Shown here: positions 1 through 41,199 of the stretch, piece after piece
Position numbering within the stretch: position 1 is the stretch's first letter
How the letters are laid out: each line of letters opens with the position of its first letter
Virus record (IMG/VR): IMGVR_UViG_3300027509_000006
Location: 1-41,199 of that record
Source: a virus
Direction: 5' to 3' (one strand)
DNA length: 41,199 bases
Notes under the pieces: model-generated
What the model saw: only the letters and a program-made list of their open reading frames with translations
The model's database searches: none
Told to the model about the DNA's origin: nothing
Program-made: the position numbers and the translations under genes

Positions 1-127
1 GCGGAGGAGGAGGGTCCGCGATTTTGTCTGATAATCAGATAGTTAGGATTAGGTGCTAACCATCCTGCTATCTGTATTCCTTAAGGTCCAAGCCTTCTGT
101 TAGTAATTTACAACATATTACACCGAA
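1..127. repeat. Left copy of a 127-bp exact terminal direct repeat (identical to 41073..41199)
   Basis: Base-by-base comparison shows 1..127 equals 41073..41199. This marks a circularly closed or terminally redundant contig. Confidence 0.95.
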
Positions 128-412
128 AATCAAACTCAGTTAATTAACGAAAATGAAAACCGCGCCCGTGGTTCCATGTGCCTGAGAGGCAGCCTTATCC
201 TTCGTTTCAGCTTTTACATATCTGGAAATCAATATCCTACATATTCAGTTCAGGATAATCGATTTCTGATCATAGCCGACCTGATCCAAGTCCATTGTGC
301 TGACTATTTTCTCATTAATAGATAGAAAATCTATCCCGGAGAAAAGACCCAGCTGCCGTATATATAATTGAATTTTCTTTTTTTTTCTAAGAATCAGAAT
401 AAGATAGAATCG

Positions 413-601
413 GTGGACTTTTGGACTTTAACTTTTAATTTTCTGATTATCAGCCACTTACGCAGTCCAACAAAAGTCCACATCAGTCCAAAAGTCCAAA
501 AGTCCAAATGGACTGAAATCAGTCCACATCAGTCCACCCCAAGTGGACTGCGTAACTCCTTGATTATCAGTACCAAAAAGTGTTAAAGTCCAAAAGTCCA
601 C
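413..601. repeat. Dense AGTCCA/TGGACT hexamer array with nested inverted repeats
   Basis: There are 9 forward AGTCCA copies (464, 475, 485, 493, 501, 521, 531, 587, 595) and 4 reverse TGGACT copies (414, 422, 509, 544). A perfect 17-bp inverted repeat pairs 413..429 with 585..601. A perfect 12-bp inverted repeat pairs 458..469 with 544..555. TGATTATCAG is a direct repeat at 444..453 and 561..570. Confidence 0.9.
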
Positions 602-689
602 TTGAAATGCGAATTCTGGTCGGTAGCTGGTGAAAGTTTCACGTCCTAGCAATAACTGCTGAAATGAGACTTTTTGAGACAAAAAAGCA

Positions 690-1133
690 ATGAAAGTCAT
701 TATTCAGAGATACAAGTCAGATGAAAACCAGACCACTGGAACTCTCACAGTAGTGGATGATAATGGCTGGCCAGTGTTCACCTGTCCTTGCATAGAGCGA
801 GGTGATAGAAATAATCAGAGGAATAATTCATCCATCCCTCCAGGATCCTATCCTCTTGTCTTGGAATATTCACCCAGATTCAATATGGATCTTTTCGAAA
901 TCAAGGATGTGCCTGGCAGATCTGAGTGCAAGATTCATTCTTCTAATTTCTGGCACGAGCTGGAAGGGTGCATTGCTCCAGGAGCCTACCTGAAAAACCT
1001 TGACGGTGATAAGTATCTGGATGTCGCTGCTTCACGTCGAGCGCTTAATGACTTTCACAGAGTAATGGGTGACGTGACAGTCACCACTATACTGATTCTC
1101 AATCCTTACAATTATAGTCCTATTCCCAGCTGA
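690..1133 (+). CDS. DUF5675-like protein, possible cell-wall enzyme/endolysin
   Basis: 147-aa ATG ORF. The pattern GTL...C..IER....IPPGSYPL..EYSPRF....IKDVPGR..CKIHSSN....LEGCIAPG matches my recollection of the DUF5675 family. The family was not searched. The lysis role is inferred from the adjacent membrane protein. Confidence 0.55.
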   Translation: MKVIIQRYKSDENQTTGTLTVVDDNGWPVFTCPCIERGDRNNQRNNSSIPPGSYPLVLEYSPRFNMDLFEIKDVPGRSECKIHSSNFWHELEGCIAPGAYLKNLDGDKYLDVAASRRALNDFHRVMGDVTVTTILILNPYNYSPIPS

Positions 1134-1185
1134 TAAACCCTAGTAGATTGAATTGAAATTCTTTTATCACAATCAAATTATACAT

Positions 1186-1482
1186 ATGAAATTAATGGAT
1201 CGCTTCCTTTTGGAATTGGTTAAGCGCTGGGGAGCAAAGCAGCCCTGGTTCTTCAAAGTCATTTCCATCATAGCTATGGTGGTGGCATTTATCACTGGAG
1301 TGCCAGGACTTCTGGCTCACGTTTGTGAGACTATGGAGATCTGTGTCATTCAGTACTTGCCTGCCGCCTGGACTGTTATCTATTCTAAGGTAGCCTCTAC
1401 TGCAGCCATAGTCGGTGCACTTATCGCAAAGTTTGCCTCTACATCCGAGGACAAAAACGAGAAGAAAATCGCTGATGCATAG
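1186..1482 (+). CDS. Small membrane protein, holin candidate
   Basis: 98 aa from ATG 1186 (the track ORF starts at TTG 1153). It has two hydrophobic helices (ISIIAMVVAFITGVPGLLA and AAWTVIYSKVASTAAIVGALIA) and a charged C-terminus SEDKNEKKIADA. It lies next to the putative wall enzyme. Confidence 0.45.
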   Translation: MKLMDRFLLELVKRWGAKQPWFFKVISIIAMVVAFITGVPGLLAHVCETMEICVIQYLPAAWTVIYSKVASTAAIVGALIAKFASTSEDKNEKKIADA

Positions 1483-2245
1483 CATTAAAATCACCAGTGT
1501 CAAAAAAACTATGCAGTTCAATCTGCCTGAGAGTTGGGAGGAAGTACCTCCCAACTTATTACCATTCATATGCCAGGCTCTGATCAGTTGTGAGGAAGAT
1601 GATGAAGCCAGAGACATCATCTTATTCAAGCTTCTCAAGAAACTGAGCAAGCGAGACTACAACTTGCTGAGCATCGGCCAGAAATATGATCTCCTTACTT
1701 GTATAGATTGGATGAGTATGATCGGATTACGGTCTCAGCTATTTCTATCATTCAAGCCCAGTTGGTCTTTGCCTCAGAGTCAATTCAAGGACGGGACTTG
1801 CTTTGAATTTGCAAAGGCTGATTTCTATTTCAAGCGTTTTCAAGAATCTCAGGACGTCAAAGATCTGGATCTATTCTTTGCAGTACTAGCTCGACACAAA
1901 AACCAGCCAATTGACGGAGATAATGCTGATAAAGAGCTGAAATGGAAGGTCAAGAAACTTAGAAAGGTGCCAACTTATATCAAAATAGTCACGCTGGCCT
2001 ACTTCGCAGGGATCAAATCACTCATCCACGAGCTCTACGGTGAGTATCTTTTCGACTCACCGATCGCAAATGCTGAAGGATACCAAGCCAAAATAAAACT
2101 GGAATGGTGGGGATTGTTTTTCTCCGTGGCTGAAACTGGTGTTTTCGGAGATATTCACGGAGTTCACGCCTATAATTTGCACGATGTCTGTGCCTTTTTG
2201 TGCAAAAAGAAAGAGGAACATCTGGCACAAATGCTCAAAAAATAA
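1475..2245 (+). CDS. Hypothetical protein (late block)
   Basis: The ORF is in frame from 1415. ATG 1475 overlaps the upstream stop (ATGCATAG), and ATG 1511 is an alternative start. No motif recognised. Confidence 0.6.
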   Translation: MHSIKITSVKKTMQFNLPESWEEVPPNLLPFICQALISCEEDDEARDIILFKLLKKLSKRDYNLLSIGQKYDLLTCIDWMSMIGLRSQLFLSFKPSWSLPQSQFKDGTCFEFAKADFYFKRFQESQDVKDLDLFFAVLARHKNQPIDGDNADKELKWKVKKLRKVPTYIKIVTLAYFAGIKSLIHELYGEYLFDSPIANAEGYQAKIKLEWWGLFFSVAETGVFGDIHGVHAYNLHDVCAFLCKKKEEHLAQMLKK

Positions 2246-2247
2246 CG

Positions 2248-3009
2248 ATGATATATTCTGACCAGATAAGAGACCTACTCGAAAGAGTTGCAATCGAGCA
2301 CAAGGACATCCAGGATTTCTATTTTGGAGATTCAGATGAAATTCTAGGTGCTGAAAGAAACAACATAAAATATCCAGCATTCTGGCTGGAGTCACCTGAA
2401 ATCTCATTCCCGAATGATCAGGATTCTATAGTCGAGGAATATACTGTCACCTGGGTAGTCCTGACCAATTCATCCAAGGATGACACAGAGCGAATGAGAT
2501 ATAATAAGTCGATGACTGAAAGAATCTCTAAGGAAATCATTCTCAAGCTGAAATGCTCTCAGCAATCCGAAGATTATAGCTTGCTTTTCCAGCGGACAAA
2601 TATGTATCCGCTGGATAATCTGAATAATGACAACGATCAAGGCTGGCGAGTCGAGATGACAATCAGACCTATCTCATCTGACTACTCATTCTCATCATCT
2701 TTCGAGCAGATCTTTCCTCCTGGAATGAATGTCGGATTCAATTGGTCTAAAGATGAAGACACTGTCACAATAGAGAACACTGTCAAGCCTTCCCTCGATG
2801 CCTTCGACTCCTACAAGTGGACCTTTATCGACGATGGAGAAACCACAGAAATAACTGATAATGAAAATCCAGATTTCCCGACCACCTCTGATGGCTTTTA
2901 CATCCAGTTAGATGTCACCATCAATGGCCACACTCGCACAGCGTCAGGCCACACAAAAAACGGCCAGTCAGGCCACTCCTTTCCATTCATTTACAACCCA
3001 TTCAGATAG
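2248..3009 (+). CDS. Hypothetical virion-associated protein
   Basis: ATG 2248 lies 2 nt after the upstream stop, so the track start at 2200 is rejected. Tightly packed with the downstream tail/baseplate-size genes. Confidence 0.6.
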   Translation: MIYSDQIRDLLERVAIEHKDIQDFYFGDSDEILGAERNNIKYPAFWLESPEISFPNDQDSIVEEYTVTWVVLTNSSKDDTERMRYNKSMTERISKEIILKLKCSQQSEDYSLLFQRTNMYPLDNLNNDNDQGWRVEMTIRPISSDYSFSSSFEQIFPPGMNVGFNWSKDEDTVTIENTVKPSLDAFDSYKWTFIDDGETTEITDNENPDFPTTSDGFYIQLDVTINGHTRTASGHTKNGQSGHSFPFIYNPFR

Positions 3010-4203
3010 ATGGCTGCACCTACTCTAATACTAACACCCAGGGAATTGAATTTCTCAAAGGATGATATGTTCGTCGTCATAGAGTCTGACAAGTACGACG
3101 GATCCACCGCACCCTACGCTCCCACACATCCTAATCTCAGCTGTTACGTCGAAGTATGGGAATATGACCGGATAGAAGACAATGAAACGAAACTGGTCAC
3201 ACTCAATGTCCCATACGACCACTACACTAAGCGAGCAACCCTGGATATCAGCGGCTTAGTGGATCTGAAACCAGGGGTCCCCTCTCCCACAATTTCCCAC
3301 GGCCATTCTACCACTGCCAGCACCGCTATATTCTTCAAATTCGCTGACCAGTGGGGAACCCCTCTACTGCCTGGAGATCTATCTCGGTCTGATAATGGTG
3401 AGAAGTATTTCAATATCATCCACGGCTCTGCCCTCCAGTATCTCAAAGACTACACGAATAACAACGGTATTCCCTTGTTTTCATACAAAAACTTTGATGG
3501 AACCTACCGTCAGAAAAAACTAACCAAGACACAACCAGAATGGCTCTACTTCTACCCGACTGGCGGTGGTGAGCTGACACTGAATATTCAGCAAACCATA
3601 ATTTTTGCTGATGGTACCACATTCACTTCTGATCAAGATATTACAGCTCAAGGATCTCAGGTCAACTGGATTTCTGTCAGCTATGATGATGTAGCCGCAG
3701 CCGCCACCAAGGAAGTTGCCAGCTATAATATCACAGTCAGAAAAGCAGCTGATCCGTCTGGATTTTTTACGATAGCTCAGCAGTCTTTCATCTTGGATGA
3801 GTGCACGGACAATGACAAGTATCTATGCATAGATAACGGACTCGGTGGAATAGAGACAGTCAGAATGCCCGGTGAATCATCAGAAGACTTTCAGGTCACC
3901 AATGAGGAATTCACGCAGGCGGACTGGGGTGCAGCTTCTGTGAGAAGCTTTCACAATGCCAGAGGCGTGCAAATCTATAAGTTTGCTTCTGGATATATGA
4001 CAGAAGCTGAAGCCTACCACCTCAGGCAGCTGCTGATGGCTCAGACCTGGTACTACTATAGAGGTGATTTTGTAAGCATATTGCCCACAACCAGTGAGAT
4101 CAAAGACGTGAAAAATACTGAGGCGTTTCTATTTTTTGTAGAAATGAATTATGAAGGAACAGAATATCTGAAATCAGCCAACACCGTCCATATTAAGCAA
4201 TGA
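3010..4203 (+). CDS. Putative tail/baseplate structural protein
   Basis: 397-aa ORF that abuts the previous stop and overlaps the next gene by 4 nt. The structural role is inferred only from position and size. Confidence 0.55.
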   Translation: MAAPTLILTPRELNFSKDDMFVVIESDKYDGSTAPYAPTHPNLSCYVEVWEYDRIEDNETKLVTLNVPYDHYTKRATLDISGLVDLKPGVPSPTISHGHSTTASTAIFFKFADQWGTPLLPGDLSRSDNGEKYFNIIHGSALQYLKDYTNNNGIPLFSYKNFDGTYRQKKLTKTQPEWLYFYPTGGGELTLNIQQTIIFADGTTFTSDQDITAQGSQVNWISVSYDDVAAAATKEVASYNITVRKAADPSGFFTIAQQSFILDECTDNDKYLCIDNGLGGIETVRMPGESSEDFQVTNEEFTQADWGAASVRSFHNARGVQIYKFASGYMTEAEAYHLRQLLMAQTWYYYRGDFVSILPTTSEIKDVKNTEAFLFFVEMNYEGTEYLKSANTVHIKQ

Positions 4204-5903
4204 TCAGCATCAATATTTTCGGAAGTAGCCTGGATCTCTATCCTGATACCAGTGTCGAGTTCATTCTGAATTCCCCGTTGTTTGTCGGTGGAGATATCAC
4301 AAAGGTCTCAGGCTCTTACACCCTGCCCATTAATGTTCCGCTCACCTCAGCCAACAAAAAGACACTGAGGTATCCATCCAGAGTGGATAATGCAGCTTTG
4401 CAGATATATGATGAGCCCTGTCAGATATATTTCCAAGGCAAACCACTATTTCAAGGTCTAGCAACCATCCAGTCAAGCAGCAAAAGCACTAAGAGCAAAT
4501 ATGCCAGACTATACGTACTCATTGAAAGCTTCACTGAGATAAAAAATCTCAAATTGAATGAGCTGGATCTTGGTGTACACGAGTTTGCAGACTTAGCAGC
4601 TATCCTGGCACACGCCAAGGACACAGCCCTCAACCCTCTCACACATACCCACGCTTTTTTTCCTGTTGCTAATTCCCTGATGACTCAAGACATCACCTTC
4701 CCGGATGGCACGCCTGATGACCTGGAAGGAAAAAAATTCATCAATTACTATGATGTGGCGACTGATTCATTTGTTTCTGATCCCTTACAGCGCTCAGCAG
4801 CGCCATTCATCAGATTGGATTACATACTAGAAAAAATAGCTGAGGCCACTGGACTCAGTTTTGAGAATTTATTTCAGAATACTGACGAACTGAAATCATT
4901 GTATGTGTACAACGATGTCAGCATCTATGATGAAGACTTTGAAGATGATGATCCGACTTTGGGTCCGCATTGGAATCTTGATTTTGATCTTTCTGATCAT
5001 GTCCCCAATTTATCAGTTTCAGAATGGCTGAAAAGAATATCGAGATGGTTTTGCATTGCACTGCTTCCAGATGTCAAGCAAGGAAAACTTGAATTGATTT
5101 CTCTGAAGGATATTATCACTGCTCCACATTCAGCAGATTGGAGTGCTTATCTATCTGATGAAATAGGAAGTTCCACTCCGATGGATTTCCCTTCCAGCCT
5201 GGGCTATGAATCCAGCAAGGATGAAATGTTTACGAGATTTCCCTTTTTGAATTATTATTCATTCACAATCAGTGGAGTTCCTGATGAAGTAGATACTAGA
5301 GATGATGCTGATACTCCTGGATGGTATTATGTGAACTCGATTAACTATTACTTACAAAGATTATCTGGAGGAGCTTCAGCAAGAAAATTCGGAAGGTCTA
5401 AGAAAATGATGAGACAGATATCTTTGAATGAAAATGGTCAACCTTTTCTATTTAGTAGCTCTCCATTATTCATGACAACTACCAAGTTGTCAGAAACAAT
5501 AACATATGTACCTGAAGCGAGAACCGCACCTGGCACTAATGATGAGATAAGGCTCATGTTCTACAGAGGGCTGCAAAGTGATGCTGATGGAAACACATAT
5601 CCTTTTGCTTCTAATACCATATACGATCCCAAAGAGGATGTTATTCCAGGCGCTCAGCAATCCCTCCTCTGGAACGGCCCACACGGAATGTTCGAGAATC
5701 ACTGGAAAGAGTGGGCCAACTTCCTCCAAAACAAGAAAAATGTGAAAACTTCACTGAATTTACCTATTAGAGAAATTCTTAATATGAAGTGGAAAAACAA
5801 GGTCTCTATCCGAAACAATCAATACCTTGTGAAACAATTGAGAGTGATTCTGACGAACCAAGGATTGAAGCCCTGTCCCGCTGAATTAGTAACAGTTTTA
5901 TGA
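4200..5903 (+). CDS. Putative tail/baseplate structural protein
   Basis: 567-aa ORF with ATGA-type coupling at both ends. The role is inferred from position. Confidence 0.55.
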   Translation: MISINIFGSSLDLYPDTSVEFILNSPLFVGGDITKVSGSYTLPINVPLTSANKKTLRYPSRVDNAALQIYDEPCQIYFQGKPLFQGLATIQSSSKSTKSKYARLYVLIESFTEIKNLKLNELDLGVHEFADLAAILAHAKDTALNPLTHTHAFFPVANSLMTQDITFPDGTPDDLEGKKFINYYDVATDSFVSDPLQRSAAPFIRLDYILEKIAEATGLSFENLFQNTDELKSLYVYNDVSIYDEDFEDDDPTLGPHWNLDFDLSDHVPNLSVSEWLKRISRWFCIALLPDVKQGKLELISLKDIITAPHSADWSAYLSDEIGSSTPMDFPSSLGYESSKDEMFTRFPFLNYYSFTISGVPDEVDTRDDADTPGWYYVNSINYYLQRLSGGASARKFGRSKKMMRQISLNENGQPFLFSSSPLFMTTTKLSETITYVPEARTAPGTNDEIRLMFYRGLQSDADGNTYPFASNTIYDPKEDVIPGAQQSLLWNGPHGMFENHWKEWANFLQNKKNVKTSLNLPIREILNMKWKNKVSIRNNQYLVKQLRVILTNQGLKPCPAELVTVL

Positions 5904-6715
5904 TCATAGAAATATCGATTTCAACTCTCTCAAAAAAAATACTAGAAAAAGAATACGGCTCACTTGTCAAAGTGAATAAGAGAAGCGTTCTTTTTCCTAT
6001 GCTCTATGCTCCCAGCTCCACGCAGCACCTACCACACCTCACCACGCTCCATTCTTTTCAGTTCAAGGACATCAATGTCAAAAAGAAAAGAGATGCTTTC
6101 CTTAAAGCTTGCGAGCATGGCGGTGGCGCTCTTCATCGGTATCATCTTGACAAGATGGAGACTTTTGTACTTGCACAAGTGCAGCGTGGAGCTGAGGGAA
6201 AAGAATCCATCCGCGCTTTCTTTTCTTACTACGATCTGGATGATGAAGACTATGATATGGATTCTGCATACCGCAGATTATCGAGGGCTAAGAAAAACGG
6301 CAAGCAGTCTGATTTTTTCAACAAAAAAAAGAACCAAGCCGTCTCTAAGTATTGTCGAATATATCACCAGAATGGAGTATTGGAATTGCTGCTGGGATAT
6401 TTCACCTCAAATTACTTTGATGCCTTCGTTGCCCAGCGTGGATTTGTATTATCAAAACGGATGAATCAAGCACGCTGTTGGATATATTATCATATCGGAG
6501 GTCGCAGTATAGATGAGATAAGTCAATTGCTTACTATATCCGAGAGAAGTGTCTACAGGCATATAGAACGTATTAATACACTAGTTAATCAGAAACGTCT
6601 GTTTCCTTTTCCCTCATTGGAATTGATTCCCATAATTGAAGATCCACAGAGGAGCGAAATAAAATCACACTTTCATCAATGGCGTCATCTGCTACGCCAT
6701 AAAGGTGCTCACTAG
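5900..6715 (+). CDS. HTH-containing protein embedded in the tail gene block (sigma region 4 / LuxR-like C-terminal HTH)
   Basis: 271 aa. The C-terminal segment GGRSIDEISQLLTISERSVYRHIERINTLV has the pattern of a sigma-70 region 4 / GerE-type helix-turn-helix. Confidence 0.5.
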   Translation: MIIEISISTLSKKILEKEYGSLVKVNKRSVLFPMLYAPSSTQHLPHLTTLHSFQFKDINVKKKRDAFLKACEHGGGALHRYHLDKMETFVLAQVQRGAEGKESIRAFFSYYDLDDEDYDMDSAYRRLSRAKKNGKQSDFFNKKKNQAVSKYCRIYHQNGVLELLLGYFTSNYFDAFVAQRGFVLSKRMNQARCWIYYHIGGRSIDEISQLLTISERSVYRHIERINTLVNQKRLFPFPSLELIPIIEDPQRSEIKSHFHQWRHLLRHKGAH

Positions 6716-6741
6716 TCCTATCTACTGATTGCCAGTAAGGA

Positions 6742-6749
6742 TAAGTTTG
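6742..6749 (+). promoter_or_regulatory. TAAGTTTG, exact match to the Bacteroidota -7 promoter consensus TAnnTTTG
   Basis: Lies in the 38-bp gap between the HTH gene and the next gene, ending 4 nt before ATG 6754. That spacing would imply a near-leaderless transcript. Confidence 0.3.
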
Positions 6750-6753
6750 CTAT

Positions 6754-7689
6754 ATGTCCTTACAGCTTAAGCCTATCCCACGTGTATGCAGCTCTACTGC
6801 AGCAGTAAGAAAAATCACACTTACTCCTGATAATAATATCCAGCTCATCTCTGGAAACCTATCTGTAATAGATCAGACGAAAGTATTCTCCATCTATTTC
6901 AGAAGCGAGTCAGGCCAGTTCAAAGAAACTTCCAGACGTTCTAAGTTTGGAATGTACGTGGATCAGGCGCTCAGCTTCTTCACGCCTAAGAAGCGTTTCG
7001 ATGTGGAATATATCATCACGCAGCTGAGTAACCACAGATGTGCAGTCGTCGTCACGGACTGGTCTGGAAATATAGAATACCTTCAGAAATCCAGGATGAG
7101 CTATGTCTATGATTCTGGCGCCTTGAGATCTGCCAGGAATGGCTATGCTTTTTCTTTCGCAGCTCAGACACTTAAGAAAAACAAGCTCGATCTCAGCAGC
7201 CTCATAGGTACAGAAATAGAACCCGGAGATCCGAATGAATTTCCCCAGGCACCAGTACCCATTCCGCCACAAGATGATCCGCCTGCCAGCAATAATGGAC
7301 CGGGTTTCTATGTGGAAATAAATCCAGTAATTCTGGACGCTGCTCCACCAGCAACTGGTAACACGACGAATCTCTACACCTTCGTCATAGCACCGAGTAA
7401 TGAAAAATACTTCATAGACAGAAGCGGAAATTCTTTCAATCTCGGAGGTGGAGACATCCCTCTATACCATCAGGAATTCACCTCCTCTGATTTTACAGGC
7501 AATACTATTACTGTAACGGTGGAAGATCTGCCAGCTGAAGATAAATACATCAAAGTCTTCCTGAATGGCATCAAAATAGAATATTTCTCTGGACCTCTGG
7601 GACAATTGCAGTATAGTCGGAATGGGCAAGACCTCACCTTCTATAAGCTTACCTTAAGATCAAGAGTCAATATTTATTTTTCAATATAG
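6754..7689 (+). CDS. Putative tail fibre/baseplate-associated protein
   Basis: 311 aa with a proline-rich linker (PQAPVPIPPQDDPPASNNGPG) separating two domains. It lies directly upstream of the fibre-like genes. Confidence 0.5.
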   Translation: MSLQLKPIPRVCSSTAAVRKITLTPDNNIQLISGNLSVIDQTKVFSIYFRSESGQFKETSRRSKFGMYVDQALSFFTPKKRFDVEYIITQLSNHRCAVVVTDWSGNIEYLQKSRMSYVYDSGALRSARNGYAFSFAAQTLKKNKLDLSSLIGTEIEPGDPNEFPQAPVPIPPQDDPPASNNGPGFYVEINPVILDAAPPATGNTTNLYTFVIAPSNEKYFIDRSGNSFNLGGGDIPLYHQEFTSSDFTGNTITVTVEDLPAEDKYIKVFLNGIKIEYFSGPLGQLQYSRNGQDLTFYKLTLRSRVNIYFSI

Positions 7690-7700
7690 ACTTCAATGAA

Positions 7701-8171
7701 ATGAAACAACTACTTATCTTCTTTTCTCTCATATTCAGCCTCACAATGCAGGCTCAGGTTGAAGACTGGCAACTCGAATTCGCGCCTGACTCTAACTATA
7801 TCAAGGTGTCTGATACTGCGGGACAATTCACTACAGTACGAGCACTGGACTGGATCAAGAATATAGAAACGGCCACTCATATCTCTTATGATACAACCAC
7901 TTACATTCTGACTTATCAAACAGAATCTGGAGTCACACAGACTTCTGATTTCTCTAGTCTAGCGCTGCCCTCTGGTGGCACATCTGGCTGGGTATTGAGC
8001 ACAGATGGAGCTGGAAATTACTCTTGGGTAGAACCTTATCACATTCGGGGCACATTCTTGAATGATGCCGATGCAGGAGCTAATGGTTGTCCAGTCGGTG
8101 GATTATATGAATTAGATGTTGAGAATACTCACGGAGAAAGTGTGGGTAGTCTAAGAATAAGAAAATTTTAA
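7701..8171 (+). CDS. Small fibre-region protein with a signal-peptide-like N-terminus
   Basis: The N-terminus MKQLLIFFSLIFSLTMQAQ is signal-peptide-like. The C-terminal 38 aa align without gaps to the C-terminus of the 9786..11012 product. Confidence 0.6.
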   Translation: MKQLLIFFSLIFSLTMQAQVEDWQLEFAPDSNYIKVSDTAGQFTTVRALDWIKNIETATHISYDTTTYILTYQTESGVTQTSDFSSLALPSGGTSGWVLSTDGAGNYSWVEPYHIRGTFLNDADAGANGCPVGGLYELDVENTHGESVGSLRIRKF

Positions 8172-8179
8172 AATCAAAT

Positions 8180-9760
8180 ATGAAAAGCATTTCAACAGCA
8201 CTACTTTTATTGCTAACATTAATCAGCTCAGCAACAACTTATTATGTATCAGACTCAGGAGACGATACAAATGACGGACTCACACTAGCAACAGCATTCG
8301 CTACACTGTCACAATCATCAAGCGTAGCAACTAGTGGAGATGATGTAATAGTATCAGGAGCGCACACTATCACTGCTGCTGTAAATTATGTAGATGGAGT
8401 TGATCTGACAGGAAGTGGAGCAACAACGGTAACTGTAAATATCTCAGGTGACTGGCAGTATGGAATAGGATTATCAACGATAATAGATACAACTACAGTA
8501 GGGAATACTGTATCAAATATAACATTTAAGGGTGGAGGTACTCAGTGGGGGTGTTTAGCATGGAGAGGTAGAAATAACATAGTGATAGATAACTGTATAT
8601 TCAACGATTTCAGAGGTAACGTTAATCAAGGATTTGGTGACTACACTGGATTAAATACGTACCCAGTAAACTTTGTCACGGGCCATGTCATATCTAACTG
8701 CACATTCAATACCTGCACAGAATTAACGTTAGGAGGATGGCATTCGGGATGTATCAACTACGGAGATACAGACGGTATGGAAATGTTCAACAACACATTC
8801 AATTTTGATAAGGTGAACGGTCAGAACGGTTATGCATTCAAGCACGGTCAGAACGGCTACAATAAGAACACACTGATTAGGAACAACTTCGCATACAAAC
8901 CACCGTCGAACAACCTTACTAATAACTGGAACTTCATAGTAGAGCTGTGGTTCGATTTGGGAGGTACGGTGATCAGAGACAACTATTTTGAGGGAAGCGT
9001 AGATGCTAATCATGTACTGAACACAACCGGTACATTTGGATTAGACCTGCGAGACAATACATTGGGATATCCATCAAAATATGATGGTTCTGATGGTGCC
9101 AATCTAAATGCAGCAGTGTATCTGGAACATGACATAGAAGACGTCTATATACGAAGAAACTTAATGCTAAATCAAGAGGCTGGTGTACGATTCTCACCTA
9201 GAGATAGCTTAGTGAAGAACATAAATATTCATCACAATATAGCTGTAATAGGAAATAGTGACGGAGATGCACAATGCACGTTTATGGATTGGTCATCACC
9301 ATCAAAGTTTAATTCAGAAGATATCAACGTGATAAATAACACAATACTAGGTACTGATGCTGACTACGGCCTTAACCTACAAATAGATACTTTGAATGGA
9401 GCAGAGATAGTAAATAATATATTCTCAGGATTTGACCAATGTGGAGTAAGATTGCAAGGAGATCAGATGGATGGAGTCAATATAGAAAGTAATGATGTAT
9501 TCAACGTGGCAACAGTTCATATAAATAACGGGACGACACTAACCAACTTCACGGAGATAAACAATATAGGGGTAGACCCATTACTAAGTTCTGTTTATAC
9601 TCCACTTGCATCTTCGCCATTATTGGATGAAGGAAAGACAACAATATATTTAACAGATTATCGCAGAAACCCACTTAACGGACAAGTAGACATAGGAGCA
9701 ATTGAATTGCAATCAGCTATCGCCAACCAGGTGAGGTTTTATTTAAGAATAGAAAATTAA
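8180..9760 (+). CDS. Right-handed parallel beta-helix (pectate-lyase-fold) protein, putative polysaccharide depolymerase/tailspike
   Basis: The start after the hydrophobic leader is YYVSDSGDDTNDGLTLATAFATL. Many beta-helix rung motifs occur (IDNCIF, ISNCTF, FNNTF, IRNNF, IRDNYF, LRDNTL, IHHNIA, INNTIL, VNNIF, IESNDVF). The C-terminal DIGAIEL motif is typical of this fold. Confidence 0.8.
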   Translation: MKSISTALLLLLTLISSATTYYVSDSGDDTNDGLTLATAFATLSQSSSVATSGDDVIVSGAHTITAAVNYVDGVDLTGSGATTVTVNISGDWQYGIGLSTIIDTTTVGNTVSNITFKGGGTQWGCLAWRGRNNIVIDNCIFNDFRGNVNQGFGDYTGLNTYPVNFVTGHVISNCTFNTCTELTLGGWHSGCINYGDTDGMEMFNNTFNFDKVNGQNGYAFKHGQNGYNKNTLIRNNFAYKPPSNNLTNNWNFIVELWFDLGGTVIRDNYFEGSVDANHVLNTTGTFGLDLRDNTLGYPSKYDGSDGANLNAAVYLEHDIEDVYIRRNLMLNQEAGVRFSPRDSLVKNINIHHNIAVIGNSDGDAQCTFMDWSSPSKFNSEDINVINNTILGTDADYGLNLQIDTLNGAEIVNNIFSGFDQCGVRLQGDQMDGVNIESNDVFNVATVHINNGTTLTNFTEINNIGVDPLLSSVYTPLASSPLLDEGKTTIYLTDYRRNPLNGQVDIGAIELQSAIANQVRFYLRIEN

Positions 9761-9785
9761 TTTTAAATCAACAAAAAAAAAAGAA

Positions 9786-11012
9786 ATGTACAAATCTATC
9801 AAAGGACTAGCAATCTCCTTAACATTAGTGCTTACGATAACAATTTCAATGACCGCACAAACCATCGAAGGAGGTGGTGGTAATATTGCATTGAGTGCAG
9901 GTGCTGATCCAAACAACATTACATCAATCGCCACTCAAGACTGGACTAAAGGCGAAGCGATTTACGCAATAGATCCGCATACTCCAAAAGTTTGGATGTA
10001 TGATGACAGTCAATCGGCAGGATCGAAATGGGTAGAAGTTTCATCGGCAGGGATCAATGACTTGGCGAACGGTATTGATGTATCTCTCAATGTATCAAAT
10101 GATATAGAAGTGGATCTAGATATAGACGAATTGCCAGCAGAATCGACAGTGGACGCAGCAACAGATTACATCGCAGTATATGACGCATCTGCTGGAACAG
10201 AAGTCAAGGTACTTGCCACCAATTTCAGTGGAGGTGGTGGAACAGTTACAGGAGTCAATGACTTAGTGAATGGTATTGATTTATCTTTGAACGGTACAGA
10301 CATTGAAGCAGATATAGACATAGATGAACTTACAACAGCATCAGCAATAGATGATGCCACTGATTATCTTATAATGTATGATGACTCGGAAACAGACGAA
10401 AAGAAAGTATTAGTCGATGATATGAAGACGACTCAGTGGAGAGAGTATACTACTGGAGACAAGACTAACGACAACTCTACTGGTACTTACCATAGCGGTA
10501 ATGTAACGATAGGTGGAGGTTTTGCAAATAGTACGTCAACAGCAACCATTCTTAACAGCACGTTGCCCAGAACACTAACGACAATAGCCACAGGAACAAC
10601 AGCGGCAAACTGGTTCCTACAAGAAGCTCAGAACAATAAAGCAATAACCCACTCGCTAAAGAACACAGCAGCTCAATGGGATTTACAGACCAAAGCAACT
10701 ACGGGTGACTTTGCAATAACAGACGTTTTGAGCAGCATTGAAGTAATTAAATCAGCACCATCGACAGGTTCAGTTATATTCCCTGAATATAGGAGCAACT
10801 CAGGACTCATTCACACTGGAATAGTAGCGAGTATAGCGGCTTTTGATGATACTACTGGAAAGATAATACAGACTCAATACAGAGACAGACTAACCTACTA
10901 TGTAGACGATGCAGCAGCAACTACTGGAGGTGTAGTGGTAGAAGAGGAGTATAAGTTAGACATTGGAAACCCATATGGACAACCAAAAGGAACGATTAGA
11001 GTTAGACAATAA
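9786..11012 (+). CDS. Tail fibre-like protein with a signal-peptide-like N-terminus and an internal 67-aa tandem duplication
   Basis: The leader is MYKSIKGLAISLTLVLTITISMTAQT. It shares an N-terminal module with the 11040 gene product and a C-terminal module with the 7701 gene product. Confidence 0.65.
   Translation: MYKSIKGLAISLTLVLTITISMTAQTIEGGGGNIALSAGADPNNITSIATQDWTKGEAIYAIDPHTPKVWMYDDSQSAGSKWVEVSSAGINDLANGIDVSLNVSNDIEVDLDIDELPAESTVDAATDYIAVYDASAGTEVKVLATNFSGGGGTVTGVNDLVNGIDLSLNGTDIEADIDIDELTTASAIDDATDYLIMYDDSETDEKKVLVDDMKTTQWREYTTGDKTNDNSTGTYHSGNVTIGGGFANSTSTATILNSTLPRTLTTIATGTTAANWFLQEAQNNKAITHSLKNTAAQWDLQTKATTGDFAITDVLSSIEVIKSAPSTGSVIFPEYRSNSGLIHTGIVASIAAFDDTTGKIIQTQYRDRLTYYVDDAAATTGGVVVEEEYKLDIGNPYGQPKGTIRVRQ
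10050..10430 (+). repeat. Intragenic tandem duplication, period 201 nt (67 aa)
   Basis: Unit 1 is GINDLANGIDVSLNVSNDIEVDLDIDELPAESTVDAATDYIAVYDASAGTEVKVL. Unit 2 is GVNDLVNGIDLSLNGTDIEADIDIDELTTASAIDDATDYLIMYDDSETDEKKVL. The units start at 10050 and 10251. Confidence 0.8.
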
Positions 11013-11039
11013 TTTAAACTAAAAACAAAAGCGTAAAAG

Positions 11040-12794
11040 ATGAGACATATAATTTCACTAATCTTGATAATGCTATTGTCGAGCCTAGTTAAATCTCAAT
11101 CTATAGTAGGTGGTGCTGGCGTATGTGCGGTGAATGCAAATCCCAACTCAATCTCATCTATGGATACGAGAGACCCAAAGGATGAATGTCTAAGAGCCAT
11201 CAATCACAATACGGGACAAACTTGGAGATATGATAATTCACAAATAATTGGTAATCGATGGATTAATGAAATAGATGGAAATGGCATGTATGGCGGTTCT
11301 GGCACTGTGCCTTCCAGTACAGTCATAACCTTAACTGATAAGCTGGAGATAGATGGTGCTCTGAATATTGCAGACTCTTCTGACAATACGTTTCTAGGCG
11401 AGAATACTGGAGACCTGACCACATCTGCTCAGAATAACATATCAGTCGGTTTTGATTCTGGAAAGTCATTGACTTCCGGATCGAACAATACATTTTTTGG
11501 TTATGAGGCTGGACGAAACATCAATTCTGGCGGTGACAATATCATGCTGGGAAATGGTGCTGGGAAAATCAATACCGTGGGATCGAATAATATATTCATA
11601 GGAAATAATTCCTCATTCAATGGTGCTACAAGTAACTCAAATAAGCTGGTGATAGGACATGGAAGTTTTCCCCTGCTTTCTGGTGACCTCACGACAGGCA
11701 CTTTCAAGGTAGATGGAACTTCAGAATTCACCAGTGACATAGAACTGGATGGCTACATCAAAGATGCTAGCGGCAACCTGGGGACTAATGGACAGTTCCT
11801 CGGAAGAGATGCAAATGGAGTTAAGTGGCAGGACGCAGGTGGAGGTACTGCTGACGGAGTCGTAACAGGCTTCACAACCAATACGGCTGGAAATGCCACT
11901 AGGGGCGTGCAGCGTTCGATCGGGTCTACGCTATCCCTTAATATTGAAGACGGTGATTCAGATGACCAGAATGAACTGGATGGTGATGGGATCTATGCAG
12001 GCAGTGGTACTGTGCCTTCTTCCACTGTGACGACTTTGGCTAATACAAGCTTCGGTGCTTGGAAAATTGATAACACAGACATAGAGGTGGGCTTGAATGG
12101 ATCTTACTGGCAGATTCAAGAATCAGGCACTACAGAAAAAGTAAGAATGGGATTCTTAGGTGCTCAGAATGCAGCTATCGTCTCGGATAAAAAATTGAGC
12201 ATTTACGGCAACTCTTCAGGGCCAGGAATAATTCTGGACGACAGTGAAGTGAAACTAGCTCACAAGATAATCGATGGCACTAATGACTCGGGGAATGAAG
12301 GCGATGTCTTGACCGCTGACGCTTTTGGAAAAGTAGATTGGCAAAAGCCATTCACTCCAGAGTACGGAGGCCTGATCACTAATGCCACGACGTCTGCCAT
12401 AACCACTGGCGATACTAATCAGCACGTTTTTGATTGGACTTCTCAAGGATTTCCAGAGAGTAGTGGTCTAGTGGATGACACCACAGCAGACAAGATAACA
12501 ATCAATGAGACTGGAGTGTACAGAGTCAATGTCACATTGGCTCTGAGTGGAGATGCCAGTGGCAAGATCAGAGCGATGATTTATGAGGGTACAGGATATC
12601 AGGCAGACTACTGGATCACATTGCAAGGCATGGACAAAGAATCACACTCATTCTCAAGATTGATCAATATAACTACCTCAGATATTCCAGCAGATATAGA
12701 AATCAGATATGAGCAAGGAACAAACATTGCACCGAATGTGGACACAATGGAATCCACCTCCACATTTGAGATAGTGAAAATTTCAGAACTATGA
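11040..12794 (+). CDS. Tail fibre protein with Gly/Asn-rich fibre repeats
   Basis: The leader is MRHIISLILIMLLSSLVKSQS. The stretch NISVGFDSGKSLTSGSNNTFFGYEAGRNINSGGDNIMLGNGAGKINTVGSNNIFIGN resembles the short repeats of phage fibres and YadA-head-like adhesins. The module DG(N/D)G(M/I)Y(G/A)GSGTVPSSTV occurs twice, near 11273 and near 11979. Confidence 0.7.
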   Translation: MRHIISLILIMLLSSLVKSQSIVGGAGVCAVNANPNSISSMDTRDPKDECLRAINHNTGQTWRYDNSQIIGNRWINEIDGNGMYGGSGTVPSSTVITLTDKLEIDGALNIADSSDNTFLGENTGDLTTSAQNNISVGFDSGKSLTSGSNNTFFGYEAGRNINSGGDNIMLGNGAGKINTVGSNNIFIGNNSSFNGATSNSNKLVIGHGSFPLLSGDLTTGTFKVDGTSEFTSDIELDGYIKDASGNLGTNGQFLGRDANGVKWQDAGGGTADGVVTGFTTNTAGNATRGVQRSIGSTLSLNIEDGDSDDQNELDGDGIYAGSGTVPSSTVTTLANTSFGAWKIDNTDIEVGLNGSYWQIQESGTTEKVRMGFLGAQNAAIVSDKKLSIYGNSSGPGIILDDSEVKLAHKIIDGTNDSGNEGDVLTADAFGKVDWQKPFTPEYGGLITNATTSAITTGDTNQHVFDWTSQGFPESSGLVDDTTADKITINETGVYRVNVTLALSGDASGKIRAMIYEGTGYQADYWITLQGMDKESHSFSRLINITTSDIPADIEIRYEQGTNIAPNVDTMESTSTFEIVKISEL

Positions 12795-12797
12795 TTT

Positions 12798-12808
12798 TTC
12801 TGTCCTAT
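12798..12808 (+). promoter_or_regulatory. Intergenic motif TTCTGTCCTAT (copy B)
   Basis: Lies in the 64-bp gap 57 nt upstream of ATG 12859. The same 11-mer occurs at 27053..27063, and a one-off variant occurs at 21716..21727. Confidence 0.35.
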
Positions 12809-12858
12809 CCCGCGCCTGCACACTAATATAATTTTACATCTCAAATTCAAATAACAGC

Positions 12859-13995
12859 ATGAAACCTGTCTATTTCCGAAAGTCTACCACTTCACAACCA
12901 AACGTCAATAAGGACTCACGTGTCATTACTGACGTAATTATGGCTCAAGTAGGACAAGCTGAAGGTCATGACGTCCACATCGAGCTGGCAGAACTACAGA
13001 AGGCCGCTAAGCAAGCCAATCGTCTGAAAAAGTTACCGTCTGAGTACGGTCACAATTTCGGAGAAGGGCTTGATAAAGCCTTAGGCTACTTCTACAATGT
13101 GAGAATGGATGGCAATAAGATGGTAGGCGACTTGCAGATATTTGAAAGTGCAGATAAATCCCCTACACATCCAGGTATGGGCTCTCATATTCTCGCCTTG
13201 GCCAGTGAGGACAAGTCCAGAGTCAATTCCTCGATCAAGTTCTACCCTGGTGAGAAATACCAGAGAGACAGTACAGGATTAAAAATCAGAGTCAGTTATT
13301 ATAACCAAGATTCTGGATGGGTAAGCCCATTAGAGGAATATGGAAATGTCTATCGTGAGATCCAGCAGCTCAAGGGCTGCGACATGGTCGGTGATGGCGC
13401 TTTGACTGAAGAACTCTACAGCACTCAAGATCAAATGCTGAGCAACCTCCACCAGATCATCTATGATGAGCGCTTCCCTGCTCTACTGGAGACGCATGGA
13501 GAAGAGCTCACAGTCCTAGCTGAATTCTATCACAAGAAAGAAAGCGAAGGCCTGATCGCCACATTCAAAAACTTTATTTCAGACAAATTCAAAACCCCAA
13601 TGGATACCAAACCAACCCCAGAACCGACTCTACAAGAAAAGCATGATGCCCTGGCTGCTGAACTTGCAGAATTCAAGTCAGGCAAGAAAAAGCCCGACCC
13701 AGTAGCGCCTACCCTGCAAGAGCAATTCGAGGCCCTACAGACAGAACTTGAGGAATTCAAGTCAGGCAAGCGACAACCAGAGCCAGCAGCGCCTACCATA
13801 GAATCAGCGCTACAAGTGCAATTCGATGCGCTCAAGAAAGAAATTGCTGAGCTCCAGAAAGGCCCAGCTGCACCTGAGACAAGAACTGAAACCACGGAGG
13901 ATCCACCAGCGGACCCTAAGCAACGTGCTTACAGCTCCATGCCTATCCACCAGCAAGCAATTGCCAAGGGACTAGGTGAAAAAGCCTCAGCGTAA
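12859..13995 (+). CDS. Putative prohead protease/scaffolding protein
   Basis: 378 aa, immediately upstream of the capsid candidate. The C-terminal half has three 28-aa helical Q/E/L/K repeats, which is scaffold-like. The N-terminal half (YGHNFGEGLDKALGYFYNVRMDGNKMVGDLQIF) loosely resembles prohead protease families, judged from memory only. Confidence 0.45.
   Translation: MKPVYFRKSTTSQPNVNKDSRVITDVIMAQVGQAEGHDVHIELAELQKAAKQANRLKKLPSEYGHNFGEGLDKALGYFYNVRMDGNKMVGDLQIFESADKSPTHPGMGSHILALASEDKSRVNSSIKFYPGEKYQRDSTGLKIRVSYYNQDSGWVSPLEEYGNVYREIQQLKGCDMVGDGALTEELYSTQDQMLSNLHQIIYDERFPALLETHGEELTVLAEFYHKKESEGLIATFKNFISDKFKTPMDTKPTPEPTLQEKHDALAAELAEFKSGKKKPDPVAPTLQEQFEALQTELEEFKSGKRQPEPAAPTIESALQVQFDALKKEIAELQKGPAAPETRTETTEDPPADPKQRAYSSMPIHQQAIAKGLGEKASA
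13623..13874 (+). repeat. Three tandem 84-nt (28-aa) repeats inside the scaffold-like gene
   Basis: The exact 18-mer GAATTCAAGTCAGGCAAG occurs at 13669 and at 13753, 84 nt apart. The peptide units are PTLQEKHDALAAELAEFKSGKKKPDPVA, PTLQEQFEALQTELEEFKSGKRQPEPAA and PTIESALQVQFDALKKEIAELQKGPAAP. Confidence 0.85.
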
Positions 13996-14040
13996 TTCTC
14001 AAAAAAAAATTCATAACGACCCAAAAAACTTAACCATAGA

Positions 14041-14982
14041 ATGTCATTAAATCTAATAGACGTAAAAGCATACCAGGACTATGTTGAGGATTTCAATCCT
14101 CAGATCATGTCCCAGATGTTCCTGGAGTTTGACACTCCCGCCTTCGCCACGCTCCACGAGGGGCTGAAAGGCAAAGAAGTCCTCACAGAGATGTTTGTAG
14201 GTGATCTGGTGCAAGCTGGAAAAACCACCTTCGATCCTAAGACGGACAGCTTGAAATTCACACCGAGAGTCTTGGAGACAAGATCTTGCAAGGTGGACAT
14301 AGAGCTCTATCCTCAGAATTTTGATAAGTCCTATCTGGGCGCATTGAGATCCAGAGGTGTGACACCTACTGAGTTGCCTTTCCCTGGCTTCATAACTGAA
14401 AAGATCACAGGAAAGATCGCTCAGGAAAACGAGATAGCATCCTGGGGAGGTAAGAGACTGGCTACAGTGCCGGATGGATCTCTCATCAATGATGTAGTCG
14501 ATGGCTATCAGGAGATCTGCAAGCAAGAAATTGCTGACGGTAATCTGACACCAGTGGTCACAGGAGCCATCACTAATACCAATGCAGTGGAAAAAGCAAG
14601 GCTAGTCTATAAGGCACTCGCTCCACAGTATCAGAAAACAGCACTTACGGCTTTCGTGTCACCTGACCACTTGCTGAAACTTCAGGAAGATTATCAGGAG
14701 CGATATGGTAAGTACACCACCTCTGATGGAACCACTTTCAGATTCGGTATAGGCCTAGGTAATGGAGGTGTGACCTTCAGAGCTTGTGCAGGGATAACAG
14801 GAGACTTCATGATGATGACGCCTGAATCCAACTTGCACTATGGCTATGCTGACGAAGGTCCACTATTGAGATTCCAGACCCATTACAGACAGCTGGCAAT
14901 AATGTCAGATTTCTGGATAGGCTATCAGATAGGAATCATCAGCGACCAGCTATTGAGGACTAACGATCAAGGCATCGCCTAA
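14041..14982 (+). CDS. Putative major capsid protein
   Basis: 313 aa. It follows the scaffold-like gene and is followed by a hairpin terminator. The size fits an HK97-fold capsid protein. No motif was verified. Confidence 0.6.
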   Translation: MSLNLIDVKAYQDYVEDFNPQIMSQMFLEFDTPAFATLHEGLKGKEVLTEMFVGDLVQAGKTTFDPKTDSLKFTPRVLETRSCKVDIELYPQNFDKSYLGALRSRGVTPTELPFPGFITEKITGKIAQENEIASWGGKRLATVPDGSLINDVVDGYQEICKQEIADGNLTPVVTGAITNTNAVEKARLVYKALAPQYQKTALTAFVSPDHLLKLQEDYQERYGKYTTSDGTTFRFGIGLGNGGVTFRACAGITGDFMMMTPESNLHYGYADEGPLLRFQTHYRQLAIMSDFWIGYQIGIISDQLLRTNDQGIA

Positions 14983-15001
14983 GATAAAACCCCATGCAAA
15001 A

Positions 15002-15049
15002 GAGCAGGCGTGAACCCCATGCCGGGAAATTAGCGTCTGCTCACTTTTT
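15002..15049 (+). terminator. Rho-independent terminator-like hairpin after the capsid gene
   Basis: GAGCAGGCG (15002..15010) pairs with CGTCTGCTC (15034..15042) as a 9-bp stem with one G-U pair. The sequence ACTTTTT follows. Confidence 0.5.
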
Positions 15050-15072
15050 CAATCCAAAAAAAATCAGCACTC

Positions 15073-15498
15073 ATGGCAGCAAAAAAAAATACACCAGCAA
15101 AGAAAGCTCCTGAAGCCAAGCCAGCGCCCAAGGCACCAGCACCAGCTGCAAAAGAGCCAACTACTGATCCTATCACAGATCCTATAATGTTAGGCAAAAT
15201 CGAAACGCTGGAAACCACAGTGAACGAATTAGCTGAAGAGCTCAAAGCTCAGAAAGCTGAGAATGCGGAGCTCAAGAAATTGATCAAGAAAGCAGCTAAG
15301 AATGATCCGTCATTACTCAAGCCAGCCAGCAAGGACAAGCCACTCATGAAAATTGACAAAAAGGAATATCAATTGAAATTCCCTCGTGTCAATATTCCTG
15401 GTACAGGAGACGTAACTGCCGAGATGGTAGCCGAGGACAAAGACCTCCAGAAGAAGATCATGACAGATCTTCCCAGCCTCATGGTAGAGGTGGAGTAA
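15073..15498 (+). CDS. Ala/Pro/Lys-rich protein with a coiled-coil segment (head-associated?)
   Basis: 141 aa. The N-terminus is the low-complexity stretch MAAKKNTPAKKAPEAKPAPKAPAPAAKEP, followed by a heptad-like LETTVNELAEELKAQKAENAELKKLIKK segment. It lies between the capsid and tail tube candidates. Confidence 0.55.
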   Translation: MAAKKNTPAKKAPEAKPAPKAPAPAAKEPTTDPITDPIMLGKIETLETTVNELAEELKAQKAENAELKKLIKKAAKNDPSLLKPASKDKPLMKIDKKEYQLKFPRVNIPGTGDVTAEMVAEDKDLQKKIMTDLPSLMVEVE

Positions 15499-15539
15499 AA
15501 CCAATTTTTTTTCAAATTAATCTCTAAAATCAAAACCTG

Positions 15540-16046
15540 ATGTCGAATACAATCGATGCCGTCTGTGGAAAAGGAAACGCAGTCGGACTTAAAAATAAAA
15601 TCTACGTCGTCAACCAAGCTGATGTGGATTCCATTCCTGATCCCGTCTTGGATACTGATGGAAACCCTACCCTTAAAATAGAGGGCGACATAGTACTGAA
15701 GACAGGCAAAGTCTGGGCTTCATGGGCTATCTCACCTAATGAGCAGTCTTACAAGACCACCTCCGAAGGTGACGAAGATGGCAGCTCTAAGAAAGTCGAA
15801 GTCAAATTCTTCATTCCTAGAATGTCCGCATTCAAGTCACTGGTCATAGGATCTGATGATCCTTGCCCTAAGCTTATCATCATCAAGGATGCCAATGGTG
15901 AGCAGAGATTACTCGGTGACATCGAGACAGGCGCTTACACTTCTGGTGATGAGCAGACTAATCCTAAGAATGGATATGTCGTCACTGGTAAGTATAATGC
16001 TGGAGATCGATTCCCGTATTTCTACACCGGAGCCATCACAACCTAA
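15540..16046 (+). CDS. Putative major tail (tube) protein
   Basis: 168 aa. It lies between the head genes and the tape measure, and a strong terminator region follows. The call rests on size and position. Confidence 0.5.
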   Translation: MSNTIDAVCGKGNAVGLKNKIYVVNQADVDSIPDPVLDTDGNPTLKIEGDIVLKTGKVWASWAISPNEQSYKTTSEGDEDGSSKKVEVKFFIPRMSAFKSLVIGSDDPCPKLIIIKDANGEQRLLGDIETGAYTSGDEQTNPKNGYVVTGKYNAGDRFPYFYTGAITT

Positions 16047-16076
16047 AAACCCAGTCACTAACTAAGTAAAAACCAG

Positions 16077-16250
16077 ATGGCAGCAAAATACAACGGCCCA
16101 GCATACAATCGAGGAATCGTCATAGATGGAAAAACCTATGATCCCAAGAAAATGGATGACAAGGCCAAAGCCACTTTCCTTAAGAAGTATCCTGCCAGAT
16201 CACATTGGTGGTCAGAAGGAAAAACGAAGAAAGGCACGGCAGACAAGTAA
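16077..16250 (+). CDS. Small basic hypothetical protein (57 aa, below the ORF-track cutoff)
   Basis: Hand translation from ATG 16077 to TAA 16248..16250 gives MAAKYNGPAYNRGIVIDGKTYDPKKMDDKAKATFLKKYPARSHWWSEGKTKKGTADK. A terminator follows 40 nt downstream. Confidence 0.45.
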   Translation: MAAKYNGPAYNRGIVIDGKTYDPKKMDDKAKATFLKKYPARSHWWSEGKTKKGTADK

Positions 16251-16289
16251 AGCTTCTTTGACCGAGGTGTTTTATAAATTGTTCAGCAG

Positions 16290-16321
16290 ATAGGTTGCCA
16301 GAAGTGGTGGCCTATTTTTTT
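16290..16321 (+). terminator. Rho-independent terminator
   Basis: ATAGGTTGCC (16290..16299) pairs with GGTGGCCTAT (16306..16315) across the loop AGAAGT. The stem is 10 bp including G-U pairs, and a T6 run follows at 16316..16321. Confidence 0.6.
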
Positions 16322-16491
16322 GCTATATTGTGATTATGCAACACAAGGATCCTAGAATTTCTTGGGAGGTCTTTTTCTACAGTGTAGGCCTCTTATTGTT
16401 CATTGCCTTATGCCAATATCTTGCAGAATTCTTTTTTGCGTCCTAGCACCTGAAGCCATTCTCTTTTAACTCTGTATTTCAATAATCAACG

Positions 16492-16977
16492 GTGGATACC
16501 CCCAGAGACATCATCAATGACGTGCTAGCCGCGTGGGCATTAGAGTTCATTCAGAACCGTGTCCAGGCAGCTCAGAAACTTGGCTCAGCATCAGGCAGAG
16601 GTAAGAATTCTTTTGATTACAAGGTGATCAAGGGTGAAGTGGCACGAGTGCTTTTTGAGTTTGAGGGATACATGAGATTTCAGGATATGCGCAAAGTCCG
16701 TAACCGTGGCAATAGACCTTTCGAGGATATCTTACAATACGTCAAGGATAAAGGTGTCAACAAATTCATCAATGGTTTCAAGTACAAGATCCCCTCATCC
16801 AATGTCAAGCTGATGAATCAGATCGCCTGGGGAATCGTCAAGTCCAAGAAACCGATCAAGCGTAAGAAATGGTATAACAAAGGCAAGGAAAAAGACATCC
16901 ATTCCCTCTATGGCAGACTACTGGCCGCACTCAGGGAACACCAGGCTGATACACTCAGAAAATCACTTGCAGCATGA
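16492..16977 (+). CDS. Hypothetical protein upstream of the tape measure (possible tail assembly factor)
   Basis: 161 aa from GTG 16492, with no early in-frame ATG. It overlaps the tape measure start by 4 nt. The basic C-terminus is atypical for a tail chaperone. Confidence 0.45.
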   Translation: MDTPRDIINDVLAAWALEFIQNRVQAAQKLGSASGRGKNSFDYKVIKGEVARVLFEFEGYMRFQDMRKVRNRGNRPFEDILQYVKDKGVNKFINGFKYKIPSSNVKLMNQIAWGIVKSKKPIKRKKWYNKGKEKDIHSLYGRLLAALREHQADTLRKSLAA

Positions 16978-19900
16978 GTATCAGACGTGATAAAATACAA
17001 CTCGAAGTCGAGATCAACGGCCAGAAGGCTGGTCAGTCATATCGTGAATTAATCAATGATTCCAGAAACCTGAAGCGCGAGCTACTGGCATTGACACCTG
17101 GCACGGATGCCTTTGTCAAAAAATCTGCTGAGCTCAGAAAAGTGAATGATAGACTAGGCGAAATCAGAAGGCAGACAAGAGGCGTCAGAACAGAAAGTAA
17201 TTCAGTTATTTCAGTGCTTAAGAAATTCTCACCAGCACTGGCCGCAGCTTTTGTCATTCGTTCTGCTAAGCGATTTTTCGATTTCATATCAGCCCAGACT
17301 TCAGGTCTGGACTTACTTAAAAATAAATTCACAACCGTATTCGGTGACGCAGCCATTCTTGTGGAAGAATCTGCTAACAAGCAGGCTATTGCACTCGGCC
17401 TTACTCGTAATGAGTATAAAAAGCTGACAGCACAGGCTGGTGATCTACTCATCCCAATGGGATTTCAGCGGGTAGAAGCAGCCAAGTTATCCACCGAAAT
17501 GATTAGTCTTTCGGGTGCATTGAGTGCTTGGACTGGTGGTCAGAAAACATCCACTGAGGTATCAGACATCTTATCAAAAGCACTACTAGGTGAGAGGGAG
17601 CAGCTTAAGACATTAGGGATATCTATTCAGGAGAATGATGTGAAGCAAAGACTAGCCGCAAAAGGTATGTCTAAGCTTACTGGCACAGCCCTCCAGCAAG
17701 CCAAGGCTATGGCAACACTTGAGCTCATAACTGAAAAGTCTGGTGATGCTCAGGAGAGTTTCAGGAAGAATGGAGAAGGACTCATCCAGACCAAGGCTCG
17801 GATCATAGCCAAGATAAATGAAGCCGCTGGAAGAATGGCCGCGCTCTTTCTGCCAGCCTTCGAGAAAGGTGTGGTAGTCGTGGAAAAACTCTTGACTACC
17901 TTATTCGCATTAGGTGTGGGTCTGACTAAGATTCCAGCTTTTCTCAAGGAGAACAGAGTCCAGCTGATAGCTTTCACCGTGGCTGTCATATCATTCAATT
18001 CTCAGGCCATCATAGCGAATGCTCAGCTCTTACTGCTCAGCGCCAATCTACTCAGAAAGGCAGCAGCAGCCAAGGCTACAGCAATTGCAACTGCAGTAAT
18101 GACAGCTTCCCAGAAAGGTCTCACTGCGGCTATGAGAGCTAATCCCATCGGTCTCATCATCACAGCTCTGGCCTTACTGGCAGCAGGGCTGGAATTAGCT
18201 TATAGACGATCTGAAACATTCAGAGCTGTTGTAGATGGATTAGGATCACTAGCCAAGGAAACATTCAAGATAATATCTGAAGCTGCTGGATCATTCGCCA
18301 AGGGTTTTCAACTTATCAAGTCTGGTGAGATTCTGAATGGATTGAAAGAGATAGGCACTGGACTCAAAAAGTCCAATCCTGTTTCCATCGCATTCACAGA
18401 AGGAAAGAGACTGAAACAAGCATTCTCAAATGGCTTTGACGCCTCGAAGGAAAAATCCCTTCTAGCTGGTCAAGCAGCTGCCATAAATGAGTCATCAGGA
18501 GAATTAGTGAAAGCAGGTTCTGATGCTGGGATATTGGCTGGCCAAGCGATAACAGACGGCATCAACTCACGTCTGAAGAAACTATCCTTAGCCACTCCAG
18601 ACAAAGATAAGTCCAAGAAGAAAAGCACCTCAAAACAAGACCTCGCTCTCAAAGCCCTCAAGGCCCAAGCCAAAAAAGAATTGCAGGAACTGGAGATCCT
18701 GAACAAACAGAAAAAAAGCACAGAAGCGGAATATCAGGCCGCTACCCTGAAATCCAAAAAAGACAACTTCCAGAAGCAGCTGGATCTCCTGGTACAATTC
18801 GGCCAGACTAATTCTGACACCTACAGAGAGACCTATATCAATCTACTCGAGGTGGATGATCAGATCGCTCAGCAGAGCCTGGAGAAGCGTATCGCAGGCA
18901 TCAAGGACATCCAGGATACGGAAATACAAGAACTCAAGCTGTCACGAGAACAGCAGCGTATCACAGAACAGGCCTATGATGAGCAAGTCCTGGAGAGCCG
19001 CAGAACCTTCCTGACACAGAAACTGGAGATCCTACGAGCAGGCGACCAGCAAGAGACCAGCCTCTACAGAGAGGCCCAGATAGAGCTGGCATCCGTGCAG
19101 CGAGAGATAACGGATCAGAAGGTAACCGCGCAACTGGAGGCTATCAAGACTGCTTCCAGTCACGAGCTCACCGAGCTGCAGCAGAAGTTCCTCAATAGAT
19201 TGCTGACAGAACAGGAATATGAGGAGCAAGCGCTGCTGAATAAGCAGTCAGAGCTGGAACGTAAAGCAGAACTCCTCCAGAAATATGGTCTCCAGGAAAC
19301 AGAGGCTTTCGCCAAAAACCAAGCAGATCAGCTGAAGGTCCAGCAAGATATCGATGGTAAGAAGCTGGAGAATTCCAAGCGGACAGAAGATCTGAAAAAT
19401 CAACTGCAGCAGGCCAGCAAAGCATTAGCAACTGATACCCTAAATTTTGCCATACAGATATTAGGTCAGGATGAGGCAGCCAGGAAGAAACACAGTAATG
19501 CCATCAAGGCCATAGAGATTGCCAAGATTGCAGGGAACCTGGGTTTTGAGATAGCAGGTATCTGGAAGAATGCACCGGAAGGTGGACTCATAGCCGGGCC
19601 TATCATCGCAGGCGTCCAGACCGCTGCGGCTGTCATAAGAGCAGCTAAGAATACAGCCACGGTAGCAAAGCAGAAATTCTATCACGGTGGATATGCTTCA
19701 GCTGGCTACACCGGTCACCACGCCATCTACCACGATGGCCTCGATGGTGTAGTGAATGCAGATCTGCACGTGGGAGAATACGTCAACCCCAAGTGGCAAG
19801 TCCGTCACCCGGTATTCGGAAAGGTGATCAACTGGATGGATACCTACAGGAGAAATCCGAGTCAGATCATCCAGCCACTGAAATTCATGTCAGGTGGTTA

Positions 19901-20201
19901 TGCTCCGGACACGACACCATCAGGACTCTCAGGAATTTCCATCAATACCACTGGTGCCAGCTCCTCACAAGCGCAGGCAGTAGGTCCGCTCTTATCGAAA
20001 ATAGATCAGCTGATAACCGTGCTGGCCACTACCGTCGGAAATAGTGATACAGGATCCAATACCATAAACCAGTCAGAGAGCCAGAACGTGGATAAGCTGG
20101 TCAGAGCCTTATCCAAACCTATCAAAGCCTATGTCGTCCATTCTGAATTCCAAGCTACAGCCAGTGAGATAGCCGACATAGAAAACCAAGCCAGCTATTA
20201 A
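16974..20201 (+). CDS. Tail tape measure protein
   Basis: 1075 aa, the largest ORF. It has central hydrophobic A/L/I/G-rich segments and a long Q/E/K/L coiled-coil stretch. It lies downstream of the tail tube candidate. Confidence 0.85.
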   Translation: MSIRRDKIQLEVEINGQKAGQSYRELINDSRNLKRELLALTPGTDAFVKKSAELRKVNDRLGEIRRQTRGVRTESNSVISVLKKFSPALAAAFVIRSAKRFFDFISAQTSGLDLLKNKFTTVFGDAAILVEESANKQAIALGLTRNEYKKLTAQAGDLLIPMGFQRVEAAKLSTEMISLSGALSAWTGGQKTSTEVSDILSKALLGEREQLKTLGISIQENDVKQRLAAKGMSKLTGTALQQAKAMATLELITEKSGDAQESFRKNGEGLIQTKARIIAKINEAAGRMAALFLPAFEKGVVVVEKLLTTLFALGVGLTKIPAFLKENRVQLIAFTVAVISFNSQAIIANAQLLLLSANLLRKAAAAKATAIATAVMTASQKGLTAAMRANPIGLIITALALLAAGLELAYRRSETFRAVVDGLGSLAKETFKIISEAAGSFAKGFQLIKSGEILNGLKEIGTGLKKSNPVSIAFTEGKRLKQAFSNGFDASKEKSLLAGQAAAINESSGELVKAGSDAGILAGQAITDGINSRLKKLSLATPDKDKSKKKSTSKQDLALKALKAQAKKELQELEILNKQKKSTEAEYQAATLKSKKDNFQKQLDLLVQFGQTNSDTYRETYINLLEVDDQIAQQSLEKRIAGIKDIQDTEIQELKLSREQQRITEQAYDEQVLESRRTFLTQKLEILRAGDQQETSLYREAQIELASVQREITDQKVTAQLEAIKTASSHELTELQQKFLNRLLTEQEYEEQALLNKQSELERKAELLQKYGLQETEAFAKNQADQLKVQQDIDGKKLENSKRTEDLKNQLQQASKALATDTLNFAIQILGQDEAARKKHSNAIKAIEIAKIAGNLGFEIAGIWKNAPEGGLIAGPIIAGVQTAAAVIRAAKNTATVAKQKFYHGGYASAGYTGHHAIYHDGLDGVVNADLHVGEYVNPKWQVRHPVFGKVINWMDTYRRNPSQIIQPLKFMSGGYAPDTTPSGLSGISINTTGASSSQAQAVGPLLSKIDQLITVLATTVGNSDTGSNTINQSESQNVDKLVRALSKPIKAYVVHSEFQATASEIADIENQASY

Positions 20202-20218
20202 TTCAGTAAGTCAAAATA

Positions 20219-20440
20219 ATGAGAATCAAAGCATTGAAAATCAAGGACGCAGTCATGATAAAATCGAGTGGAATCACAGGGGAGATCATCGCCAAGAATG
20301 GTGAGACGATCCATGTACGGACGCCTGATGGTGACATCATCAAGACTGTGACGACAGCAGTACAAGTGCTGGGACTCATAGATAGGATACTGGCCAGCCT
20401 GGTACAGATTCTCCTTTATTTCAAAACCCCCAAAAACTGA
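20219..20440 (+). CDS. Hypothetical small protein
   Basis: 73-aa ATG ORF, 17 nt after the tape measure stop. No motif recognised. Confidence 0.5.
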   Translation: MRIKALKIKDAVMIKSSGITGEIIAKNGETIHVRTPDGDIIKTVTTAVQVLGLIDRILASLVQILLYFKTPKN

Positions 20441-20445
20441 TAGAA

Positions 20446-20799
20446 ATGGGAGACTCACATATAATAGTTATTGTTTTCACAGCCATAGGCTCATTTGTCG
20501 CTGCCATATTCGGCAAGGACGGCTGGCAATATCTGACCAGGAAGAAAGAGATAGAGCAAGCGTCAGCCTCTCATGAAGAATTCAAAAAACTAGAGGCTGA
20601 AATGAATATGATGCGCAGAGAGTTTGAAGCCAGAATGGCTGCTGAGAGAATGAAAACCTCGAATATCAAAGTAGGGGTGGACATGATGCTGACAATGTTT
20701 GAAGACATCGCAGACCCTAAGTACCTGGTAATAATGGAGAAGGTCAGAAAAATCATCAATGAACCCATAGTGCCTTTAAAAAAAACAACTAATGACTAA
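20446..20799 (+). CDS. Hypothetical membrane-anchored coiled-coil protein
   Basis: 117 aa. It has an N-terminal hydrophobic helix IIVIVFTAIGSFVAAIFG followed by a charged helical region. Confidence 0.55.
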   Translation: MGDSHIIVIVFTAIGSFVAAIFGKDGWQYLTRKKEIEQASASHEEFKKLEAEMNMMRREFEARMAAERMKTSNIKVGVDMMLTMFEDIADPKYLVIMEKVRKIINEPIVPLKKTTND

Positions 20800-21277
20800 T
20801 GAGTTTCTACTGAAGCAGAACACGGCCCTGAATGAGCTGCACTTTGAACTGGCGGCTGCCATGTGTGAGAATAATATTAAATGCCTCTATGAAAAGCTGA
20901 TCAAGTCTGGTCTGGATGATCATACACTTGGCTTCTGGATCTGGGATATATCTGGCGGCTTGGAAATATACTCACCTAAGTTCAGAGCTTCCCTTCAGTT
21001 TGAAGGAGAACATGATTTTCCCAATGTTCCAGAGAGCTGGCAGAAATACATAGAACAGGATTCACTGGACCTGGCGCTGATGAATTTTGACAAGCACGTC
21101 GATACTAAAGGGGAATTCAGGTATGTCCAGCAGGTGATATATAGAAGAAAAATAAGTGGCAAAGTGACTCTGGTCTGCCATGGGAAAGTCATCTCATGGA
21201 ATGATGATGATAGTCCTAAGATCATGGTCGGTGTACACATGTTACCCTCTGGAAGATATATCAGTAATCTTTTATAA
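20792..21277 (+). CDS. Stand-alone PAS-like domain protein
   Basis: 161 aa. The segment GFWIWDISGGLEIYSPKFRASLQFEGEHDFPNVPESWQKYIEQDSLDLALMNFDKHVDTKGEFRYVQQVIYRRKISGKVTLVCHGKVISWNDDDSPKIMVGVHM follows the PAS_3-type pattern (G.W.WD...........hP.D.............e.R......G....v...g......G.p..m.G). This was recognised by eye. Confidence 0.55.
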   Translation: MTNEFLLKQNTALNELHFELAAAMCENNIKCLYEKLIKSGLDDHTLGFWIWDISGGLEIYSPKFRASLQFEGEHDFPNVPESWQKYIEQDSLDLALMNFDKHVDTKGEFRYVQQVIYRRKISGKVTLVCHGKVISWNDDDSPKIMVGVHMLPSGRYISNLL

Positions 21278-21292
21278 AATCAGAAAAAGCAA

Positions 21293-21580
21293 ATGAAAAA
21301 AGTAGCATTGACAATCTCAGCAGTGACGCTGGTAGCAATACTCAGCTTCACCATCCATTACACCAAGCTCTATATGGATCTACTGTCCACCTTCAGCACT
21401 GAAGATGATCGAGCACCCACAGAGGAGCTGATGCATCCGGAGATATTCATCATAGGTCTGAATGACAGCTCAGCACTGGCCCATAAGATAGGAACTGATA
21501 CCCTGGTGAGCTATGACTACGATCCACACTCACACTCGCGGTCCTCCCTTCAGGGAGTTAGAGGGCAGAAGAGCAGATAA
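21293..21580 (+). CDS. Small membrane/secreted hypothetical protein ending in the SSLQGVRGQKS repeat
   Basis: 95 aa. The N-terminal hydrophobic segment is KKVALTISAVTLVAILSFTI. The last 13 codons are supplied by the 38-bp repeat copy at 21538..21575. Confidence 0.5.
   Translation: MKKVALTISAVTLVAILSFTIHYTKLYMDLLSTFSTEDDRAPTEELMHPEIFIIGLNDSSALAHKIGTDTLVSYDYDPHSHSRSSLQGVRGQKSR
21538..21575 (+). repeat. 38-bp repeat element, copy 1
   Basis: The sequence is GCGGTCCTCCCTTCAGGGAGTTAGAGGGCAGAAGAGCA. It differs at one position from copy 2 (24291..24328) and contains the hairpin core CTCCC-TTCA-GGGAG. Confidence 0.9.
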
Positions 21581-21635
21581 GCCAGCAGAGCCACCAGAAC
21601 AAAAAAAATAGAACCTCCCTTAAAACCAACCAGAT

Positions 21636-21718
21636 AGAGGCAATCTCTCAATATCAGATCATGGAAAGCGGATGGTTAGCACGCATCCAGCCTGTGAGTG
21701 GATTGTCTCTTTTTTTTC
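21636..21718 (+). terminator. Long structured hairpin followed by a T8 run (terminator or small structured RNA)
   Basis: AGAGGCAATC (21636..21645) pairs with GATTGTCTCT (21701..21710) with one G-U pair. The 55-nt interior contains a GGATG/CATCC sub-stem. T8 lies at 21711..21718. Confidence 0.4.
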
Positions 21719-21727
21719 TTGTCCTAT
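21716..21727 (+). promoter_or_regulatory. Intergenic motif variant TTCTTGTCCTAT (copy C)
   Basis: Lies 60 nt upstream of ATG 21781, immediately after the T-run of the preceding hairpin. Confidence 0.3.
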
Positions 21728-21780
21728 GATGAGTTCCACAGCTTACTGAAATTTGAAATCATTAATTAATCATTTGCAAT

Positions 21781-22155
21781 ATGAAAAGAATAGTCACAGT
21801 CAGGATTCCTGAAGACCACCTAGCTCAGGATACGCCTACGCATGTCGTACTGAAAGACGGTACACAACTCGAAAGAGTGGACACCGTCTCACAACCCATT
21901 TTCAGGGTTACAGAAGATGCCCACGCCTACTTTGATCCTAATGGAGAACACGACATATCTGGACCCAATGTCATCGACCTCAAGAAAGGTCAGCAAGTGG
22001 AACTGATGGCCTGCCAGCTCAATCAGGAGTATGGCTTCAGCCCCTTCAGATACACCCATGTCCTGAGCACTGGAGAGAGAGTGGAAGCCTTCGTCTGGGT
22101 ATCGAATGAGATCCTGGAGCACGTCGCTGGAAATCTCGGCCCCAGATTAAGATAG
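21781..22155 (+). CDS. Hypothetical protein
   Basis: 124-aa ATG ORF after a 200-bp gap. No motif recognised. Confidence 0.55.
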   Translation: MKRIVTVRIPEDHLAQDTPTHVVLKDGTQLERVDTVSQPIFRVTEDAHAYFDPNGEHDISGPNVIDLKKGQQVELMACQLNQEYGFSPFRYTHVLSTGERVEAFVWVSNEILEHVAGNLGPRLR

Positions 22156-22171
22156 AATAGAAAAACAAGAA

Positions 22172-22480
22172 GTGAGCACCATCAGCATACAGCATGCCAT
22201 TGATATCATCAAGGGATCTGCAGAACCATTCGAGTTGCAATTCGTCAGGAGCTCAGGACCCCGGATAGGATCCATCAAGACCGTGCTGTGTCGCTATGGC
22301 GCTCCTAATCCCAAAAATCCCAAGGAGCAGCCTGCACAGAGCGGTGCTGCTCCTTTTGTCAAGCAATCATTCAAGCTCAGCGGTACGATGCCACTCACAG
22401 AGCTGAGTAATACCACCCGACCACTGACACCTCTCATCTCACATTTCATCGCCATCAATGGCCATACAATCAGACACTAA
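22172..22480 (+). CDS. Hypothetical protein (GTG start)
   Basis: 102-aa ORF that ends 2 nt before the portal candidate. Only a GTG start is available. Confidence 0.45.
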   Translation: MSTISIQHAIDIIKGSAEPFELQFVRSSGPRIGSIKTVLCRYGAPNPKNPKEQPAQSGAAPFVKQSFKLSGTMPLTELSNTTRPLTPLISHFIAINGHTIRH

Positions 22481-22482
22481 GA

Positions 22483-23859
22483 ATGGAAGCCCCTACCACC
22501 AGTAAGCAGCCCACCACCTACGACATCATCAGAACCGGAGATCATATAATGACCTCCAAGGCTGGAGGCGATATCGTTGAATTCAAATCCATCAGGAATA
22601 GAGAGGACTACACAGAAGTCAAGACCATCGACTACGCCAATAATGCAAAGATCGCGTACTGGGGTAAGAATAATCAGCTACCACAGCACCGGGAGAGAAT
22701 CATCCTGGATAACAATATCGTAGGAGAACTGATCGCCACCAAGGCTGCCATCACCATTGGTGGCGGCATCTATGCCTATAATGAAGTAGTGGAAGCTGGC
22801 GTGAAGCGAGAAGAAAGGATAGCCATGCCTGCTGAGATTCAGAAGTGGCTGGACGAGAATCAATGGGACGACTATCTCGAATGTGCAGCTGGAGAATTAT
22901 TCAAGCATGCCAATGTGCCTACTGAATTCATACAAGTAAGAAAGAGATCAAGCACGGAAATTTCAAAGTTACATCTCAAGCCGTGCAAGAACATCAGAGC
23001 CGGTGTACAGAATGTGAATGGAAAGGTGCCTGTGTACTACTACCACGGAAGCTGGAGCCAAAGGACTGCAAATAATACAGGCATTCAGGAAGCCAAAGCC
23101 ATTCCTATCCCGACCTACAATGGCAAGCGTCAGATCAAGAGCCTTTTTCATACTGGCACCAAGCTTTTCTTCGATGGCTACTATTACAAGCCCAACTACT
23201 GGGGTGGAAAAGAATGGATCATCACCTCCAATAATATCCCGAAATTTCACCAGCACAATCTGGAGAATGGATACAACATTCGTTTCCACATCGAGATTCC
23301 ATTCGATTACTTTCTGGATAGAGTCGCATATGATGCCGCTGATGATGGAGCAGCGAGAACTGAATGCATGAACAAAGCAGCAGCCGCTGAGCAGACCTTC
23401 ATAGATGCCATGAATAACTTCCTGGCAGGCGTCAAGAACTCTGGCAGAGCTGTCTACACGAAGTTTAAGCACGACATGGAAAAGTCTTATCCAGGTATCA
23501 AGATCACACCACTCAAAGTGGACCTGAAAGACGAGGCACTACTGAAGCTATACGACAAGTCCAATGATGCCAATATCTCAGCGCAGGGCATACACCCTAC
23601 CCTTGCCAGTATTCAGACACAGGGTAAGCTCAGCTCAGGATCTGATATCAGAAACTCACTGATGCTCTACCTCGCCACCAAAGCACCAGGACACAGAAGA
23701 ACCCTCCTCAAGCCACTCAAGATCGTCCAGAAAGCCAATGGCTGGGACTCTAATATCAAGTTCGGATTTGAAGATACACTGATCACCAAGCTGGATGACA
23801 ACCCGGATGGCATAGAGAAAACAGCCTCATCACAACAAGATCCAGCAGTCAGTGAGTAA
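22483..23859 (+). CDS. Putative portal protein
   Basis: 458 aa, in the packaging neighbourhood upstream of the terminase genes. The call rests on size and position only. Confidence 0.45.
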   Translation: MEAPTTSKQPTTYDIIRTGDHIMTSKAGGDIVEFKSIRNREDYTEVKTIDYANNAKIAYWGKNNQLPQHRERIILDNNIVGELIATKAAITIGGGIYAYNEVVEAGVKREERIAMPAEIQKWLDENQWDDYLECAAGELFKHANVPTEFIQVRKRSSTEISKLHLKPCKNIRAGVQNVNGKVPVYYYHGSWSQRTANNTGIQEAKAIPIPTYNGKRQIKSLFHTGTKLFFDGYYYKPNYWGGKEWIITSNNIPKFHQHNLENGYNIRFHIEIPFDYFLDRVAYDAADDGAARTECMNKAAAAEQTFIDAMNNFLAGVKNSGRAVYTKFKHDMEKSYPGIKITPLKVDLKDEALLKLYDKSNDANISAQGIHPTLASIQTQGKLSSGSDIRNSLMLYLATKAPGHRRTLLKPLKIVQKANGWDSNIKFGFEDTLITKLDDNPDGIEKTASSQQDPAVSE

Positions 23860-24130
23860 GATACTGGAAGTCATATCAGCCATCAGAGACAGCCACTCCA
23901 GAACAGTGGAAGTCTATACCCGTGGGAGTTGCGTCCGCTTTGCCGTGATACTGAAAGCCATCTATCCTGACGGTGTGATTCTCTACGATGTCAATCATGC
24001 CATTTTTGAGCTGGATGGACTATGCTATGACATCACTGGCCTGGTGGAAAAGAAAGGACACATCCCCCTGGATGAATATACCCCAGCTCACCAGACCAGA
24101 ATACTGGCCTTACAATTTCCCTGGACATGA
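23852..24130 (+). CDS. Hypothetical protein (GTG start)
   Basis: 92-aa ORF that overlaps the portal stop by 8 nt and the next gene by 4 nt. Confidence 0.45.
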   Translation: MSKILEVISAIRDSHSRTVEVYTRGSCVRFAVILKAIYPDGVILYDVNHAIFELDGLCYDITGLVEKKGHIPLDEYTPAHQTRILALQFPWT

Positions 24131-24822
24131 TGGACGAACTCACATACCAAGCAGGCATCAATCTACTGCGAGAAAGAGATCCCGACTCCATCTGGATCCC
24201 AGAGCTGAAGAGACTAGGATTCACCCTGATGTCCACCAAGTATCTTGAGAAAGAACTCCAGCGCCTGGATGCAGAGCAGAGCAGCCTGCAGCGGTCCTCC
24301 CTTCAGGGAGTCAGAGGGCAGAAGAGCAAGAGCAGCCAGCAGCAGTCCTCCCTTCAGGGAGTCAGAGGGCAGAAGAGCCTAGCCAGAGATCCCATACTGA
24401 ACGACCTCTACAACAATAGAACCAAGCTCTACAACCTCAGAGGTAAAACCTCGAACAAATTCCACCAGTGCAGTGACGACGCTGATCGAGCTGCAGTATC
24501 CACAGATGTGCAGGGCATACAGGCCAGGATCAAGACCGTCACCATCACCATCCGACAATATGAGGAGACTGGCCAGCTGCCACAATCCGCAGAAAAATAT
24601 CCGGTGCCACGAGCCGGACTGGAAAGGCACCGACTACTTCTCAGACTACGATCACAGATCAGCAATAAGAAAACCCATCTCAAGGATCTATTCAAGCTCT
24701 CTGATGAGGTAGAAAAAAAGCAGCACAGAATCACCAAGGCTGAAGCCAAATTACAAGAACTGGAGACCCACAAAGCCTATGTCGAAAAAGCCATCAAAAG
24801 AACTGACAAAAAAGGACGCTAA
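24127..24822 (+). CDS. Coiled-coil protein carrying two tandem 38-bp repeat copies
   Basis: 231 aa with a Q/K/E-rich helical C-terminal half. The peptide SSLQGVRGQKS is encoded twice. Confidence 0.6.
   Translation: MMDELTYQAGINLLRERDPDSIWIPELKRLGFTLMSTKYLEKELQRLDAEQSSLQRSSLQGVRGQKSKSSQQQSSLQGVRGQKSLARDPILNDLYNNRTKLYNLRGKTSNKFHQCSDDADRAAVSTDVQGIQARIKTVTITIRQYEETGQLPQSAEKYPVPRAGLERHRLLLRLRSQISNKKTHLKDLFKLSDEVEKKQHRITKAEAKLQELETHKAYVEKAIKRTDKKGR
24291..24328 (+). repeat. 38-bp repeat element, copy 2
   Basis: The sequence is GCGGTCCTCCCTTCAGGGAGTCAGAGGGCAGAAGAGCA. Confidence 0.9.
24342..24379 (+). repeat. 38-bp repeat element, copy 3 (51 bp after copy 2)
   Basis: The sequence is GCAGTCCTCCCTTCAGGGAGTCAGAGGGCAGAAGAGCC. 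Confidence 0.9.
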
Positions 24823-25426
24823 GCTACTCAGCAGCAGACTCTACACAGAGGCAGACTTCAAGGATGCTTCCAGACTGGAACGCCTGGGAATGTATCTCAA
24901 GCAGCCACGCCTACCCATCAGCCCCAGTGATGAGGAATATCTGATGAAGCTGAGACAGGTGTGGATGATCACAGGAGATTCCTTATCTGGCTTTGAGTCG
25001 GTGCGGAAAGTGAGAGTGATCCATCCGGACATGAAATATGAAACCGCTCAGAAGTACATAGGAGAAGCGGAGTCATTATTCGGATCCATCATCTCCAGGA
25101 ATAAAGATATGGCGAGAGCCGTACTGATAGACAAAGCCAGAGACCTCTATGAAAAAGGGATCAATGGTGTTACTGGGACTCGTGAGATTATTGACAAGGA
25201 TGGCATATTGACAGAAGTGGAAGTGGAACTGGCTCCTATAGACCTCAAGCTCGCCAAAGAAGCGCTCACCCTCATAGGAAAATGGGAACTGGACAGACCA
25301 GATGATCAGGAAGACATTCTCAAGGATCTCCAGCTACCGGATATAAGTTTCACCACTGATCCGGGTGCACTGGCTGAGGACATAGAATTCAAGGAAGTAA
25401 GTGAGGACACTGATGAAGAAGAGTAA
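24779..25426 (+). CDS. Putative small terminase subunit
   Basis: 215 aa, immediately upstream of and overlapping the large terminase. It has an acidic C-terminus. The call is positional. Confidence 0.45.
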   Translation: MSKKPSKELTKKDAKLLSSRLYTEADFKDASRLERLGMYLKQPRLPISPSDEEYLMKLRQVWMITGDSLSGFESVRKVRVIHPDMKYETAQKYIGEAESLFGSIISRNKDMARAVLIDKARDLYEKGINGVTGTREIIDKDGILTEVEVELAPIDLKLAKEALTLIGKWELDRPDDQEDILKDLQLPDISFTTDPGALAEDIEFKEVSEDTDEEE

Positions 25427-26873
25427 GTCCGTATACGTGAATCCCGTACAGGATAAGTTCTTGCAAGCACCTCAGCAAGATAAAACCTTCGTAGGTGGTA
25501 GAGGTGTGGGCAAGTCCTCACTGATAGGCTTCAGCTCCTACCTCAGCGTGAACCACTTACCCAGAGCCAAGCAGTTTTTTGTATCCACGACCTACAACCA
25601 GATCCTGACCAAGACGATGCCAGCCATCGAGGCGATGTGGCAGAGTTTTGGCCTGAAGGAATGGCAATCAGAAAAGATTCCTGGACACTACATCGTGGGC
25701 AGGCGACCACCTAAGAACTGGACCCGGCCCTACAGTCCACCGAGACGCTTTGATAATGTGATCAGCTTCTGGAATGGCTACTGTATAGAATTCCTATCCA
25801 TGGATAGACCGGATCACCAGAGAGGTGGATCCTACGATGGAGGCTTCGGTGATGAGATAAATCTGGTGAAGAAAGAGCATATCAATAAAGTGCTGCTCCC
25901 ATCCATCAGAGGCAACCGCCACAAGTACACCAGCCATCTCCATCAGCAATTCAGTAAGTTCTGCTCCATGCCCTGGAAGCGCTCCCAGTACTGGGTGCTG
26001 GAATACGCAGAGAAAATGAATCTGCATCCTGATGAATATTACTACCAGGAAGCCACGGCCTATGATAATATCGAGGTGCTGGGTGAGAAAGGAATAGAAC
26101 GTCTCCGGAGAGAATTGACCTATCTGGAATTTCAGGTGGAGGTGATGAATATGAGAATCACCAGACAGCCGGAAGGCTTTTATCATGCTTTCTCAGAAGA
26201 TAAGCACGGCTACCAGCCAAAGTATAATTATGGTGATTCTAACAGAGGCATCATCACCAGAGGCACTGCTGACATGGATCCCAAGCAGCCGATGGACATC
26301 TCTCTGGATTTCTCTGGATGGATCAATTGCATGACGGTGTACCAGTCTTCAGGCAAGGAGGAAAAAATGGTCGATGCCTTATTCGTCAAAGATCCCAAAT
26401 CTGTCAAGGATCTCATAGATGATTACTGTAACAAGTACGTAGACCACAAGAATAAGACCGTCAGAGTATGGGGAGAGCCCAGAGGCCATGACAAGAATCC
26501 CATGGGCATCACTTTTTTCAATGTCGTGAAAAATCAATTCAGAAAACATGGATGGAATTGCGAGATCAAAGCCCACGCAGGCAGAACAAACAATCACGAA
26601 GACAGATACATCCTCATCAATAACATCTTCGCTGAGGATGACTCCCAGCTCCCCAGGCTTCGCATAAATCAGGAGAACTGCAAGGATCCCATCATCGCTC
26701 TGCAGATTACCCAGGTCACCGCTGACAACAAGAAAAATAAATCCAAGGAGAAAGACCGGACCTTCCCACAGGAGCACGCTCCACACTTCACGGATACCAT
26801 AGACTATTATTTCATGCAGAAATATGGACAGTCCAGGCTCATACTCGGGCTGCCTGGAACTGTGCACTTTTGA
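25413..26873 (+). CDS. terL: Terminase large subunit
   Basis: It has a Walker A-like FVGGRGVGKSS near the N-terminus and a Walker B-like SYDGGFGDEINLV. The length of about 486 aa is typical. ATG 25413 is preferred over GTG 25401. Confidence 0.8.
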   Translation: MKKSKSVYVNPVQDKFLQAPQQDKTFVGGRGVGKSSLIGFSSYLSVNHLPRAKQFFVSTTYNQILTKTMPAIEAMWQSFGLKEWQSEKIPGHYIVGRRPPKNWTRPYSPPRRFDNVISFWNGYCIEFLSMDRPDHQRGGSYDGGFGDEINLVKKEHINKVLLPSIRGNRHKYTSHLHQQFSKFCSMPWKRSQYWVLEYAEKMNLHPDEYYYQEATAYDNIEVLGEKGIERLRRELTYLEFQVEVMNMRITRQPEGFYHAFSEDKHGYQPKYNYGDSNRGIITRGTADMDPKQPMDISLDFSGWINCMTVYQSSGKEEKMVDALFVKDPKSVKDLIDDYCNKYVDHKNKTVRVWGEPRGHDKNPMGITFFNVVKNQFRKHGWNCEIKAHAGRTNNHEDRYILINNIFAEDDSQLPRLRINQENCKDPIIALQITQVTADNKKNKSKEKDRTFPQEHAPHFTDTIDYYFMQKYGQSRLILGLPGTVHF

Positions 26874-26887
26874 AAAAAAAATATCAG

Positions 26888-27043
26888 ATGAAAAAGACCA
26901 AAGAAAACAAGCTCAAAAGACAGATCTATGATTTCATAAATCATCTAGAATTTAGAGCCAGAATAAACCCGACTCAGAAATTAGCTCTCAAAAAGGCGAT
27001 ACGGGATTACAGGACGGAATCTATCAAAAACTCTAAAGTATGA
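26888..27043 (+). CDS. Small basic hypothetical protein (51 aa, below the track cutoff)
   Basis: Hand translation gives MKKTKENKLKRQIYDFINHLEFRARINPTQKLALKKAIRDYRTESIKNSKV, followed by a stop. Confidence 0.4.
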   Translation: MKKTKENKLKRQIYDFINHLEFRARINPTQKLALKKAIRDYRTESIKNSKV

Positions 27044-27052
27044 ATGTGGTAA

Positions 27053-27063
27053 TTCTGTCCTAT
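27053..27063 (+). promoter_or_regulatory. Intergenic motif TTCTGTCCTAT (copy D)
   Basis: Lies 55 nt upstream of ATG 27112 and is identical to the 11-mer at 12798..12808. Confidence 0.35.
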
Positions 27064-27111
27064 TCAGTACCCTAATTTGCCGCCACTTTTGCAATAACAA
27101 AGATCAACACT

Positions 27112-28143
27112 ATGACTCTACTATTCACCTCTACCGTCACAGAAACCAGAGAAACTAAGATCCAGGATACCAACTTCCTGGAGCACTATCCCAGCGTCAA
27201 TGGAAATATGAACTGGCTCAAGTTCAAGCCCTACATCAGACAAGCCAGTGATGACGTGATGGAATACATCTCAGCAGAATTCTATGATGTGCTCACAGCT
27301 GACACCAGTGAGACTGATGATGCAGGTATCACATCCCTGAAAGAGCGGATAAGATCCACGCTGCAAGATGCCATCGCCTATCTGTCCGTCTACAAGGCCA
27401 TGCCCTTTCTCAATATCGTCATAGCCGACATGGGAGTCCAGCAAGGCAGCAGCGAGAATGGCACCTCACAACCGACTAACCAGTGGAGGTACAAGAATAC
27501 CAGATGGTCTGCACTCATCCAGTACTATAATAAGCTGGACCAGCTGCTGGCACTGATGGAAGAAAACATCTCTGAGACCCTGCTGGATAAATTCAAAACC
27601 AGCAAAGCCTACACCGTTCACAATACCTTATTTTTCAAGCATACCGAGGTGCTGTCTCAGTACCTGGACATAGCCAATTCCAGAAGGACTTTCATCTCCA
27701 TGCTGCCACATCTCCGGAAAGCTCAGCGAGATCTCAGAGTCCTCCTCTGTCACCAGGCCTATGATGAACTACTGACCAAGCTCGACCAGGACGACAACTC
27801 AGATGAGTATGATCAGCTGATAGAACTCTCCAGGCATTATCTGGCGAATAGAGCGCTCTATCTAGGCATCCCACACCTCAGAGTTCTACTGGAAGGCAAT
27901 GGCATCCAGGTCGTCACACAGACCGACACCATGGACATCAAGAACCCAGCTAACGAGCAGATGGTCAAGGATCTCTTATTCAGAGCTGAGCAGGATGCAG
28001 CCTCTTATAAGTCTGATATCATCGGATTTCTCAGAGGTAACCTGGAGGTCTTTCTTGCTTATAAGGAGCATGGCTATGTGGAGGGTGAGAGCAGGACGGT
28101 GTTTGCGTCAGGTGATAAGGTGGGTGGAATATTATTATCTTAA
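27112..28143 (+). CDS. Hypothetical late protein (last gene of the + strand block)
   Basis: 343-aa ATG ORF with GC content like the phage core. No motif recognised. Confidence 0.6.
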   Translation: MTLLFTSTVTETRETKIQDTNFLEHYPSVNGNMNWLKFKPYIRQASDDVMEYISAEFYDVLTADTSETDDAGITSLKERIRSTLQDAIAYLSVYKAMPFLNIVIADMGVQQGSSENGTSQPTNQWRYKNTRWSALIQYYNKLDQLLALMEENISETLLDKFKTSKAYTVHNTLFFKHTEVLSQYLDIANSRRTFISMLPHLRKAQRDLRVLLCHQAYDELLTKLDQDDNSDEYDQLIELSRHYLANRALYLGIPHLRVLLEGNGIQVVTQTDTMDIKNPANEQMVKDLLFRAEQDAASYKSDIIGFLRGNLEVFLAYKEHGYVEGESRTVFASGDKVGGILLS

Positions 28144-28601
28144 TATCTACTTAATCTTTTAACAAAACTTTTCTTAGTAAGTGAATCTTTTCTTTTCTTT
28201 CTCTGGTGTTCTGGAGAAACAGATTCTAGCAGCTTCATTCTTTTGGTTTTTCTTACGTATAAACTTCTTTTTAGATATGCATCTGGTATGAATACCTCAA
28301 TTTTGTCGCTTTGTCTCTGTTTAATTTTCTTAAGTTCTTCCTTGATTAATTGTAGGCTCCTATCGTTTGTCAGCATTTCATTTAGATGCAAGGTTCGAAA
28401 GTGGTTTAATAGGTCTTCAAGATTTTCGAAGTATGCATTTATCATAACAATCGGTGAATCTTCAAAACTAACATGGTCTTCTATTGTTTCTATAAATGAC
28501 TCCTTGAACGGTGCATTTACAAGGTATGTTTTTTTATCTGGGTCCGAAAAAATTCCTTGAGAAACCTGTGGAATAAAACCAATTACCTTAAATAATTTCA
28601 T
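28140..28601 (-). CDS. Orphan protein with a strongly basic C-terminal tail
   Basis: 153 aa. Its start overlaps the upstream gene stop by 4 nt. The C-terminus is EHQRKKRKDSLTKKSFVKRLSRY. No family recognised. Confidence 0.6.
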   Translation of the reverse strand: MKLFKVIGFIPQVSQGIFSDPDKKTYLVNAPFKESFIETIEDHVSFEDSPIVMINAYFENLEDLLNHFRTLHLNEMLTNDRSLQLIKEELKKIKQRQSDKIEVFIPDAYLKRSLYVRKTKRMKLLESVSPEHQRKKRKDSLTKKSFVKRLSRY

Positions 28602-29425
28602 AATGTTGTCATTTCAATATTCAAATTGGAAATACTTCTTTTTATTGATCTCCATTGAAGAAGTAACATTTGATCATATTTGTCAGATACGGACTCTTTA
28701 ACATCCATTCTTTCTAACTCCTCAAACAATTTTTTTTTAATGGAGATACGTTCAAAATCCTCAGCTAGTATGTCAGAAAATATAAGAATCTCCAACCATC
28801 CTCTAGAGCTGTTTGAAATCAAATCATCCCAAATTCCAGGGTCTGGTTTTAAATCGAATTGATGTTTTATTGTCGCTAGACATTCTACACTACCCCAACT
28901 AGAAACATCTTCACTAAATCTCAAATCATCAAAGTCTAATTCGCTGTTCAGGTATATCAATGAAAATTGTTTCAAGCAGAAAAGATCTCCCAACTCACCG
29001 AAAGAATTAGTTAAAAGAATATTCACTCGTCCGCTGCCAAAACCAGGCCAGTTTAAACCCATGCCACCAGTATGTAAGGAAGCATACTTTAACACTTTAC
29101 CATCTTCAATAAGTTCTGCAAACGCTTCAAATTTGTCAAAGTAGGGAATCGAACCAGCATTGTAACGTTCTTTAATGGCATCTTTGCTATATCCTTGCTC
29201 AAATACATTCAAGTACTTCTTTTGTAGAAGAACACTGTTCAAAGCAGCAAGGTTCAAGTTAATACAGATACTTTTTTTTGATCTTACATACGTAAGAAAC
29301 TTGTCAAAAGACTTATCGGTTTCAGCAAGTTTCTCAATCTTGGTTTTTAAGTCAACATCATTGGAAAACGCCCAGTTATTTATCTCACCTTTCTGGACAG
29401 GCTTTGACGTTTTCATTTTATGCAT
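28598..29425 (-). CDS. Orphan protein, unknown function
   Basis: 275 aa, starting 41 nt downstream of the darG stop. It has a glycine-rich segment HTGGMGLNWPGFGSGRVNILL. No family recognised. Confidence 0.6.
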   Translation of the reverse strand: MHKMKTSKPVQKGEINNWAFSNDVDLKTKIEKLAETDKSFDKFLTYVRSKKSICINLNLAALNSVLLQKKYLNVFEQGYSKDAIKERYNAGSIPYFDKFEAFAELIEDGKVLKYASLHTGGMGLNWPGFGSGRVNILLTNSFGELGDLFCLKQFSLIYLNSELDFDDLRFSEDVSSWGSVECLATIKHQFDLKPDPGIWDDLISNSSRGWLEILIFSDILAEDFERISIKKKLFEELERMDVKESVSDKYDQMLLLQWRSIKRSISNLNIEMTTL

Positions 29426-29466
29426 AATTGATTCGTTTGGGAGTGGAAAAGGCGCAGAGTTAATAA

Positions 29467-30507
29467 TTATTTTAAAACTCTTTGTTTCTTTAAAGTTGGT
29501 GCGAGGCCTCCTAGTGACATCGTTATTAAACCAAGCTCAGTCATAGCCCTAATCGCCTGGTCAACATCTGATTTTTCAAAGGAGTTCTTCTTATGTTCTG
29601 ACCAATTTTGAAGGAGAATAAATAAGTCTTTGTCAGTACAGGGATAATTTTGCTCTAATAAAGTTAGGAGTGACGAAAGTAATTCCAGATTTTTATCCTC
29701 GGTAATCCTGTTGATTAAATTGGTTGACTGAATGATGGATGCATCAAATTTTTGAAGCTTATTCAAAACAGATTTACTAATGTTTGTGTTCAGAGCTAAA
29801 TCAAGTGCCTTCTCTGTACCAACGTTATAATAAGTCTGGTATTCTATAATTTGGCGACTAAGGATACTAATCGCATTTGAATAAGGACCGAAATGATAGT
29901 TTTGAAATTTGAAATAATTTTCTTTTGAAAAGTAGTTGAGAAAGAATCCCGATTTTTGAAGACGGACTTTGTTGAATTTAGATAACTTGGATTTAATTAT
30001 CATAAGAATTAAATGACTAGCATTCAATTTAGGCACTCTAGTAACTTGGTTTTTATTAACAACTGAGGAGGGTTCGAAAATTATTATATCAAGTTCATCA
30101 GCAAATTTCAAAACATAACTTACTATAATATCTTTAACGATATTCCATTCTAAACCTCCATTGCCACAACCAAGAGGAGGGATTGCTATAGAATTGATAT
30201 TTAGCTTAGGTAATTCTTCGACCAGAGCATTCATACCTGAATCAATGTATTCATATTTTGACTTTTCTCGCCATTTGTTTTTAGTTGGAACATTAATCAA
30301 AACCTTATCATTTTCTCTTGAAACTAGGACCTTGCCAATTCCAAAAGATCCATTCTTGCATGCTAAAACGTAGCTGTCGTTATTACTAGGAAATCTAGTT
30401 TTAAATTGATAGGCAATTCCCTTTCCCATGAATCCTTCGCAATTCACTGTATTTACCAAGGCGTCAGTCCCAGCCTCAAACATATTTCCAGTTGTTAGCT
30501 TTATCAT
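29467..30507 (-). CDS. darG: DarG-like macrodomain antitoxin (ADP-ribosylglycohydrolase)
   Basis: The N-terminal macrodomain motifs are GNMFEAGTDALVNTVNCEGFMGKGIAYQFKTRFP and IAIPPLGCGNGGLEW. An extra C-terminal domain of about 190 aa is present. The start overlaps the darT stop (ATGA). Confidence 0.8.
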   Translation of the reverse strand: MIKLTTGNMFEAGTDALVNTVNCEGFMGKGIAYQFKTRFPSNNDSYVLACKNGSFGIGKVLVSRENDKVLINVPTKNKWREKSKYEYIDSGMNALVEELPKLNINSIAIPPLGCGNGGLEWNIVKDIIVSYVLKFADELDIIIFEPSSVVNKNQVTRVPKLNASHLILMIIKSKLSKFNKVRLQKSGFFLNYFSKENYFKFQNYHFGPYSNAISILSRQIIEYQTYYNVGTEKALDLALNTNISKSVLNKLQKFDASIIQSTNLINRITEDKNLELLSSLLTLLEQNYPCTDKDLFILLQNWSEHKKNSFEKSDVDQAIRAMTELGLITMSLGGLAPTLKKQRVLK

Positions 30508-31082
30508 TTCTTGAACATAGCTGAATTACAATTAACATAAATTCCTGTTTTTCCTAGCTTAGTAAGCAAATCATCTATCCTTTGCTTATCAGTTCCATTC
30601 TTGCAGTAAATTGCATAAATATCGGTAGAAAACACCGTATTTTCACTCAAACATTCTGCCATACAGCAATTTTTACAGTCTTGATCGCAGTAATCTCTGA
30701 CTCCCATTAAATCCCAATCAATTAGTTCAATGCCCGTTTGAAAAGGATGTAATATGGGTGGGTTCAAAGATAATGGATGTTGCGTAAGAATTTTAAAGTT
30801 ATTTCGTTTTGCAAGTGTCCTTAGAATCGTTAAAAATACAAAAGTGAGACCTTTACAATCTTGCTGGACTTGTCCAGCAAATGGGGTTCCAGCAAAAAAA
30901 TGAAAAGGTACATATCCGTTTAAATTATGTTTCTTTCTGTGAGCGATTATTTTGTCATCTGCAACATCATGAAAGGCAGCGAGATTTCCTCTAGCACTTA
31001 GTCCTTCCTTCAGAATCTGCTCTAGATTATCAAATGCTGTTAAATGAAAAAGTAGCTTTAATTGTTTAGGATGTTTTCCCAT
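30504..31082 (-). CDS. darT: DarT-like DUF4433 DNA ADP-ribosyltransferase toxin
   Basis: 192 aa from ATG 31082. The motifs are LLFHLTAFDNLEQILKEGL, GYVPFHFF, LIDWDLM and CMAECLS (the family AEfLv glutamate motif). The track extension to 31238 overlaps the upstream gene and is rejected. Confidence 0.75.
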   Translation of the reverse strand: MGKHPKQLKLLFHLTAFDNLEQILKEGLSARGNLAAFHDVADDKIIAHRKKHNLNGYVPFHFFAGTPFAGQVQQDCKGLTFVFLTILRTLAKRNNFKILTQHPLSLNPPILHPFQTGIELIDWDLMGVRDYCDQDCKNCCMAECLSENTVFSTDIYAIYCKNGTDKQRIDDLLTKLGKTGIYVNCNSAMFKK

Positions 31083-31104
31083 CGTTATATTTTCAATGTT
31101 GTCC

Positions 31105-32484
31105 CTAATAACTCCCCACCCCCACCATATCCAGCAGCCGCTCATATTGCACGACTTCCACACTATTACGACCCAGTACCGCCTTGTCAGTCGGGAGTTT
31201 TCCACTCTCCAGGGAGCGGATATCCAACTTGTCACCAAGCTGACTGATGAAAGCGATACTGCGATCGTGTATGGGAGATCTAAGATATAATCGTGAGTAA
31301 TTCTTAAGATGTGCCAGTGCCACCTCAGCCTTTTTCAATTCTCCTTGCTGCTGATGATAGATCACCTTGCCTATGAGGAATGGTAGTGTGACATGAATGT
31401 TCTCTCGTGGTACTTTATTCAGATTGTAGTGTAATTTCTTGAGGCTGATTTTCTCACCCAGGCTGATGGCCATGTAGAGCGCATAGACTTGCATCCTGGT
31501 CTTATACGCTGGCTGGCCAGTCTTGTGCACATTCTTCTCTATCCATCGGAACAGCGGCAGTGCCTTGAGGTAATCACCTTGGTGGAGATAGATCTGGAAG
31601 AGCAGCTCGTTGTATCTGTAGACGTGCGACCCCTTAGTCTTCTGTTCTGAGAGAGCTGACAGTATGACCAGCTCGGCCTGAGCCAGATCACGGGCAGCTA
31701 TGTGGACGTCCAGAATATGGAAGGTGAAAATGTTGATTACCATGGAGTGCTGGTATGGAAGAGCTCTGAAATGTTCTATGGCACGATGACAAGTCTCTAT
31801 CTGTGATGGTTTATCGCCATCTATGTAGGCAAGGAAAAAACTGAACTCAAAGTGAATGAGCTGTAATCTTATACTATGCTCCAGATGCGGTTTCATATCG
31901 TGGATTACCCTTTGCATCTGTGTCCTGGATTCCTGAAAAGCTTGTGTGCCATACCTGGAACGGACTACAGCATAATCCCAGTCAAACTCAATTTCCTTAC
32001 GATACAGTTCCAGATGATTCAGAGCCATCTTGTGGAAGGACTCAGCCAGATGGCTCTCTTTTTTCAGGGCATACCTGTTGGAGATTTTTCTGCAAAGCTC
32101 CGCAGAGATATTGTGCATCTGGTAAGTGGTGCTGCGTCTCAGTAATCTTCTGGCTGCGGCTATGATAGCGGACGAAAACCCAAAAATAGACATCAGTGCG
32201 ATGGCTTGAAATTCACGGTGAATACTGGTTTTTTGCCTCTGGAGTGAGTTTCCTCCATCTATATGCGTGAGGGAAACGATAAGTTTGTCATAGAGATGCG
32301 ACTTGGTCTTGACAAAGGATCTTACACTAGGTGAGCTACCATACATCTGCTTAGACATCGCTTCATAAGATTGTCCTGAGGTCAGACCATCGGCTAGCTC
32401 TAGTTCTTTAGGTGTGAGATTATCAGTTCCTTTTTCTCCAAGGTACTTTGAGCAAATCTCAAGTAATTCTCTTACTGGTAGCAT
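31105..32484 (-). CDS. Regulator with an N-terminal LuxR/GerE-type HTH and a long TPR-like alpha-helical repeat domain
   Basis: 459 aa. Residues about 23-68, LTPKELELADGLTSGQSYEAMSKQMYGSSPSVRSFVKTKSHLYDKL, align to the GerE-type HTH consensus. A hydrophobic helix FQAIALMSIFGFSSAIIAAA follows. The remaining 330 aa or so are helical-repeat-like (for example YNELLFQIYLHQGDYLKALPLF). GC content matches the phage core. Confidence 0.6.
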   Translation of the reverse strand: MLPVRELLEICSKYLGEKGTDNLTPKELELADGLTSGQSYEAMSKQMYGSSPSVRSFVKTKSHLYDKLIVSLTHIDGGNSLQRQKTSIHREFQAIALMSIFGFSSAIIAAARRLLRRSTTYQMHNISAELCRKISNRYALKKESHLAESFHKMALNHLELYRKEIEFDWDYAVVRSRYGTQAFQESRTQMQRVIHDMKPHLEHSIRLQLIHFEFSFFLAYIDGDKPSQIETCHRAIEHFRALPYQHSMVINIFTFHILDVHIAARDLAQAELVILSALSEQKTKGSHVYRYNELLFQIYLHQGDYLKALPLFRWIEKNVHKTGQPAYKTRMQVYALYMAISLGEKISLKKLHYNLNKVPRENIHVTLPFLIGKVIYHQQQGELKKAEVALAHLKNYSRLYLRSPIHDRSIAFISQLGDKLDIRSLESGKLPTDKAVLGRNSVEVVQYERLLDMVGVGSY

Positions 32485-32600
32485 AAGGATGCCTTTTTCT
32501 TTGTTTATAATCTAGTTCTTTATAAGCACGTTTTTTAGTTGTAATTAAATAGCTGTTTTGCGAAATTGAGTCATTAATGATTTTTAAAACTTATACAACC

Positions 32601-32663
32601 ATGGACATCTTGATAGAAATTCTGATCGCACTAGGTATCATCGAGGATACTGATGGCATCTAA
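32601..32663 (+). CDS. Candidate 20-aa micro-ORF (MDILIEILIALGIIEDTDGI), possibly just part of a small RNA
   Basis: Runs from ATG 32601 to TAA 32661..32663 on the + strand, between two - strand genes. A hairpin with a T-run begins 8 nt after the stop. Confidence 0.2.
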   Translation: MDILIEILIALGIIEDTDGI

Positions 32664-32670
32664 GAAACAA

Positions 32671-32708
32671 GCAGAGGTCCCAGTCACGAAGACCTCTGCC
32701 TTTTTATT
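32671..32708 (+). terminator. Rho-independent terminator, potentially bidirectional
   Basis: GCAGAGGTC (32671..32679) pairs with GACCTCTGC (32691..32699) across an 11-nt loop, followed by CTTTTTATTT. Read on the - strand it follows the cI-like stop but has a weaker T tract (TTGTTTCTT). Confidence 0.7.
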
Positions 32709-32709
32709 T

Positions 32710-33051
32710 CTATTCTACTTTGTCTCTTAACTCTTTCATGGCCTCTGTCATTTTATTTTGATCCTTCAAGAGTCTGATAAGTTCCATATTCATCTCTCTC
32801 AGGTACTTGATCTCTTCATCTTTCTCGGATTTGTAATCTTCAAAAGCCAATACGCCTCCCTCTTCAGGCAACTTATCGACTATGTAATTTTTAGCGTCTG
32901 GGTATTTTTCAAGTATTCTTTCTGTAATGCTGTTAGATAGTTCTTTCCCTGATTCATATCTAGATATTCTAGATGCGCCAACTCCAATAGCAATTGCTAT
33001 GTCCCCTTGACTCTTTTTTATTGACTTCCTAAACTGCTTTAAATCAATCAC
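32710..33051 (-). CDS. cI-like XRE-family repressor (HTH plus coiled coil, no S24 peptidase domain)
   Basis: 113 aa. The HTH is SQGDIAIAIGVGASRISRYESGKE. The C-terminal part EEIKYLREMNMELIRLLKDQNKMTEAMKELRDKVE is coiled-coil-like. It is divergent from the Cro-like gene. Confidence 0.65.
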   Translation of the reverse strand: MIDLKQFRKSIKKSQGDIAIAIGVGASRISRYESGKELSNSITERILEKYPDAKNYIVDKLPEEGGVLAFEDYKSEKDEEIKYLREMNMELIRLLKDQNKMTEAMKELRDKVE

Positions 33052-33152
33052 TTATGAATATGTTATATTTTTAATGCACATATATCGCGCATATATGAAC
33101 AAGTTGTCATATGTTTGTTTTACAATTTGTTACAAAATATAAATTATTAGCG
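33052..33152. promoter_or_regulatory. Divergent promoter/operator region of the lysis-lysogeny switch
   Basis: This is a 101-bp AT-rich gap between divergent HTH genes. TATGTTTG at 33110..33117 matches the TAnnTTTG -7 consensus for rightward transcription. A CATATAT-CGCG-CATATAT direct repeat lies near 33079..33098. Confidence 0.5.
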
Positions 33153-33416
33153 ATGGCAATGAACGATGTGGACAAAAAAGCAAGAGAGCTGATGAGGCGC
33201 ATGATGCCTCATCTCAAAGCCTCAGAACTAGCCCATAATCTGGGCATCCATCAGAACTCTCTGAATAATCTCATAGATGGTATACACAAGCCTCGTGATC
33301 CTGAGCTCCTGAGCAGAGCTTATAATCTGATGCGAGAGCGTTTTCTGCCTGTGCAGGTGGAGGTGCAAGGGATACAATTGCCAGATTTATTCACTACAGA
33401 AATGGAGGAGGTATGA
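33153..33416 (+). CDS. Cro-like HTH protein
   Basis: 87 aa from ATG 33153. The track start at 33111 would lie inside the -7 box. The HTH is ASELAHNLGIHQNSLNNLIDG. Confidence 0.55.
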   Translation: MAMNDVDKKARELMRRMMPHLKASELAHNLGIHQNSLNNLIDGIHKPRDPELLSRAYNLMRERFLPVQVEVQGIQLPDLFTTEMEEV

Positions 33417-33745
33417 GAAAGGAGATCAATGCCAATTTAATCATCACAGACATCACTGATGGCACAGTGACGATGGATGCTGATTACACATTCATAAATG
33501 ATTTTTACGTGGACTTTTCTTTCTTTAATCATATCTATGAGTCTCACATGTATATTATCAATGGCGATTTATCGCTCACAAATCTTTCAGGAAATGGAGA
33601 CTTAATTGCATCAGCTGAAGATATGATCGAGAATGAATCAGTGAAGATCATCCTTGCGATAAGGAAACACTGCGAAAATGTCTATGATAACTTCACTTTT
33701 CTTGAAACTGAAATACCCTCCAGATACAACCACCCGCTGACCTGA
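33413..33745 (+). CDS. Hypothetical early protein
   Basis: 110-aa ORF with a 4-nt overlap with the upstream gene. Confidence 0.5.
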   Translation: MRKEINANLIITDITDGTVTMDADYTFINDFYVDFSFFNHIYESHMYIINGDLSLTNLSGNGDLIASAEDMIENESVKIILAIRKHCENVYDNFTFLETEIPSRYNHPLT

Positions 33746-33785
33746 GCCACAAATAATTTTTTCACATACTAAAATTACAATTGAC

Positions 33786-34310
33786 ATGATCCGATGGATG
33801 AATGAACAGACTTCCCTTGCCCATGCCACAGCAGCTGCTCTGGTGAGAATGATCTCAGAAGGCAAGACCACAGCCAAGGCCGTGGGCAAGAGCATAGGAC
33901 AATCAGAAGAAAAGATCAGTCATATACTGACTGATGATCAGGAGGCACTTTCTCCAGCCTATCTGGTTCAGCTATTCAGGGACTTTGATCTGTCTCCGGT
34001 ATTCCTACTCACTCAGCAAGGTGAGCCTTCTGTGACTTCAGAAAGAGATGACGACGATGAACAGAACGACCAGCACCATCACACGAGCAGAGTCCTCAAG
34101 GCACTTAATTATGTCATAAGCCAAAACGGCATCAGCTCGTTGCCTGAGTACTACAGACTATTGAGCATCAGCTCCATACAGGAATATGTGCGACTCTGCC
34201 AGGGTCGAGAGACCTTGCCTCAGAAAAGCATACTGGACCTCGCTCAGGTGTACAAGATCAATCCTGTCTACATCTACAATCCCATACCACATACTCCTAT
34301 GTTCCTATGA
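33786..34310 (+). CDS. Early protein with two XRE-like HTH-type segments and an acidic/His-rich linker
   Basis: 174 aa. The segments are SPAYLVQLFRDFDLSPVFLLTQQG and SILDLAQVYKINPVYIYN, which resemble HTH C-terminal helices. The linker is SERDDDDEQNDQHHH. Confidence 0.4.
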   Translation: MIRWMNEQTSLAHATAAALVRMISEGKTTAKAVGKSIGQSEEKISHILTDDQEALSPAYLVQLFRDFDLSPVFLLTQQGEPSVTSERDDDDEQNDQHHHTSRVLKALNYVISQNGISSLPEYYRLLSISSIQEYVRLCQGRETLPQKSILDLAQVYKINPVYIYNPIPHTPMFL

Positions 34311-37300
34311 TTACCAGTGACACATACATAGCACCTGACAAGGTGGAAGAGATCAAGGCGATAGATGACCTGCTGGGCACCATCGAGGGTTTCGTGGAAC
34401 TGAAAAAGAAGGGTGCTGCCTACATAGGTGAGTGTAATAATTGCGGTGATCCCAAAGGCCTGACGGTGACAGTTGGGAAGGGTCTCTATAAGTGTTTCAA
34501 GTGTGGAGATGGTGGCAAGTATCCACTGCAGTATCTCACTGGCCAGAGAGGGATGGAGTACAAGGAATCGCTGATCTATCTGGCAGAGACTTACAATATA
34601 GACATCAGTCCGCCCATAGTCCCGGTCAAGAAAATGTCCAGTAAGAAAAAACAACTCTCATTCCGTGATAGACAATTGCAGGCGTCAGGGATCTCACTAT
34701 CCGCTCAGCAATATGAGGTGACCGATGGCAACACGACCATGGAGCTGGAGAGATACAGAAAAGGAAAGCTGAATCAGTACGGTGAGATAGATCCCACAGG
34801 TGATGACATGATACTGGTGTACAGAACACTGAATGGCAAGACTGTCACCTATAGGGATAAGCGAGGCAAGGAAAAGCAGCTATATAGAGTCAGGCACAAG
34901 TACCCGGAGCAGCACCTGAGTCAGAAGACTGGCCGCCCTATGAAGTATGCGAGTCCCTACGGATCAGGCTCTCACTTATGGTTGCCTGAGTATGTGATCA
35001 GAGCGTATGAGCTGGGCTCCACCTTCGATACACTGTACATCGTGGAAGGTGAGAAGAAAGCAGACAAGCTCTGCTGTCACAAGATGTTATGTGTCGGTAT
35101 CATGGGCATTCATAATCTGGCAAATGAGGACATGCCCTATGTGTTTGAGCAACTGATGCAAGCTTTCAATGTGAAGAATGTCGTATTCCTATTCGACCAG
35201 GACTGGAGAGATCTTTCGATCAAATCTGATAAGCCAGTTGACATGAGACCGAGAAGTTTCTGCAAAGCGGCTACCCGATTCAGATCCTATTTCTATTCCT
35301 TCCTGGTAAGTGGTGAATTCAATTTCAAGATTTTCATAGGTACACATAAGGCCGAGGCTGATCAGAAAGGCATAGACGATTTCCTCGTCCCGAATAAAGG
35401 CAAGGAAAAAGAAATTCTGGATGATCTGAAAACTGCAGTCACTGGACCGGGTCACACAACTGACCAGTGGGAGCTCTACGATGTGACTGAGATTTCTGAC
35501 TATGCGATGAAGGAAATCTGGAAGATCCACAATGAAGTGGCTTTCCTGAAACATTACAAGGCTGAGCTGAAGGATCTGAGAGAATTCAAGCTGGGCAAGA
35601 TCAGGAGAAAGTACAATGAAGAGGAAGAGAAATTTGAGTTGGCTCAGAAGGTGCTACCCTCAGAGCAGTACTGGATCAAGTCTTATGACAAGCATGATAA
35701 TCTGAAACTGACCTTTGACTGGATTCAGATCGAGAACTTTTTCAAGAATAGAGGGATAGGCATTCACGAGCAGTCTCCGGAGGACATCTGGCATCTCCAT
35801 GTGGAGAGCAGCAGCAATATGATCAGAAAGGTCACGCCACGATATGTGCAGTCCTACCTGATAGAATATTCCAAGCAGCTGGAGGATCTATCTATGGAGA
35901 TTTCAAGATTCATCAAGGCTGGTATTTCCAGATATCTGTCACCAGTCCAGATGAATCACTTGCTGCCCATAGATATGAGACTGAGACCAGCTCAGCGTGA
36001 GATTATGACTCTCTTATTCAAAGATAAAGTGGTGGAAATCACCAAGGATGAAGCTGAAATCAAAAAGCATTATGTGTATCACTACTGGGAAGAGGAAGTG
36101 ATCCAGCACGACTTTGAATTGACAGGGCCTCTATTCACGATGGAGAAGAAGGATGGCAGTACTGGCTTTGATTTTGAGATGACAGCGCTGGGCAAGGAAT
36201 CGGAGATCTTGCAATTCTTATATAATACCTCCTGTACTTTCTGGAGAAAGAAAGCCGCTTCAGTTCATAAAAAGAATTTACCAGCCAGGTGGGTGCAGAA
36301 TCATTCCATCTCCAATGAAGCAGCCGGAGTGACTGAGGACGAAATCCAGGCCACAAATATGCATCTACTGGCCAAGATGGTGGCTTTCGGGTACCTCCTC
36401 CACGACTATGAGGATGTCAGTAATACCAAGGCCATCATATGTATGGATCTCAAAGACTCTGAGCGAGGCGCAGCTGAGGGTGGAACTGGTAAAAGCATAT
36501 TCAGTTTCATGGCAAAGCACCTGGTCAAGCTATTCGATATAGATGCCGGAGCGAAGGATCTGATGGCTAAGGATCCGTTCATGTTTGAAGGTGTGGATGA
36601 GAACACCAGGATAATAGTCCTGGATGATGCCAGGAGTGACCTGGACTTTCAAGGAATGTTTTCCAAGATCACCAATGGCGTGAAGGTGAAGCGGAAAGGT
36701 AAGACCACCGTAAGAGCCGGAATGAAGAAATTCATCATCAATCTGAATGGAATGCTTAGGGGATCCAGCAACTCATTCATCAGGCGTCAGTTCTTGCTGG
36801 GCTTCACTGACTACTATAATGAGAAGCGGACCCCATATGATGAATTCGGTCACAACTTATTCAGCGAGTGGGACAAGAAACAATGGAACCTGTTTTTCAA
36901 TCTGGCCATCCAGTGCAGCCAGCTCTATCTCAAGTATAATCTCAAGTACTCAGTACCCAAAGAGAAGCTGACCAGGAGAAGCCAGAGAAACGAGCTCGGT
37001 GAGAACTTCATAGACTGGGCTGATCTCAAGTATGATGAGGAAGGAGTCTGGAGAAACAAGTGCATGAATAAGATGATGCTGATGGAAAGTTTTCTTAAGG
37101 AATACCCCAATCAGCGCAAGTACATGACAGTAGCCAAGATCAAGGAAAAACTCATCATCTATGCCAAGTACAGAAAGCTGGACTTCAACATAACCAAGGA
37201 CGGTGAGCGGATCAAGAGTAATGGAAAAGAATACCTCTGCCTGAGCGATGAGAAATTCAATCCGTCTCAGGACATGGCAAAGAAGATAGATAACGAAGGA

Positions 37301-37327
37301 GATTTTTTCAATAGAACGGATATATAA
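34307..37327 (+). CDS. Primase-helicase fusion (CHC2-like zinc finger, TOPRIM, P-loop NTPase)
   Basis: 1006 aa. The zinc finger is CNNCGDPKGLTVTVGKGLYKCFKCGDGG. The TOPRIM motifs are LYIVEGEKKADKL and VVFLFDQDW. Walker A is EGGTGKS, and Walker B-like is RIIVLDDA. Confidence 0.8.
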   Translation: MITSDTYIAPDKVEEIKAIDDLLGTIEGFVELKKKGAAYIGECNNCGDPKGLTVTVGKGLYKCFKCGDGGKYPLQYLTGQRGMEYKESLIYLAETYNIDISPPIVPVKKMSSKKKQLSFRDRQLQASGISLSAQQYEVTDGNTTMELERYRKGKLNQYGEIDPTGDDMILVYRTLNGKTVTYRDKRGKEKQLYRVRHKYPEQHLSQKTGRPMKYASPYGSGSHLWLPEYVIRAYELGSTFDTLYIVEGEKKADKLCCHKMLCVGIMGIHNLANEDMPYVFEQLMQAFNVKNVVFLFDQDWRDLSIKSDKPVDMRPRSFCKAATRFRSYFYSFLVSGEFNFKIFIGTHKAEADQKGIDDFLVPNKGKEKEILDDLKTAVTGPGHTTDQWELYDVTEISDYAMKEIWKIHNEVAFLKHYKAELKDLREFKLGKIRRKYNEEEEKFELAQKVLPSEQYWIKSYDKHDNLKLTFDWIQIENFFKNRGIGIHEQSPEDIWHLHVESSSNMIRKVTPRYVQSYLIEYSKQLEDLSMEISRFIKAGISRYLSPVQMNHLLPIDMRLRPAQREIMTLLFKDKVVEITKDEAEIKKHYVYHYWEEEVIQHDFELTGPLFTMEKKDGSTGFDFEMTALGKESEILQFLYNTSCTFWRKKAASVHKKNLPARWVQNHSISNEAAGVTEDEIQATNMHLLAKMVAFGYLLHDYEDVSNTKAIICMDLKDSERGAAEGGTGKSIFSFMAKHLVKLFDIDAGAKDLMAKDPFMFEGVDENTRIIVLDDARSDLDFQGMFSKITNGVKVKRKGKTTVRAGMKKFIINLNGMLRGSSNSFIRRQFLLGFTDYYNEKRTPYDEFGHNLFSEWDKKQWNLFFNLAIQCSQLYLKYNLKYSVPKEKLTRRSQRNELGENFIDWADLKYDEEGVWRNKCMNKMMLMESFLKEYPNQRKYMTVAKIKEKLIIYAKYRKLDFNITKDGERIKSNGKEYLCLSDEKFNPSQDMAKKIDNEGDFFNRTDI

Positions 37328-37338
37328 AATAAAACCTG

Positions 37339-37647
37339 ATGATCACAACAAAGATACTAGCCTCATACCTACCCTACGAGCTCAAGTGTGAGGTCACTGA
37401 CCTGGGTGAAAAGAAGATAGGCACCATGTACGCTGTCTATGCTGATGGCACTGCATGCTTCAAGGATATCATAGAAGCAGAGCAAGGCTTCGAGGACATA
37501 AAGCCGATACTGAAGCCGCTGGATGGAATGTCAAGATACTTGGTGGATGGAGCATCACAAATTCTGATAGATGGCTATCTGGAAATGCACTATGACATAT
37601 ATGATCTGATCTCTCAAGGAAAAGCGATAGCATATGAGCAGAAATAA
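37339..37647 (+). CDS. Hypothetical protein
   Basis: 102-aa ATG ORF. No motif recognised. Confidence 0.5.
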   Translation: MITTKILASYLPYELKCEVTDLGEKKIGTMYAVYADGTACFKDIIEAEQGFEDIKPILKPLDGMSRYLVDGASQILIDGYLEMHYDIYDLISQGKAIAYEQK

Positions 37648-38206
37648 GAAATCCTGCTATGTCATAATGATCGCTCAGAAGTTCCTGAAAGGCCATCGAC
37701 GAGCTGGGCAGGAAACAGACTTCGAGTCGTTTGTCGTGTCCGGCAATAAGAAGACAACCATCAGAGGCAATTATTCTCTATGGCTGAAACGCTTCCAGAA
37801 AATACAAGCAGATCAGGCTTACATATCTCTCAGGAAGTGGTCAGGAAAACCCTACCGCAGTAAGCAGATAGAGATCAAGCAGCTGCATAAGAGTGATGGC
37901 ATAGGACTGGAGAAACTGGTGATCAGCTCCATAGGTGCCATCGTGAATAATTGTAAGACTGTGGCGCCATTTGTCCAGGTCGATGATTATGATCTGGCCT
38001 TGAATGATGGCCTGGGATTGATGGATTTTCAGTCGTGGTTTGCCGGATATGACCTTACTGATCCCATGGCAATCATACACTTCACCCCATTCCGATATTA
38101 CAGAGAAAAATGTGCAGCCTGTAAAGGTGAGTGCAAGCCTTGTCCCAAAGGCGAGGGTGCGGAGAGATCCGCATCCTCATTTTTGAACTCAAAATCAATA
38201 CTATGA
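37634..38206 (+). CDS. Hypothetical protein with a Cys-rich C-terminus
   Basis: 190 aa. The C-terminus is CAACKGECKPCPKGEG. Confidence 0.5.
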   Translation: MSRNKKSCYVIMIAQKFLKGHRRAGQETDFESFVVSGNKKTTIRGNYSLWLKRFQKIQADQAYISLRKWSGKPYRSKQIEIKQLHKSDGIGLEKLVISSIGAIVNNCKTVAPFVQVDDYDLALNDGLGLMDFQSWFAGYDLTDPMAIIHFTPFRYYREKCAACKGECKPCPKGEGAERSASSFLNSKSIL

Positions 38207-38577
38207 GATTACAATATCCACTCATCTATCCAGATGGTATGAGAGCAAACAGAATGCCTAAGAAAATGAATCCTAAGAAAGATTATAAGGAAGCCATAGG
38301 AGCGCTGGTCAAAGAACTTCGTCTGGCCAGGGCCAAAGATTCTAGACTACTATCCAATGTCCACCTGAATGCAAGTGGATCTGTGTACGGCAGTAATCCA
38401 GGTGGCCCAGGTGTAATGCTAGAATTCAAGAAAGGGAAGACTCGTTATCACTGGCTACTGGATCAGTACGACAGGACAGCTGACAACATCTATGCGATGT
38501 CCAAGCTGGTACACAACTGGAGAATGTTTCTGGACTCAGGCGTGAGGAGCTGGCGAGAGAAAATGGAGGTGGTATGA
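38203..38577 (+). CDS. Hypothetical protein
   Basis: ATG 38203 overlaps the upstream stop (ATGA), so the track start at 38131 is rejected. Confidence 0.5.
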   Translation: MRLQYPLIYPDGMRANRMPKKMNPKKDYKEAIGALVKELRLARAKDSRLLSNVHLNASGSVYGSNPGGPGVMLEFKKGKTRYHWLLDQYDRTADNIYAMSKLVHNWRMFLDSGVRSWREKMEVV

Positions 38578-39215
38578 ATGGACGAATGTGGACAGAATCG
38601 GAGATCTCTCGATTGATAGAAATATACCCGGATCATACTGGTAAAGAAGTCGCTGAGAAATTAGGTCGAAAACTTACCAGTGTCTACGGGAAAGCTAAGA
38701 CACTAGGTCTATGCAAAAGCGAGGAGTTTAAGAGGTCAGATAAGTCTGGCCGATTAAACAAGACAAACCAAGCAGGGATAGGTCACAGATTTAAAAAAGG
38801 TCATACGCCAGCGAACAAAGGAAGAAAGGTTTCATCAGAGACCAGAGCTAGAATGGCTAAGACTTTCTTTAAGAAAGGTCAACTGCCACACAATACGCTA
38901 TCAGATGGAGCTATCAGGACAAGAAGAGATAGAAGAGGGATTCCATATCAATTTATCAGGATCAGTGCAGGAAAGTGGGAGCATCTACATAGACACATGT
39001 ACAGGACTAAAATCGGAGAAATACCAGATATGATGGTAGTGATTTTCAAAGATGGCAACACGATGAACTGCACAGTTGAAAACTTAGGATTAATCACTAA
39101 GCAGCAGAATATGAAACGAAATACTATACATCAGTACCCGGAGGATGTGAAACAAGGGATCCGGGCATTATCCAAATTAAAAAAGAAAATCAAGCATTAT
39201 GAAAAACAAGATTGA
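38574..39215 (+). CDS. HNH-like protein with a SANT/Myb-like N-terminal HTH; the first catalytic His is replaced
   Basis: The N-terminus is WTESEISRLIEIYPDHTGKEVAEKLGRKLTSVYGKAKTLGL. The C-terminus WEHLHRHMYRTKIGEIPDMMVVIFKDGNTMNCTVENLGLITKQQN follows the phage HNH pattern, but it has IFKDGN where H-x-D-G-N is expected. Confidence 0.6.
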   Translation: MNGRMWTESEISRLIEIYPDHTGKEVAEKLGRKLTSVYGKAKTLGLCKSEEFKRSDKSGRLNKTNQAGIGHRFKKGHTPANKGRKVSSETRARMAKTFFKKGQLPHNTLSDGAIRTRRDRRGIPYQFIRISAGKWEHLHRHMYRTKIGEIPDMMVVIFKDGNTMNCTVENLGLITKQQNMKRNTIHQYPEDVKQGIRALSKLKKKIKHYEKQD

Positions 39216-39507
39216 TGACGTGAGAGATCACATGTTCGCAGCACTTGAGAGACTGAATGATGAAAATCTAACTCCAGAGCAAATTGATAAGGAAATCATA
39301 AGAGCCAAGGCTATAGCTGAGGTGGGGAAAGTTGTTGTGGAATCAGCAAAAGCTGAAACTAATTTTCTCAAGGTCACTGGACTGGACCCTACTGGATTCA
39401 TAGGTACTGGAGGCAAAGAAAGTGACACAGATGCAAATAAATTGACCATAGCAGCAAGCACTAGTGCAGTGCTGGGTATTACTGAGATTAAGTCAGCGAG
39501 AGAATGA
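39199..39507 (+). CDS. Hypothetical protein
   Basis: 102-aa ATG ORF that overlaps the upstream gene by 17 nt. Confidence 0.5.
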   Translation: MKNKIDDVRDHMFAALERLNDENLTPEQIDKEIIRAKAIAEVGKVVVESAKAETNFLKVTGLDPTGFIGTGGKESDTDANKLTIAASTSAVLGITEIKSARE

Positions 39508-39538
39508 ATGATCATCGTGATATCAAAAACGTCAGACG

Positions 39539-39757
39539 ATGAAGGCATTACAGGAAATCACAAACAGACTGAATGCGATAGATCACAAACTGGATAAGTC
39601 CAATAGATTCCGATTTCAGAAGTTATCACAGTTTTGCAGAGACAAAGAGGTTGACCCTAAGACAGTGAAGAAGTTCTTTCCTGATGCCATATACCAGAAG
39701 GGAGTTTACTGGGTGGATCTGGATGTGATGAGTGAAATAATTCGGGATAGTAAATGA
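39539..39757 (+). CDS. Possible excisionase / small DNA-binding protein
   Basis: 72 aa, convergent with and adjacent to the integrase. The segment VDPKTVKKFFPDAIYQKGVYWVDLDVMSEII loosely fits the excisionase-type winged-helix pattern. Confidence 0.35.
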   Translation: MKALQEITNRLNAIDHKLDKSNRFRFQKLSQFCRDKEVDPKTVKKFFPDAIYQKGVYWVDLDVMSEIIRDSK

Positions 39758-39760
39758 GAT

Positions 39761-39823
39761 TACTGATAATAACAAGGTTCACAGAGTGCTATGGCATTCT
39801 GCTGATACCGACTATTATCAGTA
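39761..39823. repeat. 11-bp perfect inverted repeat between the convergent xis-like and int genes
   Basis: TACTGATAATA (39761..39771) pairs with TATTATCAGTA (39813..39823) across a 41-nt spacer. It could be a bidirectional terminator or a protein-binding site. Confidence 0.5.
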
Positions 39824-39839
39824 GTCTGCCACCACACAA

Positions 39840-40925
39840 TTAGCACGCATCCGCGTCGCCTATATTCGTATCACTCTCTATTTTCTCATCAAAGAAGAAG
39901 CTCGTCTCTTTGTCTATTTTTCTACGTGTGATTTTCCCATAAGTCTTGATCAACATTGGAATTGTGATTCCCATCATCTCTGCTGTTGTACCTTCAGAAA
40001 CACCATTGAGAAGACAGATTGTAGTTGCGAACGTATGCCTTGCCAGATGAGTATGCAGCGTTTTCTCAATTCCGCAGATGTCTTGGATCTCTTTCAAATA
40101 GGCGTTCATTCTCGAATTTGATTTGATAGGTAACTGTCTATCATAGCGTTCCCATATCTCCAGTGCCTTTGGGAACATAGGAAGTACAGCCTTTTTCTTA
40201 GTCTTATTTCGTATTGAATCGATCCATATCCTCTTTGTTTTGATGTCTATTTTGGTTTCAAAAGTGTGAAGTCTGCTATATTCCATACCTGTATAGCACT
40301 GAAATATGAATACATCCCTGATTCTGGCTATTCTATGGTGTAGATTTTTGTTTTCGATAGCATGGAGTTCTTGCTCATTGAGATAGATGATATCCTTCTT
40401 TACTTTTTTGAATTTCATATGCATCATCGGATTGATTCTGATCATATCCTCCTGGATACCGAACTTGAGAAATGAGTCTAACTGATGCATCCTCTTATAG
40501 GCTGAATTGATATTCATTCTAGTAAGGAAGTGTTTATACAAGTCATTGATGAAATCAGGGTCTATCTTATAGAGCGGCACATCAAAATCGCCCAGAATAT
40601 TCTTGAATCCATTATATTTCTCTAATGTCCCATCTGATAGCTTAGGTCGACTTTTGCAGTACCTTTCCACTAGCTCTGACAGAACCAAGGAGTTGTTAGC
40701 ATCTATTTTCCTGTACAATTGCTCGAAAGTAGAACATCCATCCGCGATACGCTTCCACTCTCCTACTAGCTTATTGACATTCGTGTCACCATCCGCATAC
40801 TGTAGCTTCTGATGCCATTTCTTAGGAAATAAGCCTGTAGCACGTACTTTTCGCTTACCTAAGCTGTTGGTGAAACGGACATATAATGATTGATCACGAG
40901 GGAAGATGTAGAATAGAGCTTTCAT
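39840..40925 (-). CDS. int: Tyrosine recombinase / phage integrase
   Basis: 361 aa. The box II-like motif is HTHLARHTFATT, and the candidate catalytic Tyr lies in MLIKTYGKIT. The N-terminal arm-binding-like region is FYIFPRDQSLYVRFTNSLGKRKVRATGL. Confidence 0.85.
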   Translation of the reverse strand: MKALFYIFPRDQSLYVRFTNSLGKRKVRATGLFPKKWHQKLQYADGDTNVNKLVGEWKRIADGCSTFEQLYRKIDANNSLVLSELVERYCKSRPKLSDGTLEKYNGFKNILGDFDVPLYKIDPDFINDLYKHFLTRMNINSAYKRMHQLDSFLKFGIQEDMIRINPMMHMKFKKVKKDIIYLNEQELHAIENKNLHHRIARIRDVFIFQCYTGMEYSRLHTFETKIDIKTKRIWIDSIRNKTKKKAVLPMFPKALEIWERYDRQLPIKSNSRMNAYLKEIQDICGIEKTLHTHLARHTFATTICLLNGVSEGTTAEMMGITIPMLIKTYGKITRRKIDKETSFFFDEKIESDTNIGDADAC

Positions 40926-41072
40926 ACATCAAAGATTAAAATGAAAAAGGTTAGCAATGAATCTAATTTTCAACACTGCTAACCTTTATGCTAACCTTTT
41001 CATCCTGCTTATCCGATTTATCCGATTTAGAGTAAGTTAAATCATCGGATAAACAGGATATTCAGGATGCTG
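40926..41072. promoter_or_regulatory. int-proximal non-coding region with clustered short repeats; candidate attP arm (continues across the circle junction into 1..412)
   Basis: AAGGTTAGCA (40947..40956) is inverted relative to TGCTAACCTT at 40977..40986, and TGCTAACCTT recurs directly at 40989..40998. ATCCGATTT is tandem at 41011..41019 and 41020..41028, with an inverted ATCGGATAA at 41044..41052. TGCTAACC recurs at 54..61. Confidence 0.4.
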
Positions 41073-41199
41073 GCGGAGGAGGAGGGTCCGCGATTTTGTC
41101 TGATAATCAGATAGTTAGGATTAGGTGCTAACCATCCTGCTATCTGTATTCCTTAAGGTCCAAGCCTTCTGTTAGTAATTTACAACATATTACACCGAA
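41073..41199. repeat. Right copy of the 127-bp exact terminal direct repeat
   Basis: Identical to 1..127. The unique genome length is 41,072 bp. Confidence 0.95.

Follow-up and report, generated by a model that had tools for sequence, protein, structure and literature searches.

The window analysed here is a stretch of 41,199 nucleotides (IMG/VR virus record IMGVR_UViG_3300027509_000006) whose last 127 bases repeat the first 127, so that the assembly is circular with a length of 41,072 bp. A dense array of short repeats lies in an 836-bp intergenic region that extends from the start of a tyrosine integrase gene (40925, minus strand) to a DUF5675 gene (690-1133), and in circular order this region adjoins the replication module (Table 1). 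A nucleotide search of GenBank phages with the first 3 kb of the window gave no match. The window phage is a temperate phage of Bacteroidota, and an integrated copy was present on contig k141_182867 of ENA ERZ27241782, which is 133 kb long. Alignment of both junctions (L094 16765-16853; L095 5312) placed the attP crossover core GCGGAGGAGGAGGG at positions 1-14 (= 41073-41086), which correspond to the 3' end of a host tRNA-Ser(TGA). Within about 130 bp of the core (40946-41072 and 15-75) we found the repeats TGCTAACC (four copies), TTATCCGAT (three copies), and CATCCTGCT (two copies), none of them AGTCCA-like, which are likely the arm-type repeats of attP. In the prophage the array is preserved whole, 400 bp inward of the left end (attL); since the core lies elsewhere, the array is not the recombination site.

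The break of the contig coincides with the att core, and the contig end probably reflects branching of the assembly graph between integrated and excised forms, not DNA termini. GC skew changes from plus to minus across the array region, a terminus-type sign without an origin-type minimum that is confounded by module structure and strand. Between the replication genes and the integrase lies an HNH_3 endonuclease gene (PHROG 1891; 38574-39215); at one related locus (L079), the primase-helicase gene and the array have a homologue between them. A low-GC (0.34) accessory region at 28-31 kb holds a DarT (PF14487) and Macro-domain DarG-like (PF01661) pair (29467-31238, minus strand), which is a toxin-antitoxin or anti-phage defence module.

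Table 1. Features of the array, of the putative initiator, and of comparable arrays at other loci
Feature	Position	Strand	Description
Composite iteron array, proposed ori core	413..601	.	13 AGTCCA hexamers in a near-palindromic frame; layout also in 15 other loci
Left outer arm	413..432	-	Iteron pair TGGACTttTGGACT (414-427) with 8-bp spacing, inside a perfect 20-bp inverted repeat
Right outer arm	582..601	+	Iteron pair AGTCCAaaAGTCCA (587-600), mirrors the left arm
Asymmetric central cluster	464..549	+	Nine iterons: 7 AGTCCA on the plus strand; TGGACT at 509 and 544
Exact IHF-consensus site TATCAGCCACTTA	448..460	+	Separated by 20 nt from the outer pair and by 3 nt from the first inner iteron
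Mirror IHF-consensus site AATCAAGGAGTTA	553..565	-	Separated by 3 nt from the inner iteron at 544-549
Candidate unwinding element (putative)	361..400	.	GC 0.15, the most AT-rich 40 bp of the first kilobase; primase-helicase-proximal flank
Primase-helicase, proposed initiator	34307..37327	+	1006 aa; family of ~1000 aa
CHC2 zinc ribbon, DnaG-type	residues 10-101		Pfam
Toprim-like DUF3854	residues 243-304		Pfam
P-loop	Walker A 725-730, Walker B 773-774		Walker residues invariant in alignment
Tyrosine integrase	39840-40925	-	Flanks the non-coding region of the array
G[CT]AC[GA]A-type array, L105	8168-8352
G[CT]AC[GA]A-type array, L166	8108-8360
G[CT]AC[GA]A-type array, L178 (GenBank MT835542.1)	9082-9311

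Anatomy of the hexamer array

The initial annotation had described 13 copies of AGTCCA/TGGACT in 187 bp where about 0.1 would be expected by chance. A hexamer search recovered exactly this number (at 414-600; nine copies on the plus and four on the minus strand), and the expectation came to about 0.13 per 187 bp since the remaining 28 matches are scattered over ~41 kb. Window-wide, 41 copies were counted compared to 24.6 ± 5.3 in shuffled sequences, and none of 100 shuffles reached 41. The outer inverted repeat, given as 17 bp, is perfect as described and measures 20 bp. Inside it, a repeat search recovered the TGATTATCAG direct repeat (444-453 and 561-570), and the perfect 12-bp inverted repeat TTACGCAGTCCA / TGGACTGCGTAA (458-469 / 544-555) was seen on reading the sequence, both as originally reported. 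The spacing of 7-10 bp assigned to the core did not hold, the measured start-to-start distances being 8-13 bp (11, 10, 8, 8, 8, 12, 10, and 13). The centre of the array is iteron-dense with a GC content of 0.40-0.55, and AT-rich DNA was located in the left spacer and in the left flank (361-400); alignment of the relatives revealed a T-rich/TATAT tract on the equivalent flank.

Two ORFs on the array (368-586, plus strand; 458-700, minus strand), already suspected of being spurious, merely translate the repeats (KVQKSK, DFWT), as does a third (394-507, minus strand). Their apparent homologues at other loci were repeat translations too, with varying frame and strand. Gene callers put false genes on the array; the JGI gene calls for two metagenome contigs (L096, L097) include an 80-aa protein at 458-700 (minus strand) that is absent from the ENA annotation of the same DNA. 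Scans for sigma-70 promoters and terminators gave nothing notable, with a promoter model that does not fit Bacteroidota. A MITE or other small transposon is also disfavoured: the window has one copy, no direct repeat flanks 413/601, and the array is syntenic in distant relatives with diverged spacers.

Relatives of the array and the primase-helicase gene

Relatives were identified by an exact search of IMG/VR with AAAGTCCAAAAGTCCA, followed by a gapped outer-pair search of viral and genome collections. The whole layout was found at 15 further loci, which were oriented and aligned with the window (16 loci in all). Their left half reads TGGACTttTGGACT, ~20 nt, WATCAR-N4-TTR, 3 nt, and then the central cluster, with the pattern AGTCCA-N5-AGTCCA-N4-AGTCCA-N2-AGTCCA-N2-AGTCCA, 12-15 nt, AGTCCA-N4-AGTCCA, ~6 nt, TGGACT; the right end is formed by the mirrored WATCAR site and then AGTCCAaaAGTCCA. 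The outer pairs were invariant in the 16-locus alignment, and the motifs and their spacing were kept while the intervening DNA had diverged. Conservation in related phages, which the initial annotation had proposed to examine, was thus evident at 15 loci. As far as sequence comparison can tell, the hexamer, the dimers spaced by 8 bp, and the layout are what is conserved, which supports the proposal of an iteron-like, protein-binding array. Hosts of the genome records are mostly Bacteroidota (Saprospiraceae, Roseivirgaceae), and the named protein homologues came from the same groups.

An all-versus-all comparison of ORFs showed that the primase-helicase is the only widely common family at these loci, being present within the available flank in 12 of 15, compared to 6 for the next family. 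L014 apparently lacked the gene because the fetched piece was too short, and the gene was present in a longer piece (L098). The array was always 3' of the primase-helicase gene, with the polarity of its asymmetric core fixed relative to the gene. The distance from stop codon to array was 77-108 bp in 7 loci; L162 and L180 are further such cases, the latter fetched by protein identity and having 105 bp between the stop codon and its AGTCCA array. Across most relatives having this adjacency, the array begins 77-155 bp after the gene. In the window it lies 4.1 kb downstream, and eight small genes, the integrase, and attP are located between the two. The genes that follow the array vary, being tail genes in the window, a portal homologue in L080, and a DNA methylase and other early genes in L180.

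The association was then approached from the protein side. An alignment was built from 130 homologues of the primase-helicase, and 80 viral loci were fetched on protein similarity alone; a query with the single protein gave no loci. Dense hexamer arrays were detected in 66 of the 80 loci, always downstream and never upstream of the gene. The other 14 had no array at the thresholds used, and 4 of these have less than 1.1 kb of downstream flank. No hexamer cluster was seen in the cultured Polaribacter phage Leef_1, which contributes a partial match of 25% identity.

The primase-helicase combines DnaG-type and Toprim-like primase elements with a P-loop (Table 1), and homologues match the P-loop family DUF5906 at the Walker region. 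Neither the helicase fragment nor the C-terminal fragment of the window protein matched a Pfam family, and PDB sequence and profile searches detected the zinc ribbon only. In two AlphaFold models of the C-terminal ~160 aa (pLDDT 87), the fold is beta-helix-helix-helix-beta-beta, that is, strand-helix-helix-helix-hairpin. All best PDB matches of these models were winged-helix DNA binders at non-significant scores (Foldseek E ≥ 0.4 and ≥ 1.3), and the modelled fold is therefore suggestive of a winged-helix domain. Among GenBank phages, there is one full-length relative of the protein, unannotated. The GenBank record MT835542.1 carries a G[CT]AC[GA]A array.

Two hexamer classes and a shared frame of IHF-type sites

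The hexamer differed between the 66 array loci, being AGTCCA in 6 and G[CT]AC[GA]A in 60, and the two were never found together. G[CT]AC[GA]A reaches 8-16 copies per 300 bp, compared to a background of ~0.6. The 60 loci are highly redundant and represent ~10 lineages at <80% protein identity, mostly from human-gut contigs; the arrays in gut loci usually lie 0.85-1.1 kb after the primase-helicase gene. A strict search for 'H-NN-H ... rc(H)-NN-rc(H)' retrieved L105 and the AGTCCA loci only, as it misses the degenerate arrays of the gut type, and counts of the degenerate motif were used in its place. In L105 and L166 the frame recurs and is built from the other hexamer, as TCGTGCttTCGTGC ... GCACGA cluster ... 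GCACGActGCACGA.

Hexamer type largely follows the protein clusters in a crude UPGMA tree, the exception being L177 (AGTCCA), which groups with the other class; hexamer class is at the same time confounded with habitat and host, the contrast being one of environmental Saprospiraceae-type and human-gut phages. Since the class tracks habitat and host, a host protein could be the binder. Residues that discriminate between the classes showed no clear enrichment in the C-terminal domain (among conserved columns, 3 of 12 vs 0-0.2 elsewhere, with small counts).

The spacers between outer pairs and central cluster carry a second conserved element. Exact, inward-pointing WATCARNNNNTTR sites (WATCAR-N4-TTR), which correspond to the IHF consensus, lie at a distance of 20-21 nt from the outer pair and of 3 nt from the first inner hexamer. 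Left and right spacers each contain such a site in 10 of 16 loci, compared to 0.05 expected. Juxtaposition of the IHF consensus with a hexamer is kept across both hexamer types, and in 6 of 13 gut-type loci the composite of consensus plus hexamer is confined to the array. The window contains 12 matches to the consensus (5.5 expected), three of them in the array and one (33-45) by the attP core. Two further exact matches (32767-32779 and 33042-33054) flank the intergenic region of the lysogeny switch, where repressor/cro-like genes diverge (32710-33051, minus strand; 33111, plus strand). The consensus is defined for proteobacterial IHF, and we infer that a Bacteroidota protein of the HU/IHF family reads it. 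Constant IHF-type sites next to a variable hexamer fit a constant host factor working with a variable specificity encoded by the phage.

A candidate replication origin and its alternatives

Three functions had been offered for the array: a replication origin, a terminase or packaging recognition site, and the control region of a late operon starting at 690. The first is favoured. We consider it probable, judging from sequence comparison, that the array is the replication origin of the phage and is recognised by the phage's own primase-helicase, in view of the fixed order and polarity of the two and the change of hexamer with protein lineage. The AGTCCA iterons would be bound by the primase-helicase, probably through its C-terminal domain, and the two inward-pointing IHF-consensus sites would be bent by a host protein of the IHF/HU type. 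Each bend would fold an outer iteron pair onto the central cluster to give a compact complex on which helicase rings could load. AT-rich DNA may then open nearby, in the spacers and/or at 361-400, and the zinc-ribbon/Toprim part of the same protein would lay the first primers. We propose more tentatively, at somewhat less than even confidence, that this is the founding example of a family-wide origin design in a large clade of Bacteroidota phage primase-helicases (at least 130 homologues, including human-gut ones), in which two bends fold outer pairs onto an asymmetric central array and the hexamer is re-specified between lineages while the scaffold is kept.

Five features match, by analogy, iteron origins that work with their own initiator-helicase: short repeats in two orientations, the position behind the gene, a lineage-specific repeat, putative host-factor bends, and a multifunctional primase-helicase with an extra C-terminal domain. 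The origin of the Staphylococcus aureus pathogenicity islands (SaPI/PICI) with its Rep or PriRep protein is the best-documented precedent. In SaPIs, 6-12 penta- or hexanucleotide iterons lie directly downstream of rep, with at least two per side in opposite orientation; Rep binds them through a winged helix in its C-terminal domain, their sequence is specific to the Rep type, and Rep is a self-loading helicase that in SaPI5 is fused to a primase (PMC9371898). The present array resembles this arrangement in its 13 hexamers, its inverted outer pairs, its place behind the gene, and its lineage-specific hexamer. It differs in that the SaPI ori centre is AT-rich whereas the centre here is iteron-dense, and in the two IHF-consensus sites, none being mentioned in the SaPI ori description (PMC9371898). 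Moreover, the carrier here is a full-size tailed phage of Bacteroidota and not a satellite, the putative ori of the window is displaced 4.1 kb from the gene, and the protein has no detectable homology to solved structures beyond the zinc ribbon.

Other systems share part of the design. The alpha protein of satellite phage P4 unites primase, helicase, and a C-terminal winged-helix origin-binding domain in one polypeptide, and in the P4 origin a short repeat of 8 bp recurs several times, in both orientations. The combination of a primase-helicase polypeptide with short repeats in both orientations is common to P4 and the phages described here, but P4 uses two separate cis regions (ori and crr), its primase has another fold, the present analysis detected no homology to P4 alpha, and an IHF-type frame is not known to us from the P4 origin. 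The array stands apart from both the SaPI and the P4 families in its iteron-dense centre, its pair of IHF-type sites, and its spacing of 8 bp, and homology between the proteins is lacking. In the R6K gamma ori and in pSC101, initiator-binding repeats are combined with IHF bends that join distant sites, and the present array likewise pairs repeats with IHF-type sites. However, plasmid iterons are 17-22 bp long and roughly one helical turn or more apart, and initiators of the RepA/pi type recruit host DnaB, whereas the present array has 6-bp units, frequently at 8-bp distances, and its presumed initiator doubles as the helicase.

The array could serve as a platform for another phage or host protein that does not act in replication, either as a transcriptional switch at a module boundary or as a parS-like partition or silencing centromere, which we regard as unlikely. 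It agrees with such a role that the array always lies at a module boundary, that the hexamer class tracks the host group as well as the protein clade, and that tandem AGTCCA repeats of 8 bp also occur in host-like contigs without a primase-helicase. Short boxes flanking IHF sites are moreover typical of parS and of regulatory nucleoprotein complexes, P1 parS consisting of hexamer and heptamer boxes around an IHF bend. However, there is no second co-occurring protein family, as shown by the ORF comparison described above, the window proteins that were scanned included no ParA, ParB, or comparable family, and a phage that integrates has no need for a partition site. The variable neighbours downstream of the array speak against a switch, and for the same reason control of a late operon starting at 690 is disfavoured. 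A packaging site (pac or cos) bound by the small terminase subunit is a distinctly remoter prospect. Repeated short boxes with an IHF bend are found in lambda cosB and P1 pac, and an HNH endonuclease gene is located 1.2 kb upstream in circular order, but the sole terminase-like gene of the window, a candidate for the large terminase (25401-26873; Terminase_6N E = 0.0024, below threshold), is 15-25 kb away. In L007 and L014 its homologue is found on varying sides of the array and at varying distances from it, and the L180 array is embedded in early genes, with a DNA methylase next in order. Recognition by a terminase, one of the functions initially offered, is accordingly disfavoured. It is very improbable that the adjacent tyrosine integrase uses the hexamers as arm-type or accessory attP sites. 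The array does lie in the attP intergenic region, 560 bp from the integrase start, and IHF-type sites are typical of attP; against this, the 14-bp core in the tRNA-Ser gene has repeats of its own and leaves the array intact inside attL. An integrase gene is missing from the vicinity of most other array loci (that of L092 is 4.5 kb off, beyond the primase-helicase gene), and none of 45 loci fetched by integrase similarity has the array.

A different kind of explanation is that the locus acts through DNA or RNA secondary structure, as a cruciform, an ssDNA hairpin origin of the pRN1 type, or a bidirectional terminator, with iteron binding secondary; this we consider improbable. The initial annotation had suggested extrusion as a cruciform or hairpin, and the folding potential is real, as the single strand of 405-610 folds at -40 kcal/mol (z = -8.1). 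The arms of the window, however, agree at the motifs only. The 10-11 nt beside the outer pairs differ, as does the N4 of the IHF-type sites (CCAC on one arm vs GGAG on the other), and such matching at motifs but not at spacers points to protein sites and not to base pairing. In addition, the central 85 bp are a direct-repeat array that cannot self-pair, the array had no Rfam match, and the outermost inverted repeat of the window (349-358 / 621-630) was reached by 140 of 500 shuffles and is not significant. In four relatives (L077, L020, L014, and L081), the palindrome runs past the outer iteron pairs in lineage-specific sequence, and the added repeat is significant. This outermost repeat was exceeded by 0 of 500 shuffles in L077 and by 15 or fewer in the other three, and an example is CCCCTACCCAAAAAA / TTTTTAGGGTAGGGG, which 0 of 500 shuffles reach. 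These extensions hint that pairing, or a second dimeric site, matters. In pRN1 of Sulfolobus, a cis-essential stem-loop of ~100 nt is required just downstream of the primase-helicase gene orf904 (PMC4234260). Both cases present a palindromic element just 3' of a gene for a multifunctional primase-helicase, but the pRN1 stem-loop is conserved in structure, not in sequence, and has no iterons, whereas here it is the repeated sequence motifs that are conserved.

The array motif was not found in the literature searched. To our knowledge, replication origins are essentially unmapped for phages of Bacteroidota. If the array is an origin read by the primase-helicase, the rule of an outer hexamer pair, an IHF-type site, and a hexamer cluster 3' of a gene for a primase-helicase of ~1000 aa would point to the origin of dozens of uncultured phages, those of the human gut among them, and would yield predicted matching origin-initiator pairs for organisms without replicative genetic tools. 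Shuttle vectors for Saprospiraceae, Flavobacteriia, or Bacteroides might be equipped with such pairs as cassettes. How an initiator-helicase reads very short iterons could also be studied with the two hexamer classes, which would offer two natural specificities on a common scaffold.

The hexamer also occurs in repeats of other kinds. Of the 23 genome matches to the gapped pattern, 15 were set aside as a different object with arms of 8-bp tandem repeats. These loci (L070-L075 and L083-L091; e.g., L073 6976-7186 and L091 3852-4060) consist of inverted arms, (TGGACTNN)n ... (NNAGTCCA)n, lying mostly between convergent genes with no primase-helicase nearby; nine are in one Prevotellaceae MAG and the others in Saprospiraceae and 'Caldilineaceae' bins. 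They share the hexamer and the 8-bp spacing of the phage arrays and are possibly REP- or terminator-like repeats. On a 40-kb viral contig (L015, 2600-2940), two AAAGTCCAAAAGTCCA dimers lie beside runs of TTTGGACATTTG / GAACATTTG repeats, which may represent another type of iteron.

Follow-up and report, generated by a model that had tools for sequence, protein, structure and literature searches.

Directly behind the toxin-antitoxin genes darT and darG, an AT-rich block of a Bacteroidota prophage contains two further small genes, raising the question whether these extend DarTG to a four-gene system or form a module of their own, and what this module might do. The block lies within a stretch of viral DNA of 41,199 nucleotides (IMG/VR record IMGVR_UViG_3300027509_000006), which is referred to as the window. 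The two genes, here termed A and B, and their neighbours are arranged as follows.

28140..31104, not strand-specific: AT-rich four-gene cargo block darT-darG-A-B, as delimited by GC, GC3 and codon usage
30504..31082, minus strand: darT (DNA ADP-ribosyltransferase toxin, 192 aa), neighbour in the block
29467..30507, minus strand: darG (macrodomain antitoxin), neighbour in the block, outside the A-B module
29426..29466, minus strand: 41-nt spacer between the darG stop (29467) and the A start (29425)
28598..29425, minus strand: gene A, 275 aa, ATG start, predicted divergent ADP-ribosyltransferase-fold protein
28140..28601, minus strand: gene B, 153 aa, ATG start, dedicated partner of A

A and B overlap by 4 nt (ATGA) and are translationally coupled. 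The stop of B in turn overlaps, again by 4 nt, that of the convergent head-tail adaptor gene at 27112..28143, and no terminator was found between these two genes. In the 41-nt spacer upstream of A neither a promoter nor a terminator consensus stands out, consistent with read-through transcription out of darTG. Both open reading frames, the overlap, the gap to darG and the two sequence motifs pointed out in an earlier, sequence-only reading of this DNA are all present as described.

That reading had also attributed a common low GC content to A, B and darTG, and indeed the four genes form one sharply bounded AT-rich block. GC is 0.345 in darT, 0.333 in darG, 0.344 in A and 0.314 in B as compared to 0.459 and 0.483 in the flanking genes, GC3 is 0.25-0.32 in the block vs 0.52-0.60 in the flanks, the four genes cluster together in codon usage, and the GC steps are confined to ~100 nt at 28140 and 31104. 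No direct or inverted repeats of note were found at the block borders, and Rfam RNA and tRNA searches gave no hits. The block separates the end of the plus-strand morphogenesis operon from the cI-like/early region and is transcribed in the direction of the repressor. As regards the putative prophage defence hotspot suggested for this site, syntenic relatives of the flanking adaptor gene and of the 459-aa gene were not found in IMG/VR, and GenBank phages contain only distant adaptor homologues (~25% identity) and no syntenic relatives. The identity of the upstream neighbours is clear: DarG is matched by PADLOC (5.9e-90), NCBIfam antitoxin_DarG (260.9 bits, cut-off 250) and Pfam Macro (4e-17), and DarT by PADLOC (2.1e-30) and Pfam DarT (2e-15), with its H-L-T, YVPF and MAEC motifs present. 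The darT gene most likely starts with the ATG at 31082 (192 aa), the start also chosen by gene callers, and not with the TTG at 31238.

A and B had been regarded as orphans, a label that does not hold. Exhaustive HMMER searches revealed a sparse family of ~275-aa proteins with ~90 members in at least eight phyla and a patchy spread; when clustered at 50% identity, the 1.84 billion representatives searched contain ~50 such clusters, and a scan of JGI metagenomes added one locus. It was exhaustive HMMER together with structure prediction that revealed a family and its fold behind the apparent orphan, while a word-indexed search of 5.8 billion clusters with the single sequences of A and B had returned only the proteins themselves. 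A has no match among the models of Pfam, NCBIfam, PADLOC and PHROGs, 41 family members have none in Pfam (hmmscan, E ≤ 0.1), NCBIfam or PADLOC, and a sequence-profile search of the PDB with the A family gave noise only. With ~90 homologues of A and a B-type partner after A at every locus examined, A and B are real genes.

The fold of A is predicted with high scores. Its AlphaFold2 model has a pLDDT of 94.3 and a pTM of 0.91, and the best 19 matches of this model in a Foldseek search of the PDB are all ADP-ribosyltransferases (ARTs), representing at least six families, with probabilities up to 1.0. SopF is at the top (6.7e-6 and 2.2e-5), followed by DarT (structures from Thermus, M. tuberculosis and E. 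coli), OspC3, CopC, Tpt1 and CteC. The TM-scores are moderate, i.e. 0.44-0.50 for SopF and up to 0.59 in BFVD. In the latter database 18 matches have E ≤ 1e-3, down to 4.6e-8, and include a DUF3626 phage protein as well as baculovirus and iridovirus proteins (ORF30/ORF32, IIV6 422L). According to Iyer et al. (PMC9503650), the ORF28 family of arthropod viruses is related to DarT; ORF30/ORF32 and 422L may or may not belong to it. Based on the model, A can confidently be predicted to be an ART-fold protein with a split β-sheet, and the solved shapes nearest to the model are SopF (DUF3626) and DarT. The earlier statement that A has no known catalytic fold thus has to be abandoned, as the top PDB matches are exclusively ARTs.

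In ARTs the catalytic triad is H-Y-E or R-S-E, or a variant such as H-F-E, and is distributed over strands β1, β2 and β5. Among 93 A members with a median identity of 28%, Y114 and E212 are 100% invariant, and conservation reaches 99% for N22, N56, N73, G123 and S155; all of these residues are retained in the window protein. N56, Y114 and E212 are located on three successive predicted core strands, in the right order for an ART triad, the first residue being an Asn. The relevant positions are listed below.

29258..29260, minus strand: codon of N56, S-I-N motif, first core strand E52-57, candidate first triad position
29084..29086, minus strand: codon of Y114, K-Y-G-x-L-N motif, predicted strand E113-118, candidate ART 'Y' position
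28790..28792, minus strand: codon of E212, y-I-E-a motif, predicted strand E212-215, candidate catalytic glutamate
29027..29077, minus strand: Gly-rich loop L117-R133 (LHTGGMGLNWPGFGSGR), directly after the Y114 strand

From this arrangement we infer that N56-Y114-E212 is a candidate ART-type triad, mapped by strand position. The Gly-rich loop, flagged previously by its motif HTGGMGLNWPGFGSGR, which is present in A, turned out to be a conserved family motif, as L117 (95%), N118 (90%, His in the window protein), G120 (94%) and G123 recur throughout the 93 members, and may serve as NAD-binding loop. Judged by this conservation, A looks like a putatively active enzyme. When the A family was aligned by hhalign with the window DarT and with a 5-sequence DarT alignment (E = 0.28), E212 was placed on the glutamate of the DarT mAEcL motif; both comparisons were not significant and we therefore claim no sequence-level membership in the DarT family.

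A B-type gene follows directly 3' of A in 27 of the 27 distinct loci with downstream sequence, the two genes usually overlapping or being only a few nt apart, which answers the question, raised together with the first description of the pair, whether the two genes co-occur. Two small co-directional genes, tight coupling and strict co-occurrence make up a Type II-like toxin-antitoxin (TA) arrangement. Two parts of B can be told apart.

28383..28601, minus strand: N-terminal module of B, residues 1 to ~73, motif IGFxPQ..G...APF / L.A..P.DG.A...RPPY
28143..28262, minus strand: basic tail, last 40 aa of B, net charge +12

An HMM of the N-terminal module finds it at all loci with E-values of 1e-21 to 1e-32, including eight outside the training set, and hhalign relates the close-subfamily B to the profile of distant, ~200-aa B proteins over residues 2-73 (probability 96.9%, E = 1.9e-10). 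Beyond this ~70-aa module the C-terminal part of B is variable. The window protein ends in QRKKRKDSLTKKSFVKRLSRY, and its basic tail, noted before, recurs: among the B proteins only the three shortest (window, L005 and L030) end in such a tail, with a charge of +11 to +12, the longer ones having other C-terminal regions. B has no relative among Pfam, PADLOC, NCBIfam and PDB profiles, PHROGs gave only noise with E > 0.1, and a single-sequence AF2 model (pLDDT 44) is too poor for use. Moreover, B diverges faster than A, as the window and L005 proteins share 41% identity in A, and 25% over only 76 aa in B. A partner that diverges faster than the toxin is common in toxin/neutraliser pairs.

All but one of the 27 distinct A-B loci are found in cellular, non-phage contexts. 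The flanks are variable and unrelated between loci, and in most genomes the GC content of the A-B module is below that of its flanks. Neighbours include Gabija-like OLD-TOPRIM and UvrD genes together with a transposase (L035), HicB and patatin (L009) or NYN (L017); in L037/38 A-B is inserted with HicB within mreBCD-PBP2-rodA, and in L039 it is flanked by IS elements. Three loci (L027, L030 and L033) have ordinary chromosomal neighbours, i.e. metabolic or envelope genes, and no recognisable defence genes. A-B is a rare, unannotated, horizontally mobile pair.

In 18 loci A-B is followed by a third gene, C, coding for a KGGVGR-motif MinD/ParA-like ATPase. Protein C scores ~150-160 bits against NF047398 (KGGVGR-motif variant AAA ATPase, cut-off 90) and matches the PADLOC candidate PDC-M28B with E-values of 3e-26 to 7e-30, this match covering only the P-loop domain, and some C proteins carry a caspase-like Peptidase_C25 domain. 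Inactive MinD/ParA domains recur in conflict systems (PMC7159879), and no papers on KGGVGR or PDC-M28 proteins were found in the literature searched. An HMM search found no C-like gene in the window, and the close subfamily likewise lacks it; the window version could thus work differently or be a remnant.

With a predicted ART fold in A and a dedicated partner in B, it is probable that the island contains two modules of the ADP-ribosylation type, each separate from the other. The explanation we favour, with moderate confidence, is that A-B is an autonomous, mobile ART-plus-partner conflict module beside DarTG, probably of the toxin-neutraliser kind. A would use NAD+ to ADP-ribosylate a macromolecule, either nucleic acid or protein, and this modification would arrest the cell or the infecting phage. 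B, produced by translational coupling, would dock on A via its conserved ~70-aa N-terminal module and most likely keeps A inactive, as antitoxin or as regulator, whereas its variable C-terminal part, strongly basic in the window, may influence where B is localised, how stable it is or how it contacts nucleic acid. The KGGVGR protein C of most relatives, which is probably catalytically impaired and sometimes contains a caspase-like peptidase domain, probably adds a sensing/triggering layer, and the window subfamily would operate without it. A-B is probably expressed in the lysogen and would then provide, besides DarTG, another exclusion or abortive-infection module of the ADP-ribosylation type.

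ARTs are central weapons in the conflict between phages and bacteria (DarT, CmdT, Alt/Mod, AcrIF11). More speculatively, and with less confidence than we have in the conflict module as such, we propose that A-B (plus C in most lineages) might constitute an undescribed ADP-ribosylation-based immune/abortive-infection family, comprising a new N-Y-E-type ART clade and a new neutraliser domain, which in this prophage would stand beside DarTG and give the lysogen two different ARTs to use on superinfecting phages, perhaps with different targets (e.g. DNA vs RNA/protein). If true, this would define an unannotated ART clade with an unusual variant of the catalytic centre and a new partner domain; in loci with all three genes, an ART would be connected with a variant MinD/ParA-like ATPase. 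The presence of both ART modules in a single block would also be a natural case for synergy, target partitioning or cross-neutralisation, e.g. by the DarG macrodomain acting on the product of A.

A-B shares features with several known systems and differs from each of them. SopF/DUF3626 (PDB 7DN8, 7DN9) is the best solved match to the A model (probability 1.0), but the identity of A to SopF is only 12-13%, and the similarity is structural only, since none of 41 A members matches Pfam DUF3626 (PF12294). SopF is a secreted Salmonella T3SS effector that acts on eukaryotes and is activated by ARF GTPases, whereas A is cytoplasmic and has a bacterial partner gene. In SopF/DUF3626, too, the ART fold was long missed by sequence-based annotation (PMC6682159). 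In DarT-DarG, too, the ART-fold gene comes first and the second gene is tightly coupled to it, and this system is likewise mobile and defence-associated. However, A does not match the PF14487, NF048013 or PADLOC DarT profiles, in line with the hhalign result above, and the first motif residue is Asn in A and His (H-x-T) in DarT. As B contains no macrodomain, NADAR or ARH domain, any neutralisation would rely on binding and not on reversal of the modification. CmdTAC/PD-T4-9, ParT-ParS and ART-antitoxin-SecB systems resemble A-B in combining an ART toxin with a small, rapidly evolving neutraliser and, as in the relatives of A-B, a third regulator, and CmdTAC illustrates that an ART-toxin module of such kind can be an anti-phage system (PMC11618068; PMC7159879). 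In A-B, however, the SecB-like chaperone is absent, the third gene being of the KGGVGR MinD/ParA-like type and missing from the window; A and B have no PADLOC match at all, bearing in mind that PADLOC 2.0 may not carry PD-T4-9 models. Finally, the C protein of the 18 related loci connects A-B to PDC-M28 via its match to PDC-M28B, but none of the PDC-M28 components is matched by A or B, and C is missing from the window.

The Asn at the first triad position, where His or Arg would be expected, might also be taken to mean that A is catalytically silent and that its ART fold serves only for binding, the ligand being NAD+, ADP-ribose or ADP-ribosylated DNA and A a sensor or adaptor. The effector would then be B with its basic, nucleic-acid-binding tail of net charge +12 or, in the relatives, C, for which the Peptidase_C25 domain present in some of them could be responsible, and the missing sequence similarity of A to active ART families would fit. 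We consider this unlikely, as the absolutely invariant Tyr and Glu reside on the expected strands and are the residues that weigh most in ART catalysis. Moreover, non-canonical triads are active in related ARTs, e.g. H-F-E in CopC (PMC9239266), no C that could act as effector is present in the window or its close subfamily, and the basic tail, seen only in three short B proteins, does not characterise the family.

Slightly less probable still is that A is an offensive or counter-defence ART of the phage itself, like T4 Alt/ModA/ModB or AcrIF11, with B as chaperone, specificity factor or inhibitor. A-B is located in a prophage, phages are known to employ ARTs in takeover and as anti-CRISPRs (PMC9503650, PMC12421852), and the best BFVD matches of A include ART-like domains in large phage proteins (a 932-aa ParB-like protein of Bacillus phage CP-51 and a 'minor capsid protein'). 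The distribution of the family argues against a phage weapon, however: 26 of the 27 loci are cellular, no homologue was found in 50,697 GenBank phages (tblastn), PLSDB plasmids or IMG/VR, and a scan of IMG/VR with an alignment of the close A subfamily yielded no relatives. In addition, the pair adjoins the bona fide defence TA system darTG, shares its strand with the repressor and belongs to neither the early nor the late operon.

A and B could further be accessory subunits of a four-gene DarTG system that modulate DarT, sense infection or provide a second target, one of the two options put forward in the sequence-only reading. The position on the same strand, the 41-nt gap to darG without promoter or terminator, and a composition and codon usage indistinguishable from those of darTG are all in favour of such a system, and DarTG variants with recruited components do exist, e.g. 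DarHTG, in which a helicase is added (PMC13069673). Nevertheless, a phmmer search of the other 26 distinct A-B loci found neither DarT nor DarG at any of them, both the nearest DarTG with an annotation (Cytobacillus plasmids, 40% identity) and the Klebsiella examples are plain two-gene systems without A-B, and A-B has a recurrent partner of its own in the KGGVGR ATPase, a protein without relation to DarTG. On this co-occurrence we reject an extended four-gene DarTG, a subunit role of A and B being improbable; the A-B loci without DarTG favour the other option, an independent two-gene system. From the earlier interpretation the coupled pair, the shared composition, the Gly-rich loop and the basic tail are thus retained, and the orphan label, the four-gene DarTG and the missing fold are not.

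An ordinary phage or cellular housekeeping function without any role in conflict, for which the three loci with only metabolic or envelope genes nearby could be quoted and which had been named as a possible objection from the outset, is very improbable in view of the lack of a PHROG match, the very sparse, patchy spread of the family over at least eight phyla, its variable flanks, the insertions in conserved gene clusters and beside IS elements, and the GC content below that of the flanks.

Genes A and B, which code for proteins of 275 and 153 aa, lie on the minus strand behind darTG precisely as the sequence-only reading had described them (ORF listing), share a 4-nt overlap (ATGA), and follow the darG stop after a spacer of 41 nt (darG stop to A start). 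The region contains:

27112..28143, plus strand, head-tail adaptor gene, convergent with B, GC 0.483
28140..28601, minus strand, gene B, 153 aa
28598..29425, minus strand, gene A, 275 aa
30504..31082, minus strand, darT, 192 aa from the ATG at 31082, the start picked by gene callers
31105-32484, minus strand, 459-aa gene, GC 0.459, phage-like
32669-32701, terminator-like hairpin preceding the 459-aa gene

The upstream neighbours are genuine DarT (PADLOC 2.1e-30; Pfam 2e-15) and DarG (PADLOC 5.9e-90; NCBIfam antitoxin_DarG 260.9 bits, cut-off 250). A longer, 244-aa ORF of darT starting at a TTG (30504-31238, minus strand) would run 134 nt into the 3' end of the 459-aa gene. As the Pfam and PADLOC matches begin only at residues 53-64 of this ORF, the ATG at 31082 is most likely the true start of darT. 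At the other side, the stop codons of B and the adaptor gene overlap by 4 nt (28140-28143), the block being packed here with zero spare sequence, and no terminator-like structure was found between these convergent genes.

The window, which has tape measure, integrase, primase and cI-like HTH genes, represents a temperate siphovirus-like element from a Bacteroidota host, and its presence on one 133-kb contig indicates that it is integrated. Among GenBank phages, homologues of the head-tail adaptor occur only in Flavobacterium, Polaribacter and Bacteroides phages. The low GC that had been noticed as common to darT, darG, A and B is borne out gene by gene (0.345, 0.333, 0.344 and 0.314, respectively, vs 0.459 and 0.483 in the flanking genes), by GC3 (0.25-0.32 within the block vs 0.52-0.60 outside) and by codon usage, in which the four genes group together, apart from the phage core genes. 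The GC steps at 28140 and 31104 each occur within 100 nt. This cargo block is located between the end of the plus-strand morphogenesis genes and the divergent repressor/early region, on the strand of the repressor, and adjoins the 459-aa gene of phage-like composition on its upstream side. A possible prophage defence hotspot had been proposed here; a search for syntenic relatives with which to compare the site found none in IMG/VR or GenBank phages. Flanking repeats, tRNAs and Rfam RNAs are absent. The 459-aa gene ends 22 nt upstream of darT, and both the cI-like HTH gene and the hairpin precede it. The profile libraries and IMG/VR gave no homologue, the one match being weak and MalT-like TPR (E 0.011); the gene could encode a TPR-type regulator and head a transcript that includes darTG-A-B.

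Neither A nor B matches any of four profile libraries (Pfam, PADLOC, PHROGs, NCBIfam), and a word-indexed search of 5.8 billion clusters returned self-matches only. Nevertheless, the label "orphan" does not hold. For A, exhaustive phmmer over 1.84 billion representatives yielded 52 matches at E<=1e-3, nearly all of 260-290 aa (two of the 52 are clearly repeat artefacts), and a profile search added 55 clusters, every one "hypothetical" and none with a Pfam domain. The sources comprise Acidobacteriota, Thermoanaerobaculia, Deltaproteobacteria, Methylococcaceae, Magnetococcales, Bipolaricaulota, Armatimonadota and Polyangia, and one locus of the close subfamily to which window A belongs stems from a Bacteroidota-type chromosome.

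The AlphaFold2 model of A, built on a 41-sequence alignment, is very confident (pLDDT 94.3, pTM 0.91), and its best 19 Foldseek matches in the PDB are without exception ADP-ribosyltransferases (ARTs), namely SopF (E 6.7e-6 and 2.2e-5, TM 0.44-0.50), DarT from Thermus, M. tuberculosis and E. coli, OspC3, CopC, Tpt1 and CteC; matches after rank 19 are noise (E>3). In BFVD, 18 matches have E<=1e-3 (best 4.6e-8, TM 0.59), including a DUF3626 protein, SopF being the DUF3626 archetype (PMC6682159). In an alignment of 93 members (median pairwise identity 28%), Y114 and E212 are invariant and N22, N56, N73, G123 and S155 are 99% conserved, and window A retains all of them. The Gly-rich loop flagged earlier corresponds to a conserved L-N-x-G-G-x-G motif after the Y114 strand. 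The predicted strands 52-57, 113-118 and 212-215 carry N56, Y114 and E212, respectively, in the order of an ART triad, making these residues a candidate triad; the closest relatives of solved structure include active enzymes with variant triads, e.g. H-F-E in CopC (PMC9239266). Sequence profiles link A to no ART family, and hhalign of the A family against DarT was not significant in two runs (E 0.74 and 0.28), both of which set E212 on the mAEcL glutamate motif of DarT. The model and its matches thus show, with high confidence, that A has an ART fold; that A is also catalytically active is well motivated and somewhat more likely than not. That A is instead a non-catalytic sensor appears unlikely.

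BFVD matches also extend to proteins of giant viruses and to baculovirus and iridovirus proteins (ORF30/ORF32, IIV6 422L). The arthropod-virus ORF28 family is related to DarT (Iyer et al., PMC9503650); membership of the present matches in that family is not assumed. Moreover, A-like ART domains are found within very large phage proteins, i.e. a 932-aa "ParB-like N-terminal domain" protein of Bacillus phage CP-51, SP-15 proteins and a "minor capsid protein". These matches suggest that viruses harbour a broad assemblage of SopF/DarT-like ARTs that is poorly annotated. We consider it improbable that A is an offensive ART of the phage; relatives of A were found neither in GenBank phages nor in PLSDB plasmids or IMG/VR.

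In all 27 distinct A loci having downstream sequence, a B-type gene begins a few nt from the A stop. The partners, 125 to at least 344 aa long, have a ~70-aa N-terminal module in common, recognizable between the window and the related locus L005 (BLASTP E=7e-12) and when six close-subfamily partners are compared with the ~200-aa ones that accompany distant members (hhalign probability 96.9%, E=1.9e-10, residues 2-73). An HMM of this module detects eight loci outside the training set (E 1e-22 to 1e-25) and a truncated 67-aa fragment. B has no relative in Pfam or the PDB, and its single-sequence structure model is unusable (pLDDT 44). The basic tail noted in B is real (net charge of the C-terminal 40 aa +11 to +12), but being confined to the three shortest proteins (window, L005, L030) it is a subfamily feature. 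A-B is almost certainly a conserved independent unit. DarT or DarG occur in no A-B locus other than the window, and the nearest annotated DarTG (Cytobacillus plasmids, 40% identity to window DarT) is a plain two-gene system, so that a four-gene DarTG, one of two options raised from sequence, is very improbable. The data support the other, an autonomous ART-fold-plus-partner module that happens to share a single AT-rich cargo block with DarTG.

A third gene, C (540-805 aa), comes after B in 18 of these 27 loci, and its N-terminus is a MinD/ParA-like P-loop with YSYKGGxGR[ST]. C matches NCBIfam NF047398 ("KGGVGR-motif variant AAA ATPase"; ~150-160 bits, cut-off 90) and the PADLOC candidate PDC-M28B. 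Predicted-inactive MinD/ParA-like domains recur in prokaryotic conflict systems (Kaur et al., PMC7159879). By HMM, C was not found in the window or in those close-subfamily loci whose sequence extends far enough to judge (L027, L030, L033), nor in L039 and L017. Two Thermoanaerobaculia loci (L009 9473-11890, L021 9445-11835) have a C-terminal Peptidase_C25 (gingipain/caspase-like) domain on C, so that some three-gene versions may use a protease as effector or trigger. In L030, a 699-aa protein (107-2206) without Pfam match and not C-like by HMM is encoded on the same strand 125 nt upstream of A.

Upstream of A, distant loci carry unrelated housekeeping genes (ABC transporters, UvrA, MacB), and several A-B loci look like accessory or defence islands. 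A clear example of A-B-C as accessory cargo are L037 (5299-18091) and L038, where the trio, a HicB-like antitoxin and an M48 peptidase are inserted between mreBCD and PBP2-rodA, an otherwise conserved cell-shape cluster. In L035 (14942-18863), the 2 kb downstream of the trio hold a Gabija-like pair, a DUF2813/AAA_15/OLD-TOPRIM ATPase with a UvrD helicase, as well as a DDE transposase; upstream are genes for a RecD2-like helicase and an FRG-domain protein. IS elements flank L039, HicB and patatin lie near L009 and an NYN protein near L017, and in most genomes module GC is below flank GC (0.25 vs 0.37, 0.29 vs 0.39, 0.42 vs 0.57, 0.46 vs 0.55). We tentatively suggest, at somewhat less than even chances, that B neutralises or regulates A and that the module acts in defence or abortive infection. 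Pairs of an ART toxin and its cognate neutraliser, also in three-component versions, are already known (DarTG, CmdTAC, ParST). The ART clade of A, the partner domain of B and their association with KGGVGR ATPases are absent from Pfam, NCBIfam (for A and B), PADLOC and PHROGs, and the papers searched yielded no description of them.

A second, divergent A-family member (33% identity to A) is encoded in L010 (259-2112; JGI Ga0114957_1042975). Its partner, of at least 344 aa, keeps the N-terminal module (…VRYPY) and continues into a long, helix-rich, unrelated C-terminal region. The same metagenome holds a copy of the window's phage.

Follow-up and report, generated by a model that had tools for sequence, protein, structure and literature searches.

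What does a phage protein of 459 residues sense, and what does it control, when it joins a probable DNA-binding domain to a long run of helical repeats and is encoded beside the immunity region? This question arises at one locus of a 41,199-nucleotide viral genome, referred to here as the window, by which we mean the whole stretch of DNA that was analysed. The window represents an entire phage genome, has direct terminal repeats (DTR) and encodes an integrase, a primase and a tape-measure protein. An earlier note had described the protein as a possible ligand-sensing regulator built like the RRNPP receptors, which include the phage arbitrium receptor AimR. A conserved adjacent peptide gene now gives the ligand-sensing part of that proposal much stronger support than before, and the RRNPP homology is given up. 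We favour, with moderate confidence, the reading that the receptor and a 20-codon peptide gene form a two-gene peptide-receptor regulatory cassette, captured by a temperate Saprospiraceae phage beside its immunity region. The features of the locus are as follows.

31105..32484, minus strand: receptor gene, 459 aa, an ATG-start ORF encoding an HTH and a TPR-like solenoid, from an unannotated Saprospiraceae family
32485..32600, no strand assigned: divergent intergenic region of 116 bp, with presumed promoters and a presumed receptor site, from the gene layout
32601..32663, plus strand: peptide gene of 20 codons, MDILIEILIALGIIEDTDGI, a conserved ORF divergent from the receptor gene and 116 bp upstream of it
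32669..32701, no strand assigned: bidirectional intrinsic terminator with a 13-bp stem and T-runs on both strands, from a terminator scan
32710..33051, minus strand: candidate cI-like repressor of 113 aa, with an XRE-type HTH (Pfam HTH_3, E=5e-6; phrog_8/phrog_3) and no peptidase domain
28140..31082, minus strand: low-GC island directly downstream of the receptor gene, with darT, darG and two further ORFs
30504-31082, minus strand: darT (Pfam, NCBIfam and PADLOC matches)
29467-30507, minus strand: darG (Pfam, NCBIfam and PADLOC matches)
28598-29425 and 28140-28601, minus strand: the two further ORFs of the low-GC island

Read along the minus strand, the order is cI-like gene, terminator, peptide gene (on the opposite strand), 116-bp gap, receptor gene, 22 nt, darT, darG and the two further ORFs. 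The receptor gene had originally been placed directly after the cI-like repressor and directly before darT. The second placement stands, with darT starting 22 nt after the receptor stop codon; the first does not, as the terminator and the peptide gene lie between. The terminator, with a fold energy of -15.4 kcal/mol, follows directly after the peptide stop codon, separates the cI-like transcript from the peptide gene and is predicted to end both. Of 17 loci, 8-9 have a strong hairpin within a few bases of the peptide stop, which makes the peptide gene a tiny monocistronic unit there. Within the 22-nt gap between the receptor gene and darT no terminator is predicted, and the island is probably co-transcribed with the receptor. 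Its GC content is 0.34, compared with ~0.45 for the receptor gene and the phage backbone, and because of this difference we take the island to be a later insertion behind the receptor.

The identical 459-aa protein is encoded on five public metagenome contigs, one of which (133 kb) holds the whole element in integrated form. All metagenome copies of the phage are 100% identical, and polymorphism is nil. In the integrated copy the integrase adjoins a tRNA-Ser(TGA) gene. The tRNA element at the integration site is 90-98% identical across most of the Saprospiraceae genomes searched, and the host Crp-like gene that flanks the prophage has 72-76% DNA identity to five Saprospiraceae genomes. We assign the phage host to the Saprospiraceae (Bacteroidota) because both the tRNA-Ser element and the flanking Crp-like gene match genomes of this family, whose members are abundant in the environment and occur in activated sludge, in lakes and on algal surfaces. 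The five genomes nearest to the prophage host flank also carry chromosomal cassettes like that of the window.

The reading frame at 31105-32484 was confirmed; it is on the minus strand with an ATG start, and its opening residues, MLP[VL]..., are common to the closest homologues in the family alignment. The protein is cytoplasmic and belongs to no family in Pfam, PHROGs, NCBIfam or PADLOC; its sole Pfam-level match is to TPR_MalT and falls below threshold (E=0.011). A tblastn search against 50,697 phage records gave no match. Word-indexed protein search recovered two relatives only, and an exhaustive HMMER search recovered 131 representative relatives of 440-520 aa. At least one copy of the family is present in 252 of the 301 Saprospiraceae genomes sampled, many of them carrying five or more, some in tandem. 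Elsewhere in the Bacteroidota the family is rarer (matches in 23/401 sampled genomes), and the ~460-aa subclade to which the window's receptor belongs is rare, being found in 14/401 genomes at E<=1e-40. A scan of viral sequences with the ~510-aa receptor subfamily found none.

The earlier note had linked the gene to the phage switch, and had itself named scattered chromosomal homologues without such linkage as a finding that would refute its reading. Most homologues are indeed chromosomal Saprospiraceae genes with no linkage to phage switches, and the chromosomal cassettes are mostly stand-alone two-gene units whose neighbours are unrelated and often convergent. In the related phage L016 the position next to the cI-like gene, which the same note had stressed, is kept: cI-like gene, peptide gene and receptor gene occupy the same slot, with the peptide and receptor genes between the cI-like gene and the structural module. 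The primases of L016 and the window are 46% identical and their terminase-like proteins 70%, and the receptors are only 37% identical as against these 46-70% for backbone genes. Where the window has DarTG, L016 has a DUF4177 gene and an unknown ORF. A further locus, L001, has a cI-like gene (51% identical), a peptide gene and a receptor gene (51%) beside a serine-recombinase fragment and chromosomal genes, and is probably the remnant of a mobile element. DarTG was not found in L016, L001 or any chromosomal cassette among the loci examined.

The receptor was modelled with AlphaFold2 from a 59-sequence alignment. The model (mean pLDDT 93.9, pTM 0.88) is all-helical, with 22 helices assigned by DSSP: four N-terminal helices, then ~8-9 TPR-like helix pairs, then a C-terminal helix. 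Two domains can be delimited.

32269..32421, minus strand: probable LuxR/GerE-type HTH, residues ~22-72, with helices at residues 25-35, 40-48 and 55-72, from profile comparison with the PDB
31225..32247, minus strand: TPR-like helical-repeat domain, putatively peptide-binding, residues ~80-420, ~8-9 helix pairs, from DSSP, profile and Foldseek

The combination of an HTH with TPR-like repeats proposed in the earlier note is thus borne out by the model and the profiles. Its finer description, a hydrophobic helix followed by about 330 aa of repeats, holds for the repeats, which both the model and the profiles recover. The separate helix does not survive, since the hydrophobic stretch (residues ~93-116) sits in the first helix pair of the solenoid, H80-101/H104-120, at pLDDT ~94-98. 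A membrane anchor at this point was considered and rejected on the same ground.

The N-terminal domain was examined with a profile of residues 19-76 built from 27 family members and searched against the PDB. All of the 19 best matches are HTH domains of the LuxR/GerE/NarL type (E=0.0034 to 1.3), led by 3clo (0.0034), GerE (0.0098), DesR (0.024), VpsT (0.025) and EvgA (0.04). They align in register on LTxKExEL...G.S..EIAK.LY, which corresponds to the LuxR/GerE family signature LTxRExEVL...G.S.KEIA...S..TV. A broader N-terminal profile also points to this type, without significance. The N-terminal model (pLDDT 83.7) was compared with the PDB by Foldseek, where FixJ, RcsB, EvgA and EL222 took ranks 1, 2, 4 and 13 of 14, every match having E>1. 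In the putative recognition helix, K67 is invariant and K61 nearly so across the family alignment. The single receptor sequence gave no match to Pfam GerE at E<=1 and none to HTH_3/XRE in Pfam. The receptor N-terminus is probably a LuxR/GerE-type HTH, identified at marginal E-values; the GerE/LuxR assignment made earlier is in line with the consistent top matches of the profile search, and Pfam GerE stays silent on it. The receptors of the RRNPP(A) group carry an N-terminal HTH of the XRE/Cro-C1 type, which is absent in Rap.

The repeat domain was compared with known solenoids by profile and by fold. The family profile matches TPR, PPR and kinesin-light-chain chains and MalT domain III (1hz4) in the PDB, the TPR, PPR and kinesin-light-chain matches spanning profile positions ~230-335. 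At E<=10 the search brought up no Rap, NprR, PlcR, PrgX, Rgg or AimR chain, and the Pfam RRNPP families do not match the receptor. Foldseek of the receptor model against the PDB returned nothing at E<=0.001. The top of the list consists of pLS20 Rap, RapI/F/J and NprR along with LGN, NOT10, KLC, APC subunits and MalT, none with E below 3.9e-3 and with TM of 0.2-0.45; Rap, RapI/F/J and NprR, although within the top 50, score no better than LGN or kinesin light chain. A fold search of the viral library BFVD gave generic TPR and SNAP proteins only, and AimR is not among the matches listed. In RRNPP(A) receptors the C-terminal peptide-binding domain is of TPR type, with a core of 5 TPRs and optionally 9 (PMC12700828). 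On the predicted structure the receptor falls into this fold class; a particular relationship to AimR or RRNPP could not be demonstrated.

The homology to AimR and RRNPP raised at the outset therefore falls away on three counts: no sequence match at E<=10, Foldseek matches of a generic TPR kind, and a different type of HTH. We class the pair as RRNPP-like in logic and as an independent variant rather than a member of RRNPP, because the receptor departs from that group both in HTH type and in detectable homology.

What marks the receptor as a putative peptide sensor is the small gene beside it. The window peptide is hydrophobic and acidic, ends in ...IIEDTDGI and has a net charge of ~-5; it has no basic N-terminus and no Sec or double-glycine leader. 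An in-frame ATG upstream, at 32577, would extend it to 28 aa. An equivalent ORF of 17-20 codons lies on the opposite strand, ~70-180 nt upstream of the receptor start, in 10/10 loci first examined, namely the window, one related phage and eight chromosomal/MAG loci whose receptors are 26-51% identical. It is also present, with a length of 17-21 codons, in 13/15 members of the ~460-aa receptor clade, in locus L130 and in further genomes. The micro-ORFs share the C-terminal motif [IL][IVT][ED][ED]xxG[ILFV]-stop, and a regular expression for the peptide motif, run over 40 loci of ~4.4 kb, gave one off-position match. The equivalent micro-ORF peptides from the flanks of the loci first examined are these.

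MAILNYLLILLGIIEDNGGI
MEFINWLLSFIVEDDGGI
MTTVIDWLLGIIEDITGL
MTALINWLLGIIEDMEGI
MAEFIEWLLGFIIEEDDAI
MDVVDIIIEIIEELGGL
MGIIEIIIEIIEELNGF
MVQLILILLGIIEDTDGL

Codon statistics bear on whether these ORFs are translated. Over the last ten codons of 17 peptide genes the entropy at codon positions 1, 2 and 3 is 0.73, 0.73 and 1.57 bits, so that third positions are about twice as variable as first and second positions. Synonymous variation is seen at the Gly, Ile, Glu, Asp and Leu codons, and in every case G[ILFV] is immediately followed by a stop (TAA, TAG or TGA). Between the two close peptide alleles of L016 and L130 there are four synonymous changes and two non-synonymous ones. No Rfam family matches the peptide-gene region, and a non-coding element was rejected on this result and on the coding signature. 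The third-position pattern and the invariant placement of the stop indicate a translated sequence under purifying selection rather than a DNA or RNA element. Variability within the peptide is highest at the two residues that precede the terminal G[ILFV], and this holds among close relatives too.

Viral and metagenome sequences were scanned with a back-translated peptide pattern. Among viral sequences only the L016 contig, already known, was returned. The metagenome scan gave 43 matches, 0 with a receptor nearby; these are chance matches and the C-terminus of an unrelated ~400-aa enzyme ending in ...AQIWLGIIEDQPGL. In the flanks seen, no gene for an exporter, a protease or an oligopeptide importer is linked to the cassettes. 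Similar peptide C-termini (IIEDTDG[IL], IIEDNGGI) pair with receptors that are only ~20-37% identical, which, on sequence comparison, speaks against a strict one-to-one specificity.

A maximum-likelihood tree of 39 receptors was used to place the peptide types, and both peptide type and gene arrangement follow receptor phylogeny. The short divergent peptide is found in the ~460-aa clade and among the basal ~510-aa members. In two intermediate groups the divergent peptide is 43-46 aa long, keeps the hydrophobic N-terminal part and adds a linker and an acidic C-terminal motif. In the crown group the small ORF is downstream and co-oriented, and its product has a basic N-terminus and ends in ...IIVVDI..P; one sister pair of receptors has a peptide with ...IIITD[IV]NGV. 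On this tree the peptide class has co-diversified with the receptor. The two phage receptors (window and L016) fall in one strongly supported clade of seven members, where they are not sisters and chromosomal copies are interleaved with them.

The 116-bp region at 32485-32600 is presumed to be the promoter region for both the peptide gene and the receptor operon, and is the candidate binding site of the receptor. It contains TTATAA-n9-TTATAA, and the block AATAGCTG..TT.CGAAATTG is common to it and locus L008. Intergenic alignment and an inverted-repeat search across the loci gave no convincing shared operator. The 12-mers of the region match elsewhere in the phage at chance level, and no motif is common to it and the cI/cro region or other phage promoters.

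We propose the following mechanism for the cassette. The receptor would bind the shared intergenic region at 32485-32600, and the peptide, or its C-terminal part, would bind in the groove of the TPR domain and thereby switch the DNA binding or the activity of the receptor. The receptor would in this way control the peptide gene by feedback as well as its own operon, which would run on into darT, darG and the two further island genes, and it might also act on the cI/cro switch next to it. Any connection with lysogeny or with the expression of darTG is inferred. The cassette belongs to a large and unannotated family on Saprospiraceae chromosomes, of which the phage lineage would have captured a single copy that it keeps beside its immunity region.

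Whether the peptide also travels between cells is a further step. If it is exported and sensed by other cells, the pair would be a form of peptide communication in a diderm phylum that is independent of RRNPP, and the phage could count lysogens or eavesdrop on the cassettes of its host, setting lysis-lysogeny, the DarTG island or both. We hold this reading tentatively.

Its main rival, to which we give a little less credence still, is that the peptide stays inside the producing cell as a micro-protein: an acidic, amphipathic helix would bind to the TPR domain, act there as antagonist or co-factor, and so make a private feedback loop or bistable switch. The sequence of the window peptide fits such a role, as it has neither a basic N-region nor a recognisable leader, and in the peptides MDVVDIIIEIIEELGGL and MGIIEIIIEIIEELNGF acidic residues recur every 3-4 positions. 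The host is a diderm, so that an exported peptide must cross two membranes, and the cassette flanks seen hold no linked transporter genes. This last point loses force in view of the leaderless SHP and ComS peptides of streptococci, which are known to be exported without linked transporters (see also the review PMC13361665). The variant peptides, in turn, speak for export: those of 43-46 aa, with their hydrophobic N-terminal part, linker and acidic C-terminal motif, resemble a pro-peptide with a leader, and those of the crown group, with a basic N-terminus and a hydrophobic core, resemble exported SHPs.

An already disfavoured alternative, improbable in our judgement, separates the two genes altogether: the receptor would be an ordinary stand-alone transcription regulator or TPR scaffold and the micro-ORF either a small gene with no relation to it or a non-coding element that is conserved. 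The marginal HTH matches and the failure to find a shared operator across the intergenic regions are compatible with it. Against it, the linkage is kept over 26-51% receptor identity, in phage and chromosomal contexts and despite rearrangements of the peptide-gene position, and the codon pattern, stop placement and Rfam result described above point to a translated ORF. It is very unlikely that the receptor is a dedicated sensor or regulator of the DarTG island, or that it regulates a RiPP or bacteriocin whose precursor is encoded by the micro-ORF, for although darT follows so closely with no predicted terminator between, DarTG is absent from L016 and all chromosomal cassettes and its low GC content marks it as a later insertion, PADLOC gives the receptor no match, and no modification or export genes adjoin the micro-ORF; a role for the receptor as a component of DarTG was rejected, given the lack of conserved linkage with darT/darG and of a PADLOC match.

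In the literature searched, RRNPP(A) and arbitrium systems are described for Bacillota and their mobile elements only (PMC10075063, PMC12700828, PMC11343458), and our full-text search found no such peptide-receptor pairs reported for Bacteroidota or Saprospiraceae. If the pair of the window does signal between cells, Bacteroidota also use gene-encoded peptide signals, and the solution of joining an HTH, a TPR domain and a peptide has at least two origins, one of which, the present one, uses another DNA-binding domain. Density may then guide the decisions of temperate phages in the abundant Saprospiraceae, and an arbitrium-like decision circuit might exist outside the Bacillota. With its 459-aa protein, 20-mer peptide and control region of 116 bp, the cassette is compact and thus directly testable in vitro and with reporters.

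Among known systems, the Rgg/SHP and ComR/ComS pairs of streptococci, which belong to RRNPP(A), resemble the pair of the window in having a cytoplasmic receptor in which an N-terminal HTH is joined to helical repeats. In Rgg/SHP, as here, the peptide gene is small, leaderless and hydrophobic in product, of ~17-35 codons and often divergent from the receptor gene; the C-terminus of the peptide is hydrophobic and includes acidic residues that are conserved, and many paralogues of the pair have arisen. The differences are that the HTH of the present family is probably LuxR/GerE-like and not of XRE type, that no sequence homology is detectable, that the host is a diderm member of the Bacteroidota and that the short peptides are without a basic N-terminus. 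No export, processing or import genes of the PptAB/Eep/Opp type are linked to the cassettes in the flanks seen.

The arbitrium pair AimR/AimP of SPbeta-like Bacillus phages resembles the present one in that a phage receptor composed of an HTH and ~9 TPR repeats is paired with a short peptide gene at the lysogeny module, and in that the receptor has diverged strongly between related phages. The aimP gene, however, has the same orientation as the receptor gene, follows downstream of it and codes for a ~43-aa Sec-dependent pre-pro-peptide that gives rise to a hexapeptide, whereas the peptide gene here is divergent, upstream and 20 codons long. The output of arbitrium is aimX; here darT lies downstream of the receptor, and no aimX equivalent is known. 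AimR itself does not match the receptor by sequence and is not among the fold matches listed.

Regulators of the MalT/LAL type combine a GerE/LuxR-type HTH with a TPR-like superhelical sensor, as the present receptor probably does, and there are the weak matches to TPR_MalT and 1hz4. The present HTH lies at the N-terminus, where these regulators have theirs at the C-terminus; an NTPase domain is absent, and the presumed ligand is a gene-encoded peptide, whereas the ligands of MalT are maltotriose and ATP. The last comparison is with VqmA-Phi of vibriophage VP882. VqmA is a PAS-LuxR receptor of the small molecule DPO and drives an antirepressor, an output for which no counterpart is known here. 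The likeness is that in both cases a temperate phage carries a receptor type that is also chromosomal in the host lineage, and in VP882 such a host-type receptor permits eavesdropping on host signals.

The 116-bp region between the receptor gene and the divergent peptide gene carries one copy of an exact 12-mer, TCTAGTTCTTTA (window 32511-32522), whose other copy lies 112 nt away within the 5' coding part of the receptor (32399-32410); chance alone would give roughly 0.5 repeats of this kind. At the other end of the receptor gene, a low-GC island begins right after the stop codon.

Window 28140-31082: island of GC 0.34, with darT, darG and two more ORFs

In the related phage L016, the peptide promoter might drive, as its output, a gene that shares the peptide gene's strand and lies downstream of it.

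L016:5040-5396, (-): DUF2335 membrane-protein gene, between the peptide gene and the cI-like gene

The attachment site of the window phage is likely a tRNA gene, which immediately adjoins the phage integrase gene in the integrated copy on metagenome contig L003. The element, of about 88 nt, is found at 90-98% identity in most of the Saprospiraceae genomes searched.

L003:1326-1414: tRNA-Ser(TGA)

The chromosomal receptor at L012 is accompanied by two peptide genes.

L012:5714-5854, (-): first peptide gene, upstream of the receptor and divergent; sequence ..MAEFIEWLLGFIIEEDDAI
L012:7486-7545, (+): second peptide gene, downstream and co-oriented; sequence MEAFLEWLLNFIIDDNGGL

The C-terminal motif of the peptides also ends an unrelated family of enzymes of about 400 aa (...AQIWLGIIEDQ[PF]GL), encoded on metagenome contigs L086, L088, L097, L104 and others. 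This may be coincidence, or the shared motif may be recognised by some partner that binds C-termini.

Several Saprospiraceae genomes carry receptor paralogues in tandem pairs, with 0.5-2 kb between the two genes.

G281, contig C13, 78757-83438: tandem receptor pair
G146, contig C184: tandem receptor pair
G179, contig C7: tandem receptor pair
G271, contig C166: tandem receptor pair
G110, contig C1: tandem receptor pair

Such pairs recall the arrays of paralogues in Rap-Phr or Rgg systems.
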